Source: Alphaproteobacteria bacterium
Lineage (GTDB): Bacteria > Pseudomonadota > Alphaproteobacteria > RF32 > CAG-239
Direction: 5' to 3'
Assembly (NCBI GenBank): GCA_015062535.1
Contig: SUUK01000002.1
Coordinates: 31,946-95,945, forward strand
DNA length: 64,000 bases
A model generated the notes under the pieces. That model did no database searches and was not told the DNA's origin. It saw only the letters and a program-made list of their open reading frames with translations. Below are positions 1 to 64,000 of this stretch, one piece after another. A program made the translations under genes and the position numbers. Numbering within the stretch: the stretch's first letter is position 1; every line of letters begins with the position of its first letter.

Positions 1-100
1 AACATGTTTATTTTTTGACACCAAAAGTGAAAAATAAATTAAGTTAAACAAAAGTCTGCTTTTAGCGCAATGTTGGAAGTGGGCGATAAAATTCAAAAGT

Positions 101-1069
101 ATGAAGAAAAGTGTTTTTGCCATCGCAATGATGGTAGTGGCTCTTGCCACATCAGTAAGCGCTAACGCGCAGGTTATTAATGTTAAGGGTCGCAAGATCC
201 AGACAGTTGAGATGAGTGATTCAGCAGTGATAGCTCATTTCATGGCGAACCAGACAGACACCCTTAGGGTGTTGGTTAAGACAGAAACCAAGGGTGAAGT
301 TGTAAAGTACTTTGTAAAGAAGTACTACATGGCTTCAGGAAAAAATATCGTTAAAGACAATGAGACCATTCTTGATGGTTTTGTTGTAGTTAATGATAGC
401 ACAACGGTTGCAATGGTGGATGACCTTTCAGAGAGAGCTAAATTAAACGTTAACCTCGACAATTGCTTCGATCATAAGAAGCTAGATGTTGAGAGTTACG
501 AAGTTAATCTTGGCGGTGAAACCTATATGGCACCTAAAAAGTATGCTCTTAAAGATGGAGCATCACTCGTTGCAGGAATTGGTTACAGATACGCAACGGA
601 AGGCATTTCTACACCAGTTCTTAACCTGGGAGTTTCACACAGTCAGTCATGGTATAGAATTGCCTTGATGGGACAGCTTGCTATGAATGAGTACAATAAA
701 TTTGCTCAGGATGGTTTGAAACACCAAAAGTATGCAACTTATGGCACGAAGTTGCATGTTGGTTTGAAGCCATTTAAGTTGGACAGGTTTGACCAGCACC
801 GCTTGTATATCACCGGAGGTCTTCTCTGGGAATGGTACAAGACAGGAAGTGAAAACTTCTCTTCTTGGGGTAATCGTTTCGACCCTTCTGTAGGCTTGGA
901 GTACTCTTATCGCTGGTTTGCTACCGGTAACGAAATTGCCTTTGGAGTTGAATATATCAACTCTGGTAGTGTGGTACAGAATAGTCAGGAGATTAAAATT
1001 CATCAGGTTCAGGCCACGGTGAAATTTTATTTCGGTCTGTTCCGTCACAAGACAAACCTTAGCAAATAA
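101..1069 (+). CDS. Putative outer-membrane protein with Sec signal peptide (compositional outlier, family not recognised)
   Basis: 322-aa ORF. N-terminus MKKSVFAIAMMVVALATSVSANA/Q is a classic signal peptide. Gly/Tyr/Trp-rich alternating segments in the C-half (EYSYRWFATGNEIAFGVEYINSG, VKFYFGLF) suggest beta-strands. No Shine-Dalgarno before the ATG. AAG/CAG/ACC-rich codon usage, unlike the other genes here. Confidence 0.6.
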   Translation: MKKSVFAIAMMVVALATSVSANAQVINVKGRKIQTVEMSDSAVIAHFMANQTDTLRVLVKTETKGEVVKYFVKKYYMASGKNIVKDNETILDGFVVVNDSTTVAMVDDLSERAKLNVNLDNCFDHKKLDVESYEVNLGGETYMAPKKYALKDGASLVAGIGYRYATEGISTPVLNLGVSHSQSWYRIALMGQLAMNEYNKFAQDGLKHQKYATYGTKLHVGLKPFKLDRFDQHRLYITGGLLWEWYKTGSENFSSWGNRFDPSVGLEYSYRWFATGNEIAFGVEYINSGSVVQNSQEIKIHQVQATVKFYFGLFRHKTNLSK

Positions 1070-1086
1070 CCTTGCGAAATTAATTA

Positions 1087-1132
1087 GCAGAGAATATTGG
1101 TGGTTTTCCACCATGTTCTCTGCTTTTTTTTT
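1087..1132 (+). terminator. Rho-independent terminator after ORF 101-1069
   Basis: GCAGAGAA (1087-1094) pairs with TTCTCTGC (1116-1123), with inner GGTGG/CCACC pairing, followed by T9 (1124-1132). Confidence 0.8.
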
Positions 1133-1202
1133 GTGCAAATATTGAAAGGAAAAAATTTCTGATTATATCTTTTTTGTTTTTTTAATTTGGAGGAAAAAAG
1201 AT

Positions 1203-1478
1203 ATGTTAAAATTTTTTCTAGGATGTTTGTCTTTGGTGGCAATTGGTTTGATGATTAATCAAGCTATTGCTGGTGGTCAAAATCCTGCAAATAATAGTGG
1301 GATTATGATTGTTGAAACAATTTCTAGTTCTTCGGTTGTTAGCCCTCAAGAAAGTGATATGGAGCCTTTGCCTGGTAACCCAGGTGTTGAAGTTGCCCCT
1401 ATTGAGGGAAGTAGTGCAGTAGAGCCTGTTATGGTTGAAGAAGATATGGAAATAGACGAAGTAGAAGACGGCGAATAA
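1203..1478 (+). CDS. Small secreted acidic protein (hypothetical)
   Basis: 91 aa. GGAGG RBS about 9 nt upstream. Hydrophobic N-terminus MLKFFLGCLSLVAIGLMINQAIA/GG. Glu/Asp/Val-rich C-terminus (VMVEEDMEIDEVEDGE). No family recognised. Confidence 0.55.
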   Translation: MLKFFLGCLSLVAIGLMINQAIAGGQNPANNSGIMIVETISSSSVVSPQESDMEPLPGNPGVEVAPIEGSSAVEPVMVEEDMEIDEVEDGE

Positions 1479-1508
1479 TTATTTAAAAACACTGTTTAAA
1501 ATGAATAT

Positions 1509-1544
1509 AAAAAAACCTCTATCAAATAAGATAGAGGCTTTTTT
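1509..1544. terminator. Bidirectional intrinsic terminator between ORF 1203-1478 and rpsA
   Basis: CCTCTATC (1516-1523) pairs with GATAGAGG (1530-1537), loop AAATAA. A-run on the 5' side and T6 on the 3' side. Confidence 0.75.
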
Positions 1545-1567
1545 GTGAATGATAAATAAAGAACTAA

Positions 1568-3250
1568 TTATTCTTTATTTTTCAAAGCTTCACCTAAGGC
1601 ATCACCAAGAGCTGAACCAGAAGATTGTGCATTTGAGTATTCTTCAATTGCTTTCTTTTCTTCTTCAATCTCATAAGCTTTTACAGAAACGCCTAATTTA
1701 ACGTTTTTGCGGTCAACAGATGTAAGTTTTGCTTCTAAAACATCACCTTCTTGATAGCTTAATGGATCATTGTTTTCTTTTGATAGGTCTGCTTTTTTGA
1801 TTGTAGCAGAAATGCCTTGAACTGTAACTTGTACACCTTTTTCGTCAGCGCCTGTTACAACAGCTTTAACGATATCACCTTTTTTCAAAGATTCTAAAGT
1901 CATAGCAACGTTGTTTTCAGACATTTGCTTAATACCAAGGCTGATGCGTTCTTTTTCTACATCAACATCAATGATTTTAGCTTCAATTGTTTGACCTTTA
2001 GTGTAGTCTTTAACAGCTTCTTCACCAGATTTTTCCCATGAAATGTCTGATAAGTGAATCATACCATCAATTTCGTCTGATAAACCGATAAATAAACCAA
2101 ATTCTGTAATGTTTTTGATTTTACCTTCGATAACAGAACCCATTGGGTGTTCTTCAATGTATGCAGCCCATGGATTTGGTGTGCATTGTTTAATACCTAA
2201 GCTGATACGACGTTTGTCAACATCAACTTCTAATACTTTTACATCAACTTCTTGAGATGTTGATACGATTTTTCCTGGGTGAACGTTTTTACGTGTCCAG
2301 CTCATTTCTGATACGTGTACTAAACCTTCGATACCATCTTCAAGTTCAATAAATGCACCGTAGTCAGTAATGTTTGTAACTTTACCTTTGTAGATTTCAC
2401 CAACTTGGAACTTATCTGCAACAGCTGCCCATGGGTCATTTTCAAGTTGTTTCATACCAAGAGAGATACGTTGTGTATCTTCGTTGAATTTGATAACTTG
2501 AACTTTTACTGTTTGACCTAGAGATAAAAGTTCTGCTGGGTGATTAATTCTCTTCCAAGAAATATCTGTTACGTGTAACAAACCATCTACACCACCCAAG
2601 TCAATGAATGCACCATATTCTGTAAGGTTCTTAACGATACCTTCAAGAACAGCGCCTTCTTTGATTGTGTCGATTAATTCTGCACGAGCAGATGCACGTG
2701 TTTCTTCTAATACAACACGACGTGATACAACGATGTTGCCACGAATCTTATCCATTTTTAAGATTTGGAATGGTTGTGAAATGCCCATTAATGGAGAGAT
2801 ATCTTTAATTGGGCGGATATCAATTTGTGAACCAGGTAAGAAAGCAATTGCGCCGTTAAGATCAACAGTGAAACCACCTTTAACACGACCAAAGATAACA
2901 CCATTAACTCTTTCGTTATTGTTCATCATCTTTTCAAGATCTTGCCATACTTCTTCACGACGAGCTTTTTCACGTGATAATACGATGTTGCCATCTTTGT
3001 CTTCGTATCTATCAACTAAAACTTCTACAACATCACCAACTTTTAATTCGTCATTTCTACCGAATTCACGTAAAGGAATGCGACCTTCTGATTTTAAACC
3101 AACATCAACAGTTGCAAAATCATCAGTTACACGGATAACAGTTCCCTTTAATACTGAACCAACAATACCTTTGTCACCGAATTGTTCATTTAACAAGTCA
3201 GCGAAATTTTCAGTCATTTCAGGAATTATAATTTCTGCAGTATTTGCCAT
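1568..3250 (-). CDS. rpsA: 30S ribosomal protein S1
   Basis: Six tandem S1/OB repeats (e.g. YGAFIDLGGVDGLLHVTDISW, YGAFIELEDGIEGLVHVSEMSW). The ORF track begins at 3334, but the ATG at 3250 (MANTAEIIIPE...) gives the usual N-terminus. 560 aa. Confidence 0.95.
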   Translation of the reverse strand: MANTAEIIIPEMTENFADLLNEQFGDKGIVGSVLKGTVIRVTDDFATVDVGLKSEGRIPLREFGRNDELKVGDVVEVLVDRYEDKDGNIVLSREKARREEVWQDLEKMMNNNERVNGVIFGRVKGGFTVDLNGAIAFLPGSQIDIRPIKDISPLMGISQPFQILKMDKIRGNIVVSRRVVLEETRASARAELIDTIKEGAVLEGIVKNLTEYGAFIDLGGVDGLLHVTDISWKRINHPAELLSLGQTVKVQVIKFNEDTQRISLGMKQLENDPWAAVADKFQVGEIYKGKVTNITDYGAFIELEDGIEGLVHVSEMSWTRKNVHPGKIVSTSQEVDVKVLEVDVDKRRISLGIKQCTPNPWAAYIEEHPMGSVIEGKIKNITEFGLFIGLSDEIDGMIHLSDISWEKSGEEAVKDYTKGQTIEAKIIDVDVEKERISLGIKQMSENNVAMTLESLKKGDIVKAVVTGADEKGVQVTVQGISATIKKADLSKENNDPLSYQEGDVLEAKLTSVDRKNVKLGVSVKAYEIEEEKKAIEEYSNAQSSGSALGDALGEALKNKE

Positions 3251-3417
3251 TATATTTATTTTCAAAAAATGCCAGACCCTCATTTTGAGGCGGACTTGTG
3301 CATGGTTAAAAAACGTCTTTTTGTTGCACCACATAAAAGAGTTGTTAGGTTTTTATGCCTAAAATATTAAAAAGTCAAGAAAAATGTATGCTAAATGGTT
3401 TGATTTTTTGCGATTTT

Positions 3418-4179
3418 TTATACTTTATGAGGTAGTCTTTTGTATATGAAGTCGCTTACAACATTTGGTAAGATGCTTAAAAACCATGTAGCAAGTCGCA
3501 TAGGCCAAGGAAATGCTATTAATCCAACGTTTTTTTCTATGCGTTTTGCAATTAATTCTGCTGCTGGTTCTGTTTCCATAAAAAATGGCATTGGACATTT
3601 GTTTTTATCTGTAATACGTGAACGAATAAACCCTGGGCAGATGGTGTTTACTTGGATGTTATATTTTAATAAATCCAAACGAAGCGCTTCGCCATAGGCT
3701 TTTACACATGCTTTTGATGCGCTATATGATGGGCATGATGGCAAACCATGGTAACCCGCAATTGATGAGGTTATGGCTATGATTTTATTGGTGTCTTTAC
3801 GTTTTTTATAAATTTCTACCGTTGGGCAAATAGTGTTTATTACACCCATAACGTTGATGTTGAAAGTATTAAAAATATTGTTTGGTGTTTCTTCTAGAGT
3901 GGCAACACCTGCATTTGCAAATACAAGGTTTAGAGGAGCGATTTTTTCTGCATCATTTATCCAATATTCTACGGCTTGTTTGTTAGATACATCTAAAACT
4001 TGAGAGTGTATTTTAGCAGAACCTTGTTTTTGGCAAGCAATTTTTACTGCTTCTAGGCGCTCTTTATTTCTACCACAGATAAAAATATTTTCTGTTGAGG
4101 GTTGTTTTGCATAATATAGAGCTAAAGCTTCTCCTATGCCAGAAGACGCACCGGTGAGTAATATATTTTTAATAATCAT
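3418..4179 (-). CDS. Short-chain dehydrogenase/reductase (SDR) family oxidoreductase
   Basis: TGASSGIGEALA cofactor motif (TGxxxGxG), NAG, and YSASKA (YxxxK catalytic). 253 aa. Confidence 0.88.
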   Translation of the reverse strand: MIIKNILLTGASSGIGEALALYYAKQPSTENIFICGRNKERLEAVKIACQKQGSAKIHSQVLDVSNKQAVEYWINDAEKIAPLNLVFANAGVATLEETPNNIFNTFNINVMGVINTICPTVEIYKKRKDTNKIIAITSSIAGYHGLPSCPSYSASKACVKAYGEALRLDLLKYNIQVNTICPGFIRSRITDKNKCPMPFFMETEPAAELIAKRIEKNVGLIAFPWPMRLATWFLSILPNVVSDFIYKRLPHKV

Positions 4180-4279
4180 GGTATAATCCTTAAAATAAAT
4201 CTTTATTTATCTGTAATATGGTTTATATTGGAATAACAATTTTGTAAAGAATAATAGTTTTTGTAAAGGAATAACTGAT

Positions 4280-4921
4280 ATGGGTGATAAAAAAATACAA
4301 AGACAAGGAACAATGTTTATCTTTTCTAGTCCTAGCGGTGGCGGAAAAAGTTCTGTTATCAAAAAAATATTGAAAGAAATGGATGATATTGAGCTTTCTG
4401 TGTCGGTTACTACTCGTGGTATGAGAGTTGGTGAAGTTGATGGAAAAGACTATTATTTTATTACTGAAGAAAGGTTTAAGGAATTAGTTAAATCTGAGGA
4501 GCTTTATGAATATGTTGACTCTGATTTTGGTCCTAAATATGGAACTCCTAAAGCTAAAGTTGATGAACTTTTAAGAGAAGGTAAAGATGTTATTTTAGAT
4601 TTGGACTATCCTGGTGTTGTTCAACTTAGAAAATTAGCTGGTGATAGAGTTAGAGCTATTTCTTTTATTCCTCCTTCTATTAAGATTTTAAGAGAAAGAT
4701 TAGAGGGAAGAGGAACAGATAGCAGGGAAGTTATTGAAAAAAGAATGAGCAAGGCAGAGAGCCGTATTAAAGAAGCTGAGTTTTATGACTATGTAGTAAT
4801 TAATGATGATTTGGATAAAGCTGTATATGATGTTAAATGCATTATTGAAAGTGCTCGTTTGGAAAAACGTAATTTGTGCGGTTTGGGTGAATTTATTCAA
4901 AAAGTTGTGGATGATAAATAA
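4280..4921 (+). CDS. gmk: Guanylate kinase
   Basis: P-loop SSPSGGGKSS, VSVTTRGMRVGEVDGKDYYF. 213 aa. Confidence 0.9.
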   Translation: MGDKKIQRQGTMFIFSSPSGGGKSSVIKKILKEMDDIELSVSVTTRGMRVGEVDGKDYYFITEERFKELVKSEELYEYVDSDFGPKYGTPKAKVDELLREGKDVILDLDYPGVVQLRKLAGDRVRAISFIPPSIKILRERLEGRGTDSREVIEKRMSKAESRIKEAEFYDYVVINDDLDKAVYDVKCIIESARLEKRNLCGLGEFIQKVVDDK

Positions 4922-5845
4922 ATGGGTATGATTTATAATTCTATAACAGAAATGGTGGGTGGTACACCTTTGCTTAGACTTGGAAAGCTTACGACTCGCC
5001 TTAGGTTGAATGCTGAAATTTTAGCAAAATGTGAGATGTATAATCCTTGGTTTTCGGTTAAAGATAGGGTTGCTTTGTCTTTGATAGAAAATGAAGAGAA
5101 AAAAGGGATTAAAGAAGATACAATTTTTGTTGAGGCAACATCTGGTAATACAGGGATTGGGCTTGCTGGTGTTTGTGCGGCAAAAGGGTATAAGCTCATA
5201 ATAATTATGCCTGAAAATATGTCTGAAGAAAGAATTAAAATAATGCGTCATTTGGGTGCTGAAGTTATTTTAACTCCAAAAGAAGAAGGAATGGATGGTG
5301 CTATTAATAAGGCTAAAATCTTAAAAGAAAGAAATGATAATGTAGTTATTCTTAGCCAGTTTGAAAATGATGCAAACCCTAATGCTCATAGGATGGGGAC
5401 TGCTATGGAAATTTTAGAAGATACTGGCGGTGATTTTGATGTGCTTGTTGCAAGTGTTGGTACTTCTGGAACAATAACTGGTATTGCATCTGTTTTGAAG
5501 ACTTATAACAAAGATTTGTATGTTGTGGCAGTTGAACCTGAAGGAAGCGCTGTCTTGAGTGGCGAATCTAAAGGAAGTCATAAAATTCAAGGAATTGGCG
5601 CAGGCTTTGTGCCTCCTCTTTATGATAAAAAGTTGGTAAATGAAGTTATAAAAATAAGTGATGAAGATGCGATAGAAATGACAAAAGCTGTTGCTAGAAT
5701 AGAGGGGATTGGTGTTGGTATATCTTCTGGAGCGGCGATTGTTGGAGCAATTGAAGTTGCAAAAAGAAAAGAGTTTACAAATAAAAGAGTGATTGTTATT
5801 TTACCAGATAGTATTGAACGTTATTTATCTACGGGATATTTTTAA
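4922..5845 (+). CDS. cysK: Cysteine synthase A (O-acetylserine sulfhydrylase)
   Basis: PLP-lysine motif SVKDR, TSGNTGIGLA, SVGTSGTITG loop. 307 aa. The ATG directly abuts the gmk stop codon. Confidence 0.9.
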   Translation: MGMIYNSITEMVGGTPLLRLGKLTTRLRLNAEILAKCEMYNPWFSVKDRVALSLIENEEKKGIKEDTIFVEATSGNTGIGLAGVCAAKGYKLIIIMPENMSEERIKIMRHLGAEVILTPKEEGMDGAINKAKILKERNDNVVILSQFENDANPNAHRMGTAMEILEDTGGDFDVLVASVGTSGTITGIASVLKTYNKDLYVVAVEPEGSAVLSGESKGSHKIQGIGAGFVPPLYDKKLVNEVIKISDEDAIEMTKAVARIEGIGVGISSGAAIVGAIEVAKRKEFTNKRVIVILPDSIERYLSTGYF

Positions 5846-5857
5846 GGAAGCACTACT

Positions 5858-6964
5858 ATGATGAAACCAAATTCTATTTTAGGCACTTATTTGATTAAAC
5901 AAACAGTAATGTGTTTTTTGGGTGTTTTGGGTGTTATTTGCGCTATCATAATGATGTTTGATATGATAGAAATTTTGCGTAGAACATCTGGTAGATATGA
6001 GGTTTCTATTGGGTTTTTGATTCAATATGTGGTGGCAAAGTTGCCTGAAACAGTTGATAAGGTTGTTCCTTTTATTGTGATGATATCTACAATGATTACT
6101 TTTTGGAGAATTAGTAAATCCAATGAGTTTGTAATTATTAGAGCGGCAGGTGTGTCTATTTGGGGTGTGTTGTCACCGGTTTTGCTTGCTGTTTTTATGA
6201 TTGGTGTTTTGTGGATTATGGTTGTTAATCCTTTTTCTGCAAAGATGTTTGAGCTTAGGGAAACTTTGTCTTATAGGTTATCTACAAATAATCCTAATGC
6301 CTTTTTGTTTTCTAACAAAGGGCTTTGGATTAGAGAAGGTAAAGATGATAATGTTGTTGCGATTATAAATGCTAGTAATCTTAATTTGAAAGATGATGTG
6401 TTGTGGCTTCATGATGTTAGTGTTATTGAAGTTGATGAAAGAACACAGGTGAAAAGAAGAATTGAAGCATTTGTTGCTACTCTTGAAGATGGTAACTTAA
6501 ATTTGAAAGATGTTAGAATTTATAAATCAGGACAAAAGGCTGAGATTGTAAGTAGTATGCTTTATCCTACGGAGATGAATATACAAAGAATTAGAGATAA
6601 TTTTGTTGATCCGGAGGCTATTTCTTTTTGGAATTTGCCTGACACTATTGATTTTTATGAAGCATCAGGTTTTAGTGTTTTAAGATATAAGATGCGCTAT
6701 ATTAGTTTGCTTGCACTTCCTTTTATGCTTATGGCGATGGTTTTGGTTGCAGGTATATTCTCGCTTAAAGCAAGCCAAAGACAAGGCGGTGTTTTATGGA
6801 TGATAATTTTTGGTATTGCAACGGGATTTACTGTTTATTTTACATCACAGGTTATTTCTGCTTTTGGATTAAATTCTTATATTCCAGTTTGGTTTGCAGT
6901 TTGGGCGCCAACGATTATTGTTGCTTCGGTTAGTATATCGGTTTATTTGCATAAAGAAGAATAA
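5858..6964 (+). CDS. lptG: LPS export ABC transporter permease LptG (YjgP/YjgQ family)
   Basis: Three TM helices, a ~170-aa periplasmic insert, then three more TM helices. NEFVIIRAAGVSIWGVLSP motif is typical of LptG. 368 aa. Confidence 0.8.
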   Translation: MMKPNSILGTYLIKQTVMCFLGVLGVICAIIMMFDMIEILRRTSGRYEVSIGFLIQYVVAKLPETVDKVVPFIVMISTMITFWRISKSNEFVIIRAAGVSIWGVLSPVLLAVFMIGVLWIMVVNPFSAKMFELRETLSYRLSTNNPNAFLFSNKGLWIREGKDDNVVAIINASNLNLKDDVLWLHDVSVIEVDERTQVKRRIEAFVATLEDGNLNLKDVRIYKSGQKAEIVSSMLYPTEMNIQRIRDNFVDPEAISFWNLPDTIDFYEASGFSVLRYKMRYISLLALPFMLMAMVLVAGIFSLKASQRQGGVLWMIIFGIATGFTVYFTSQVISAFGLNSYIPVWFAVWAPTIIVASVSISVYLHKEE

Positions 6965-6982
6965 AATAAAAGTAAGTATGAT

Positions 6983-7012
6983 AAAAAAAGCACGGGAAAC
7001 CGTGCCTTTTTT
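6983..7012 (+). terminator. Intrinsic terminator after lptG (left copy of a duplicated hairpin)
   Basis: A7, GCACGG (6990-6995), GAAA tetraloop, CCGTGC (7000-7005), then T-run. The same hairpin recurs at 7658-7683. Confidence 0.8.
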
Positions 7013-7050
7013 ATTGGGTTAAATGTGTAATGTTTTTATAAAAAAAACAC

Positions 7051-7078
7051 TTGCATTTAGACAAAAAATATGTATAAT
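7051..7078 (+). promoter_or_regulatory. Sigma-70-like promoter for ORF 7105-7644
   Basis: TTGCAT (7051-7056), 16-nt spacer, TATAAT (7073-7078) with a TG two nt upstream. Confidence 0.55.
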
Positions 7079-7104
7079 TTTATTGTATTTAAAAAAAGTT
7101 TATT

Positions 7105-7644
7105 ATGGAGTATATTTCTAAAAAAGATGAGCTCCTTGCTAAAATTGATTCTTGCCTTAATGCAGGTCTTTATTCAAAAGCAAGGATGTACATTTCTGAT
7201 TATAAGGCTTCTTATGGGGAGCTTGATCCTACAAAGAAGTTTTCCTATGTCTATTCTTTTAATGGTGATTCAGTGAATTGCAGTAAATCTTTGTCTGATG
7301 AGCAAACGTTGTTGACAGAAGTTTTTCTGTTAGAGGTTGCTAAGGGTGAGATTACAGAATTAACTGCTCTTGCTTATGAATATGATTATCGGCTTCATGA
7401 AATGCTTTTGAAAGCTTTTGAAGAAGGTGATGTTTTAAGATTTCATATGCTTATAACAGAACTTAATGCAAGGCCTGATTTTGTGTATACTGATAGCAAT
7501 AGACGTCGGTTTACTTTGTGGGAAAAAATTAAATTTCGCAAAAATAGTGATTTTTACAAATATTTTGTGAAACACTGTAATGATTTGCCTGATGTGAAAG
7601 AACATTTAGACAATGTGGCGAAATTGAAAGCTCTTATCGGCTGA
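7105..7644 (+). CDS. Hypothetical protein (orphan, cytoplasmic, helical)
   Basis: 179-aa ORF with its own promoter. No signal peptide or TM helix. No family recognised. Flanked on both sides by the same terminator hairpin. Confidence 0.55.
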   Translation: MEYISKKDELLAKIDSCLNAGLYSKARMYISDYKASYGELDPTKKFSYVYSFNGDSVNCSKSLSDEQTLLTEVFLLEVAKGEITELTALAYEYDYRLHEMLLKAFEEGDVLRFHMLITELNARPDFVYTDSNRRRFTLWEKIKFRKNSDFYKYFVKHCNDLPDVKEHLDNVAKLKALIG

Positions 7645-7657
7645 TTATTGATTAAAG

Positions 7658-7683
7658 AAAGGCACGGGAAACCGTGCCTTTCT
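7658..7683. terminator. Bidirectional intrinsic terminator (right copy of the duplicated hairpin) between ORF 7105-7644 and ybgC
   Basis: AAAGGCACGG-GAAA-CCGTGCCTTT. The 20-nt core GCACGGGAAACCGTGCCTTT (7662-7681) is identical to 6990-7009. Confidence 0.8.
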
Positions 7684-8121
7684 TTATTGTATTAGACTTA
7701 TAATTTCTTGTGGTATTTTGGTTGGGCGCATTGTGTGTATGCTTAAAAATACCAACGTTACTTCTATTTGAGCTAAAATGGTGTCATTACGATAGAGGGT
7801 TTGCTCCATTTTTAATGAAACACCTTTTATTTCTGTTACTTTACAGGTCATATTTAGTGCATCATCTAGTTTTGCAGGAGTTTTGTAACTAACATGACAT
7901 TCTCTTACAACAAAACCTACACCTTTGTCTTTAAGAAGGTCGTCTTGATTGAAACCTATATGGCGAAGGTACTCGGTTCTTGCTCGCTCTGCAAATTTTA
8001 GGTAGTTTGCATAATAAACAATTCCTCCTGCATCTGTGTCTTCATAATAAACACGTATAGGAAATGAAAATGTTTTATCTTCAAAAAGCTCGCCTTTGAT
8101 TGTTGGGGTTTGGTATGTCAT
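7684..8121 (-). CDS. ybgC: Tol-Pal-associated acyl-CoA thioesterase (4HBT hot-dog fold)
   Basis: VYYEDTDAGGIVYYANYLKFAERAR motif. 145 aa. Immediately downstream of ruvB, as in many alphaproteobacteria. Confidence 0.85.
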   Translation of the reverse strand: MTYQTPTIKGELFEDKTFSFPIRVYYEDTDAGGIVYYANYLKFAERARTEYLRHIGFNQDDLLKDKGVGFVVRECHVSYKTPAKLDDALNMTCKVTEIKGVSLKMEQTLYRNDTILAQIEVTLVFLSIHTMRPTKIPQEIISLIQ

Positions 8122-8124
8122 AGT

Positions 8125-9183
8125 TTAAAATCCTAAATCATCAATAAAACTAAATTGGTTGTTTGTGTTTTTAAACTTGCTAATGCCAAGATATTTACAT
8201 CCTTGTTCTGATAAAACTCTTCCTCTTGGGGTTCTTTGTAAAAATCCTAGTTTTAACAAATATGGTTCTATTACTTCTTCTATTGTATCTCTTTCTTCGG
8301 AAAGGGCGGCTGCGAGTGTGTCTGCTCCAACAGGGCCTCCACCGTAGTTTTTGGCAATGCAATTTAAGTATCTGCGGTCAAACTCATCTAAACCATATGG
8401 GTCTACATCAAGTAAACCTAAAGCTTTATCTGCAATAGACGAATCTATTTCTACATTGCCGGCAACAGCGCCAAAATCTCGTACTCTTTTTAGTAATCTG
8501 CCTGCTATACGAGGAGTTCCACGTGAACGTTTGGCTATTTCCATTGCACCATCTTTTGAGATTGGCATATTTAGGATATTTGCACCACGTAAAACGATTT
8601 TTTGTAAATCGTCATGATTGTAAAAGTCCATTCTTAAAGGAATACCAAAACGTTCTCTTAGTGGAGTTGAAACAAGACCAGAACGAGTGGTTGCGCCAAC
8701 CAAAGTAAATGGTTGTAAATCTATTTTTACTGAACGAGCAGAAGGTCCTTCGCCGATGATTATATCTAGTTGAAAATCTTCCATTGCAGAATATAAAACT
8801 TCTTCTATTGCGGGGTTTAGGCGGTGGATTTCATCTATAAATAAGACATCTCTTGCTTCTAGGTTGGTTAGGATTGCGGCAAGGTCCCCTGATTTGGTAA
8901 TCATTGGGGCAGAGGTTGCCTTAAAACCAACACCTAATTCTTTGGAGATAATGTTTGATAAAGTTGTCTTTCCTAGCCCTGGAGGTCCATATAATAGAAC
9001 ATGGTCTAAAACCTCGCCTCGTTGTTTGGCTGACTGAATGAACACTTTTAAGTTTTGGCAGACTTTATCTTGCCCAACAAATTCATCTAAAGTTGATGGA
9101 CGTAGGTTTATTGCAACAGGAGAATTTTGCTCGTCTGTTGAAATTTTATCTGCACTTAAAATTCTTTCTTTTTCTTCAAGCAT
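8125..9183 (-). CDS. ruvB: Holliday junction branch-migration helicase RuvB
   Basis: Walker [10 protein letters not shown], Walker [16 protein letters not shown] sensor, C-terminal winged helix. 352 aa. Confidence 0.97.
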
Positions 9184-9191
9184 ATGGTCTC

Positions 9192-9860
9192 CTATTGATT
9201 AAATTCTTTTAATGCTAATCTGATTAATGTTGCTAAATCTTTATCAGGATTTTTTAAGCAAATTTCTGATGCTACTCTATACGCATCTATTTTTTGGTAG
9301 CCAAGATTTGATAGAGCAGATGTAACATCTTCGGTTTTTTTGTAAGTTTCATCTGTTTCGTCTGGTGTTTCTTGTTTTTGGGAATATGTGGTTGGAGTTT
9401 GTTTTTGGTCTTCATTTATAACAGTGTTTAAATCTTTAGTAGCAAGATATTCTGTTGGAATTGTAACTATTTTATCTTTTAGTTCTGTGATTAATCGTGC
9501 GGCAAGTTTAGGTCCTACGCCGTTTGCTCTTAAGAAAAGAGTTTTATCTTGTGCAGATACGGCTTGTGATAATTCTGCTGGTGATAAAACAGATAAAATA
9601 CTTAAACAAACTTTTCCGCCGACACCTTGTATTTTGGTTAAAGTGTTAAACCATTCTTTTTCCCATGGGGATTGGAAGCCAAATAGAGTAATGCTATCTT
9701 CTTTGATAACAGTTTCTATAAGAAGTGAAGCATATTCTCCATGTTGTAGTTTTGATAAAGAGCGTGAAGACATATTTACTAAATAACCAACACCATTGAC
9801 ATCTATAATGCAACAGTCTTCACCAATATTTTCTATAATTCCTTTGAGTTTTGCTATCAT
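9192..9860 (-). CDS. ruvA: Holliday junction DNA-binding protein RuvA
   Basis: N-terminal OB (MIAKLKGII), two HhH motifs ([24 protein letters not shown]), C-terminal domain III. Directly upstream of ruvB. Confidence 0.93.
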
Positions 9861-9998
9861 ATGTTTCCCTTTTGTTTTTTTTGTATCTTAAAAGGTTTTA
9901 TGATTGGATTCAAGAGCTTTTTTTGTATACCCCCTTTTTTCGTGTTTTTTTAAGCATATATCAAAAAGGATGTTTAATTAACTTAAAGGATTAGTGAT

Positions 9999-11144
9999 AT
10001 GAAGTTTTATAATATTCTTTTGTTTGGACTAATTGGTGTTTTTGGGTGTGGTAGTGCAAATGCTAGTAGTATAGAAAGTGATTATCAAAACTTTAAAAAC
10101 ATGGTTAATAAAAAGTATGGGTTGGATTATAGTATTGATTTATCTATTTTAGAGCAAAGGACCAGTCCAAATGGAAAAAATAACGCTGTTCAAGGATATT
10201 TGTATCCTAGTTTTACATGGACCATGCCTAGCAATAAATATGGTACAGGTGAGCTTAATTTTGCATATACAGTGATTAGATATGGTAATCATAATGCGAG
10301 TGATTTAGCAAATAATTCTGGGTTTGTTACACCAATAAATGATTATGATGATAAAACAAATGAGTTTAATGAATTATATTATACTTTTCAATTTGGTGGA
10401 AAATGGAATTGGCTGACTGTTGGTGTTGGTCAGTTTCCAATATATAATTTTGACGGCACAGATTATGATGCTAATCAGCAAGTTAATTTTTTGAATGAAG
10501 CTTTGGCACAAAATGCATCTGCATCATATACGCAAGCGGGAATTGGTATGTATATGCAGTTTAATCCAAATGATGATTGGACACTTGCGTTTGGTGGGCA
10601 AGATGGAACAAATATTGATGCGCAAAGTGTGAGGTTTAATAATTTAGGAGAGGAACATTATACTACATTTGGATATGTGGGGTATACTCCTACAATTAAA
10701 GGTGTTGGTGATGCTGAAATATCTATTCTTGTGTATAATCAACCTTGGGTTAAAGAGCAGATGCAAACAACAAATGGTTGGTCTTTGAATTTATCGCAAG
10801 ATATTGGTGAAAAATTAAGCTTGTTTGCAAGAATTAATGAAACAAGTGGTGATATGGAAGAAATTCGTCAATCTTGGGTGTTTGGTGGAGTGTATAATAA
10901 TCCTTTTGGGCGTAATGAATTAGACCAGATTGGGCTTGCGTATGCATATAATAAACTAGATGAAAAAGCGGTTGGCGAAAAGCTTAATCATAAAGCTGAA
11001 CAAGTGGTAGAAGCTTATTGGTCTTTTGGGATTGGGGATATGTTAACGATAACTCCTGATGTGCAGTTATATATTAATCCAGCACTTAATCAAAAATCTG
11101 ATTATGGCTTTGCAACAAGCTTGAGGGCTACGGTGTTTTTTTAA
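9999..11144 (+). CDS. Outer-membrane porin, OprB-like (carbohydrate-porin family, tentative)
   Basis: Signal peptide (...GCGSANA/SS). 381 aa. Alternating strand pattern and terminal Phe (RATVFF). Segments NGWSLNLSQD..LSLFARI..DQIGLAYAY resemble OprB-type porins by eye. Confidence 0.6.
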   Translation: MKFYNILLFGLIGVFGCGSANASSIESDYQNFKNMVNKKYGLDYSIDLSILEQRTSPNGKNNAVQGYLYPSFTWTMPSNKYGTGELNFAYTVIRYGNHNASDLANNSGFVTPINDYDDKTNEFNELYYTFQFGGKWNWLTVGVGQFPIYNFDGTDYDANQQVNFLNEALAQNASASYTQAGIGMYMQFNPNDDWTLAFGGQDGTNIDAQSVRFNNLGEEHYTTFGYVGYTPTIKGVGDAEISILVYNQPWVKEQMQTTNGWSLNLSQDIGEKLSLFARINETSGDMEEIRQSWVFGGVYNNPFGRNELDQIGLAYAYNKLDEKAVGEKLNHKAEQVVEAYWSFGIGDMLTITPDVQLYINPALNQKSDYGFATSLRATVFF

Positions 11145-11176
11145 ATACATTGTTTAAATACATAGTTTAAATACAG
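11138..11176 (+). repeat. 3 x 13-bp tandem repeat (TTTAAATACA core) just after the porin stop
   Basis: tttttaaatacat / tgtttaaatacat / agtttaaatacag, read directly. The first unit contains the porin TAA stop. Confidence 0.7.
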
Positions 11177-11306
11177 TGTATAAAAATAATCATTCAAAAA
11201 AAAGAAAAAACGTTGTGCATTAGTTTGATTTTATTGATGTTTGTTCTGTAAATAAAGATTATTGTTTAGAGAAATGTTAATATATCAAAAATGAAGGTTT
11301 TTAATA

Positions 11307-11840
11307 ATGCATAAGTTCTATCTAGTGTTGCTCGCATTGCTTGTTTCTGGATGCCAAGCAAAGCAAGTGATTGTTCCAGCTGTTGTTCATAACGTTAATA
11401 CAACAAAACAAGAAATTGTTGTTGAAAAGGCTCATTTGCCAATTATTGGTGAAGTTGAGCCTATTTATTTTTTACCAATGAAATCTCCTTTTTTAGCTAG
11501 AATTGATACTGGCGCTACAACATCTTCTTTGGATTGTAGAGATGTAGAGTATTTTGAACGAGATGGCGAAAGATGGGTTACTTTTAAGCTTAAAAATAGA
11601 AAAACTGGTGAAGAACATGTTTTTGAGAAAAAAGTAGAACGTTCTTTTAAGGTTAGAAGATCCGGAGAAGATGAACGTAGAAAAGCGGTGAAAATGGATG
11701 TGAAGATGGGAAAAGAAGTTTTTAGCGCTGTATTTTCTATTGCAGATAGAGAGCAATTTGACTATCAAGGTTTGATTGGTCGTAATATTTTAACTGGTAG
11801 ATATATTGTTGATACATCTACTTCTTATACTTTGAATTAA
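11307..11840 (+). CDS. RimK-associated retropepsin-like aspartic protease (family annotated 'ATP-dependent zinc protease', RimB-like), lipoprotein
   Basis: Lipobox LLVSGC. Motif ARIDTGATTSSL, ...FERDGERWVTF..., C-terminal LIGRNILTGRYIVD. 177 aa. Confidence 0.8.
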   Translation: MHKFYLVLLALLVSGCQAKQVIVPAVVHNVNTTKQEIVVEKAHLPIIGEVEPIYFLPMKSPFLARIDTGATTSSLDCRDVEYFERDGERWVTFKLKNRKTGEEHVFEKKVERSFKVRRSGEDERRKAVKMDVKMGKEVFSAVFSIADREQFDYQGLIGRNILTGRYIVDTSTSYTLN

Positions 11841-11856
11841 TTTTGGACATAAAATA

Positions 11857-13401
11857 ATGAGACTATTTTTTAAGAAATTTTTTAGCGTTAGATGTGTTTT
11901 GAGCTATTTGCTTGTTTTGTCTTTGTGGTATGCTGGGATGTGTTGTTATTACAAGATAAAATATTGGGGGTTTAGTTTATCACCTAAAGAAGTTACAGAT
12001 ATTTGGACTATTGATGCTAAAGTTTCTTTTAAGGCAATAGGTGGTGATGTTGAAGCAGTGCTTGGTATTCCAACAAACAATGATAGTTTTGAGATTTTAA
12101 GTGAAGAAATTGTTGCGAATGGTTATGAAATTAATCAAGATAAAGAGAATAATGTAATTGTTTTTAAAGGCGCAAATAAGAACGGAAAACAAAATCTTTA
12201 TTATCGTTTAAATATTTATGATGATTATAAAAAAGAAGCTAAAGGTGCATTAGCACCCAAGAAAGTAGCAAGACCAATATTGGATGATGAAGAAAAAATC
12301 CAAATGAAGAAAATTTGGGAGCTTACAGAATTACAAAAAGGTGATAGAGTTCAAAAAGTTATTAAAACTATAAATCAGGAAATGGCTAATCCCACTATGA
12401 GTTTGGTTTTGCCATTGAATTATACTCCTAAAGAATTTGCTGAAAAGATTGTTCATATATTGTCTTATAAGAGAATTCCTGCTCGTTTGGTTAGAGCTAT
12501 TAAGCTTGAAGAAGGTAAAAAAACGGATAAGCCAGATATTATGCTTGAGGCTTATTTTGATAATAAATGGACTTTGTATGATTTGAATACTGCAAGCGTA
12601 GGTTTGCCTGAAAATTGGGTCGTATTCCAACGTGGAGGGGTTGCTTTGCTTGATGTTCATGGTGGTGAAAATTCTAAAGTTATGTTTTCGGTGTTAAAAT
12701 CTGTTGCAACACCTTTGAAAATGGCTGAATTTAGAGCAAAAGATAGTGCTTTGCTTGTTCCTTATAAGTATAGTGTTTATAGTCTTCCTATTTTGGAACA
12801 AAATACATTAAAATGGTTGATGATATTCCCTCTTGCGATTTTGATGGTTGTAATTATGCGCAACGTGATTGGTGTTTCTACCATGGGAACATTTACACCA
12901 ATGCTTGTTGCTATGTCTTTGGTTAAGACTGGTTTTGTTCCTGGGCTTGTTTGCTTTTCTATAATGATATTTTTAGGCCTTTTAATGAGAACATTGGTTG
13001 CTAGACTTAATTTGTTGCTTGTTCCAAGAATTTCATTTGTGGTGATTTTTGTTATTATGCTGATACAAATATTAACAGTTATTGGTTATAGGTTAGATTA
13101 TGAAATTATTAGTTCTGCAATATTTTTCCCTATAATTATTACAGCATGGATTATTGAAAGAGCTTCTATTACATGGGAAGAAGAAGGGGCTAAAAATACC
13201 TTAAAAGAGATTTTTAACACAATGATTACAGCAATGATGACTTATGTTGTAATTAGTAGCGAATATGTTCGTCATGTGATGTTTGCTTTTAATGAGTTTA
13301 ACTTAGTTATCATGTTTATTGTGATGTTGCTTGGTACTTATACTGGTTATCGATTAACTGAGTTAATGCGTTTTGCACCACTTGTTAAAAATAAGGATTA
13401 A
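11857..13401 (+). CDS. Inactive-transglutaminase-like domain fused to a 7-TM module (UUP1-type membrane protein)
   Basis: N-terminal TM, ~300-aa soluble domain, then about 7 TM helices starting at LKWLMIFPLAILMVVIMRNVIGVSTMGTFTPMLVAMSL. This is the architecture that typically accompanies RimK-like ligases. Confidence 0.7.
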   Translation: MRLFFKKFFSVRCVLSYLLVLSLWYAGMCCYYKIKYWGFSLSPKEVTDIWTIDAKVSFKAIGGDVEAVLGIPTNNDSFEILSEEIVANGYEINQDKENNVIVFKGANKNGKQNLYYRLNIYDDYKKEAKGALAPKKVARPILDDEEKIQMKKIWELTELQKGDRVQKVIKTINQEMANPTMSLVLPLNYTPKEFAEKIVHILSYKRIPARLVRAIKLEEGKKTDKPDIMLEAYFDNKWTLYDLNTASVGLPENWVVFQRGGVALLDVHGGENSKVMFSVLKSVATPLKMAEFRAKDSALLVPYKYSVYSLPILEQNTLKWLMIFPLAILMVVIMRNVIGVSTMGTFTPMLVAMSLVKTGFVPGLVCFSIMIFLGLLMRTLVARLNLLLVPRISFVVIFVIMLIQILTVIGYRLDYEIISSAIFFPIIITAWIIERASITWEEEGAKNTLKEIFNTMITAMMTYVVISSEYVRHVMFAFNEFNLVIMFIVMLLGTYTGYRLTELMRFAPLVKNKD

Positions 13402-13405
13402 TTTG

Positions 13406-14350
13406 ATGCTTAATTGGTTTAAAATTGCAAAAAAATTAAAAGCACAAGGTGTTTTGGGTATGAATGAAAGAAATTACAATGTGATTTCTAAGCAAAATAA
13501 ACGTTCATTATATACTCTGGTTGATGATAAAGTAAAAACCAAAAAGTTGGCTAATAGTATTAATATTAATACTCCTAAGATGATTGGTATTATTGAACAC
13601 CAGTATGAAGTAAAAAATCTTTTGGATATTGTTAAAGGGCATAAGACATTTGTGATTAAGCCGGCGCATGGTAGTGGTGGTAAAGGTGTTTTGGTTATAA
13701 AAGAATATAATGAAAATGAATTTATCAATGCTTCGGGCGAAGTGCTTTCGTTTGATGATGTTTATCAGCATATTTCTAATACATTAAGCGGTCTTTTTAG
13801 TCTTGGTGGTAAATATGATGTAGCTTTGATTGAAGAAACTGTGAATTTTAGTAAGGTTTTTAAAGATTTTAGCTACCATGGTGTGCCAGATGTTAGGGTG
13901 ATTGTGTATAAAGGATACCCTGCTATGGTGATGATGAGATTAGCAACCAAAGAATCGGGTGGTAGAGCAAATCTACACCAAGGTGCTGTTGGTGTGGGGC
14001 TTGATGTAAAAACTGGTAAAACACTTAATGCTGTTATGCATAATAAGCAAGTAACTCATCATCCTGATACAGGGGCAAATCTTATGGATTTGAAAGTTCC
14101 TTTTTGGAGAGAGCATTTGCTTATTGGTGCTATGGCTTATGATATGACGGGGCTTGGTTATTTGGGAGCGGATATTGTGCTTGATAAGGAAAGAGGCCCT
14201 ATGATGCTTGAAGTTAATGCAAGACCTGGTCTTGCTATTCAGATAGCAAATGGAGTGGGTTTGAGAGATAGGTTGAAAGAAATTGATTCTTATCCTCAAA
14301 ACTTGAGTGCAGAACAACGTATTGATTGGGTATTGAATTATGAAAAATAA
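13406..14350 (+). CDS. Alpha-L-glutamate-ligase-related ATP-grasp protein (RimK-like)
   Basis: VLGMNERNYNVISKQNKRSLYTLVDDKVKTKKLA, FVIKPAHGSGGKGV, MLEVNARPG. Start moved from 13373 to ATG 13406 (MLNWFKIAKKLK). Confidence 0.8.
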   Translation: MLNWFKIAKKLKAQGVLGMNERNYNVISKQNKRSLYTLVDDKVKTKKLANSININTPKMIGIIEHQYEVKNLLDIVKGHKTFVIKPAHGSGGKGVLVIKEYNENEFINASGEVLSFDDVYQHISNTLSGLFSLGGKYDVALIEETVNFSKVFKDFSYHGVPDVRVIVYKGYPAMVMMRLATKESGGRANLHQGAVGVGLDVKTGKTLNAVMHNKQVTHHPDTGANLMDLKVPFWREHLLIGAMAYDMTGLGYLGADIVLDKERGPMMLEVNARPGLAIQIANGVGLRDRLKEIDSYPQNLSAEQRIDWVLNYEK

Positions 14351-15011
14351 ATTCCTAAATATAGTTTTAGTTTTAACTGTTATTTTAATTGTAAAGGGTT
14401 TTATGATGGGAAATGTGTTAGCTAAAAGTGATACAAAGATTTTGGATAAAAGCGATACAAAAAGTATTGGTGTTGAAGAAACAAAAAAACTTGAAGTGAG
14501 TGAAACGAGAGGTAAGAAAATGAAACATTCTTATAATGTAAAAGATCAAGAAAATGCATTGGTTTTGAAATTAAAAGATGGTGAAGTGGTGATTGAGATG
14601 TTTCCAGAGGAAGCTCCAAACCATGTTGCTAGAATTAAAGAACTAGTTAGAGAAGGTTTTTATAATGGTTTGAAATTCCATAGAGTTATTGATGGGTTTA
14701 TGGCGCAAACAGGTTGTCCTTTGGGTAATGGTACTGGTGGTAGCGGTAAGAAGCTAAAGGCTGAATTTAATAGAGTTCCTCATACACGTGGTACGGTTTC
14801 TATGGCCAGAGCAATGGACCCTAACTCTGCAGATAGTCAATTCTTTATTTGTTTTGATGATGCTCCACACCTAGATGGTCAATATACTGTTTGGGGTAAA
14901 GTTGTTAGCGGTATGGAATATGTTGACAATATCAAAAAAGGCGGTGGTTATAATGGTATGGTTTATGACCCAGATGTGATTGTTAGCATGGAAGTTATTG
15001 CCGATATGTAA
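14340..15011 (+). CDS. Cyclophilin-type peptidyl-prolyl cis-trans isomerase with N-terminal signal/anchor extension
   Basis: FHRVIDGFMAQTG, GTVSMAR, SQFFICF motifs. The first 60 aa are a hydrophobic signal (MKNKFLNIVLVLTVILIVKGFMMGNVLA) plus a KSDTK repeat. An alternative start at ATG 14520 (GAGG RBS) would give a 164-aa cytoplasmic form. ATG 14340 overlaps the ligase stop by 11 nt. Confidence 0.9.
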   Translation: MKNKFLNIVLVLTVILIVKGFMMGNVLAKSDTKILDKSDTKSIGVEETKKLEVSETRGKKMKHSYNVKDQENALVLKLKDGEVVIEMFPEEAPNHVARIKELVREGFYNGLKFHRVIDGFMAQTGCPLGNGTGGSGKKLKAEFNRVPHTRGTVSMARAMDPNSADSQFFICFDDAPHLDGQYTVWGKVVSGMEYVDNIKKGGGYNGMVYDPDVIVSMEVIADM

Positions 15012-15032
15012 TAGGGATTTGATTTAAGAAGA

Positions 15033-15058
15033 AAGAGGGGGCGAGAAGCCTCCTTTTT
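15033..15058. terminator. Probable intrinsic terminator between the PPIase and the convergent XRE gene
   Basis: AAGAGGGGGC-GAGAA-GCCTCCTTT hairpin (with G-U pairs) followed by a T-run. Overlaps the XRE stop codon. Confidence 0.5.
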
Positions 15059-15275
15059 ATGATTGGTTTGTATTAAAAAAATCTTTTATATCAATGTGCA
15101 GAGCATCTGCAATTGCATATAATATATTTACAGAGATATTTGCTTTGCCGTTTTCTATCTCTGATAAATATGCTCTATCTATTCCAACCTCAACAGCAAG
15201 CTCTATTTGTGTTAAATTTTGTTTTTTGCGTTGGTTTTGAATATTTTTGCCTATGGTTAAGAGTCTGTTTTGCAA
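15057..15275 (-). CDS. XRE/Cro-C1 family helix-turn-helix transcriptional regulator
   Basis: 72 aa. HTH_3 pattern QRKKQNLTQIELAVEVGIDRAYLSEIENGK. Confidence 0.85.
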   Translation of the reverse strand: MQNRLLTIGKNIQNQRKKQNLTQIELAVEVGIDRAYLSEIENGKANISVNILYAIADALHIDIKDFFNTNQS

Positions 15276-15331
15276 TATATACCCTTATTAAAATTTGTTT
15301 GAGGGTATTATAATTTATTTATGAAAATATG

Positions 15332-15349
15332 TGTTGACTATAGTCAACA
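15332..15349. promoter_or_regulatory. Perfect 18-bp palindrome (candidate XRE operator) overlapping the -35 of the divergent promoter
   Basis: TGTTGACTA|TAGTCAACA is a perfect inverted repeat. It contains TTGACT (15334-15339). 17 nt later comes TATTGT (15357-15362), about 34 nt before ATG 15396. Confidence 0.6.
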
Positions 15350-15395
15350 TTTATAGTATTGTAGTAATATAGTTTTATTTTATGGGAGATGAGAG

Positions 15396-16412
15396 ATGAG
15401 CGCTTTTGATGATTTGATTGCTAAATTGACAGAGAAAAATTTAAGCACGGATAAAGTTGATGCAATACTTGAAGCTGGTGAAAATTTAGCTAATGCATTA
15501 GGTGGTGGTGCTGAGATTATGGAACAGTTAAATGCATTAAGAACTGCGGGAATTCAAAAAAAAGGTAATAAAGATATAAAAGATATTGATAATCCAAAAG
15601 ATTTAAATGCTATGTTTGATGACTATATAGCTAAAGTAAAAAAAGACGCTAGCGTTGTTAATCACTCAAGAGAAGCTGAAATGGCATATAAAATGTATTC
15701 GTTAGTATCAACCGGTAAAATGAGTAAAGAACAAGCGTTAGAATTTTCCGAAAAGCTAAAAGAAACAGATTGCATGAAATACGGAAGTTTAAGTGACAAA
15801 AGTTTGTTTAGAGATTCTGTTGTTGCTACATATGAATATTGTGGGTACAAATCGGAACAACAGAAAAAAATGGATGAATATACTAAGAAAATGGACGCTG
15901 AACTTCAAGGTAAGGAATATGTTCCTGAAAAAGAAAAAGATTTATATGAACGCAAAACAAATAGTAATGATTATGCTGATATGTTTAAAAAAGATAGTAA
16001 AAGTTATGAAGCTGGGAGAGGTGTTTTTGATAGATATAAAGAAGTATTCAGGAATGTTTGGAATTCTCCAGAAGTAAGAAAAAATAGAAAAGAGTTAAAA
16101 GATAGTTTTAATAGTCTTGGTGTTTTGGATGCTTTAAAAAATGGTGTTTCTAAAAATCCTAAACTTACTATGGCTGCTGGAGCTTTATCTGTTTTTGCAG
16201 GAATTGGAACTGCTAATCCTGCATTGGCAGCGGCAGGGGCTTCGATATTAACAGTTGCAGCTGTAAAATTATATAATGAAAAAATAAAGGGTAAAGTAAG
16301 TAGAAAAATAGAAGGAAAAGATACAAAAGAAACTAAAAAAATGTTAAGCGGTAAAGCTGGCACTAAAGGTGTTGTGATGATTAACTCTATTTCAGGAGGA
16401 AGAAATGGGTAA
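15396..16412 (+). CDS. Hypothetical protein with C-terminal Gly/Ala-rich double hydrophobic hairpin
   Basis: 338 aa. GGAG RBS. Lys/Glu-rich helical N-region. C-terminal LTMAAGALSVFAGIGTANPALAAAGASILTVAAV followed by a basic tail. No family recognised. Confidence 0.6.
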   Translation: MSAFDDLIAKLTEKNLSTDKVDAILEAGENLANALGGGAEIMEQLNALRTAGIQKKGNKDIKDIDNPKDLNAMFDDYIAKVKKDASVVNHSREAEMAYKMYSLVSTGKMSKEQALEFSEKLKETDCMKYGSLSDKSLFRDSVVATYEYCGYKSEQQKKMDEYTKKMDAELQGKEYVPEKEKDLYERKTNSNDYADMFKKDSKSYEAGRGVFDRYKEVFRNVWNSPEVRKNRKELKDSFNSLGVLDALKNGVSKNPKLTMAAGALSVFAGIGTANPALAAAGASILTVAAVKLYNEKIKGKVSRKIEGKDTKETKKMLSGKAGTKGVVMINSISGGRNG

Positions 16413-16758
16413 TATAGATAAAGGTGTGTTTTTTGTAAAAAACGATAAAGTTGCTTTAGAATTATATGATTTAAATAAGAAATTTGTTAAATTTATATAT
16501 GATGGTAAAAATACAGCTATATTAACTGATGAAAATAATGAAGAATATATTTTAGAGAATATTGTATTTGAAATTAGGTCTTTACTTAAAAATGGCGAAG
16601 ATTTGATGATGCTGAAAAATGAAAACAATGTGGTTGAAGAAATATATTTTTTAAAAGTTAAAATAGATGATACATTGGCTTATGAAGATGATTTTAATGA
16701 AAAGAGCGTAAAACTCTTTGATGAGATAAAAGATTTTGTTGATAAGAGTGCTGTGTAA
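16405..16758 (+). CDS. Small acidic hypothetical protein, translationally coupled to ORF 15396-16412
   Basis: 117 aa. No TM or signal peptide. The ATG overlaps the upstream ORF by 8 nt. No family recognised. Confidence 0.55.
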   Translation: MGNIDKGVFFVKNDKVALELYDLNKKFVKFIYDGKNTAILTDENNEEYILENIVFEIRSLLKNGEDLMMLKNENNVVEEIYFLKVKIDDTLAYEDDFNEKSVKLFDEIKDFVDKSAV

Positions 16759-16774
16759 GTAATCAAAGGCTATT

Positions 16775-17263
16775 TTATGCAATTTTAGAATTAAAAGAGT
16801 TTCTTAAGTTTGCGTGGGTGATGGCGATTGCAAGCGCATCGGATGAGTCGTTATTTTTTGGTTTGCACCCAGGGAGAAGGATTTTTACCATTGTTTCTAC
16901 TTGGGTTTTGTCTGCACGTCCCACCCCTGTTAGAGCCTTTTTTACCTTATTTGGTTCGTATTCATAAAGTGGGATGTTGTATAATGATGGCATTAAAAAA
17001 ACTACACCTCTTGCCATGCTTAGTTTTAATGAGGTTTCAGGGTTGGAGTTTAAGAAAGTTATTTCTATTGATGCTTCATCAGGTTTATATTGTTCAATAA
17101 TTTTTTGTAGTTCATTATGGATAATGTGTAGGCGCTCTGATAGAGGTAGTTTGTTAGAGGTAGGAATAAAGCCGTCTGCCTTATAAGACAAACGGCTCCC
17201 TTCAACATCTATTATGCCCCAACCTGTTGATGATATACTTGGGTCTAGGCCTAATATTCGCAT
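16775..17263 (-). CDS. ruvC: Crossover junction endodeoxyribonuclease RuvC
   Basis: MRILGLDPS (catalytic Asp), EASIE, SSDALAIAITHA. 162 aa. Confidence 0.95.
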   Translation of the reverse strand: MRILGLDPSISSTGWGIIDVEGSRLSYKADGFIPTSNKLPLSERLHIIHNELQKIIEQYKPDEASIEITFLNSNPETSLKLSMARGVVFLMPSLYNIPLYEYEPNKVKKALTGVGRADKTQVETMVKILLPGCKPKNNDSSDALAIAITHANLRNSFNSKIA

Positions 17264-18019
17264 TTATTCTGCCTCTAGTTCTGCCATTACAGAATCTGAA
17301 ATTTCTGCATTGTGATATACATGTTGTACATCTTCATCTTCTTCAAGAGCATCAATGAACTCTAAGAATTTTTTAGCAGTTTCAATGTCTGTTATTTCTG
17401 ATTTAACAGTTGGTTTCCAATCAAGACGAGAAGCTGATGGTGTACCAAATTTTTGTTCTAAAGCTTCTGTTACAGAAGATAGGTCATCAGGAAGAGTTTC
17501 GATTGTATGAATTTCATCTTCGGTGATAACTTCGTTTGCACCTGCATTTAATGCTTCTTCAAACATTGTATCTCCATCTGCAACAGATAGTGGATACTCA
17601 ATGTAGCCAATGCGCTCAAAGTTGAATGTTACAGAACCTGTTTCACCCATTGCACCACCACGTTTACCAAAAATTGAGCGAACGTTACTTGCTGTACGAT
17701 TTTTATTATCTGTTAGGGCTTCTACAATAACAGCTACTTTGCTTGATGAAAAACCTTCATAACGCATAGTTGTGAAGTCTGCACCGCCGGCTGTTTGAGT
17801 TGCTTTGGCAATTGCACGTTCTATGTTGTCTTTTGGCATGCTTTCTGCACGAGCTGCTTGGATTGCAAGTCTTAAACGAGGGTTTTTATCTGGCTCAGGT
17901 AGACCTGATTTTGCAGCAACAGTAATTTCACGAGCTAGTTTTGCAAAAACTCTAGCTTTTTTTGCATCTTGTGCACCTTTGCGGTACATAATGTTTTTAA
18001 ATTGGGAGTGTCCAGCCAT
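17264..18019 (-). CDS. yebC: YebC/PmpR family DNA-binding transcriptional regulator
   Basis: Hallmark N-terminus MAGHSQFKNIMYRKGAQDAKKA. 251 aa. Its stop abuts the ruvC start (conserved yebC-ruvC pair). Confidence 0.95.
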   Translation of the reverse strand: MAGHSQFKNIMYRKGAQDAKKARVFAKLAREITVAAKSGLPEPDKNPRLRLAIQAARAESMPKDNIERAIAKATQTAGGADFTTMRYEGFSSSKVAVIVEALTDNKNRTASNVRSIFGKRGGAMGETGSVTFNFERIGYIEYPLSVADGDTMFEEALNAGANEVITEDEIHTIETLPDDLSSVTEALEQKFGTPSASRLDWKPTVKSEITDIETAKKFLEFIDALEEDEDVQHVYHNAEISDSVMAELEAE

Positions 18020-18096
18020 TTGTATCTCCAGTTTATAAGTTAATATTTTTGTATTTATATAGAACTTGCATCAAAATAGCGCAAGTATTTTTTTTA

Positions 18097-27438: not shown

Positions 27439-28374
27439 ATGGCACTTTATACTACTGATTTGTTAATTTTGGGTTCTGGTCCTGCAGGATATACCGCAGG
27501 TATTTATGCTGCTCGTGCTGGAATTAAGGTTATGATTGTTTCTGGTAATCAAGAAGGTGGTCAATTAACAATGACAGCAAGTATAGAGAACTTCCCAGGT
27601 TTTGAAGATATTAGCGGTTATGAATTAATGGATAAAATGAAACAACAAGCAATAAAACTTGGTGTTGAATTTGTTAATGACTATATTGTTGAAGTTGATT
27701 TTTCTAATAGACCTTTTGTTTGCAGTTCTGAAAACGGGCATTCTTATAAAGCAAGAGCTATTATTGTTGCGACAGGTTCTTCTGCCAAATGGTTGAACAT
27801 TGAGTCAGAGAAGAAATATTTAGGATATGGTGTTTCTGCTTGTGCTACTTGTGATGGTTTCTTTTATAGAGGAAGAACTGTTGCTGTGATTGGCGGTGGC
27901 AATTCTGCAGTGGCGGAAGCTCTTTATCTTGCAACTCTTGCAGATAAGGTGATTTTGGTACATAGAAGAAACCAATTAAGAGCTGATAAAATTTTGCAAG
28001 ATAGAGTGCTTAACAATAAGAAAATTGTGGTTGAATGGAATAGTGTTGTTGAGGAAATTTTGGGACAAGATGAACCTAAAAAAGTTACTGGTATTAAAAT
28101 TAAAAATGTTGAAACAGATGTTGTAAAAGAAGTTGCTTTGGATGGTGTTTTTGTGGCTGTTGGTCATAAGCCTAATACTGACATATTTAAGGGTAATCTT
28201 GTGCTTGATAGTAAAGGATATATTGTTACTCATGAAAATAGCTCTCAAACAGATGTTGATGGTGTTTTTGCGGCAGGTGATGTGAAAGACCCTAAATATA
28301 AACAAGCAGTAATTTCTGCTGGTAGTGGCGCAATGGCTGCAATGGATGCTGTTGAATTTTTGGATAATGAATAG
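27439..28374 (+). CDS. trxB: Thioredoxin-disulfide reductase
   Basis: GSGPAGYTAGIYAARA (FAD), CATCDG redox centre, GGGNSAVAEA (NADPH), GVFAAGDV. 311 aa. Confidence 0.95.
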   Translation: MALYTTDLLILGSGPAGYTAGIYAARAGIKVMIVSGNQEGGQLTMTASIENFPGFEDISGYELMDKMKQQAIKLGVEFVNDYIVEVDFSNRPFVCSSENGHSYKARAIIVATGSSAKWLNIESEKKYLGYGVSACATCDGFFYRGRTVAVIGGGNSAVAEALYLATLADKVILVHRRNQLRADKILQDRVLNNKKIVVEWNSVVEEILGQDEPKKVTGIKIKNVETDVVKEVALDGVFVAVGHKPNTDIFKGNLVLDSKGYIVTHENSSQTDVDGVFAAGDVKDPKYKQAVISAGSGAMAAMDAVEFLDNE

Positions 28375-28391
28375 AGCTGTAAAAGCTAAAA

Positions 28392-28418
28392 GAAAAGAGC
28401 GCTTAGGCGCTCTTTTTT
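28392..28418. terminator. Bidirectional intrinsic terminator between trxB and ychF
   Basis: GAGCGC (28397-28402), loop TTAG, GCGCTC (28407-28412). A-rich 5' flank and T6 3' flank. Confidence 0.8.
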
Positions 28419-28425
28419 GTTAAGG

Positions 28426-29538
28426 TTAAACGTTAAATAAGAAGTTTAGTAAATCTCCGTCTTTAACAATATATTCTTTTCCTTCGGAGCGCATTTTACC
28501 AGCCTCTTTGCAACCTTGTTCGCCTCCAAACTTGATATAGTCATCATAAGAGATTGTTTCTGCTCTAATGAAACCTCTTTCAAAATCTGAGTGAATTATG
28601 CCGGCACATTGTGGGGCTTTTGAGCCTTTTAGGAATGTCCATGCACGAACTTCTTTTGGTCCGGCAGTAAAATATGTTTCTAACCCTAATAGAGCATAGC
28701 CGGCTTTGATGATTTTGGTTAAACCGGTTTCTTCTAAGCCTAATGCTGATAAAAATTCTTGTTTTTCTTCATCGGTATCTAACTGAGCAACTTCTGATTC
28801 TATTGCAGCAGAAATTATAACTGCTTTTGCATTTTCTAAAGAAGCTTTTTCAAAAACTTTTTTAGAGTATTCGTTTCCTGAAGAAGCACTATCTTCATCT
28901 ACATTGCATACGTACAAAACTGGTTTTGATGTTAATAATTGTAGCATTTGATATTGTTTGTAGGCATCTTTATTTGCAGGGTCTGGAGCTGCTGTTCTTG
29001 CAGGTTTGCCTTCTTTTAGAGCATTGATAATTGGTTCCATAACTTCTGCTCTTAAGCCTGCTTCTTTATCTCCACCTGTTTGAGCTTTTTTCTTTGTTTG
29101 TTCAAAGCGTTTTTCTAAAGACTCGAGGTCTGCAATCATTAACTCTGTTTCTACAATTTCTGCGTCACGAATCGGGTCAACAGAACCCTCAACGTGGGTT
29201 ATGTTGCCATCATCAAAACAACGTAGAACATGAATTATTGCATCTGTTTCACGAATGTTTGCTAGGAATTGGTTTCCTAAGCCCTCGCCTTTTGATGCAC
29301 CCTTTACAAGACCGGCAATATCAACAAATTCTAGTTGAGTTGGAATAATGTTTTTAGGATTAACAATTTTTGCTAATTCTTGTAAGCGATTATCTGGTAC
29401 AGCAACTCGTCCTGTGTTTGGTTCTATTGTGCAGAAAGGAAAATTTGCTGCTTGAGCTTGTATTGTTTGTGTTAAAGCATTAAAAAGTGTGGATTTGCCA
29501 ACGTTTGGAAGACCAACAATACCACAATTAAATCCCAT
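28426..29538 (-). CDS. ychF: Redox-regulated ribosome-binding ATPase YchF
   Basis: G1 [20 protein letters not shown]-terminal [25 protein letters not shown]. 370 aa. Confidence 0.95.
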
Positions 29539-29629
29539 TTTATTACTCCTAAAAGATTGTTTGATTTTTTTAGAGTTATATAGGAGATAAGTTTGTTTTG
29601 CAATAAGAATTTTTATATAAAAAGGGAGA

Positions 29630-30202
29630 TTATTTTGCGTTATACATGCCGATTGTGTTTGAGTAGCTATCTATACCTTTTTCTACTAGTTCGGTAATTG
29701 ATGTTGCGATAAATTCTAATTTTGGTTCTAATATTTCTAATTCTGATTTTGAAAATCTAGATAATACGAAGTTTATGGTATCGGTATTATGCTCTTTTGG
29801 TGAGCCAACACCAATGCGAATCCGATTATATTCATTACCTATTTGCGAATCGATATTTTTTAATCCATTATGTCCGCCAGCACTTCCGCCTTTTTTGGCT
29901 TTTAATTTGCCAAGGGATAAGTCTTTATCATCATGTATAACAATGATATTTTGTGGGGGAATTTTGTAAAACTTTGCGGTTTTTTGTACGGAATTACCTG
30001 ATAGGTTCATATATGTTTGTGGTTTTAATAGAAGGGTTTTTTCTCTTCCGATAGTTCCTTCTGCAATTAAGCCATCAAACTTTTGCTTAAATGGTGAAAA
30101 ATTATGGCGACTGTGAATTTCATCAGCCGCCATAAATCCTATGTTATGGCGGGTTTTAGAATATTCCTCACCGGGATTTCCTAATCCTACCACTAAAAAC
30201 AC
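29630..30202 (-). CDS. pth: Peptidyl-tRNA hydrolase
   Basis: LVVGLGNPGEEYSKTRHNIGF, GGHNGLK. 190 aa. Confidence 0.95.
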   Translation of the reverse strand: MFLVVGLGNPGEEYSKTRHNIGFMAADEIHSRHNFSPFKQKFDGLIAEGTIGREKTLLLKPQTYMNLSGNSVQKTAKFYKIPPQNIIVIHDDKDLSLGKLKAKKGGSAGGHNGLKNIDSQIGNEYNRIRIGVGSPKEHNTDTINFVLSRFSKSELEILEPKLEFIATSITELVEKGIDSYSNTIGMYNAK

Positions 30203-30212
30203 TTGCTATTCC

Positions 30213-30503
30213 TTATTTACGTAAGAAGTCAACGTGAATAGGCATATCTGATACAGGATGGAATTGTACATCTTTGCAGATAACCTTTTCGTTTTTGCCG
30301 TTTACAACAACAGTTATAACAGATTTGTAGAAATCGCTCAAGTCTAAAGCTTTTTCTAATTCTACTGGGTGAAGACTGATGTTAAGAGCGTCTTTTTTGC
30401 CACCATAGATAACTGCAGGAACGCGACCCTCTTTACGACATGCGCGAGCTGCCCCCTTACCTGCTTTTTCACGTAAATTTGCATTAAATGTAATATCTGA
30501 CAT
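30213..30503 (-). CDS. rplY: 50S ribosomal protein L25 (short, N-terminal-domain-only form)
   Basis: REKAGKGAARACRKEGRVPAVIYGG motif. Only 96 aa, so it lacks the Ctc C-terminal domain usual in alphaproteobacteria. Conserved rplY-pth-ychF order. Confidence 0.85.
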   Translation of the reverse strand: MSDITFNANLREKAGKGAARACRKEGRVPAVIYGGKKDALNISLHPVELEKALDLSDFYKSVITVVVNGKNEKVICKDVQFHPVSDMPIHVDFLRK

Positions 30504-30620
30504 TTTTTTATCCTTTATATTTGTGTTTTATTTTTTGTAAACAACCTCCAGGGGTGCTGTTTACGTCGTACGTTTTAGTATGAAATATTTTAAAAATCAA
30601 GAAAATTTTGATTATAAAAT

Positions 30621-30648
30621 AAAAAGCCCCGTTGTTTGGGGCTTTTTA
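30621..30648 (-). terminator. Intrinsic terminator downstream of the parvulin PPIase gene
   Basis: AGCCCC (30625-30630) pairs with GGGGCT (30638-30643), flanked by A5 and T5. Confidence 0.7.
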
Positions 30649-30666
30649 TGTTGGTTTTTTGAAAAA

Positions 30667-31518
30667 TTATTTCTTTTCTGTGATTTCTTCACCTTCAAGA
30701 GTATATTTTTCGATTTTTGCAGAGTTGCGTAATTCTTCAAAAATTTCTGCAACTACTTTTTGTGTTACCATATTTTTCAATTGTGCTTCAACTTCTTTTA
30801 ATTCTAATGGCTTAGAAGCTCTTGCATCATCTACTAAAATTACGTGATAACCAAATTCTGTTTTAACAGGAGTTTTTGAGTATTCACCTTTATTCATAGA
30901 AAATGCGGCTTTTGAAAATTCTGGAACCATCATTTCTTTTGTGAAGTAGCCTAAATCTGCAACTTGGTCTTTTGAATATTGGCTAGCTAATTTTTCGAAA
31001 TCTTCGCCTTTTTTAAGTTTTGCAATAACTTCTTTAGCTTTTTCTTCTGTATCAACCAAGATGTGTTTTGCTTTTACTTCTTTTTGGCTTTCAAATTTTG
31101 AAGTGTATTCGTCATATAATTTTTTTACTTCTTCGTCGGTTACTTTTTCTTCAACCATTTTTTCTAAGTAAAGTTTACGAGCTAAATCTTCTTTTGCTGT
31201 TACTAATTGACGATTAAACTCTGGTGTTTCTTCAATTTTTGCAGCTTTTGCAGCTTGGTAAACTAATTTAGAGTTAACGAAAACATCTAAAGTTTTTGCA
31301 TAGAATTCTTCAAAAGGAACTCTATCTTTAATCTGTGGATGATCTGCATAACTTTGTTTTAAATCGTTAATATAAATTGTTTCACCATTAATCTTTGCAG
31401 CAATGCCTTTGTTTGCTCCAGCGTTTGCATTATATACTTTAAAAGATACAAATGATGCTACAGCAACAACTACTACAGCAACAGCGGTTATAACAAAACC
31501 AACAAGTCTCTTTTTCAT
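30667..31518 (-). CDS. Membrane-anchored parvulin-type peptidyl-prolyl isomerase (SurA-N-like plus PpiC domain)
   Basis: Start at ATG 31518 (MKKRLVGFVITAVAVVVVAV anchor). Parvulin core KAKHILV...FGYHVILVDD. Divergent from secA, as in many alphaproteobacteria. Confidence 0.8.
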   Translation of the reverse strand: MKKRLVGFVITAVAVVVVAVASFVSFKVYNANAGANKGIAAKINGETIYINDLKQSYADHPQIKDRVPFEEFYAKTLDVFVNSKLVYQAAKAAKIEETPEFNRQLVTAKEDLARKLYLEKMVEEKVTDEEVKKLYDEYTSKFESQKEVKAKHILVDTEEKAKEVIAKLKKGEDFEKLASQYSKDQVADLGYFTKEMMVPEFSKAAFSMNKGEYSKTPVKTEFGYHVILVDDARASKPLELKEVEAQLKNMVTQKVVAEIFEELRNSAKIEKYTLEGEEITEKK

Positions 31519-31690
31519 AAAATACCTCCAAAATAAAAGTTTTATTTTTAATTCTTTTATACATATATACTTATTTATAAAATATTCCAAGTATTTTTTA
31601 ATTGAGTTTATAACTTTTGTTGATAGTATTGACTTTATTTCATATAAACACTAAATGTAGCTATAAAGACAAAATATATAAGGTAAAGAA

Positions 31691-34387
31691 ATGTTAACAG
31701 ATATTGCGCGTAAAATTTTTGGATCAGCTAATGATCGTTTTGTAAAAAAACAAAATAAAATTGTAGAACAAATTAATGCATTAGAAGAAAGCTTTGTAAA
31801 ACTTTCTGATGAAGAACTAAAAGCTAAGACTGAAGAGTTTCGCTCTCGCCTAAAAGAAGGGGAAACTTTGGATGATATTTTGCCTGAAGCTTTTGCAACG
31901 GTTCGTGAGGCTGCAAAGAGAACTCTTGGGCAAAGACATTATGATGTTCAATTAATTGGTGGTATTGTTTTACATAAAGGTATGATTTCTGAAATGAAAA
32001 CCGGTGAAGGTAAAACATTGGTTGCTACATTGGCTGCATATCTTAATGCTATTGAACAAAAAGGTGTGCATATCGTTACCGTAAATGACTATTTGGCTAA
32101 ACGTGATGCTGAGTGGATGGGGCAAGTTTACCGCTTTTTGGGACTTAGTGTTGATTATATCGTTCATGAAAAGAATGATGAAGAGCGTAAAGCAGCTTAC
32201 AATGCAGATATTACATATGGTACAAATAATGAGTTAGGTTTTGACTATCTTCGTGATAATATGAAATTTTCTTTAGATGAGCGTGTTCAACGAGATTTTA
32301 ATTATGCTATTGTGGACGAAGTGGACTCCATTTTGATTGATGAAGCTAGAACTCCTCTAATTATTTCTGGGGCAGCAGAAGATTCATCTGAAAAGTATGT
32401 GCTTGTTAATAGAGTTATTAAAGATATTAAAGATAGCGATTTTGAAAAAGATGAAAAAGCTAAAAACGTTACTCTTACAGAAACTGGTATGGAGCATGTT
32501 GAAGAGCTTTTGAAAAATGCAGGTTTGATTGTTGAAGGTGGTTTATATGATATTAAGAATGTATCTTTAGTTAATCATGTTAACCAAGCTTTGCGTGCAA
32601 ATATTATGTTTGAAAGAGATGTTGACTACCTTGTTCGTGATAATAAGGTAATGATTATTGATGAGTTTACTGGTAGAGTAATGGAAGGAAGACGTTATAG
32701 TGATGGTCTTCACCAAGCTTTAGAAGCAAAAGAAGGGGTTGAAATACAATCAGAAAACCAAACTCTTGCTTCTATTACCTTCCAAAATTACTTTAGAATA
32801 TATCCTAAACTTGCTGGTATGACAGGTACTGCTATGACTGAGGAAGCAGAGTTTTGTGATATATATAATTTGTCTTGTGTTGAGATACCAACGAATCGTC
32901 CTGTTTTGAGAAGAGATGAGGAAGACTTTATCTACAGAACAACTGCTGAAAAATATAAAGCAATTGTTGATACTATTAAAGAATGTAACGCTAAAGGGCA
33001 ACCTGTTTTGGTTGGTACAACATCTGTTGAAAAATCTGAAGCTATTGCAACATTGTTAAAAAATCAAACAAATATTAAGTTTGAAGTTTTGAATGCAAAA
33101 CATCATGAACGTGAGGCTATGATTGTGGCAGAAGCTGGTCGTTTTGGGGCTGTTACTATTGCTACAAATATGGCCGGTCGTGGTACGGACATTCAACTTG
33201 GTGGTAATCCTCAAGTAGCATTGAACAAGCGCTTAACAGGAAATGAAACAGATGCTGAGATTGAAAATATTAAAAAAGAAATTGAAGAAGAAATAAAAAT
33301 TAATAAAGAAAAAGTATTAAATGCTGGTGGTTTGTATATTCTTGGTACAGAACGTCATGAAAGCAGACGAATCGATAATCAATTAAGAGGTCGTTCTGGA
33401 CGCCAAGGTGATCCAGGTTGCTCTAAATTTTTCTTATCTTTGGAAGATGATTTGATGAGAATCTTTGGTTCTGAACGTATGTCTGATATGTTAAGACGTT
33501 TGGGACTTCCTGAAGGTGAGGCGCTTGTTCATCCATTTATTAGTAAGGCTTTAGAAAAAGCTCAACAAAGAGTTGAAGAGCGTAACTTTGATATTCGTAA
33601 AAGTTTGTTAAAATACGACAATGTTATGAATGACCAACGTAAGGTTATTTATGAACAAAGAAAAGAAATAATGTCTATTGATGATATTTCTGAAACAGTT
33701 CTTGATATGCGCCATGATTATTTAGCATCTATCGTTTGTAATAACATTATTATGGGTAGTGTGCCTGAGGAATGGAATATTACAAAATTAAAACAGGATA
33801 TTTTTGCTGTTACAGGTATTAATTTGCCTTTAGAAGAATGGGTAAAAAGACCTGAAATTGATAGTGAAGATATGTTGGAATTAATAATTAAAGAGGTTGA
33901 TAGTTATATTGAATTAAAGAACAAAGATGTTCCTCAAGAGCTTATTAGATTAGTTGAGAAAAGTATTGTTTTACAAACTTTAGATCAACTTTGGAAAGAG
34001 CATATTGCTACACTTGACTTGATGAGACACACTATTGTTCTTCGTGCATATGGTCAAAAAGACCCTCTTAATGAATATAAGAGAGAAGCATTTAATATGT
34101 TTTCTGATATGTTGGATTTGCTTAAAGAAAAAATTACAGTAGTTGTTTGTAGAGCGGTTATTCAACAAAGCAGTGAAAAAGACATTAGAGCGCAAGAAGA
34201 AGCTAGAATGAATCAAAAAATGGAAGCTGTTCATGAATCTATGAATAATGGTGTTGCGCCTGAAAATAAAACTATTCAAGATAGTGCTAAAATTGAACGT
34301 CCAGAATGGGGAAATGTTTCTAGAAATAGTCCTTGTCCTTGCGGTAGTGGTAAAAAATTCAAGCATTGTCATGGAAAAGTAGCTTAA
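31691..34387 (+). CDS. secA: Preprotein translocase ATPase SecA
   Basis: [39 protein letters not shown]-terminal zinc finger [14 protein letters not shown]. 898 aa. Confidence 0.98.
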
Positions 34388-34405
34388 TTTTGGGATATAA
34401 TTCTA

Positions 34406-35161
34406 ATGGTACATTTGTTAGAAATAAAAAATTTATATGCATCTGTTGGTGATAAAGAAATAATAAAAGGGCTTAATCTTACGATTAATGAAGGTGAAGT
34501 TCATGCAATAATGGGTCCTAATGGTGCAGGTAAATCATCTTTATCTTATGTTTTGAGTGGTAAAGAAGGATATGTTGTAACAAGTGGTGAAATTTTGTTT
34601 AAAGGTAAAAATCTTTTGGATATGAGTGTTGAAGAAAGAGCTAGAGAAGGTCTTTTTTTATCACTCCAATATCCAACGGAAATACCTGGAGTAGTTGTTT
34701 CTAATTTTTTGAAACATTCACTTAATGCTATTAGGAAATACAATAATGAAGAAGAGCTTGATACTTTGAGTTTTATGAAGTTATTGAGAAAAGAAGCAGA
34801 AACTTTAGGCATTAATCAAGAGATGTTAAAAAGATTTGTTAATGTAGGTTTTTCTGGTGGTGAAAAAAAACGTTTTGAAACTCTACAAATGGCTCTTTTG
34901 AAACCTTCTTTTGCAATACTAGATGAAATTGATTCTGGACTTGATATTGATGCTTTGAAAACTGTTTCTGAAGGTGTTAATGCATTAAGAAATGAAAAAA
35001 ATGCATTTTTGGTTATTACTCACTATCAAAGATTGCTTTCGTATATTGTTCCTGATGTTATTCATATTTTTGCTGATGGCAAAATTATAAAAACTGGTGA
35101 TAAAAATCTTGCTTTAGAATTAGAAAAGAATGGCTATGCATCTTTTTTGAAGGAAAAATAG
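34406..35161 (+). CDS. sufC: Fe-S cluster assembly ATPase SufC
   Basis: GPNGAGKSS, FSGGEKKR, ILDEIDSGLD, VITHY. 251 aa. Confidence 0.95.
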   Translation: MVHLLEIKNLYASVGDKEIIKGLNLTINEGEVHAIMGPNGAGKSSLSYVLSGKEGYVVTSGEILFKGKNLLDMSVEERAREGLFLSLQYPTEIPGVVVSNFLKHSLNAIRKYNNEEELDTLSFMKLLRKEAETLGINQEMLKRFVNVGFSGGEKKRFETLQMALLKPSFAILDEIDSGLDIDALKTVSEGVNALRNEKNAFLVITHYQRLLSYIVPDVIHIFADGKIIKTGDKNLALELEKNGYASFLKEK

Positions 35162-35162
35162 G

Positions 35163-36404
35163 ATGACTAATGTTTCTTTAATAAAAGATGTTGAGCTTTT
35201 TTTAGATGATAAACCATCTGTTTTTGCACTTAGAAATGAGGCAAAACGGGCTTTTTTGAATGCTAAAATTCCATCAAAAAAAAATGAAATATGGAAATAC
35301 TCTAATGTAAAAGAGATTTTAGAAAGCGATTTTGATGTTTTAGCAAATGATGAAGAAGAGTGCAGATGCGGATGCTGTTCGCATCATAGTGATGAAAATT
35401 TTCTAAATATAGTTTTTTGTAAAGGAAGACTTCATATAGAAGAGTATAATTTACCTAAAGGTGTTAATGTTATATCTTTGGCAGAGGTTTTGTATGATGG
35501 TGAATATAAAAAATATATTCATAAAACATATGATTTAGAAAAGAATTTTTTTGCATCATTGAATGGTGTTTATTTAGAGCAAGGCGTTTGTTTTGTGGTT
35601 GATGAGAAAATTAAAGAGCCTATTATAATTAGATATCGCAATAATGATGCTAATAATTTGATGATGAATGTACACAATTTATTTTTGATGAATAAAAATT
35701 CTAAAATTGAGGTAGTTGAAGAGTTTTTATCTTCTAATGACAATAAGTATTTTATGAATGTTGTTAATGAGTTTTTGATTAAAGAGGGAGCTAGTTTTAA
35801 CCATTATAAAGTACAAAAAGAAAGCTTTAACGCTTATCATATTGCATTAAACTCTATAAAAATTGAAAAAAATGCAGAATATAAGCAATATTATTTATCA
35901 AATGGGGCTAAAATTTCAAGAAATGAGACGTTGGTTAATCTTGATAATGATGATGCAAGGGCTGAAGTTTTTTCTATGTATAAGGCAAAAAAAGGTTGCT
36001 TAATAGATATTACAACCAATGTTAATCATAATGTTAGCAACACCCATTCTAATCAATATGCTAAAGCTGTTTTAGAAGAAGATTCTGGCGCTGTTTTTCA
36101 AGGTAAGGTGTATATTGCAAAAGATGCGGTAAAATCTGAAGGAAATCAACTTCATAAAGCATTATATTTAGGTGATGCAGAGCTTAATTGTAAGCCAGAG
36201 CTTGAAATATATGCAGATGATGTGAAATGCTCTCATGGAGCAACTTCTGGTGAGGTTGATAAAGAGCAATTATTTTACTTAACTTCTAGAGGGATAGCAA
36301 AAGAAGATGCGTTTAATATGCTAATAAACGCACATTTGGAAGAAATAGCATCTCTTGTTCCAAACGAAGATATTCGTTATAAGTTTTTTAGCTCTCTTCT
36401 TTAA
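35163..36404 (+). CDS. sufD: Fe-S cluster assembly protein SufD
   Basis: The C-terminal KPELEIYADDVKCSHGATSGEVDKEQLFYLTSRGI is almost identical in pattern to E. coli SufD. 413 aa. Has an unusual N-terminal CRCGCCSHH cluster. Confidence 0.85.
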   Translation: MTNVSLIKDVELFLDDKPSVFALRNEAKRAFLNAKIPSKKNEIWKYSNVKEILESDFDVLANDEEECRCGCCSHHSDENFLNIVFCKGRLHIEEYNLPKGVNVISLAEVLYDGEYKKYIHKTYDLEKNFFASLNGVYLEQGVCFVVDEKIKEPIIIRYRNNDANNLMMNVHNLFLMNKNSKIEVVEEFLSSNDNKYFMNVVNEFLIKEGASFNHYKVQKESFNAYHIALNSIKIEKNAEYKQYYLSNGAKISRNETLVNLDNDDARAEVFSMYKAKKGCLIDITTNVNHNVSNTHSNQYAKAVLEEDSGAVFQGKVYIAKDAVKSEGNQLHKALYLGDAELNCKPELEIYADDVKCSHGATSGEVDKEQLFYLTSRGIAKEDAFNMLINAHLEEIASLVPNEDIRYKFFSSLL

Positions 36405-37179
36405 ATAAGTATTTTTCCTGGTATTGTAGATTTGATATCCAAAAAGATGCCATGGTGTATAGAGTGAAGTTTACTAAAAACTCTCCTATAATTGTATCTA
36501 TCACACTTTCTCCAGATGATAAAATATAGAAAAATAAGTTTTTAAGCAAAATTGCAAAAAATATAAAAAATATTATAAACCAAAACAAGTATTTATAAAT
36601 ATTGTCAAATATAGGATAAAGGGTTTTATTTAATTCTAAGTAGTTTTTAGAGTTTAAAAATCTAAGTAATAATACATTATTTACAAATATTGCTGATGAT
36701 AAAACAATCAATAAAGAGAATAATATAAATAATCCTAGTTCTAGAGCAAAGTTTGGAGTTGCTTCTCGTTGGTGTAGTAAATACGCGCTTATACCTAGAA
36801 GAGCTAAAGATAATATGTTTACAATGATTATACAAAGAGCTCTTAAGTCCTTTTTGAAATATTGTTTTGTAAAGGTTTGTTTTAGAGAAATAGATTGAGT
36901 TGATAGAGCATTCCATCTGTTAATATATAGTGCTGTACATATGATACATAAAACTACAGAAATAGTTGCAACTATTGTTGATTTGGAACAAAAGACTAGC
37001 TCAAAATCAAAAGCACAAACATATACACGTCCTGTTGCAAACGAAATAATTGTTGTTATTAGTGCAAATAGTAGTGTTAATTTTAAGAAATTCATTAGAT
37101 GATTGCTTATATTTTGAAAAGGGTAAATAGCACCTTTCCAAAAGGGTAAAATATTTTTTTGAGTGTTTTTGTTTTCCAA
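36388..37179 (-). CDS. Hypothetical polytopic membrane protein
   Basis: 263 aa, about 6 TM helices. No family recognised. Its 3' end overlaps convergent sufD by 17 nt. Confidence 0.5.
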   Translation of the reverse strand: MENKNTQKNILPFWKGAIYPFQNISNHLMNFLKLTLLFALITTIISFATGRVYVCAFDFELVFCSKSTIVATISVVLCIICTALYINRWNALSTQSISLKQTFTKQYFKKDLRALCIIIVNILSLALLGISAYLLHQREATPNFALELGLFILFSLLIVLSSAIFVNNVLLLRFLNSKNYLELNKTLYPIFDNIYKYLFWFIIFFIFFAILLKNLFFYILSSGESVIDTIIGEFLVNFTLYTMASFWISNLQYQEKYLFKEES

Positions 37180-37191
37180 AATATCCTCCTT

Positions 37192-40100
37192 TTATATTTC
37201 TTTAACAGATGAAACTCCAGGGATGTTTTTTAACTTTGTTAACATCATATTGTCTGCAAAAGCAAAACCTCCCTCTATTTCTATTCTAACATCCCAATCG
37301 TCTAACTCTGGTTCTAGGTAAACTTTGTTTGTTCCTCGCATATCTGAGTATAACACTTTTTTTACTTCAGGAACTGCAGATGGATTTGAAATGGATATAA
37401 TTAACCCTTTGGCTTGTTCGGCAATAGCTTCATCTATTGTTCTTACAGAATTTATCATTATTCGTGGGTTTTCTTCTTCGGATTGTTTGTTGATGGTTAC
37501 TTTTACAAGTAATGGACATCCGGAGTTTATTACCTCTTCATATTTAGCAAGACCATCTGAGAATAACATTCCTTCAAAGTTACCAGTTGTGTCTGATAAG
37601 CCCATAAAGGCATATTTATTGCCTGATTTGCTAATACGTTTTTGGAATGTTTCAACACATCCTGCAATGTTTGCTTTAATACTATCACCAACTTTGATGT
37701 TCGCCATAACCTCTTGGCATGATTTTATGCCAAGTTTTCCCATGCTTTCGGCATATACATCTAATGGATGAGCTGATAGGTAAAAACCGATAACACTTGC
37801 TTCTAAACGGAGTTTTTCTAGGTCAGGCCAATCTGGTGCATCAAATAGTTTTACTTTTGAAGAATATACTTCTGCCCCAAAGAGAGAGGATTGGGCGCTT
37901 GTTTTCATCTCGGTTGCAGATGAGATATTTTTTAAGATAGTATCTATATTTGCATAAAGTTTGCCACGTTTTTTCTCTAAGCAATCGAATGCGCCGGCTT
38001 TGATTAGTTGTTCTAGTTGTTTGCGGTTTAACTGTTTTGCATCAACTCTGTTGATGAAGTCTGACATATCTTTGAATTTGCCACCTTTGTTTCTAGCTTC
38101 GATTATGGCATTCATATTTGCTTCGCCAACACCTTTTATTGCGCCTAAAGCATATCTTAATTTGCCATCTTGAACGCTAAATTTAGCAAGTGATTCATTG
38201 ATGTCTGGTTTTAATACATCTATACCAAGAATTTTGCATTCTGCCTTGAATGTTGCAAGTTTGTCGGTATTGGTGATATCTAAGTCCATAACGGCACACA
38301 TAAATTCTACTGGATAATGAGCTTTTAGGTATGCGGTTTGGTATGATACAAGTGAGTATGCGGCAGCGTGTGATTTGTTAAAACCATATGATGCAAATTT
38401 TTCCATTTGGTCAAAAATACTTTTTGCAACTTCTTCATCTATGCCGTTTTTTATAGCGCCTTCGGTAAACATAATGCGTTGCTTTGGAATTTCATCTCGC
38501 ATTTTTTTACCCATAACCTTACGGAGCTTATCTGCTCCACCCATAGTGTAGCCACCAAGTTCTCTGGCAATCATCATAACTTGCTCTTGATATACCATAA
38601 TTCCGTATGTTTCTTTTAAAATCGGTTCTAGGGCTGGGTGTAGGTATTGGATTTCTTCTTCGCCATGTTTACGTTTAATAAAAGTTGGAATGTTATCCAT
38701 TGGACCTGGTCGATACAGTGACACAATAGCAATTAGGTCTTCAAAACGGTCTGGTCGAATTTGTTTGTGTACGTCTTTCATGCCGGCAGACTCAAATTGG
38801 AATACAGCGGTGGTTTTTCCTTCTTGGAGCATTTTGTATGTTGCTTCATCATCAAGAGGAATTTTTTCCATATCTAAATCTATACCTTGAGAGATTTTTA
38901 TCCAATCTATTGCTCTTTGGATTACAGTTAGAGTTTTTAAACCTAAAAAGTCAAACTTGATAAGACCTGTTTCTTCTACAAACTTCATATCGTACATAGT
39001 AACAGGCATATCTGCACGTGGGTCTTTATAGAGTGGAACAAGTTGGTCTAATGGTCTATCGCCAATAACAACACCGGCAGCATGCATACCTGAATTTCGG
39101 TATAAACCCTCTAGCTTTATAGCAATTTCAAAAAGTTTATTTATTTGAGGGTCGTTTTGACGCATTTCTTCTAATTCTGGAACTTGTTCTAAGGCTTCGG
39201 GTAGAGTTGGGTTTTTGCCTTGAGCACCGGCAGGAATCATTTTAGAAATTTTATCTGCTTGAGAATATGGCATTTGAAGGACTCGTGCCACATCTCGGAT
39301 TACAGCTTTGGATTGTAATTTACCATAAGTGATAATTTGTGCAACATGGTCAAAACCATATTTTTCTTGAACATACTCTATGGTTTTGTAGCGATTTTCT
39401 TGGCAGAAGTCCACGTCAAAGTCCGGCATGTTTACACGTTCTGGGTTTAAGAAACGTTCAAAAAGCAAGTCTAACTTTATGGGGTCTAGCTCTGTAATTT
39501 TTAATGCCCATGCAACAATAGAACCAGCACCAGAACCACGTCCTGGTCCAACAGATACACCATGAGCTTTTGACCATTTGATAAAGTCTGACACGATTAA
39601 GAAATATCCTGGGAAGCCCATTTTTTTGATAACGCTAAGCTCGTATTCTAGTCTTGCATAGTATTTTTCATCTATAGCTTTTCTTTCTTCTGGCGTTAAT
39701 TCTTTGTTATAAACGGCTATTTGCATTCTTTCGTCAAGACCACGATATGCTTCTTCGGTGATGAACTCGTCTTGAGTTCTACCATTTGGACATTCAAATA
39801 TAGGAAGCAATGGGTCTACTTTTTTAGAAAGATAGTTGCATCTTTTGGCAATTAGAACAGTGTTTTCGAGAGCTTCTGGTAGGTCTTGGAATAATTCAAC
39901 CATTTCTTCTTCTAAGCGAAGACGGTTGTTTATAGAAAATCTTTTACGTGCCTCGTTTGCAACATATTCACCTGCAGAAATACATACAAGCGCATCATGA
40001 GCTTCATACATTTCTTCGTTTAGGAAATATACTTCATTGGTTGCAACAAGTGGTATATTTAGGTCGTAAGCAATATTAATAAAATGCTCTTCGGTTTTAC

Positions 40101-40665
40101 GCTCCTCTTCTAATCCTATTCGAGATATTTCCATATATAAGCGGTCTTCAAAGATTTCTTTTAGGCGTTTTGCCATGGTTAGGGCTTCGTCTTTTCTGTT
40201 TTCTAAAAGCAATCTACCGATTGAGCCATCAACTCCGCCTGTTAGGGCAATTAGTCCTTCATTGTGGTCTTTTAAGTTGTCTATGGTTAGTTGTGGTGCC
40301 CAACCACGAGCGGTGTTGTCTAGATAAAATTGTTTCATCAATTTCATGATGTTGCTGTAACCTGTGGCATTCATTACTAAAAGAATTATTTTATCTGGGT
40401 CTAATTCTTTACCTTTTGAAAGGAGGAGGTTGTCAGAGTCTTCGTTTCTGATTAAAAACTGGCATCCCATAATAGGTTTGATGCCTTCGTCTGCGGCATA
40501 TTTAGAAAATGCCTTACCACCAAACATATTGGCGCTATCTGTAACAGCAACGGCTGGAACACCCATTTCATGTAATTTGTGCATAAGTTTGGGAAGCATA
40601 ATTGCACCTTCGGCAAGTGAATATGCGGTGTGGACTCTTAAATGCACAAATTTTGGGTCTTTCAT
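37192..40665 (-). CDS. dnaE: DNA polymerase III alpha subunit
   Basis: PHP domain (FVHLRVHTAYS), polymerase core (GPGRGSGAGS, PDFDVDF), HhH and OB-fold C-terminus. 1157 aa. Confidence 0.98.
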   Translation of the reverse strand: MKDPKFVHLRVHTAYSLAEGAIMLPKLMHKLHEMGVPAVAVTDSANMFGGKAFSKYAADEGIKPIMGCQFLIRNEDSDNLLLSKGKELDPDKIILLVMNATGYSNIMKLMKQFYLDNTARGWAPQLTIDNLKDHNEGLIALTGGVDGSIGRLLLENRKDEALTMAKRLKEIFEDRLYMEISRIGLEEERKTEEHFINIAYDLNIPLVATNEVYFLNEEMYEAHDALVCISAGEYVANEARKRFSINNRLRLEEEMVELFQDLPEALENTVLIAKRCNYLSKKVDPLLPIFECPNGRTQDEFITEEAYRGLDERMQIAVYNKELTPEERKAIDEKYYARLEYELSVIKKMGFPGYFLIVSDFIKWSKAHGVSVGPGRGSGAGSIVAWALKITELDPIKLDLLFERFLNPERVNMPDFDVDFCQENRYKTIEYVQEKYGFDHVAQIITYGKLQSKAVIRDVARVLQMPYSQADKISKMIPAGAQGKNPTLPEALEQVPELEEMRQNDPQINKLFEIAIKLEGLYRNSGMHAAGVVIGDRPLDQLVPLYKDPRADMPVTMYDMKFVEETGLIKFDFLGLKTLTVIQRAIDWIKISQGIDLDMEKIPLDDEATYKMLQEGKTTAVFQFESAGMKDVHKQIRPDRFEDLIAIVSLYRPGPMDNIPTFIKRKHGEEEIQYLHPALEPILKETYGIMVYQEQVMMIARELGGYTMGGADKLRKVMGKKMRDEIPKQRIMFTEGAIKNGIDEEVAKSIFDQMEKFASYGFNKSHAAAYSLVSYQTAYLKAHYPVEFMCAVMDLDITNTDKLATFKAECKILGIDVLKPDINESLAKFSVQDGKLRYALGAIKGVGEANMNAIIEARNKGGKFKDMSDFINRVDAKQLNRKQLEQLIKAGAFDCLEKKRGKLYANIDTILKNISSATEMKTSAQSSLFGAEVYSSKVKLFDAPDWPDLEKLRLEASVIGFYLSAHPLDVYAESMGKLGIKSCQEVMANIKVGDSIKANIAGCVETFQKRISKSGNKYAFMGLSDTTGNFEGMLFSDGLAKYEEVINSGCPLLVKVTINKQSEEENPRIMINSVRTIDEAIAEQAKGLIISISNPSAVPEVKKVLYSDMRGTNKVYLEPELDDWDVRIEIEGGFAFADNMMLTKLKNIPGVSSVKEI

Positions 40666-40760
40666 TGTTTTTATTTTCCCTTTATACGATTATTTGGAGT
40701 TTAGCATATGTTTATTATTTCTCAACCATTATTTTGGGTGAAAGTTGATATTTTAGATAT

Positions 40761-40791
40761 AAAAAAGCCCCGCTTTTTGCGAGGCTTTTTT
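40761..40791 (-). terminator. Intrinsic terminator downstream of pepA
   Basis: AGCCCCGC-TTTTT-GCGAGGCT hairpin (one mismatch), flanked by A6 and T6. Confidence 0.65.
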
Positions 40792-40794
40792 AGA

Positions 40795-42300
40795 TTATTT
40801 TTGTTCTAAATTATGTAAAAATTTATTTAGTAACAATACACCAAATCCACTAGAGCCACAAGGATACATTGGTTTTTTAGTGTTTTCTATGGTGTCGAAA
40901 CGAGTATTTTCTACCTTATCAACTCCGGCAATATCTAAGTGTGCCCACGGGGTTTTGTTTAGTAAGAAGTTTTCTAAGAAACAAGCGGCGGTGATTGAAC
41001 CAGCTGAGCGACCTGCAGAGATGTTTTTTAAGTCTGCTGTGTCTGATTTTACTTTTTTGCGATAATTATCGGTTATTGGGAAACGCCATAATTGTTCACC
41101 TGTTTGTTCGCCTGAGATACTTAAAAGTTCTGATAGGCAATCATCATTTGAGAAAAGTCCTGCCATTTCATCACCTAGTGCAACAATTATTGCACCAGTT
41201 AGGGTTGCAATATCGATAATACGTTCTGGTTTGTATTCACGTTCAACGTAAGTTAGGCAATCTCCTAAAACTAAACGGCCTTCGGCATCAGTGTTTAGGA
41301 TTTCAACAGTTTTGCCGGATAGTGATGTTACAATATCTCCTGGGCGAGTTGCAGTGCCTGAAGGCATATTTTCTACAAGTCCAACTATACCTACGATGTT
41401 TAAATTTAGTTTTTGGCTTGCGGCTGCTTTTAGGGAAGATACTACAACAGCTGAACCTGCCATATCTTGTTTCATGTCACCCATACCTTGAGATGGTTTA
41501 ATAGAAATACCACCAGAATCGAAGGTTACGCCTTTGCCAACTAGAGCTACATCATAGGATTTTTTCTTTTTGTTGCCGTTATATTCTAGGATACAAACAT
41601 AAGGGTCGTTAGCAGAGCCTTGTGATACAGATAACAACATATTAAAGCCTTTTTTCTTTAAGGTTTCTTTGTTCATAATAGTTATCTTTAATCCTAGACT
41701 TTCTAGACGTTTGATGTCACCAGCATAAATTTCTGGAGTTAAATTATTTGATGGTTCGTTTGTTAAATCACGAGCATAACGAACAGCATTTGTTAGGGCT
41801 TTGGTTTGTTCGTAGTCTTTTTTATCTAATTTTTCTTTGGCTACAAAATTAATGCATTCTAATTTTGGAAAATCTTTTGCTTTTTTGGTTGTAAAGTATT
41901 TATCAAAAGAATATGAAGCTAAATCTACACCTAAGCCGAAAGCATTTACAATATCTTTTGCTGAGTAATCTGTTTTTGGTAAATGGCGAGCAAATAGCGT
42001 TGCAGATGAAAAGTTTTTAATGTGTTGATATGCTTTGGCGCTTAAATTTTGGATATCAACGATTGAACATAAATTTTTTACTCTTAAAAGAACAACAACT
42101 TCTTTTATTAAATCTAGCACAAGGATTGGAGAGTTTTTTTCGTTTTCTAAATCTCTTTCTACTAGTGCTTTTAGCTTGTTGAATGTACTTCTATCGATAA
42201 TAGAACCGGTTATGCCATAGTTTAATTGTTCTTCAAAGGTTGCAATTAGAACTTTTAGTGTTGAATCTTTAGGATTTTTATTAAAAGTAATTTCAGTCAT
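40795..42300 (-). CDS. pepA: Leucyl aminopeptidase (M17)
   Basis: VGKGVTFDSGG, M17 signature NTDAEGRLVLGD. 501 aa. Confidence 0.93.
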   Translation of the reverse strand: MTEITFNKNPKDSTLKVLIATFEEQLNYGITGSIIDRSTFNKLKALVERDLENEKNSPILVLDLIKEVVVLLRVKNLCSIVDIQNLSAKAYQHIKNFSSATLFARHLPKTDYSAKDIVNAFGLGVDLASYSFDKYFTTKKAKDFPKLECINFVAKEKLDKKDYEQTKALTNAVRYARDLTNEPSNNLTPEIYAGDIKRLESLGLKITIMNKETLKKKGFNMLLSVSQGSANDPYVCILEYNGNKKKKSYDVALVGKGVTFDSGGISIKPSQGMGDMKQDMAGSAVVVSSLKAAASQKLNLNIVGIVGLVENMPSGTATRPGDIVTSLSGKTVEILNTDAEGRLVLGDCLTYVEREYKPERIIDIATLTGAIIVALGDEMAGLFSNDDCLSELLSISGEQTGEQLWRFPITDNYRKKVKSDTADLKNISAGRSAGSITAACFLENFLLNKTPWAHLDIAGVDKVENTRFDTIENTKKPMYPCGSSGFGVLLLNKFLHNLEQK

Positions 42301-42433
42301 TGATATCTCCTTTAGTTTGGTTATGGTGGGTATTTTGAAGTATGTGTGGTGAAAAAAAGGTTAAAATTAAAAGGTTGATTTTGGTAATTAAAGTGATATT
42401 GTAGGGGAAATTGTTTAAATAGAAAGGTTTATA

Positions 42434-43378
42434 ATGAGTGGTATTTTTAAGGCTTCTAGTGATAATATAATAAAAGGGGCGGAAATTATCAAGAATGGTG
42501 GACTTGTTTCTTTTCCTACAGAAACAGTGTATGGCCTTGGTGCAAGTATTTTTAATCCTAAGGCTGTTGCGGGAATTTTTGAAGCAAAAGGAAGACCCTC
42601 GTTTAATCCTTTGATATCTCATATTGCAGAAATAGATGAGATGAAAGAGTTTGTTATAGCAGATGAGAGAGCTTTGGAGTTGGGGCGTTGTTTTTGGCCG
42701 GGGCCTTTGACTTTTGTTTTGCCTAGAAAAAATGAGAATCCACTATTAGATATTGTTTGTGCCGGACTTAAAACTATGACTGTTAGATGTCCTAATCATA
42801 GTGTTGCTTTGGAGTTAATTAGAAAATCAGGAGTACCAATTGCAGCACCATCGGCTAATCGTTCACAAACAATTTCACCCACAACAGCAGAAGCGGTTTA
42901 TGAAAGCTTGGGTGATAGAGTGGATATGATTTTGGATGGTGGACAATGTGAGGTTGGAGTAGAATCGACTATTTTAGATTTAACGACTCCAAAAGCAGTT
43001 TTGCTTAGAGCAGGAGGCATTACAAAAGAACAATTGGAAGAGGTTTTGGGTGAAGAGGTTTTACTTTCTGATGGGAATCCTGATAAACCAAGTTCTCCGG
43101 GGCAGATGTTAAAACACTATGCGCCTTCTAAAAAGTTTAGAATAAATGCATTAAGACCAATGGACGGAGAACTTTATATTGGTTTTGGTAGTGAATATGA
43201 TTTTGGTGAGATGAATTTAAGTAAAAGTGGTGATTTGAGGGAAGCGGCAAGTAATTTGTTTAGTTATATGCGAATTGCAGATAAGAATGATAAATTTGAG
43301 AGGATTGCTATGGCGCCTATTCCTAATGAAGGTGTTGGTATGGCGATTAATGATAGAATAAAAAGAGCTTCAAGATAA
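42434..43378 (+). CDS. tsaC: L-threonylcarbamoyladenylate synthase (YrdC plus Sua5 domains)
   Basis: FPTETVYGLGA, KGRPSFNPLISH, SANRSQTISPTTA. The C-terminal Sua5 domain is present. 314 aa. Confidence 0.9.
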   Translation: MSGIFKASSDNIIKGAEIIKNGGLVSFPTETVYGLGASIFNPKAVAGIFEAKGRPSFNPLISHIAEIDEMKEFVIADERALELGRCFWPGPLTFVLPRKNENPLLDIVCAGLKTMTVRCPNHSVALELIRKSGVPIAAPSANRSQTISPTTAEAVYESLGDRVDMILDGGQCEVGVESTILDLTTPKAVLLRAGGITKEQLEEVLGEEVLLSDGNPDKPSSPGQMLKHYAPSKKFRINALRPMDGELYIGFGSEYDFGEMNLSKSGDLREAASNLFSYMRIADKNDKFERIAMAPIPNEGVGMAINDRIKRASR

Positions 43379-43404
43379 AATACGAAATATTGTTGTGATT
43401 GCAA

Positions 43405-43431
43405 ACACTCCCTTTAGGGGGTGTTTTTTTA
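43405..43431 (+). terminator. Intrinsic terminator after tsaC
   Basis: ACACTCCC-TTTA-GGGGGTGT (one G-U pair) followed by T7. Confidence 0.75.
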
Positions 43432-43451
43432 TTGATGGAGAAGAGGGGTAA

Positions 43452-43478
43452 TTTGTAGATCCCTTGACGATTAGGGGA
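43452..43478 (+). repeat. Degenerate copy of the ankyrin-associated hairpin element (inner stem deleted)
   Basis: TTTGTAGATCCCTTGACGATTAGGGGA keeps the left arm TTTGTAGATCCCTTGACGATT and the outer TCCC/GGGGA pairing. It lacks GCTAAACGCAATCG. Confidence 0.6.
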
Positions 43479-43486
43479 TATATTTG

Positions 43487-43515
43487 TTGCAAATGAGGTA
43501 AAATTATGATAAAAT
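43487..43515 (+). promoter_or_regulatory. Extended -10 promoter of the shared ank promoter/leader module (ank gene 1)
   Basis: TTGCAA (43487-43492), 17-nt spacer ending in TGA, TAAAAT (43510-43515), then the conserved leader AGGCTATGTTTTGAGAAATTTGAGG. Confidence 0.65.
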
Positions 43516-43545
43516 AGGCTATGTTTTGAGAAATTTGAGGCAAAT

Positions 43546-44208
43546 ATGGGTGAAATAACGTTAGAAAGCCAATTGATTGATATTATCAAAGATGAGGATA
43601 TGGCGGAGAATATTAAGGTAGCCAAGATTGATATGCTAGTTAGGCTTGGCGTTGATGTTAATGCTATGTATGGAGCAAGGTCTGCCTTAAAGCTCGCAAA
43701 TGAATTAAATGAAACAATAATTGCAAAAATGCTAGAAGATAATAAGGCAAGAGATTTTATTGATGATGAAAAAGCAGAAGAATTAGGCACTAAATTATTT
43801 GATAATTGTTCAGAAGATAGATTTGATATTAAAAAAATTAAAGAATTAATAGATATGGGTGCAGATGTTAATCAAAAAGATGAGACTGGGAAGACTGCTT
43901 TGATGGAAGCTTCACGAAGAGGTCATAAGGAAGTTGTGGAGTTTTTAATTCAAAAAGGGGCAGATGTTAATAAAGAAGATGATTATGGTTGGACTGCTTT
44001 GATGTGGACATCACGTAAAGGTCGTAATGAAATTGTGGAACTTTTAATTCAAAATGGGGCTGATGTAAATGTAAAGGATTATAAAGGTCGAAATGCAGTG
44101 ATGGTTGCATATGATAATGAAACAAAAAAAGCCATAATGGATACTGTTAAAAAGAGAAATGAAAAGACTGGAGAGAATGTAGTTATTCAGGGATTTGAGA
44201 GAGAATAG
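43546..44208 (+). CDS. Ankyrin-repeat protein, paralog 1 (A-type head, 2 repeats plus cap, IQGFERE tail)
   Basis: 220 aa. Head MGEITLESQLIDIIKDEDMAENIK...IKELIDMGADVN. Repeats DETGKTALMEASRRGHKEVVEFLIQKGADVN and DDYGWTALMWTSRKGRNEIVELLIQNGADVN. Confidence 0.9.
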   Translation: MGEITLESQLIDIIKDEDMAENIKVAKIDMLVRLGVDVNAMYGARSALKLANELNETIIAKMLEDNKARDFIDDEKAEELGTKLFDNCSEDRFDIKKIKELIDMGADVNQKDETGKTALMEASRRGHKEVVEFLIQKGADVNKEDDYGWTALMWTSRKGRNEIVELLIQNGADVNVKDYKGRNAVMVAYDNETKKAIMDTVKKRNEKTGENVVIQGFERE

Positions 44209-44213
44209 AGGGG

Positions 44214-44261
44214 AATTCGTAGATCCCTTGACGATTGCTAAACGCAATCGAGGGATGACGG
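44214..44261 (+). repeat. Ankyrin-associated hairpin element (full copy)
   Basis: AATTCGTAGATCCCTTGACGATTGCTAAACGCAATCGAGGGATGACGG. Stem CGATTGC (44232-44238) pairs with GCAATCG (44244-44250), loop TAAAC. Outer TCCCT/AGGGA pairing with a TGA bulge. No T-tract. Confidence 0.8.
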
Positions 44262-44275
44262 AAAGGTGAATAAAA

Positions 44276-45049
44276 ATGAGTGATGATATTTTAGAAAAGC
44301 AATTGTTTGAGATTATAAGAAATAAGGATTTGAGTGAAGATATCAAGGTTGCCAAAATTGATATGCTAAATAGGCTTGGCGTTGATGTTAATGCTATATA
44401 TGGGGCATGGACACCTTTGCATATCGCAAAGAAACAAAAAGAGCCAAAAGTCATAGAATTTTTAACCAAAATTGGTGCGATTGATGTGGTTGATGTTAAA
44501 AAAAGGAAATCGCTTTGTTGTAAGCTTAGGAGTGTTATCTGTATTAAAGGTGTAGATATTAACGAAGTTAAAGAACTAATAGATATGGGGGCGGATGTTA
44601 ATGCGAAAAGTGATGTTGGATTGACCGCTTTGATGTTGTCTTCAAGTAAAGGTCATAAGGAAGTGGTGGAGTTTCTAATTCAAAATGGAGCAAATGTTAA
44701 TATGACAGATAATGAGGGGTTGACAGCTTTGATGTGGGCTTCATATAGGGGACATAAAGAAGTTGTTGAGTTATTAATTAAAAATAGGGCTGATGTTTAT
44801 CAAAAAGATAAATATGGTAGGACCGCTTTGAGGTGGGCTTCAAATGGTGGTTATAAAGAAATTGTGGAACTTTTAATTCCAAAAGAAGCAGATGTTAATC
44901 AAAAGGATAATGAAAGTCAAAATGCAATGATGGTTGCATATGATAATGAAACAAAAAAAGCCATAATGGATACTGTTAAAAAGAGAAATGAAAAAGAGAA
45001 TGGTGGTTCTTTTTTTAGTAAAATAAAAAAAAGGATTAGAGGTCGATAG
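44276..45049 (+). CDS. Ankyrin-repeat protein, paralog 2 (B-type head, 3 repeats plus cap, GGSFFSKIKK tail)
   Basis: 257 aa. Head MSDDILEKQLFEIIRNKDLSEDIK. RBS GGTGA. No promoter in the 67-nt gap, so probably co-transcribed with paralog 1. Confidence 0.9.
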   Translation: MSDDILEKQLFEIIRNKDLSEDIKVAKIDMLNRLGVDVNAIYGAWTPLHIAKKQKEPKVIEFLTKIGAIDVVDVKKRKSLCCKLRSVICIKGVDINEVKELIDMGADVNAKSDVGLTALMLSSSKGHKEVVEFLIQNGANVNMTDNEGLTALMWASYRGHKEVVELLIKNRADVYQKDKYGRTALRWASNGGYKEIVELLIPKEADVNQKDNESQNAMMVAYDNETKKAIMDTVKKRNEKENGGSFFSKIKKRIRGR

Positions 45050-45054
45050 ATAGT

Positions 45055-45108
45055 GATTTTAATTTGTAGATCCCTTGACAATTGCTAAACGCAATCGAGG
45101 GATGACGG
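45055..45108 (+). repeat. Ankyrin-associated hairpin element
   Basis: GATTTTAATTTGTAGATCCCTTGACAATTGCTAAACGCAATCGAGGGATGACGGG (one stem mismatch, G to A). Confidence 0.8.
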
Positions 45109-45120
45109 GAGAGATATTTA

Positions 45121-45149
45121 TTGCAAAGAGGGGAAAATTGTGATAAAAT
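45121..45149 (+). promoter_or_regulatory. Extended -10 promoter of the shared module (ank gene 3)
   Basis: TTGCAA (45121-45126), 17-nt spacer ending in TGTGA, TAAAAT (45144-45149), then leader TGGCTATGTTTTGAGAAATTTGAGG. Confidence 0.65.
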
Positions 45150-45179
45150 TGGCTATGTTTTGAGAAATTTGAGGCAAAA

Positions 45180-45941
45180 ATGAGTGAAATTACATTAGAA
45201 AGCCAATTGATTGATATTATCAAAGATGAGGATATGGCGGAAAATATCAAGCTTGCTAAAGTTGATATGCTAATTAGACTTGGTGTAGATGTTAATGCTT
45301 TGTATGGTGCTAAGTCTGCCTTAAAGCTTGCAAATGAATTAAATGAAACAAAAATTGCAAAAATGCTAGAAGATAATAAGGCAAGAGATTTTATTGATGA
45401 TGAAAAAGCTCTAGAATTAGGCACTAAATTATTTGATAATTGTTCAGAAGATAGATTTGATATTAAAAAAATTAAAGAATTAATAGATATGGGTGCAGAT
45501 GTTAATGCAACAGATAGGTTCGGGGCTACACTATTGAGTGTGGCTTCGTTTTTGGGATATAAGGAAGTTGCAGATTTATTAGTAGAAAACAAGGCTGATG
45601 TTAATTTATGTAATGATTATGGAACTACTGCTTTGATGAACACTTGTAAAAAGGGATATACGGAAATTGCAAAACTGCTAATTAACAAAGGAGCGGATAC
45701 TGAGGCAAAGGATAATATGTATCAAACTGCTTTGATTATGGCTTCGTTTTGGGGATATAAGGATGCTGTTGAGCTATTAATTGAGAATGGAGCAGATGTT
45801 AATGTAAAAGATCATGCTGGTCGAAATGCAGTGATGATTGCAAAAGATGAGAAAACAAGAAGAGCAATTATAGATGCTGTTAAAAATAGAAATGAAAAGA
45901 TAGGTGAAAATATGATTGTTCAAGGGGTTGAGCGAGAATAA
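45180..45941 (+). CDS. Ankyrin-repeat protein, paralog 3 (A-type head, 3 repeats plus cap, VQGVERE tail)
   Basis: 253 aa. The head differs from paralog 1 at only 8 of 109 residues, and the repeats then diverge completely. Confidence 0.9.
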   Translation: MSEITLESQLIDIIKDEDMAENIKLAKVDMLIRLGVDVNALYGAKSALKLANELNETKIAKMLEDNKARDFIDDEKALELGTKLFDNCSEDRFDIKKIKELIDMGADVNATDRFGATLLSVASFLGYKEVADLLVENKADVNLCNDYGTTALMNTCKKGYTEIAKLLINKGADTEAKDNMYQTALIMASFWGYKDAVELLIENGADVNVKDHAGRNAVMIAKDEKTRRAIIDAVKNRNEKIGENMIVQGVERE

Positions 45942-45996
45942 AGGTTTTAATTTGTAGATTCCTTGACGTTTTGCTAGACGCAATCGAGGTATGACG
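45942..45996 (+). repeat. Ankyrin-associated hairpin element (hybrid stem)
   Basis: AGGTTTTAATTTGTAGATTCCTTGACGTTTTGCTAGACGCAATCGAGGTATGACG. The left arm is the CGTTTTGC type and the right arm is the GCAATCG type. Confidence 0.75.
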
Positions 45997-46013
45997 AGAA
46001 AAGGTGAATAAAA

Positions 46014-52803: not shown

Positions 52804-53973
52804 ATGAGTGGAAAATGGGAATCTATGGCTGTAGCTGCTTTGCTTTCTTCGACAATGAATGCACAATCAGCGCCTATGGAAAATAATAATCAAGATACAG
52901 AGAACCCTAATAGAATTGAGGTTGTTCAAGAAGATACTAGAGATACCTTAAGAAATGATTCTGCTATGGCTTGGGAAGAAGTTCAAAATATGGCAAATGT
53001 CCCACCAAGTAATGGAAATAGTTCAAGAGAGAGTGCTGTAGAGAGTATGAGAGCTGATTCTCTGACTTTTAATGAGGTTAATAGTAGATTAAATGGTAAT
53101 GTGCCTTTAAATGAATGCGTTGAAAGAAGTGTTACAGAATGTTTAGTTCAACAAGAAGGTACACATAGTAGAATTAGTCAAAGATACGGAGCTAGCAACG
53201 ATGCTTATGAAGGCAATGTTTATGGTGATTTTTTGGAATATTTAGCTACTTCTGGTGATAAAAAACTAGGAAGAGCTTTAGGTTTATCAGAAGATAAGAT
53301 GACACCAGAAAATATAACAATGGCTTTAGCGTATGGTCCGGAAATTTCAAGAGAAATGCAAGAGCAAATTTTTAATGAAGCAAGGCAAGATGGTCGATAT
53401 GAAGGATATAGAAATCAAACATCTTCTATGGGGGTAATGCAAGAAAGATATCCAGAATTATCTTCAACTGGTCAGATGCCTGAAGGAGGGGCGAGATTAT
53501 CTATTGGGCTTGAGCAATCAAAGGAAATGTGCGATAAAATTAATCAAAAATATGGAGAAAATGCAAATGCATTGATTGTTAGGGCTTTTACTGCTGATAA
53601 AGAGTTAGCTGAAAGCTTTGGTTTTAAGAAGGATGAAAAAGTTGATGCTCAACAATTAATATATATGTTAGCGGAGGCTGAAACATTACCTAAGGATGTT
53701 CAAGATAAATTGGTAACTCCTAAAGATAGAGAAAATGCGGATAAAGTATTAGATTTTATGGTGAACAAAGATAAAGATACCAAGTATTTTAGCTTTAATA
53801 GTGAAACCCAAAAAGGTGAAAATAAAGTTCAAGAAGTAGCTGATAATATTCGAGGAAATGATAATAAGACATTTAATTTAAATAAAGAATTAAGTAATAT
53901 ACATTCAAAGACAGTAAATACACAAGACGATATGAGTATGGCTGTGATGAGACATATTCAAGCTCAAAGGTAA
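52804..53973 (+). CDS. Hypothetical protein (orphan, effector candidate)
   Basis: 389 aa. GAGG RBS. Weakly hydrophobic N-terminus (MAVAALLSSTMNAQSAP). Gln/Glu/Asn-rich. No family recognised. Confidence 0.55.
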   Translation: MSGKWESMAVAALLSSTMNAQSAPMENNNQDTENPNRIEVVQEDTRDTLRNDSAMAWEEVQNMANVPPSNGNSSRESAVESMRADSLTFNEVNSRLNGNVPLNECVERSVTECLVQQEGTHSRISQRYGASNDAYEGNVYGDFLEYLATSGDKKLGRALGLSEDKMTPENITMALAYGPEISREMQEQIFNEARQDGRYEGYRNQTSSMGVMQERYPELSSTGQMPEGGARLSIGLEQSKEMCDKINQKYGENANALIVRAFTADKELAESFGFKKDEKVDAQQLIYMLAEAETLPKDVQDKLVTPKDRENADKVLDFMVNKDKDTKYFSFNSETQKGENKVQEVADNIRGNDNKTFNLNKELSNIHSKTVNTQDDMSMAVMRHIQAQR

Positions 53974-53988
53974 TAAAGAGGGTGGAAT

Positions 53989-55542
53989 ATGGAAAATGAA
54001 ACAACTTTATTTGAGGATATTATAGAAAGTGTTTCATTGGATGATTTGATGAAACCTTATAAAAAGTTATCTGGTAAAGAAGTTAGCGAAAATAATGAAA
54101 ATAATTTAAGTGTTGAAGAGCAAAAGTTCTATTTGGCTTATTATGCAAGAATGGCAACAGAGCATGTTGGTTTTGAAAATTTTAGTAAAGAAAATCAAGA
54201 AGCTTTTAAATCGCATATTGTTGAGATGTATAAAGGTATTGATGGGGCGAGAAAACAAGGTGATTTTTTGAGAGAAATGGGTGAGAGTGCTAAGTTTATT
54301 GAGGATAAGCACTTCGAGATAGGAATAGGTAGAGGTGAAGTTTCTCGTGGCGGTGGAGAAAAAAGAGAGAGAACTGTTGGAAAAAATTTTTGCTATAGAA
54401 CAGATGATGAAAGACCTAAAGGATATGAAAAACTAGGTGGAGCTTCAATGGTTACCGAAAGTGGTGAGCATGTGCCGACTTGGGAAATTGGAATCTTAAA
54501 AAAGAATGGTGAAGATATTTTGGTGGTATCTGTTTTTGATATTATGCATAGAGGTAATGACTATGAGGAATGGAAAGACTTTATCGAAAAATTTGATGAA
54601 GTTTATGGAAAAGATAAGGAAAAGTGGGAAAAAGGCAGAATAATTCTTGATGTTAGAGGTAATAGAGGTGGTGAAGATAAGCCAATAGACCATATGGCTA
54701 AAAGATTATATGGTAATTTGGTGAATACTTATAAAAGATGTGAAGTTAAAGATAGTTCTTTGGGGTATCATTTATATCAACAACATGGAAGTGTTAAAAA
54801 TGCTAAAAAATTAGGACAAGAACCTCCTAAAAGAGAGCATTTTTCTGGTAAAAATAAAGCGTTGTTTGATGAAACAGGGGTTTATTATGCCTTTAATGAA
54901 GAAAAAGGATATAAAGGAAGAATTGATATTTTGACTTGTGCAAGGGTTGGTAGTTCGGCAGAAAGTGCTTATAGCTCTTTTTATCATCATCCAAATGTTA
55001 GATATATTGGTGAAAATACCGCAGGTATGCAACAATATGTACAAGGAACTTTTGCAACACCTTGGGGTGGTGAAATGCGTGTTGGCTGGGGAAAGCTTAC
55101 ATATTGGGATAAAGAAGGGGAAAATATTGAAGTTAAAGGGCATAAACCTGATGTGGAGTGCAAAGGTAAAGACGCCTTTGATGTGGCTTTAGAGGGGGAT
55201 AGAGATTATGGTAGAGTTATGGGGTTTAGAGAGTTAAATGAAGAAGTAAAAGGCGAAATTGTTATAAAAGATTATGACCCTAAATTGGTTAGTGACCCTT
55301 CTAGAAGAGCTTATTATTCTCTACAAACATTTCCAGCTATGGAGAAATTAGAAGCAGAGAATGGGCGAGCGATGGAGGCGCAAAATGCCATGGGAAGAGT
55401 GTCTGATATAATAAATAAGAAGAAAGAGAATGAGGCAATAAAGCCAAAAGAACCTCTACAAAAAGAAGTAAATAAGGGAAATAGTAATTTTGATACGAAT
55501 AGTTATGTAAGAAGCAACTTTATACAGGCGGAGAGTAAGTAA
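53989..55542 (+). CDS. S41 (C-terminal processing peptidase)-like protein lacking PDZ and signal peptide; catalytic Lys position is Met
   Basis: 517 aa. GAGGGTGG RBS 15 nt after the upstream stop. ILDVRGNRGGE (compare the DLRxNxGG motif), VGSSAESA (Ser motif), IGENTAGMQQY (compare GExTxGKG), KGHKPDVEC (compare G-x-x-PD). Confidence 0.6.
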   Translation: MENETTLFEDIIESVSLDDLMKPYKKLSGKEVSENNENNLSVEEQKFYLAYYARMATEHVGFENFSKENQEAFKSHIVEMYKGIDGARKQGDFLREMGESAKFIEDKHFEIGIGRGEVSRGGGEKRERTVGKNFCYRTDDERPKGYEKLGGASMVTESGEHVPTWEIGILKKNGEDILVVSVFDIMHRGNDYEEWKDFIEKFDEVYGKDKEKWEKGRIILDVRGNRGGEDKPIDHMAKRLYGNLVNTYKRCEVKDSSLGYHLYQQHGSVKNAKKLGQEPPKREHFSGKNKALFDETGVYYAFNEEKGYKGRIDILTCARVGSSAESAYSSFYHHPNVRYIGENTAGMQQYVQGTFATPWGGEMRVGWGKLTYWDKEGENIEVKGHKPDVECKGKDAFDVALEGDRDYGRVMGFRELNEEVKGEIVIKDYDPKLVSDPSRRAYYSLQTFPAMEKLEAENGRAMEAQNAMGRVSDIINKKKENEAIKPKEPLQKEVNKGNSNFDTNSYVRSNFIQAESK

Positions 55543-55692
55543 TTTGTGGTTGTTATAAGTCAAAAGAGCTGACTTAGGTTGGAATTAAAATTAAATCATG
55601 TGAATAAAAGTTTGGGTCTTGAATTAAAAGATTTGACAGAGTGATGTTTTCATTTTAGATAATATTATAGTTAATTTTTTAGGAGAAATGTG

Positions 55693-55995
55693 ATGAAAAA
55701 GGCTTTAGTTTTATCTTTAATGTTGCTTAGTGGTTGTGCTGAATTGTCTCAATATACAACAGTTGATAGCAATGCTTCTGCAAAAACAAGAATGCGCGCA
55801 TGTTTGATTAGTGAAGCTAATTCTAGATTTCAGGCAGGAACATTGTTTACTCAATCTCTTAGCGCTACTTCTGATGAATTGGTTAGTGTTTGCTTGAAGA
55901 AATTGGCTTTAGAATCTGCTGGAATTAGCCAAGAATCTCAATCTACTGCTCAAACAATTATTCAAAATTTGAAAAATTTAGGTACAGCTAATTAG
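55693..55995 (+). CDS. Small lipoprotein (hypothetical)
   Basis: AGGAG RBS 7 nt upstream of ATG 55693. Lipobox MLLSGC. 100 aa. Confidence 0.6.
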   Translation: MKKALVLSLMLLSGCAELSQYTTVDSNASAKTRMRACLISEANSRFQAGTLFTQSLSATSDELVSVCLKKLALESAGISQESQSTAQTIIQNLKNLGTAN

Positions 55996-56005
55996 TTGGA
56001 GATAT

Positions 56006-56030
56006 AGCCCTACTAATGTGGGGCTTTTTG
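56006..56030 (+). terminator. Possible intrinsic terminator/attenuator between the lipoprotein and hydrolase genes
   Basis: AGCCCTAC-TAAT-GTGGGGCT (one G-U pair) followed by T5. Ends 3 nt before ATG 56033. Confidence 0.45.
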
Positions 56031-56032
56031 TT

Positions 56033-56788
56033 ATGAAATTAAAAAGATTTTTATTTGCAAGTATATTGTTTTTGGGTGGGTGTCAAACGCTTGTGATACC
56101 TCATGATTTTGTTTATAAAGAAATTGAAACAAATACTTTTAAGCTTGCAAGTTGGCAGAAAATTACAAATCCTAAAGCAAAGTTTAAGGTGTATATTGAG
56201 GGAGATGGAGCATCTTTTGATGCATATGGTATGCCAACAGACAATCCTACTCCGAGAAATATAAATTTTAGGAAAATGGCATTTGGTGATTTTAGTCCTA
56301 ATGTTATTTATTTAGCTAGACCTTGTCAGTTTGTGAAAGATGATATGTGTTCTCAGAGGCATTGGACAGATGCTCGTTTTGCGGTGGAAGTTGTTAGCGC
56401 AACATATGAAGCAATAAAAAATATAGTAAAAGATAATGATGTTGTGTTGATTGGTTTTTCTGGCGGGGCGCAAGTTGCTGGATTGGTTAGTGTGGCAAGA
56501 AAAGGGCTAAATGTTAAAAAACTAATTACTATTGGTGGAAATTTAGACCATATTGCATGGAGCAGGCATCATAAGATTAGAGTTTTAAATCAATCTTTGA
56601 ATTTGGCGGATTATCGAGATGAATATATGAAAATACCTCAAATTCATTATGTCGGGGAAAATGACAAAGTTATTACTCCAGAGCTTGTATATGATTTTGT
56701 TAAGGATAATAGTTTGGTTTATGTGGTAGATGGTGCTACACACAATAGCGGTTGGGAAGAAATCTATCCTGTTGTTTGGGGTGATTAG
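56033..56788 (+). CDS. Alpha/beta-hydrolase lipoprotein
   Basis: Start at ATG 56033 (MKLKRFLFASILFLGGC lipobox). Nucleophile elbow GFSGGA (GxSxG). 251 aa. Confidence 0.7.
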   Translation: MKLKRFLFASILFLGGCQTLVIPHDFVYKEIETNTFKLASWQKITNPKAKFKVYIEGDGASFDAYGMPTDNPTPRNINFRKMAFGDFSPNVIYLARPCQFVKDDMCSQRHWTDARFAVEVVSATYEAIKNIVKDNDVVLIGFSGGAQVAGLVSVARKGLNVKKLITIGGNLDHIAWSRHHKIRVLNQSLNLADYRDEYMKIPQIHYVGENDKVITPELVYDFVKDNSLVYVVDGATHNSGWEEIYPVVWGD

Positions 56789-58704
56789 TCTTTTGTTTCT
56801 TCTTTTTTAGAGCCTTTGAGATTTTGCAAGAATTGAGCTTCTATTTTTACATATTGGTCTAGTAACCATCTTGAACGAGATACAAAGAAGATTGTGGCAA
56901 GTAGTAGGACTAATGTAACTCTTGGGTTTTCGGTTAAAAACTTATGTACTGCTGTTACTATGAAGAATGAACAAACAAGAATGCGAAAACTTGTTAGGAT
57001 AATTAATGGTAAGCGATTGGCTTTTTTTGCCATCCATAGTTTGTAGTAGATTTTTGATACTTGTGTTTTGCCTGAGAAGAAATTACGCAAGCGAACAGTT
57101 TTTTCATCAAAAGTATTGCAGATATTTTCTAGATGAAGAGTTTCTGTTAGGGTGTGTGGTTCTTCTTGAGCGCATTGGGCGGCAATTTCGATTTCTTCAG
57201 CTTGTTTTTTAGGGAATATCCACGATAGTCTGTCTTTTAGGAATTTTGTTGTAACGATATTCCAACCAATTAGAGCTTTTAGGAATGGTGACATTAATAA
57301 GAAAGTACATAATGTCATTACTATATTTGCAGGGATGCGATATGGAATTAGCTCTCTAACGTATGGTCTAACAGATGTTGCTAGTGCTATTATGCTATAT
57401 AAAATAAAAGAGAAAGAGCTAAGTCGTATAAAATAATTTTTAAATAATGCACTCCACAAACGCTCTTCGCTAGAAGTAAGAGTTGGTGTTGAAGAATATT
57501 TTTCTATATAATTTAGCCAACGTTCTGGTAGAAGTTTTTTGAGTTTTTTATATGCAGGTTCTGCTGATTTTATCATTAATGGGGTTAAGAATGTTGTGAT
57601 TACAGATACAGCAACGATAATCGGATAAACTTTGTTGCTTAACACTCCTAAGCTCATACCAAGTGATGCAATAATAAAAGCAAATTCACCTACTTGTGCA
57701 AGAGAAAAACCTCCTGATACTGATGTTTTTAATGATTGACCTGATGCAACAAATCCAAAGCATGAAAATAGGATTTTTCCGATAATTACGATAAGTGTTA
57801 TGACTAAAATTGGTTTAGCATAGGTTATAAACATAGATGGATCTACCATCATACCAACAGAAACAAAGAAAACAGCGCCAAAGAAGTCTTTTAGGGGTTG
57901 GAGATTTTTTTCTATGCGTTCAATAAGTGGTGTTTCTGATAGAATTGAGCCCATAATGAATGCGCCTAATGCTGAAGAAAATCCTGATGATGTTGCGAGC
58001 CATACCATACCAAAACACATACCTATGGTTATTAATAAAAGCATTTCATCACTTAGGAATTTATGGATTTTTTGCAAATATGTTGGAACAAGATAAATTC
58101 CTGTTACGAAACAAATAATTAAGAAGAAAATTAGTTTTGATGCGCTTAGGGCTAATTCTAAGCCATCTATATTTTTACCCATAGCAATTGTTGGTAATAA
58201 TACGAGCATTAAAATACCAACAAGGTCTTCAATTATAAGCACACCGAATACTAAATCTACGAATTTTTGTTTTCTAATATTTAGGTCATTAAATGCTTTG
58301 ATGATAATGGTAGTTGACGACATGGATATCATGGAGCCTAAAAAGAAGCTATCCATTGTTGACCAACCTAATAGCAAGCCTGTATTGTATCCTAAAAAGA
58401 GCATGAATAAGATGTTGGCGGTTGCGGTTATCATGGCAGATTTGCCAACATTTATCATTTTTTTGAAACTAAACTCTAAACCTAAACCAAAAAGAAGGAA
58501 TATTACACCAATATCAGCCCATAAAGCTAAATCTTCTTTGTCTTTTACGGCAGGAAGAAGGTTGAAGTATGGACCAGCAAGTATGCCGGCTAAAATGTAT
58601 CCTAAAATTATTGGTTGCTTTAGTTTTCTGCACAATAATGTGGTTAAACCAGCATAAATTGTAATCATGGTTAAATCAATAATTAGAGGATGTATTGAGT
58701 GCAT
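56785..58704 (-). CDS. Monovalent cation:proton antiporter (CPA2/Kef-type) with extended C-terminal membrane region
   Basis: 639 aa, at least 12 TM helices. Na+/H+-exchanger-family N-terminus (QPIILGYILAGILAGPY, GLEFSF). No obvious TrkA-N domain. Confidence 0.8.
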   Translation of the reverse strand: MHSIHPLIIDLTMITIYAGLTTLLCRKLKQPIILGYILAGILAGPYFNLLPAVKDKEDLALWADIGVIFLLFGLGLEFSFKKMINVGKSAMITATANILFMLFLGYNTGLLLGWSTMDSFFLGSMISMSSTTIIIKAFNDLNIRKQKFVDLVFGVLIIEDLVGILMLVLLPTIAMGKNIDGLELALSASKLIFFLIICFVTGIYLVPTYLQKIHKFLSDEMLLLITIGMCFGMVWLATSSGFSSALGAFIMGSILSETPLIERIEKNLQPLKDFFGAVFFVSVGMMVDPSMFITYAKPILVITLIVIIGKILFSCFGFVASGQSLKTSVSGGFSLAQVGEFAFIIASLGMSLGVLSNKVYPIIVAVSVITTFLTPLMIKSAEPAYKKLKKLLPERWLNYIEKYSSTPTLTSSEERLWSALFKNYFIRLSSFSFILYSIIALATSVRPYVRELIPYRIPANIVMTLCTFLLMSPFLKALIGWNIVTTKFLKDRLSWIFPKKQAEEIEIAAQCAQEEPHTLTETLHLENICNTFDEKTVRLRNFFSGKTQVSKIYYKLWMAKKANRLPLIILTSFRILVCSFFIVTAVHKFLTENPRVTLVLLLATIFFVSRSRWLLDQYVKIEAQFLQNLKGSKKEETKD

Positions 58705-58804
58705 TTGTTTTTTCCAATTAATTAAAGTTTAGTATATTGGTTATTTTATAAAGAAAAAACCTTTAAGTTGTGTTAATTTATGGGAGATAAATAGTATTTT
58801 TAAG

Positions 58805-59959
58805 CTATTTTTCAAGAACGAAGTTGTTTTGATTGGTGTGTTTAAAGTATGTGGTTTTGTGGTTATCCCATTTTACTTGTAATCTGTTTGGTGGTAATAT
58901 TTTGAATTTACCACAGAAAAAGTCTGGATTGTTGTATCCACAAATTCTATCATCTTCTTGTTTTACAAAAATATCTTCCCAGTTAGGGGTGTGTAGTTTT
59001 ATAAATTCTGAATTTGGTGATGGCTCAAAAAAGCTTGAAGCAAGTGCAAATGGAAATTCTTTTATTCTTAAACCATGATATTTTTGATGATAGCGAAAAT
59101 ATATGGTAAACAAGCGCTCTGATAAGTATGCAAGAGCAAGTTTTTGTTCGGTGTTTCTTGTTTCTAAATCTTCTTTTATGGCATCATAAACAGGGAATAA
59201 TATGCTAAATAACCATGAAGCATAGGAGTTTAAGATTTCTCTTTTGGTGATGAACATATTTGTTGGGTAGAAGCCTCTATTGCTATTTAATTCTTCTATG
59301 GCAAAAGAGTGCATTTCGGGATATTTTTGTTTTATTATTTCTAGAGCTTTATCTAGGTCTGATATGATGTGCTCTTTTTTGTATTGCTCATAGGTGTTTA
59401 GTTTTATTGGTTCTGAAAGAATAATGTCATGTGTTGCAAACCATGGAAGAATGAATTTTTTTTCTAACTCTAAATCTCGAAGGAATTCTTTGGAGAATCC
59501 TTTTAGGTGGTTTATGCCTAAATGTCTAAAGCGCATAGACGGAAATTCTTTTATTGGATATTTTGCATTGTTGTTTAGGCTTAAAAAACGTCTATACTGG
59601 AACATTCCAACATATGGTGATGATGTGTTTTTATATATCCAATAAAGAGCGGTTATTTCTGCAAAGTAGCGGTTTAGTTCTGAGATGTTTTCGCCGTTGT
59701 CGTCGCCTATCATATTTTCTTTTAGCCAAGTGATTTCTTTGGATGTAAAGGTTCCTGCTCTTGAGGGGGTGTTGGATATTGCACGACCACCTTGAATTGG
59801 TTCAAATATTTCGGTTTTTATAAGTGGGGCTGGTTTGTAATAAACTACAAAAATTTTTAAGAAATCTGTTTTGTAGAAAAACAAAGTGTATATTGCCAAG
59901 ACAAAAATAAAAACAGCAAATATAACGTAAATAAATGTGCTATATTTGCTGTTTTTCAT
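58805..59959 (-). CDS. DUF4422-type putative glycosyltransferase with N-terminal anchor
   Basis: 384 aa. IFVVYYKPAPLIKTEIFEPIQGGRA and GDDNGENISELNRYFAEITALYWIYKN match the DUF4422 hallmark (DNIS..N..y.E.TalYW.wKN, from memory). Confidence 0.6.
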   Translation of the reverse strand: MKNSKYSTFIYVIFAVFIFVLAIYTLFFYKTDFLKIFVVYYKPAPLIKTEIFEPIQGGRAISNTPSRAGTFTSKEITWLKENMIGDDNGENISELNRYFAEITALYWIYKNTSSPYVGMFQYRRFLSLNNNAKYPIKEFPSMRFRHLGINHLKGFSKEFLRDLELEKKFILPWFATHDIILSEPIKLNTYEQYKKEHIISDLDKALEIIKQKYPEMHSFAIEELNSNRGFYPTNMFITKREILNSYASWLFSILFPVYDAIKEDLETRNTEQKLALAYLSERLFTIYFRYHQKYHGLRIKEFPFALASSFFEPSPNSEFIKLHTPNWEDIFVKQEDDRICGYNNPDFFCGKFKILPPNRLQVKWDNHKTTYFKHTNQNNFVLEK

Positions 59960-60023
59960 AATCTGTTACCTAAAATTTTAGCGCAAAAAAGGACCTTTAC
60001 ATAAAAGCCTTTTTATACGGCAA

Positions 60024-60236
60024 TTACGCAATGATGTTTGGGTTTACAATATTTTCCAAACTTTGAATTTTGTTTTTTAAACTTGTTTTTTGTTTGTTTA
60101 ATTGTTGAGCTTGATAAAAGTCAATCATTTGTTTATTTTTTACTAATTTAGTAATGTCTGATTTAACTCTTCTTTCTTCTAATTTAAGCTCACAAAGTTG
60201 GATTTGTAGCTTACTGAAAGAATTTGAATTAGCCAT
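60024..60236 (-). CDS. Small coiled-coil protein (possibly DUF465/YdcH-like)
   Basis: 70 aa with heptad-like Lys/Gln/Leu pattern (QAQQLNKQKTSLKNKIQSLE). Weak call. Confidence 0.35.
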   Translation of the reverse strand: MANSNSFSKLQIQLCELKLEERRVKSDITKLVKNKQMIDFYQAQQLNKQKTSLKNKIQSLENIVNPNIIA

Positions 60237-60452
60237 TTTATTTTAACTCCTCGATAAATTGTTATGTCGCATTAGTGCGATTCTTATTTTCTGCGCTAAG
60301 TATACACTATTTTTTGATAAAAATCAAGAAGTTTTGATTGCAAAATTAAAAAAATAGTGAAAAAAAGTATTTTTATACTAGTTTATATAAAAAATATAAA
60401 GTATGAGTGCAATAATATGAAAAATGAACTTTATTTGAAATAGGAAAAAAGT

Positions 60453-61535
60453 ATGACTGAAATAAAAAAAATCGGTATTTTAACAAGTGGTGGTGACTGT
60501 GCAGGACTTAATGCTGTTGTGATGTCTGTGGTTAATTCTGCAGCTAAATATGGTTGGGAAGTTTATGGTATTCACAATGGTACAGATGGTCTAACAGAAG
60601 CTCCTCTTTCTTATGAGCTTTTGACTACACGTAATTTTTCTGATACTCCATGGCCAAGAATTGCCGGTTCATACTTAGGTTCTTTGAATAAAGGTGTTAA
60701 ATTAGAATCTCAAGCAGAAATTTCTAAACGTTTTGGTGCAGGTGTTCGTGAATTAGGTTTGGACGCTGTTGTTGTAGTTGGTGGTGACGGTAGTATGAAT
60801 ATCGTTAGTAACTATTGCAGAAATGCAGGTGTTAGAATGGTTGGTATTCCAAAAACTATTGATAACGATACTCCTTTGACACAATATTCTGTTGGTTTTA
60901 ACTCTGCTTGTAAAGTTTGTGTTGAAGCCGTTGATGCTTTATGGAAAACAGCTCGTTCTCACCAAAGAGCTTTGATTTTGGAAGTTATGGGTCGTGATAC
61001 AGGTCACTTGGCAATGCATTCTGCTGTAGCAGGTTTTGCGGATGTTTGTTTGGTTCCTGAAATTCCATATACAATTGATGGTATTATTCAAAAATTGAAA
61101 TCTATTAGAAAAAGTGGCAGAAAACATGCTGTTATTGTTGTTTCTGAAGGTGTTCATACAGAAAGTGGCGAAATGGTTTCTGGTGCAAAGAATTTGATTG
61201 GTGAAAAAATTAATGGCGGTATTGGTGAATATTTGAGTTCTGCTATTAATGCTAAATATAGTGAATTCCAAACTAGAGTTACAAAACTTGGTCACGTTCA
61301 ACGTGCTGGTGACCCTACTGCTTTTGATAGAGCTCTTGCTTGTGCTTTTGGTGCTAAAGCTGTTGAGTTATTAAAAGAAGGTCATACAGATGTTATGGTT
61401 GCTTTAAATGGTGATAAACTTGAAACATATCCTTTAGAAGAAGTTGTTGCAGAAGGTACAACAATGCTTAATAAAGATAGCGTTTATGTTAGAGCGGCTA
61501 TTGAAATGGGCATGTATGTTGGTGAAGTAAAATAA
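60453..61535 (+). CDS. pfkA: 6-phosphofructokinase
   Basis: GILTSGGDCAGLNAV, VVGGDGS, IPKTIDND, VMGRDTGH. 360 aa. Confidence 0.93.
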   Translation: MTEIKKIGILTSGGDCAGLNAVVMSVVNSAAKYGWEVYGIHNGTDGLTEAPLSYELLTTRNFSDTPWPRIAGSYLGSLNKGVKLESQAEISKRFGAGVRELGLDAVVVVGGDGSMNIVSNYCRNAGVRMVGIPKTIDNDTPLTQYSVGFNSACKVCVEAVDALWKTARSHQRALILEVMGRDTGHLAMHSAVAGFADVCLVPEIPYTIDGIIQKLKSIRKSGRKHAVIVVSEGVHTESGEMVSGAKNLIGEKINGGIGEYLSSAINAKYSEFQTRVTKLGHVQRAGDPTAFDRALACAFGAKAVELLKEGHTDVMVALNGDKLETYPLEEVVAEGTTMLNKDSVYVRAAIEMGMYVGEVK

Positions 61536-61556
61536 GAGTTATTTTATTTTTGGTTA

Positions 61557-61593
61557 TTGAGCGGTAGGTGAAACTACCGCTTTTTTTTATATT
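61557..61593 (+). terminator. Intrinsic terminator after pfkA (left copy of a duplicated ~36-bp segment)
   Basis: TTGAGCGGTAGGTGAAACTACCGCTTTTTTTTATATT. Stem GCGGTAG/CTACCGC followed by T8. Recurs at 63749-63784 with a single loop change and T7. Confidence 0.8.
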
Positions 61594-61617
61594 ACTTAAT
61601 GTTTTGCTTTAAGCAGT

Positions 61618-61703
61618 CGAGGGATGACGGGTTAGGAGTATGGGGCAAGGCAAAACGAGGGATGACGGGTTAGGAGTATGGGGAGAGAGCAATTAAGGGA
61701 TGA
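61618..61703 (+). repeat. About 2.3 tandem copies of a 38-nt unit derived from the right arm of the ank hairpin element
   Basis: CGAGGGATGACGGGTTAGGAGTATGGGGCAAGGCAAAA (61618-61655), CGAGGGATGACGGGTTAGGAGTATGGGGAGAGAGCAATT (61656-61693), AAGGGATGAC (61694-61703). Confidence 0.8.
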
Positions 61704-61723
61704 CTTATATAGTGTGTTTTTTA

Positions 61724-61752
61724 TTGAAAATGGGGAATTTTTGTGATAAAGT
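61724..61752 (+). promoter_or_regulatory. Extended -10 promoter of the shared module (ank gene 5)
   Basis: TTGAAA (61724-61729), 17-nt spacer ending in TTTTGTGA, TAAAGT (61747-61752), then leader AGGCTATGTTTTTTAGAAAAACGAGGG. Confidence 0.6.
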
Positions 61753-61784
61753 AGGCTATGTTTTTTAGAAAAACGAGGGCAAAT

Positions 61785-64000: not shown

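Follow-up and report, generated by a model that had tools for sequence, protein, structure and literature searches.

An rloABC-type operon with a linked cyclophilin gene in a gut alphaproteobacterial family

In Pseudomonas aeruginosa PA14, the rloABC operon (PA14_41690/41710/41730; Lormand et al., mBio 2025, PMC12239564) has been studied by crystallography, by assays of polyglutamate cleavage and by epistasis analysis. P. aeruginosa RloA cleaves polyglutamate and needs at least 8 Glu residues to do so; its residues R114 and R137 are essential, and their mutation abolishes function (PMC12239564). Deletion of rloB or rloC suppresses the defects of a triple protease mutant, and Rlo has been tied to osmotic tolerance, beta-lactam sensitivity, biofilm formation and cell shape, with peptidoglycan homeostasis raised by the authors themselves (PMC12239564). 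They describe the operon as mainly gammaproteobacterial (PMC12239564). An RloB-type protein in Shewanella also affects vesicle production.

The rlo operon likely evolved from RimK/RimB (RimABK, S6 polyglutamylation), which likewise pairs an ATP-grasp ligase with a polyglutamate-trimming retropepsin-like protease. RimB is cytoplasmic and has no membrane component alongside it, whereas the locus described here carries a lipoprotein signal on its protease and places a 7TM protein gene between the protease and ligase genes. The Klebsiella CfmP ATP-grasp protein was considered as a parallel and set aside as a TupA-like enzyme that is not relevant here.

We analysed a 64,000-nucleotide stretch of DNA (the window; assembly GCA_015062535.1, contig SUUK01000002.1) from an uncultured gut/rumen alphaproteobacterial family whose genomes span 1.3–2.0 Mb. 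A sequence-only reading had proposed that the window holds three tightly spaced, same-strand genes for a retropepsin-like protease with a lipobox, an inactive-transglutaminase-7TM protein and an ATP-grasp ligase, in a small genome. All of this is borne out: the ORFs lie as listed in Table 1, with gaps of 16 nt (rloA-rloB) and 4 nt (rloB-rloC, counted from ATG 13406), HMM searches place the three products in the named families, and the genome measures 1.73 Mb at 100% completeness. The same reading took the neighbourhood to be described mainly by comparative genomics; it had the right neighbourhood, which is now studied experimentally as rloABC (PMC12239564).

Table 1. Features of the rlo locus and its upstream region, in window coordinates
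Feature	Coordinates	Strand	Description
OprB/AaxA-family outer-membrane porin	9999..11144	+	upstream neighbour of rloA
13-bp direct repeat upstream of rloA	11140..11184	+	candidate regulator-binding site
rloA	11307..11840	+	177 aa, retropepsin-like aspartic peptidase, predicted lipoprotein
rloB	11857..13401	+	514 aa; N-terminal TM helix, periplasmic inactive transglutaminase-like domain, 7TM domain (predicted)
rloC	13406..14350 (open from TTG 13373)	+	cytoplasmic ATP-grasp ligase, alpha-L-glutamate-ligase-like (predicted)
ppi, Rlo-linked cyclophilin-type PPIase	14340..15011	+	223 aa
Former rloC-ppi spacer	14351..14402	+	anti-SD-like tract, SD-like AAGGG

RloA matches PF05618 at 2e-29, and its best NCBIfam model is RloA3 (3.4e-30), on which its 105 bits fall below the equivalog cutoff of 210. 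Read directly, its N-terminus runs from MHK through FYLVLLALLV to the lipobox VSG ahead of C16 (in full, MHKFYLVLLALLVSG followed by C), and the lipobox Cys recurs in every RloA inspected in the family. The export signal that separates RloA from RimB is present, in the form of a predicted lipoprotein. In alignments, D67-T-G-A falls in register with the DTGA of PDB entries 9g59 and 9g58, and R65, R125 and R148 occupy the positions of the polyglutamate-coordinating K46, R114 and R137 of P. aeruginosa. Residues D67, G69, R125 and R148 are invariant across 40 sequences from ~30 families. No second PF05618 gene and no separate RimK match were found in the window genome; sampled family genomes likewise carry one PF05618 copy, which argues that they have no RimB.

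RloB matches PF14400 (5.7e-26) and PF14402 (1.5e-75), and the NCBIfam RloB model aligns with it end to end at 277 bits, under a Pseudomonas-tuned cutoff of 900. In an AF2 model (pLDDT 72), the periplasmic half resembles the transglutaminase-like protein 3ISR (Foldseek, E=6e-9) and leads into a helical bundle; a Foldseek search of the 7TM half against the PDB returned no match. The cross-family alignment of the transglutaminase-like half contains no conserved Cys, His or Asp. Invariant residues of the 7TM half are R335, R378, R391, E434, R435, E442, E502 and R505. Alignment and model together identify RloB as a predicted inactive transglutaminase fused to a 7TM domain.

RloC scores 426 bits on TIGR02291, above the cutoff of 314.2, which classes it as alpha-L-glutamate-ligase-like. 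The frame gives 325 aa from TTG 13373 and 314 aa from ATG 13406; the latter is the likely start, since the first ATG in relatives lies 0–4 nt past the rloB stop. The ATP-grasp assignment of a ligase first given as 315 aa stands, and its length becomes 314 aa. An alignment of 43 RloC sequences has 69 columns with conservation of at least 93%. On TIGR00768, which models the RimK family, RloC reaches 40.9 bits, far under the cutoff of 143.4. Because the NCBIfam RloA and RloB models, both Pseudomonas-tuned, give scores below their cutoffs, equivalence with the Pseudomonas proteins holds at family level only. Judged by family membership and architecture, and short of equivalog level, the trio is an rloABC operon.

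This assignment is matched by the distribution of the genes. All 80 family loci keep the order rloA-rloB-rloC on one strand, as do loci from 29 other families; rloA went undetected beside rloB in 3 of the 29 other-family rlo loci. RloB is found in 149 of 149 sampled family genomes, versus 14 of 401 Alphaproteobacteria overall, and RloA in one copy in the sampled family genomes. With PA14 the locus shares the three families, their order and strand, a secreted DTG protease with polyglutamate-binding arginines, an RloB that combines an inactive transglutaminase with a 7TM domain, and a TIGR02291-type ATP-grasp RloC. It differs in its alphaproteobacterial host, in an identity of only 25–50%, in having one predicted lipoprotein protease where PA14 has three redundant paralogs, and in a tailed cyclophilin encoded by a fourth gene that appears coupled to rloC. 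New here are rloABC in a gut alphaproteobacterial family, its single protease copy, a distinct cyclophilin as its fourth gene and a conserved 13-bp direct repeat ahead of rloA.

The ppi product matches PF00160 at 1.6e-44 (152 bits against a cutoff of 21.7), and its active-site motif FHRVIDGFMAQTG aligns with solved cyclophilins. It has the cyclophilin fold and active-site motif FHRV..GF..Q.G in common with PpiA/PpiB, but scores 84 bits on the PpiA and PpiB equivalog models against about 300 for either cutoff. It further departs from them in a conserved 45-residue SETK tail, in the lack of a signal peptide in most of the family, and in its predicted operon with an ATP-grasp ligase. In the window, residues 1–21 form a hydrophobic N-extension, residues 30–57 hold four [STE][ED]T[KR] (SETK) repeats at 8-residue spacing within the charged tail, and residues 76–219 make up the catalytic domain.

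Close inspection of the rloC-ppi junction points to linked translation. The sequence-only reading had the cyclophilin ORF overlapping the ligase by 11 nt, with a signal/anchor extension, and proposed a four-gene operon. The overlap is exactly 11 nt (14340–14350). The extension is real but confined to the window and 7 close relatives; most of the family starts ppi at the equivalent of Met22/23 (14403), without the hydrophobic segment. Within the window subclade the former spacer is read through as this N-extension, with no indels, synonymous or conservative changes, and T retained at codon position 2. The spacer still holds the conserved anti-SD-like tract ATTCCTAAATA (14351–14361) and an SD-like AAGGG (14394–14398) ahead of ATG 14403.

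In relatives, the ppi SD forms a duplex with a pyrimidine tract just past the rloC stop. When 26 rloC-ppi junctions were aligned with MAFFT, the arms slipped out of register and RNAalifold found no consensus hairpin as a result; we assessed the duplex instead by an alignment-free test against shuffles. The duplex beat shuffles at p<=0.05 in 19 of 43 distinct junctions; that of the window itself was marginal (p=0.08). Its arms co-vary as CTTCC/GGAAG, CTCC/GGAG and CCCT/AGGG. Hence ppi translation appears coupled to that of rloC, by a putative hairpin or, in the window subclade, by overlap and hydrophobic extension.

Conservation of the junction follows the lineage. The ppi gene lies directly 3' of rloC in about 71 of 76 related species and within 3 kb in 75 of 76, counts that overstate independence because related genomes are kin; an ortholog is present in 148 of 149 family genomes, usually ~1 kb beyond rloB. 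None of the 29 rlo loci of other families has a cyclophilin beside it. An apparent co-loss in one genome (a stop in rloB, ppi missing) was discarded, as its contig ends ~660 nt past rloC. Within this lineage, co-conservation and indications of translational coupling thereby support the proposed four-gene operon.

Could the cyclophilin instead be a general PPIase, fixed beside rloC in the family ancestor and kept there as inherited gene order with no Rlo role? It is the only cyclophilin of the window genome and could be housekeeping, its absence from other-family loci and the kinship of the genomes fit such an origin, a few species tolerate HD, Nudix or phage-like insertions between the two genes while retaining both, and in one relative (L032) ppi is missing from the surrounding 5 kb. 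Four observations count against this. The outer flanks (ruvA, ruvC-yebC) are gone from the more distant half of family loci, and the rloC-ppi adjacency outlasts this shuffling on both sides. At the junction there is either a coding overlap or a hairpin whose co-varying arms sequester the SD. The 45-residue tail is missing from ordinary signal-peptide cyclophilins, which occur at other sites in the sister family and as second copies, and genera with such a second cyclophilin keep the linked one as well. We consider a purely housekeeping cyclophilin somewhat unlikely. Insertion of rloABC into a pre-existing porin-cyclophilin pair was also rejected: the sister-family cyclophilin is tail-less and sits by purC, with no porin found, in one genome of 79% completeness that gives weak evidence.

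Since the cyclophilin would be translated in step with RloC, we favor the reading in which it is likely an accessory factor of the Rlo system. A stronger version, in which it is a true fourth subunit whose SETK tail docks on RloC/RloB or accepts RloC modification, and whose proline isomerisation gates hand-over to RloB, strikes us as doubtful. If it were true, this minimal system, with one protease and no Rim, would offer a first handle on the physiological substrate of Rlo.

Taken together, we think it probable that an rloABC ortholog has been extended to rloA-rloB-rloC-ppi in this family, working in steps that we infer from the P. aeruginosa data and from conservation. RloC, as a cytoplasmic ATP-grasp amidoligase, would build a Glu-rich peptide or tag. 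RloB, with its invariant Arg/Glu in the 7TM domain and its catalytically dead, periplasm-facing transglutaminase-like domain, would hold that product at the inner membrane or hand it on there. With its polyglutamate-binding arginines intact, RloA would act as a periplasmic lipoprotein retropepsin that trims or removes it, and the RloB/RloC product without RloA would presumably be harmful. The SETK-tailed cyclophilin would be made in step with RloC, its SD-sequestering hairpin opened by the ribosome terminating on rloC, or through the 11-nt overlap in the window subclade. The earlier analogy with RimK, and the idea of a membrane-associated poly-amino-acid system, survive in this scheme through the family HMM placement and the conservation of the trio, as an analogy.

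The chemistry proposed for RloC has its own competitor, in which the enzyme attaches a different amino acid to an envelope glycan or peptidoglycan-related precursor, makes no polyglutamate, and leaves RloA to process a protein substrate. In Pfam, RloC is matched best by PF14397 (1.9e-88), named 'sugar-transfer associated ATP-grasp', and it resembles RimK structures only weakly (E about 1e-3). This competitor fits the effects on cell shape and on beta-lactam sensitivity seen in P. aeruginosa and the role in peptidoglycan homeostasis that the authors themselves raise (PMC12239564). It also fits the position of the one further genomic copy of the repeat upstream of rloA, which lies next to mltA and putative envelope genes. 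Against it stand the polyglutamate-coordinating arginines of RloA, invariant across ~30 families and needed for function in P. aeruginosa, and the TIGR02291 class of RloC. We judge the glycan or peptidoglycan reading unlikely and retain a glutamate ligase.

The earlier account left the upstream porin and 13-bp repeat unconnected to the cluster. The repeat, TTTAAATACA-N3, is present in 3.5 copies (TRF score 69). Relatives (loci L001–L028) keep 2–4 copies upstream of rloA, downstream of the porin terminator, while the remaining spacer diverges. A search of the 1.73-Mb genome for the repeat dimer motif gave only two loci, and 0 for a reversed control. This pattern suggests that the repeat is probably bound by the operon's regulator. 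Consensus promoter and terminator scans over 9700–15500 gave scores no better than shuffles.

The porin matches PF04966 (1.3e-14; 54.8 against 22.9) and reaches 277 bits on the NCBIfam AaxA model, below the cutoff of 600; neither a decarboxylase nor an antiporter (the aaxB/aaxC partners) lies near it, and the genome encodes a 33% identical paralog at another site. These scores support membership of the OprB family and nothing narrower. That it is a functional, co-transcribed fifth component serving as outer-membrane conduit seems very unlikely: it does lie upstream on the same strand in 67 of 80 related loci, including some distant species without the ruvC flank, and the window shows no terminator hairpin after it, but in many relatives a clear intrinsic terminator closes it before the repeat, opposite-strand orphan genes of 1–2.4 kb (without a Pfam family in distant relatives) part it from rloA in about 20 species, it is absent at no fewer than 7 loci with enough upstream sequence, and it is found at 0 of the 29 rlo loci of other families. 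The porin is, on this evidence, a conserved neighbour in a predicted separate transcription unit, and would lie outside the rlo transcript.

The rlo operon is thus kept in every sampled genome of a family whose genomes span only 1.3–2.0 Mb. Universal retention, the single protease and the lack of a Rim system argue for a core envelope function over an accessory one. Being non-redundant, the family version is suited to heterologous study, with the invariant charged residues of the RloB 7TM domain as obvious mutagenesis targets. The coupled cyclophilin may lead to a partner protein, and the upstream repeat to a regulator.

The locus in the window is a known system, rloABC, in a new lineage. The sequence-only reading had correctly placed four consecutive plus-strand ORFs here, and Pfam and NCBIfam assign all of them as it predicted, to a retropepsin-like protease (rloA), an inactive-transglutaminase/7TM protein (rloB), an ATP-grasp ligase (rloC) and a cyclophilin (ppi). 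The predicted lipobox is present in RloA (VSG followed by C16), and the overlap between rloC and ppi is exactly 11 nt. RloA and RloB of the window miss the Pseudomonas-tuned NCBIfam cutoffs, and their membership is therefore assigned at the level of family and architecture.

Features of the rlo locus and its surroundings (window positions unless prefixed; G000:C10, contig of the window's own genome; L162, a locus on that same contig)
Feature	Position	Strand	Details
rloA	11307-11840	+	177 aa; PF05618 at 2e-29; best NCBIfam models RloA3/RloA2/RloA/RimB
rloB	11857-13401	+	514 aa; PF14400 + PF14402; NCBIfam RloB model aligned end to end
rloC	13373-14350	+	325 aa from TTG, 314 aa from ATG 13406; PF14397 at 1.9e-88; TIGR02291 at 426 bits (cutoff 314 bits)
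ppi	14340-15011	+	223 aa; PF00160 at 1.6e-44
13-bp triple repeat	11140-11184
Variable island between ppi and ruvC	15057-16758		XRE-type HTH gene + two orphan ORFs, 338 and 117 aa
ruv-cluster parts flanking the block	8125-9860 and 16775-18019	-
Second TTTAAATACATTGTTTAAATACA dimer	G000:C10:28614-28636 (= L162 3115-3137)		3.3 kb before window start

The NCBIfam model names led us to Lormand et al. (mBio 2025, PMC12239564), who defined the rloABC operon of P. aeruginosa. The neighbourhood had thus been rightly recognised, but it is no longer known mainly from comparative genomics. In P. aeruginosa, RloA is a protease of the retropepsin-like type that is secreted, has crystal structures and cuts stretches of at least 8 Glu. 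Mutants with none of the three RloA paralogs are killed by low-salt medium and show biofilm, beta-lactam and cell-shape defects, and deletion of rloB or rloC rescues them (PMC12239564). The same study places rlo orthologs in Vibrio under VxrB control and notes an rloA2-creBC linkage. Separately, a Shewanella transposon screen tied an RloB-type protein to membrane-vesicle production.

Alignment of RloA with 9g59 and 9g58, two solved structures, puts its DTGA in register, and D67, G69, R125 and R148 are invariant across 40 sequences from ~30 families. R125 and R148 are the counterparts of P. aeruginosa R114 and R137; mutating either abolishes both activity and complementation (PMC12239564). Among 44 RloB sequences, nearly all conserved positions fall in the 7TM half (R335, R378, R391, E434, R435, E442, E502, R505 and several Gly/Pro), and the periplasmic half holds no conserved Cys, His or Asp. 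In an AF2 model of RloB (pLDDT 72), a helix at the N-terminus is followed by a beta-rich domain, matching 3ISR, a transglutaminase-like protein (E=6e-9), and then by a bundle of helices for which we found no solved relative. RloC resembles RimK only weakly.

The related loci belong to uncultured Alphaproteobacteria of gut and rumen, including 'Acetobacter sp. CAG:977' and 'Ca. Scatocola'. RloB (PF14402) is present in 149/149 genomes of the family to which the window belongs (19 genera, 1.3-2.0 Mb), against 14/401 in an Alphaproteobacteria sample and 53/401 in a Pseudomonadota sample; because the relatives are kin, locus and genome counts among them are not independent. RimB-RimK accompanies rlo in most carriers, and PA14 has three redundant RloA proteases (PMC12239564). 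The window's family differs on both counts: the window's genome (1.73 Mb, 100% complete) has no separate RimK match and carries one PF05618 gene and one cyclophilin, and exactly one PF05618 match occurs in 39 of the 41 family genomes sampled, including all 36 high-quality ones.

The suggested link to a cyclophilin recurs within the lineage but not in the rlo loci sampled from other families. Of 80 species-level loci, 76 leave room for the comparison; ppi lies directly 3' of rloC in ~71 of these and within 3 kb in 75, and the outer flanks (ruvA, ruvC-yebC) are kept only in the nearer half. A-B-C order is retained in 29 rlo loci of other families, none of which has a cyclophilin or AaxA-like porin within ~7 kb. 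A few species carry cargo between rloC and ppi: an HD-domain protein and a Nudix hydrolase (L067 8505-9565), the same HD-type protein (L062 8511-9137), or a 547-aa ORF that by appearance is putatively phage tail-fibre-like (L039 8640-11128).

The cyclophilin linked to rlo is of a type of its own. A hydrophobic N-terminus is absent from most orthologs, which carry an N-terminal tail of ~45 Lys/Ser/Thr/Glu residues in which [STE][ED]T[KR] recurs four times, once every 8 residues; ordinary cyclophilins elsewhere lack the tail and have a classical signal peptide. Two such ordinary proteins (178-182 aa; L160 6810-7358, minus strand, genome G845; L159 6955-7491, plus strand, genome G773) adjoin mutS or purC, the purC-adjacent type belonging to a sister family and the mutS-adjacent type being a second copy in some genera of the window's family. 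The window's genome has no ordinary signal-peptide copy. Since the ppi after rloC is its sole cyclophilin, this protein could serve as a housekeeping enzyme.

The rloC-ppi junction carries signals of coupled expression. In the majority of species the start of ppi lies 40-57 nt past rloC and is preceded by a strong Shine-Dalgarno, which pairs with a conserved pyrimidine tract immediately 3' of the rloC stop (ACTTCCT and variants). Of 43 distinct junctions, 19 have a duplex better than shuffles (p<=0.05), with ~2 expected by chance, and the arms co-vary (CTTCC/GGAAG, CTCC/GGAG, CCCT/AGGG). The hairpin would be opened by a ribosome terminating on rloC, the classic layout for coupling. The window and seven near relatives differ: there this spacer supplies 21 additional ppi codons, read from an ATG overlapping rloC. 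The extension is free of indels, its changes are synonymous or conservative, and T is retained at the second codon position; it is therefore likely to be translated, serving as a signal or anchor. Hence the signal/anchor extension noted earlier is real but confined to this subclade.

The plus-strand block of porin, rloABC and ppi, together with the small island, interrupts the usual yebC-ruvC-ruvA-ruvB cluster, all on the minus strand, and the block lies exactly between ruvA and ruvC in several near relatives. In most near relatives ruvC comes directly after ppi; parts of the island occur only in L001, L012 and L022, and its orphan ORFs have no Pfam or NCBIfam match.

An OprB/AaxA-like porin lies upstream of rloA in 67/80 loci. 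Judged from sequence, it is a transcription unit separate from rlo. Many relatives have an intrinsic terminator after the porin, and in ~20 the porin is separated from rloA by orphan genes on the opposite strand. Four distant relatives have one or two such genes, of 323-509 aa (L029 4301-5275, L043 3049-5268, L053 3824-5353, L054 4318-5289, all minus strand), none with a Pfam family; motifs NYCVAGAM and SGEHCVTC in L029 and L043 could be a Cys/His hydrolase signature. A second AaxA/OprB-like paralog, 33% identical to the rlo-adjacent porin, lies outside the window (G000:C10:169212-170270, minus strand).

The 13-bp triple repeat before rloA was confirmed. Downstream of the porin terminator and upstream of rloA, 2-4 copies of TTTAAATACA-N3 persist in loci L001-L028 while the remaining spacer diverges. 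The dimer motif TTTAAATACATTGTTTAAATACA occurs at two loci only in the window's genome. The second lies just past mltA-smr; about 220 nt further on there are three orphan genes in tandem (229, 273 and 226 aa), each with a signal peptide and none with a Pfam match. These two sites suggest a candidate regulator site shared with envelope genes, and the three orphans may be co-regulated with rlo.

We infer a mechanism that takes its chemistry from P. aeruginosa and RimK and is set on the identities, conservation and coupling signals observed here. RloC would make a Glu-rich product in the cytoplasm, RloB would handle it at the membrane via its conserved charged 7TM residues, and the RloA lipoprotein would trim it in the periplasm, with the cyclophilin produced in step with RloC as a putative accessory factor. 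The locus is a four-gene, single-protease variant of rloABC, well conserved within its lineage.
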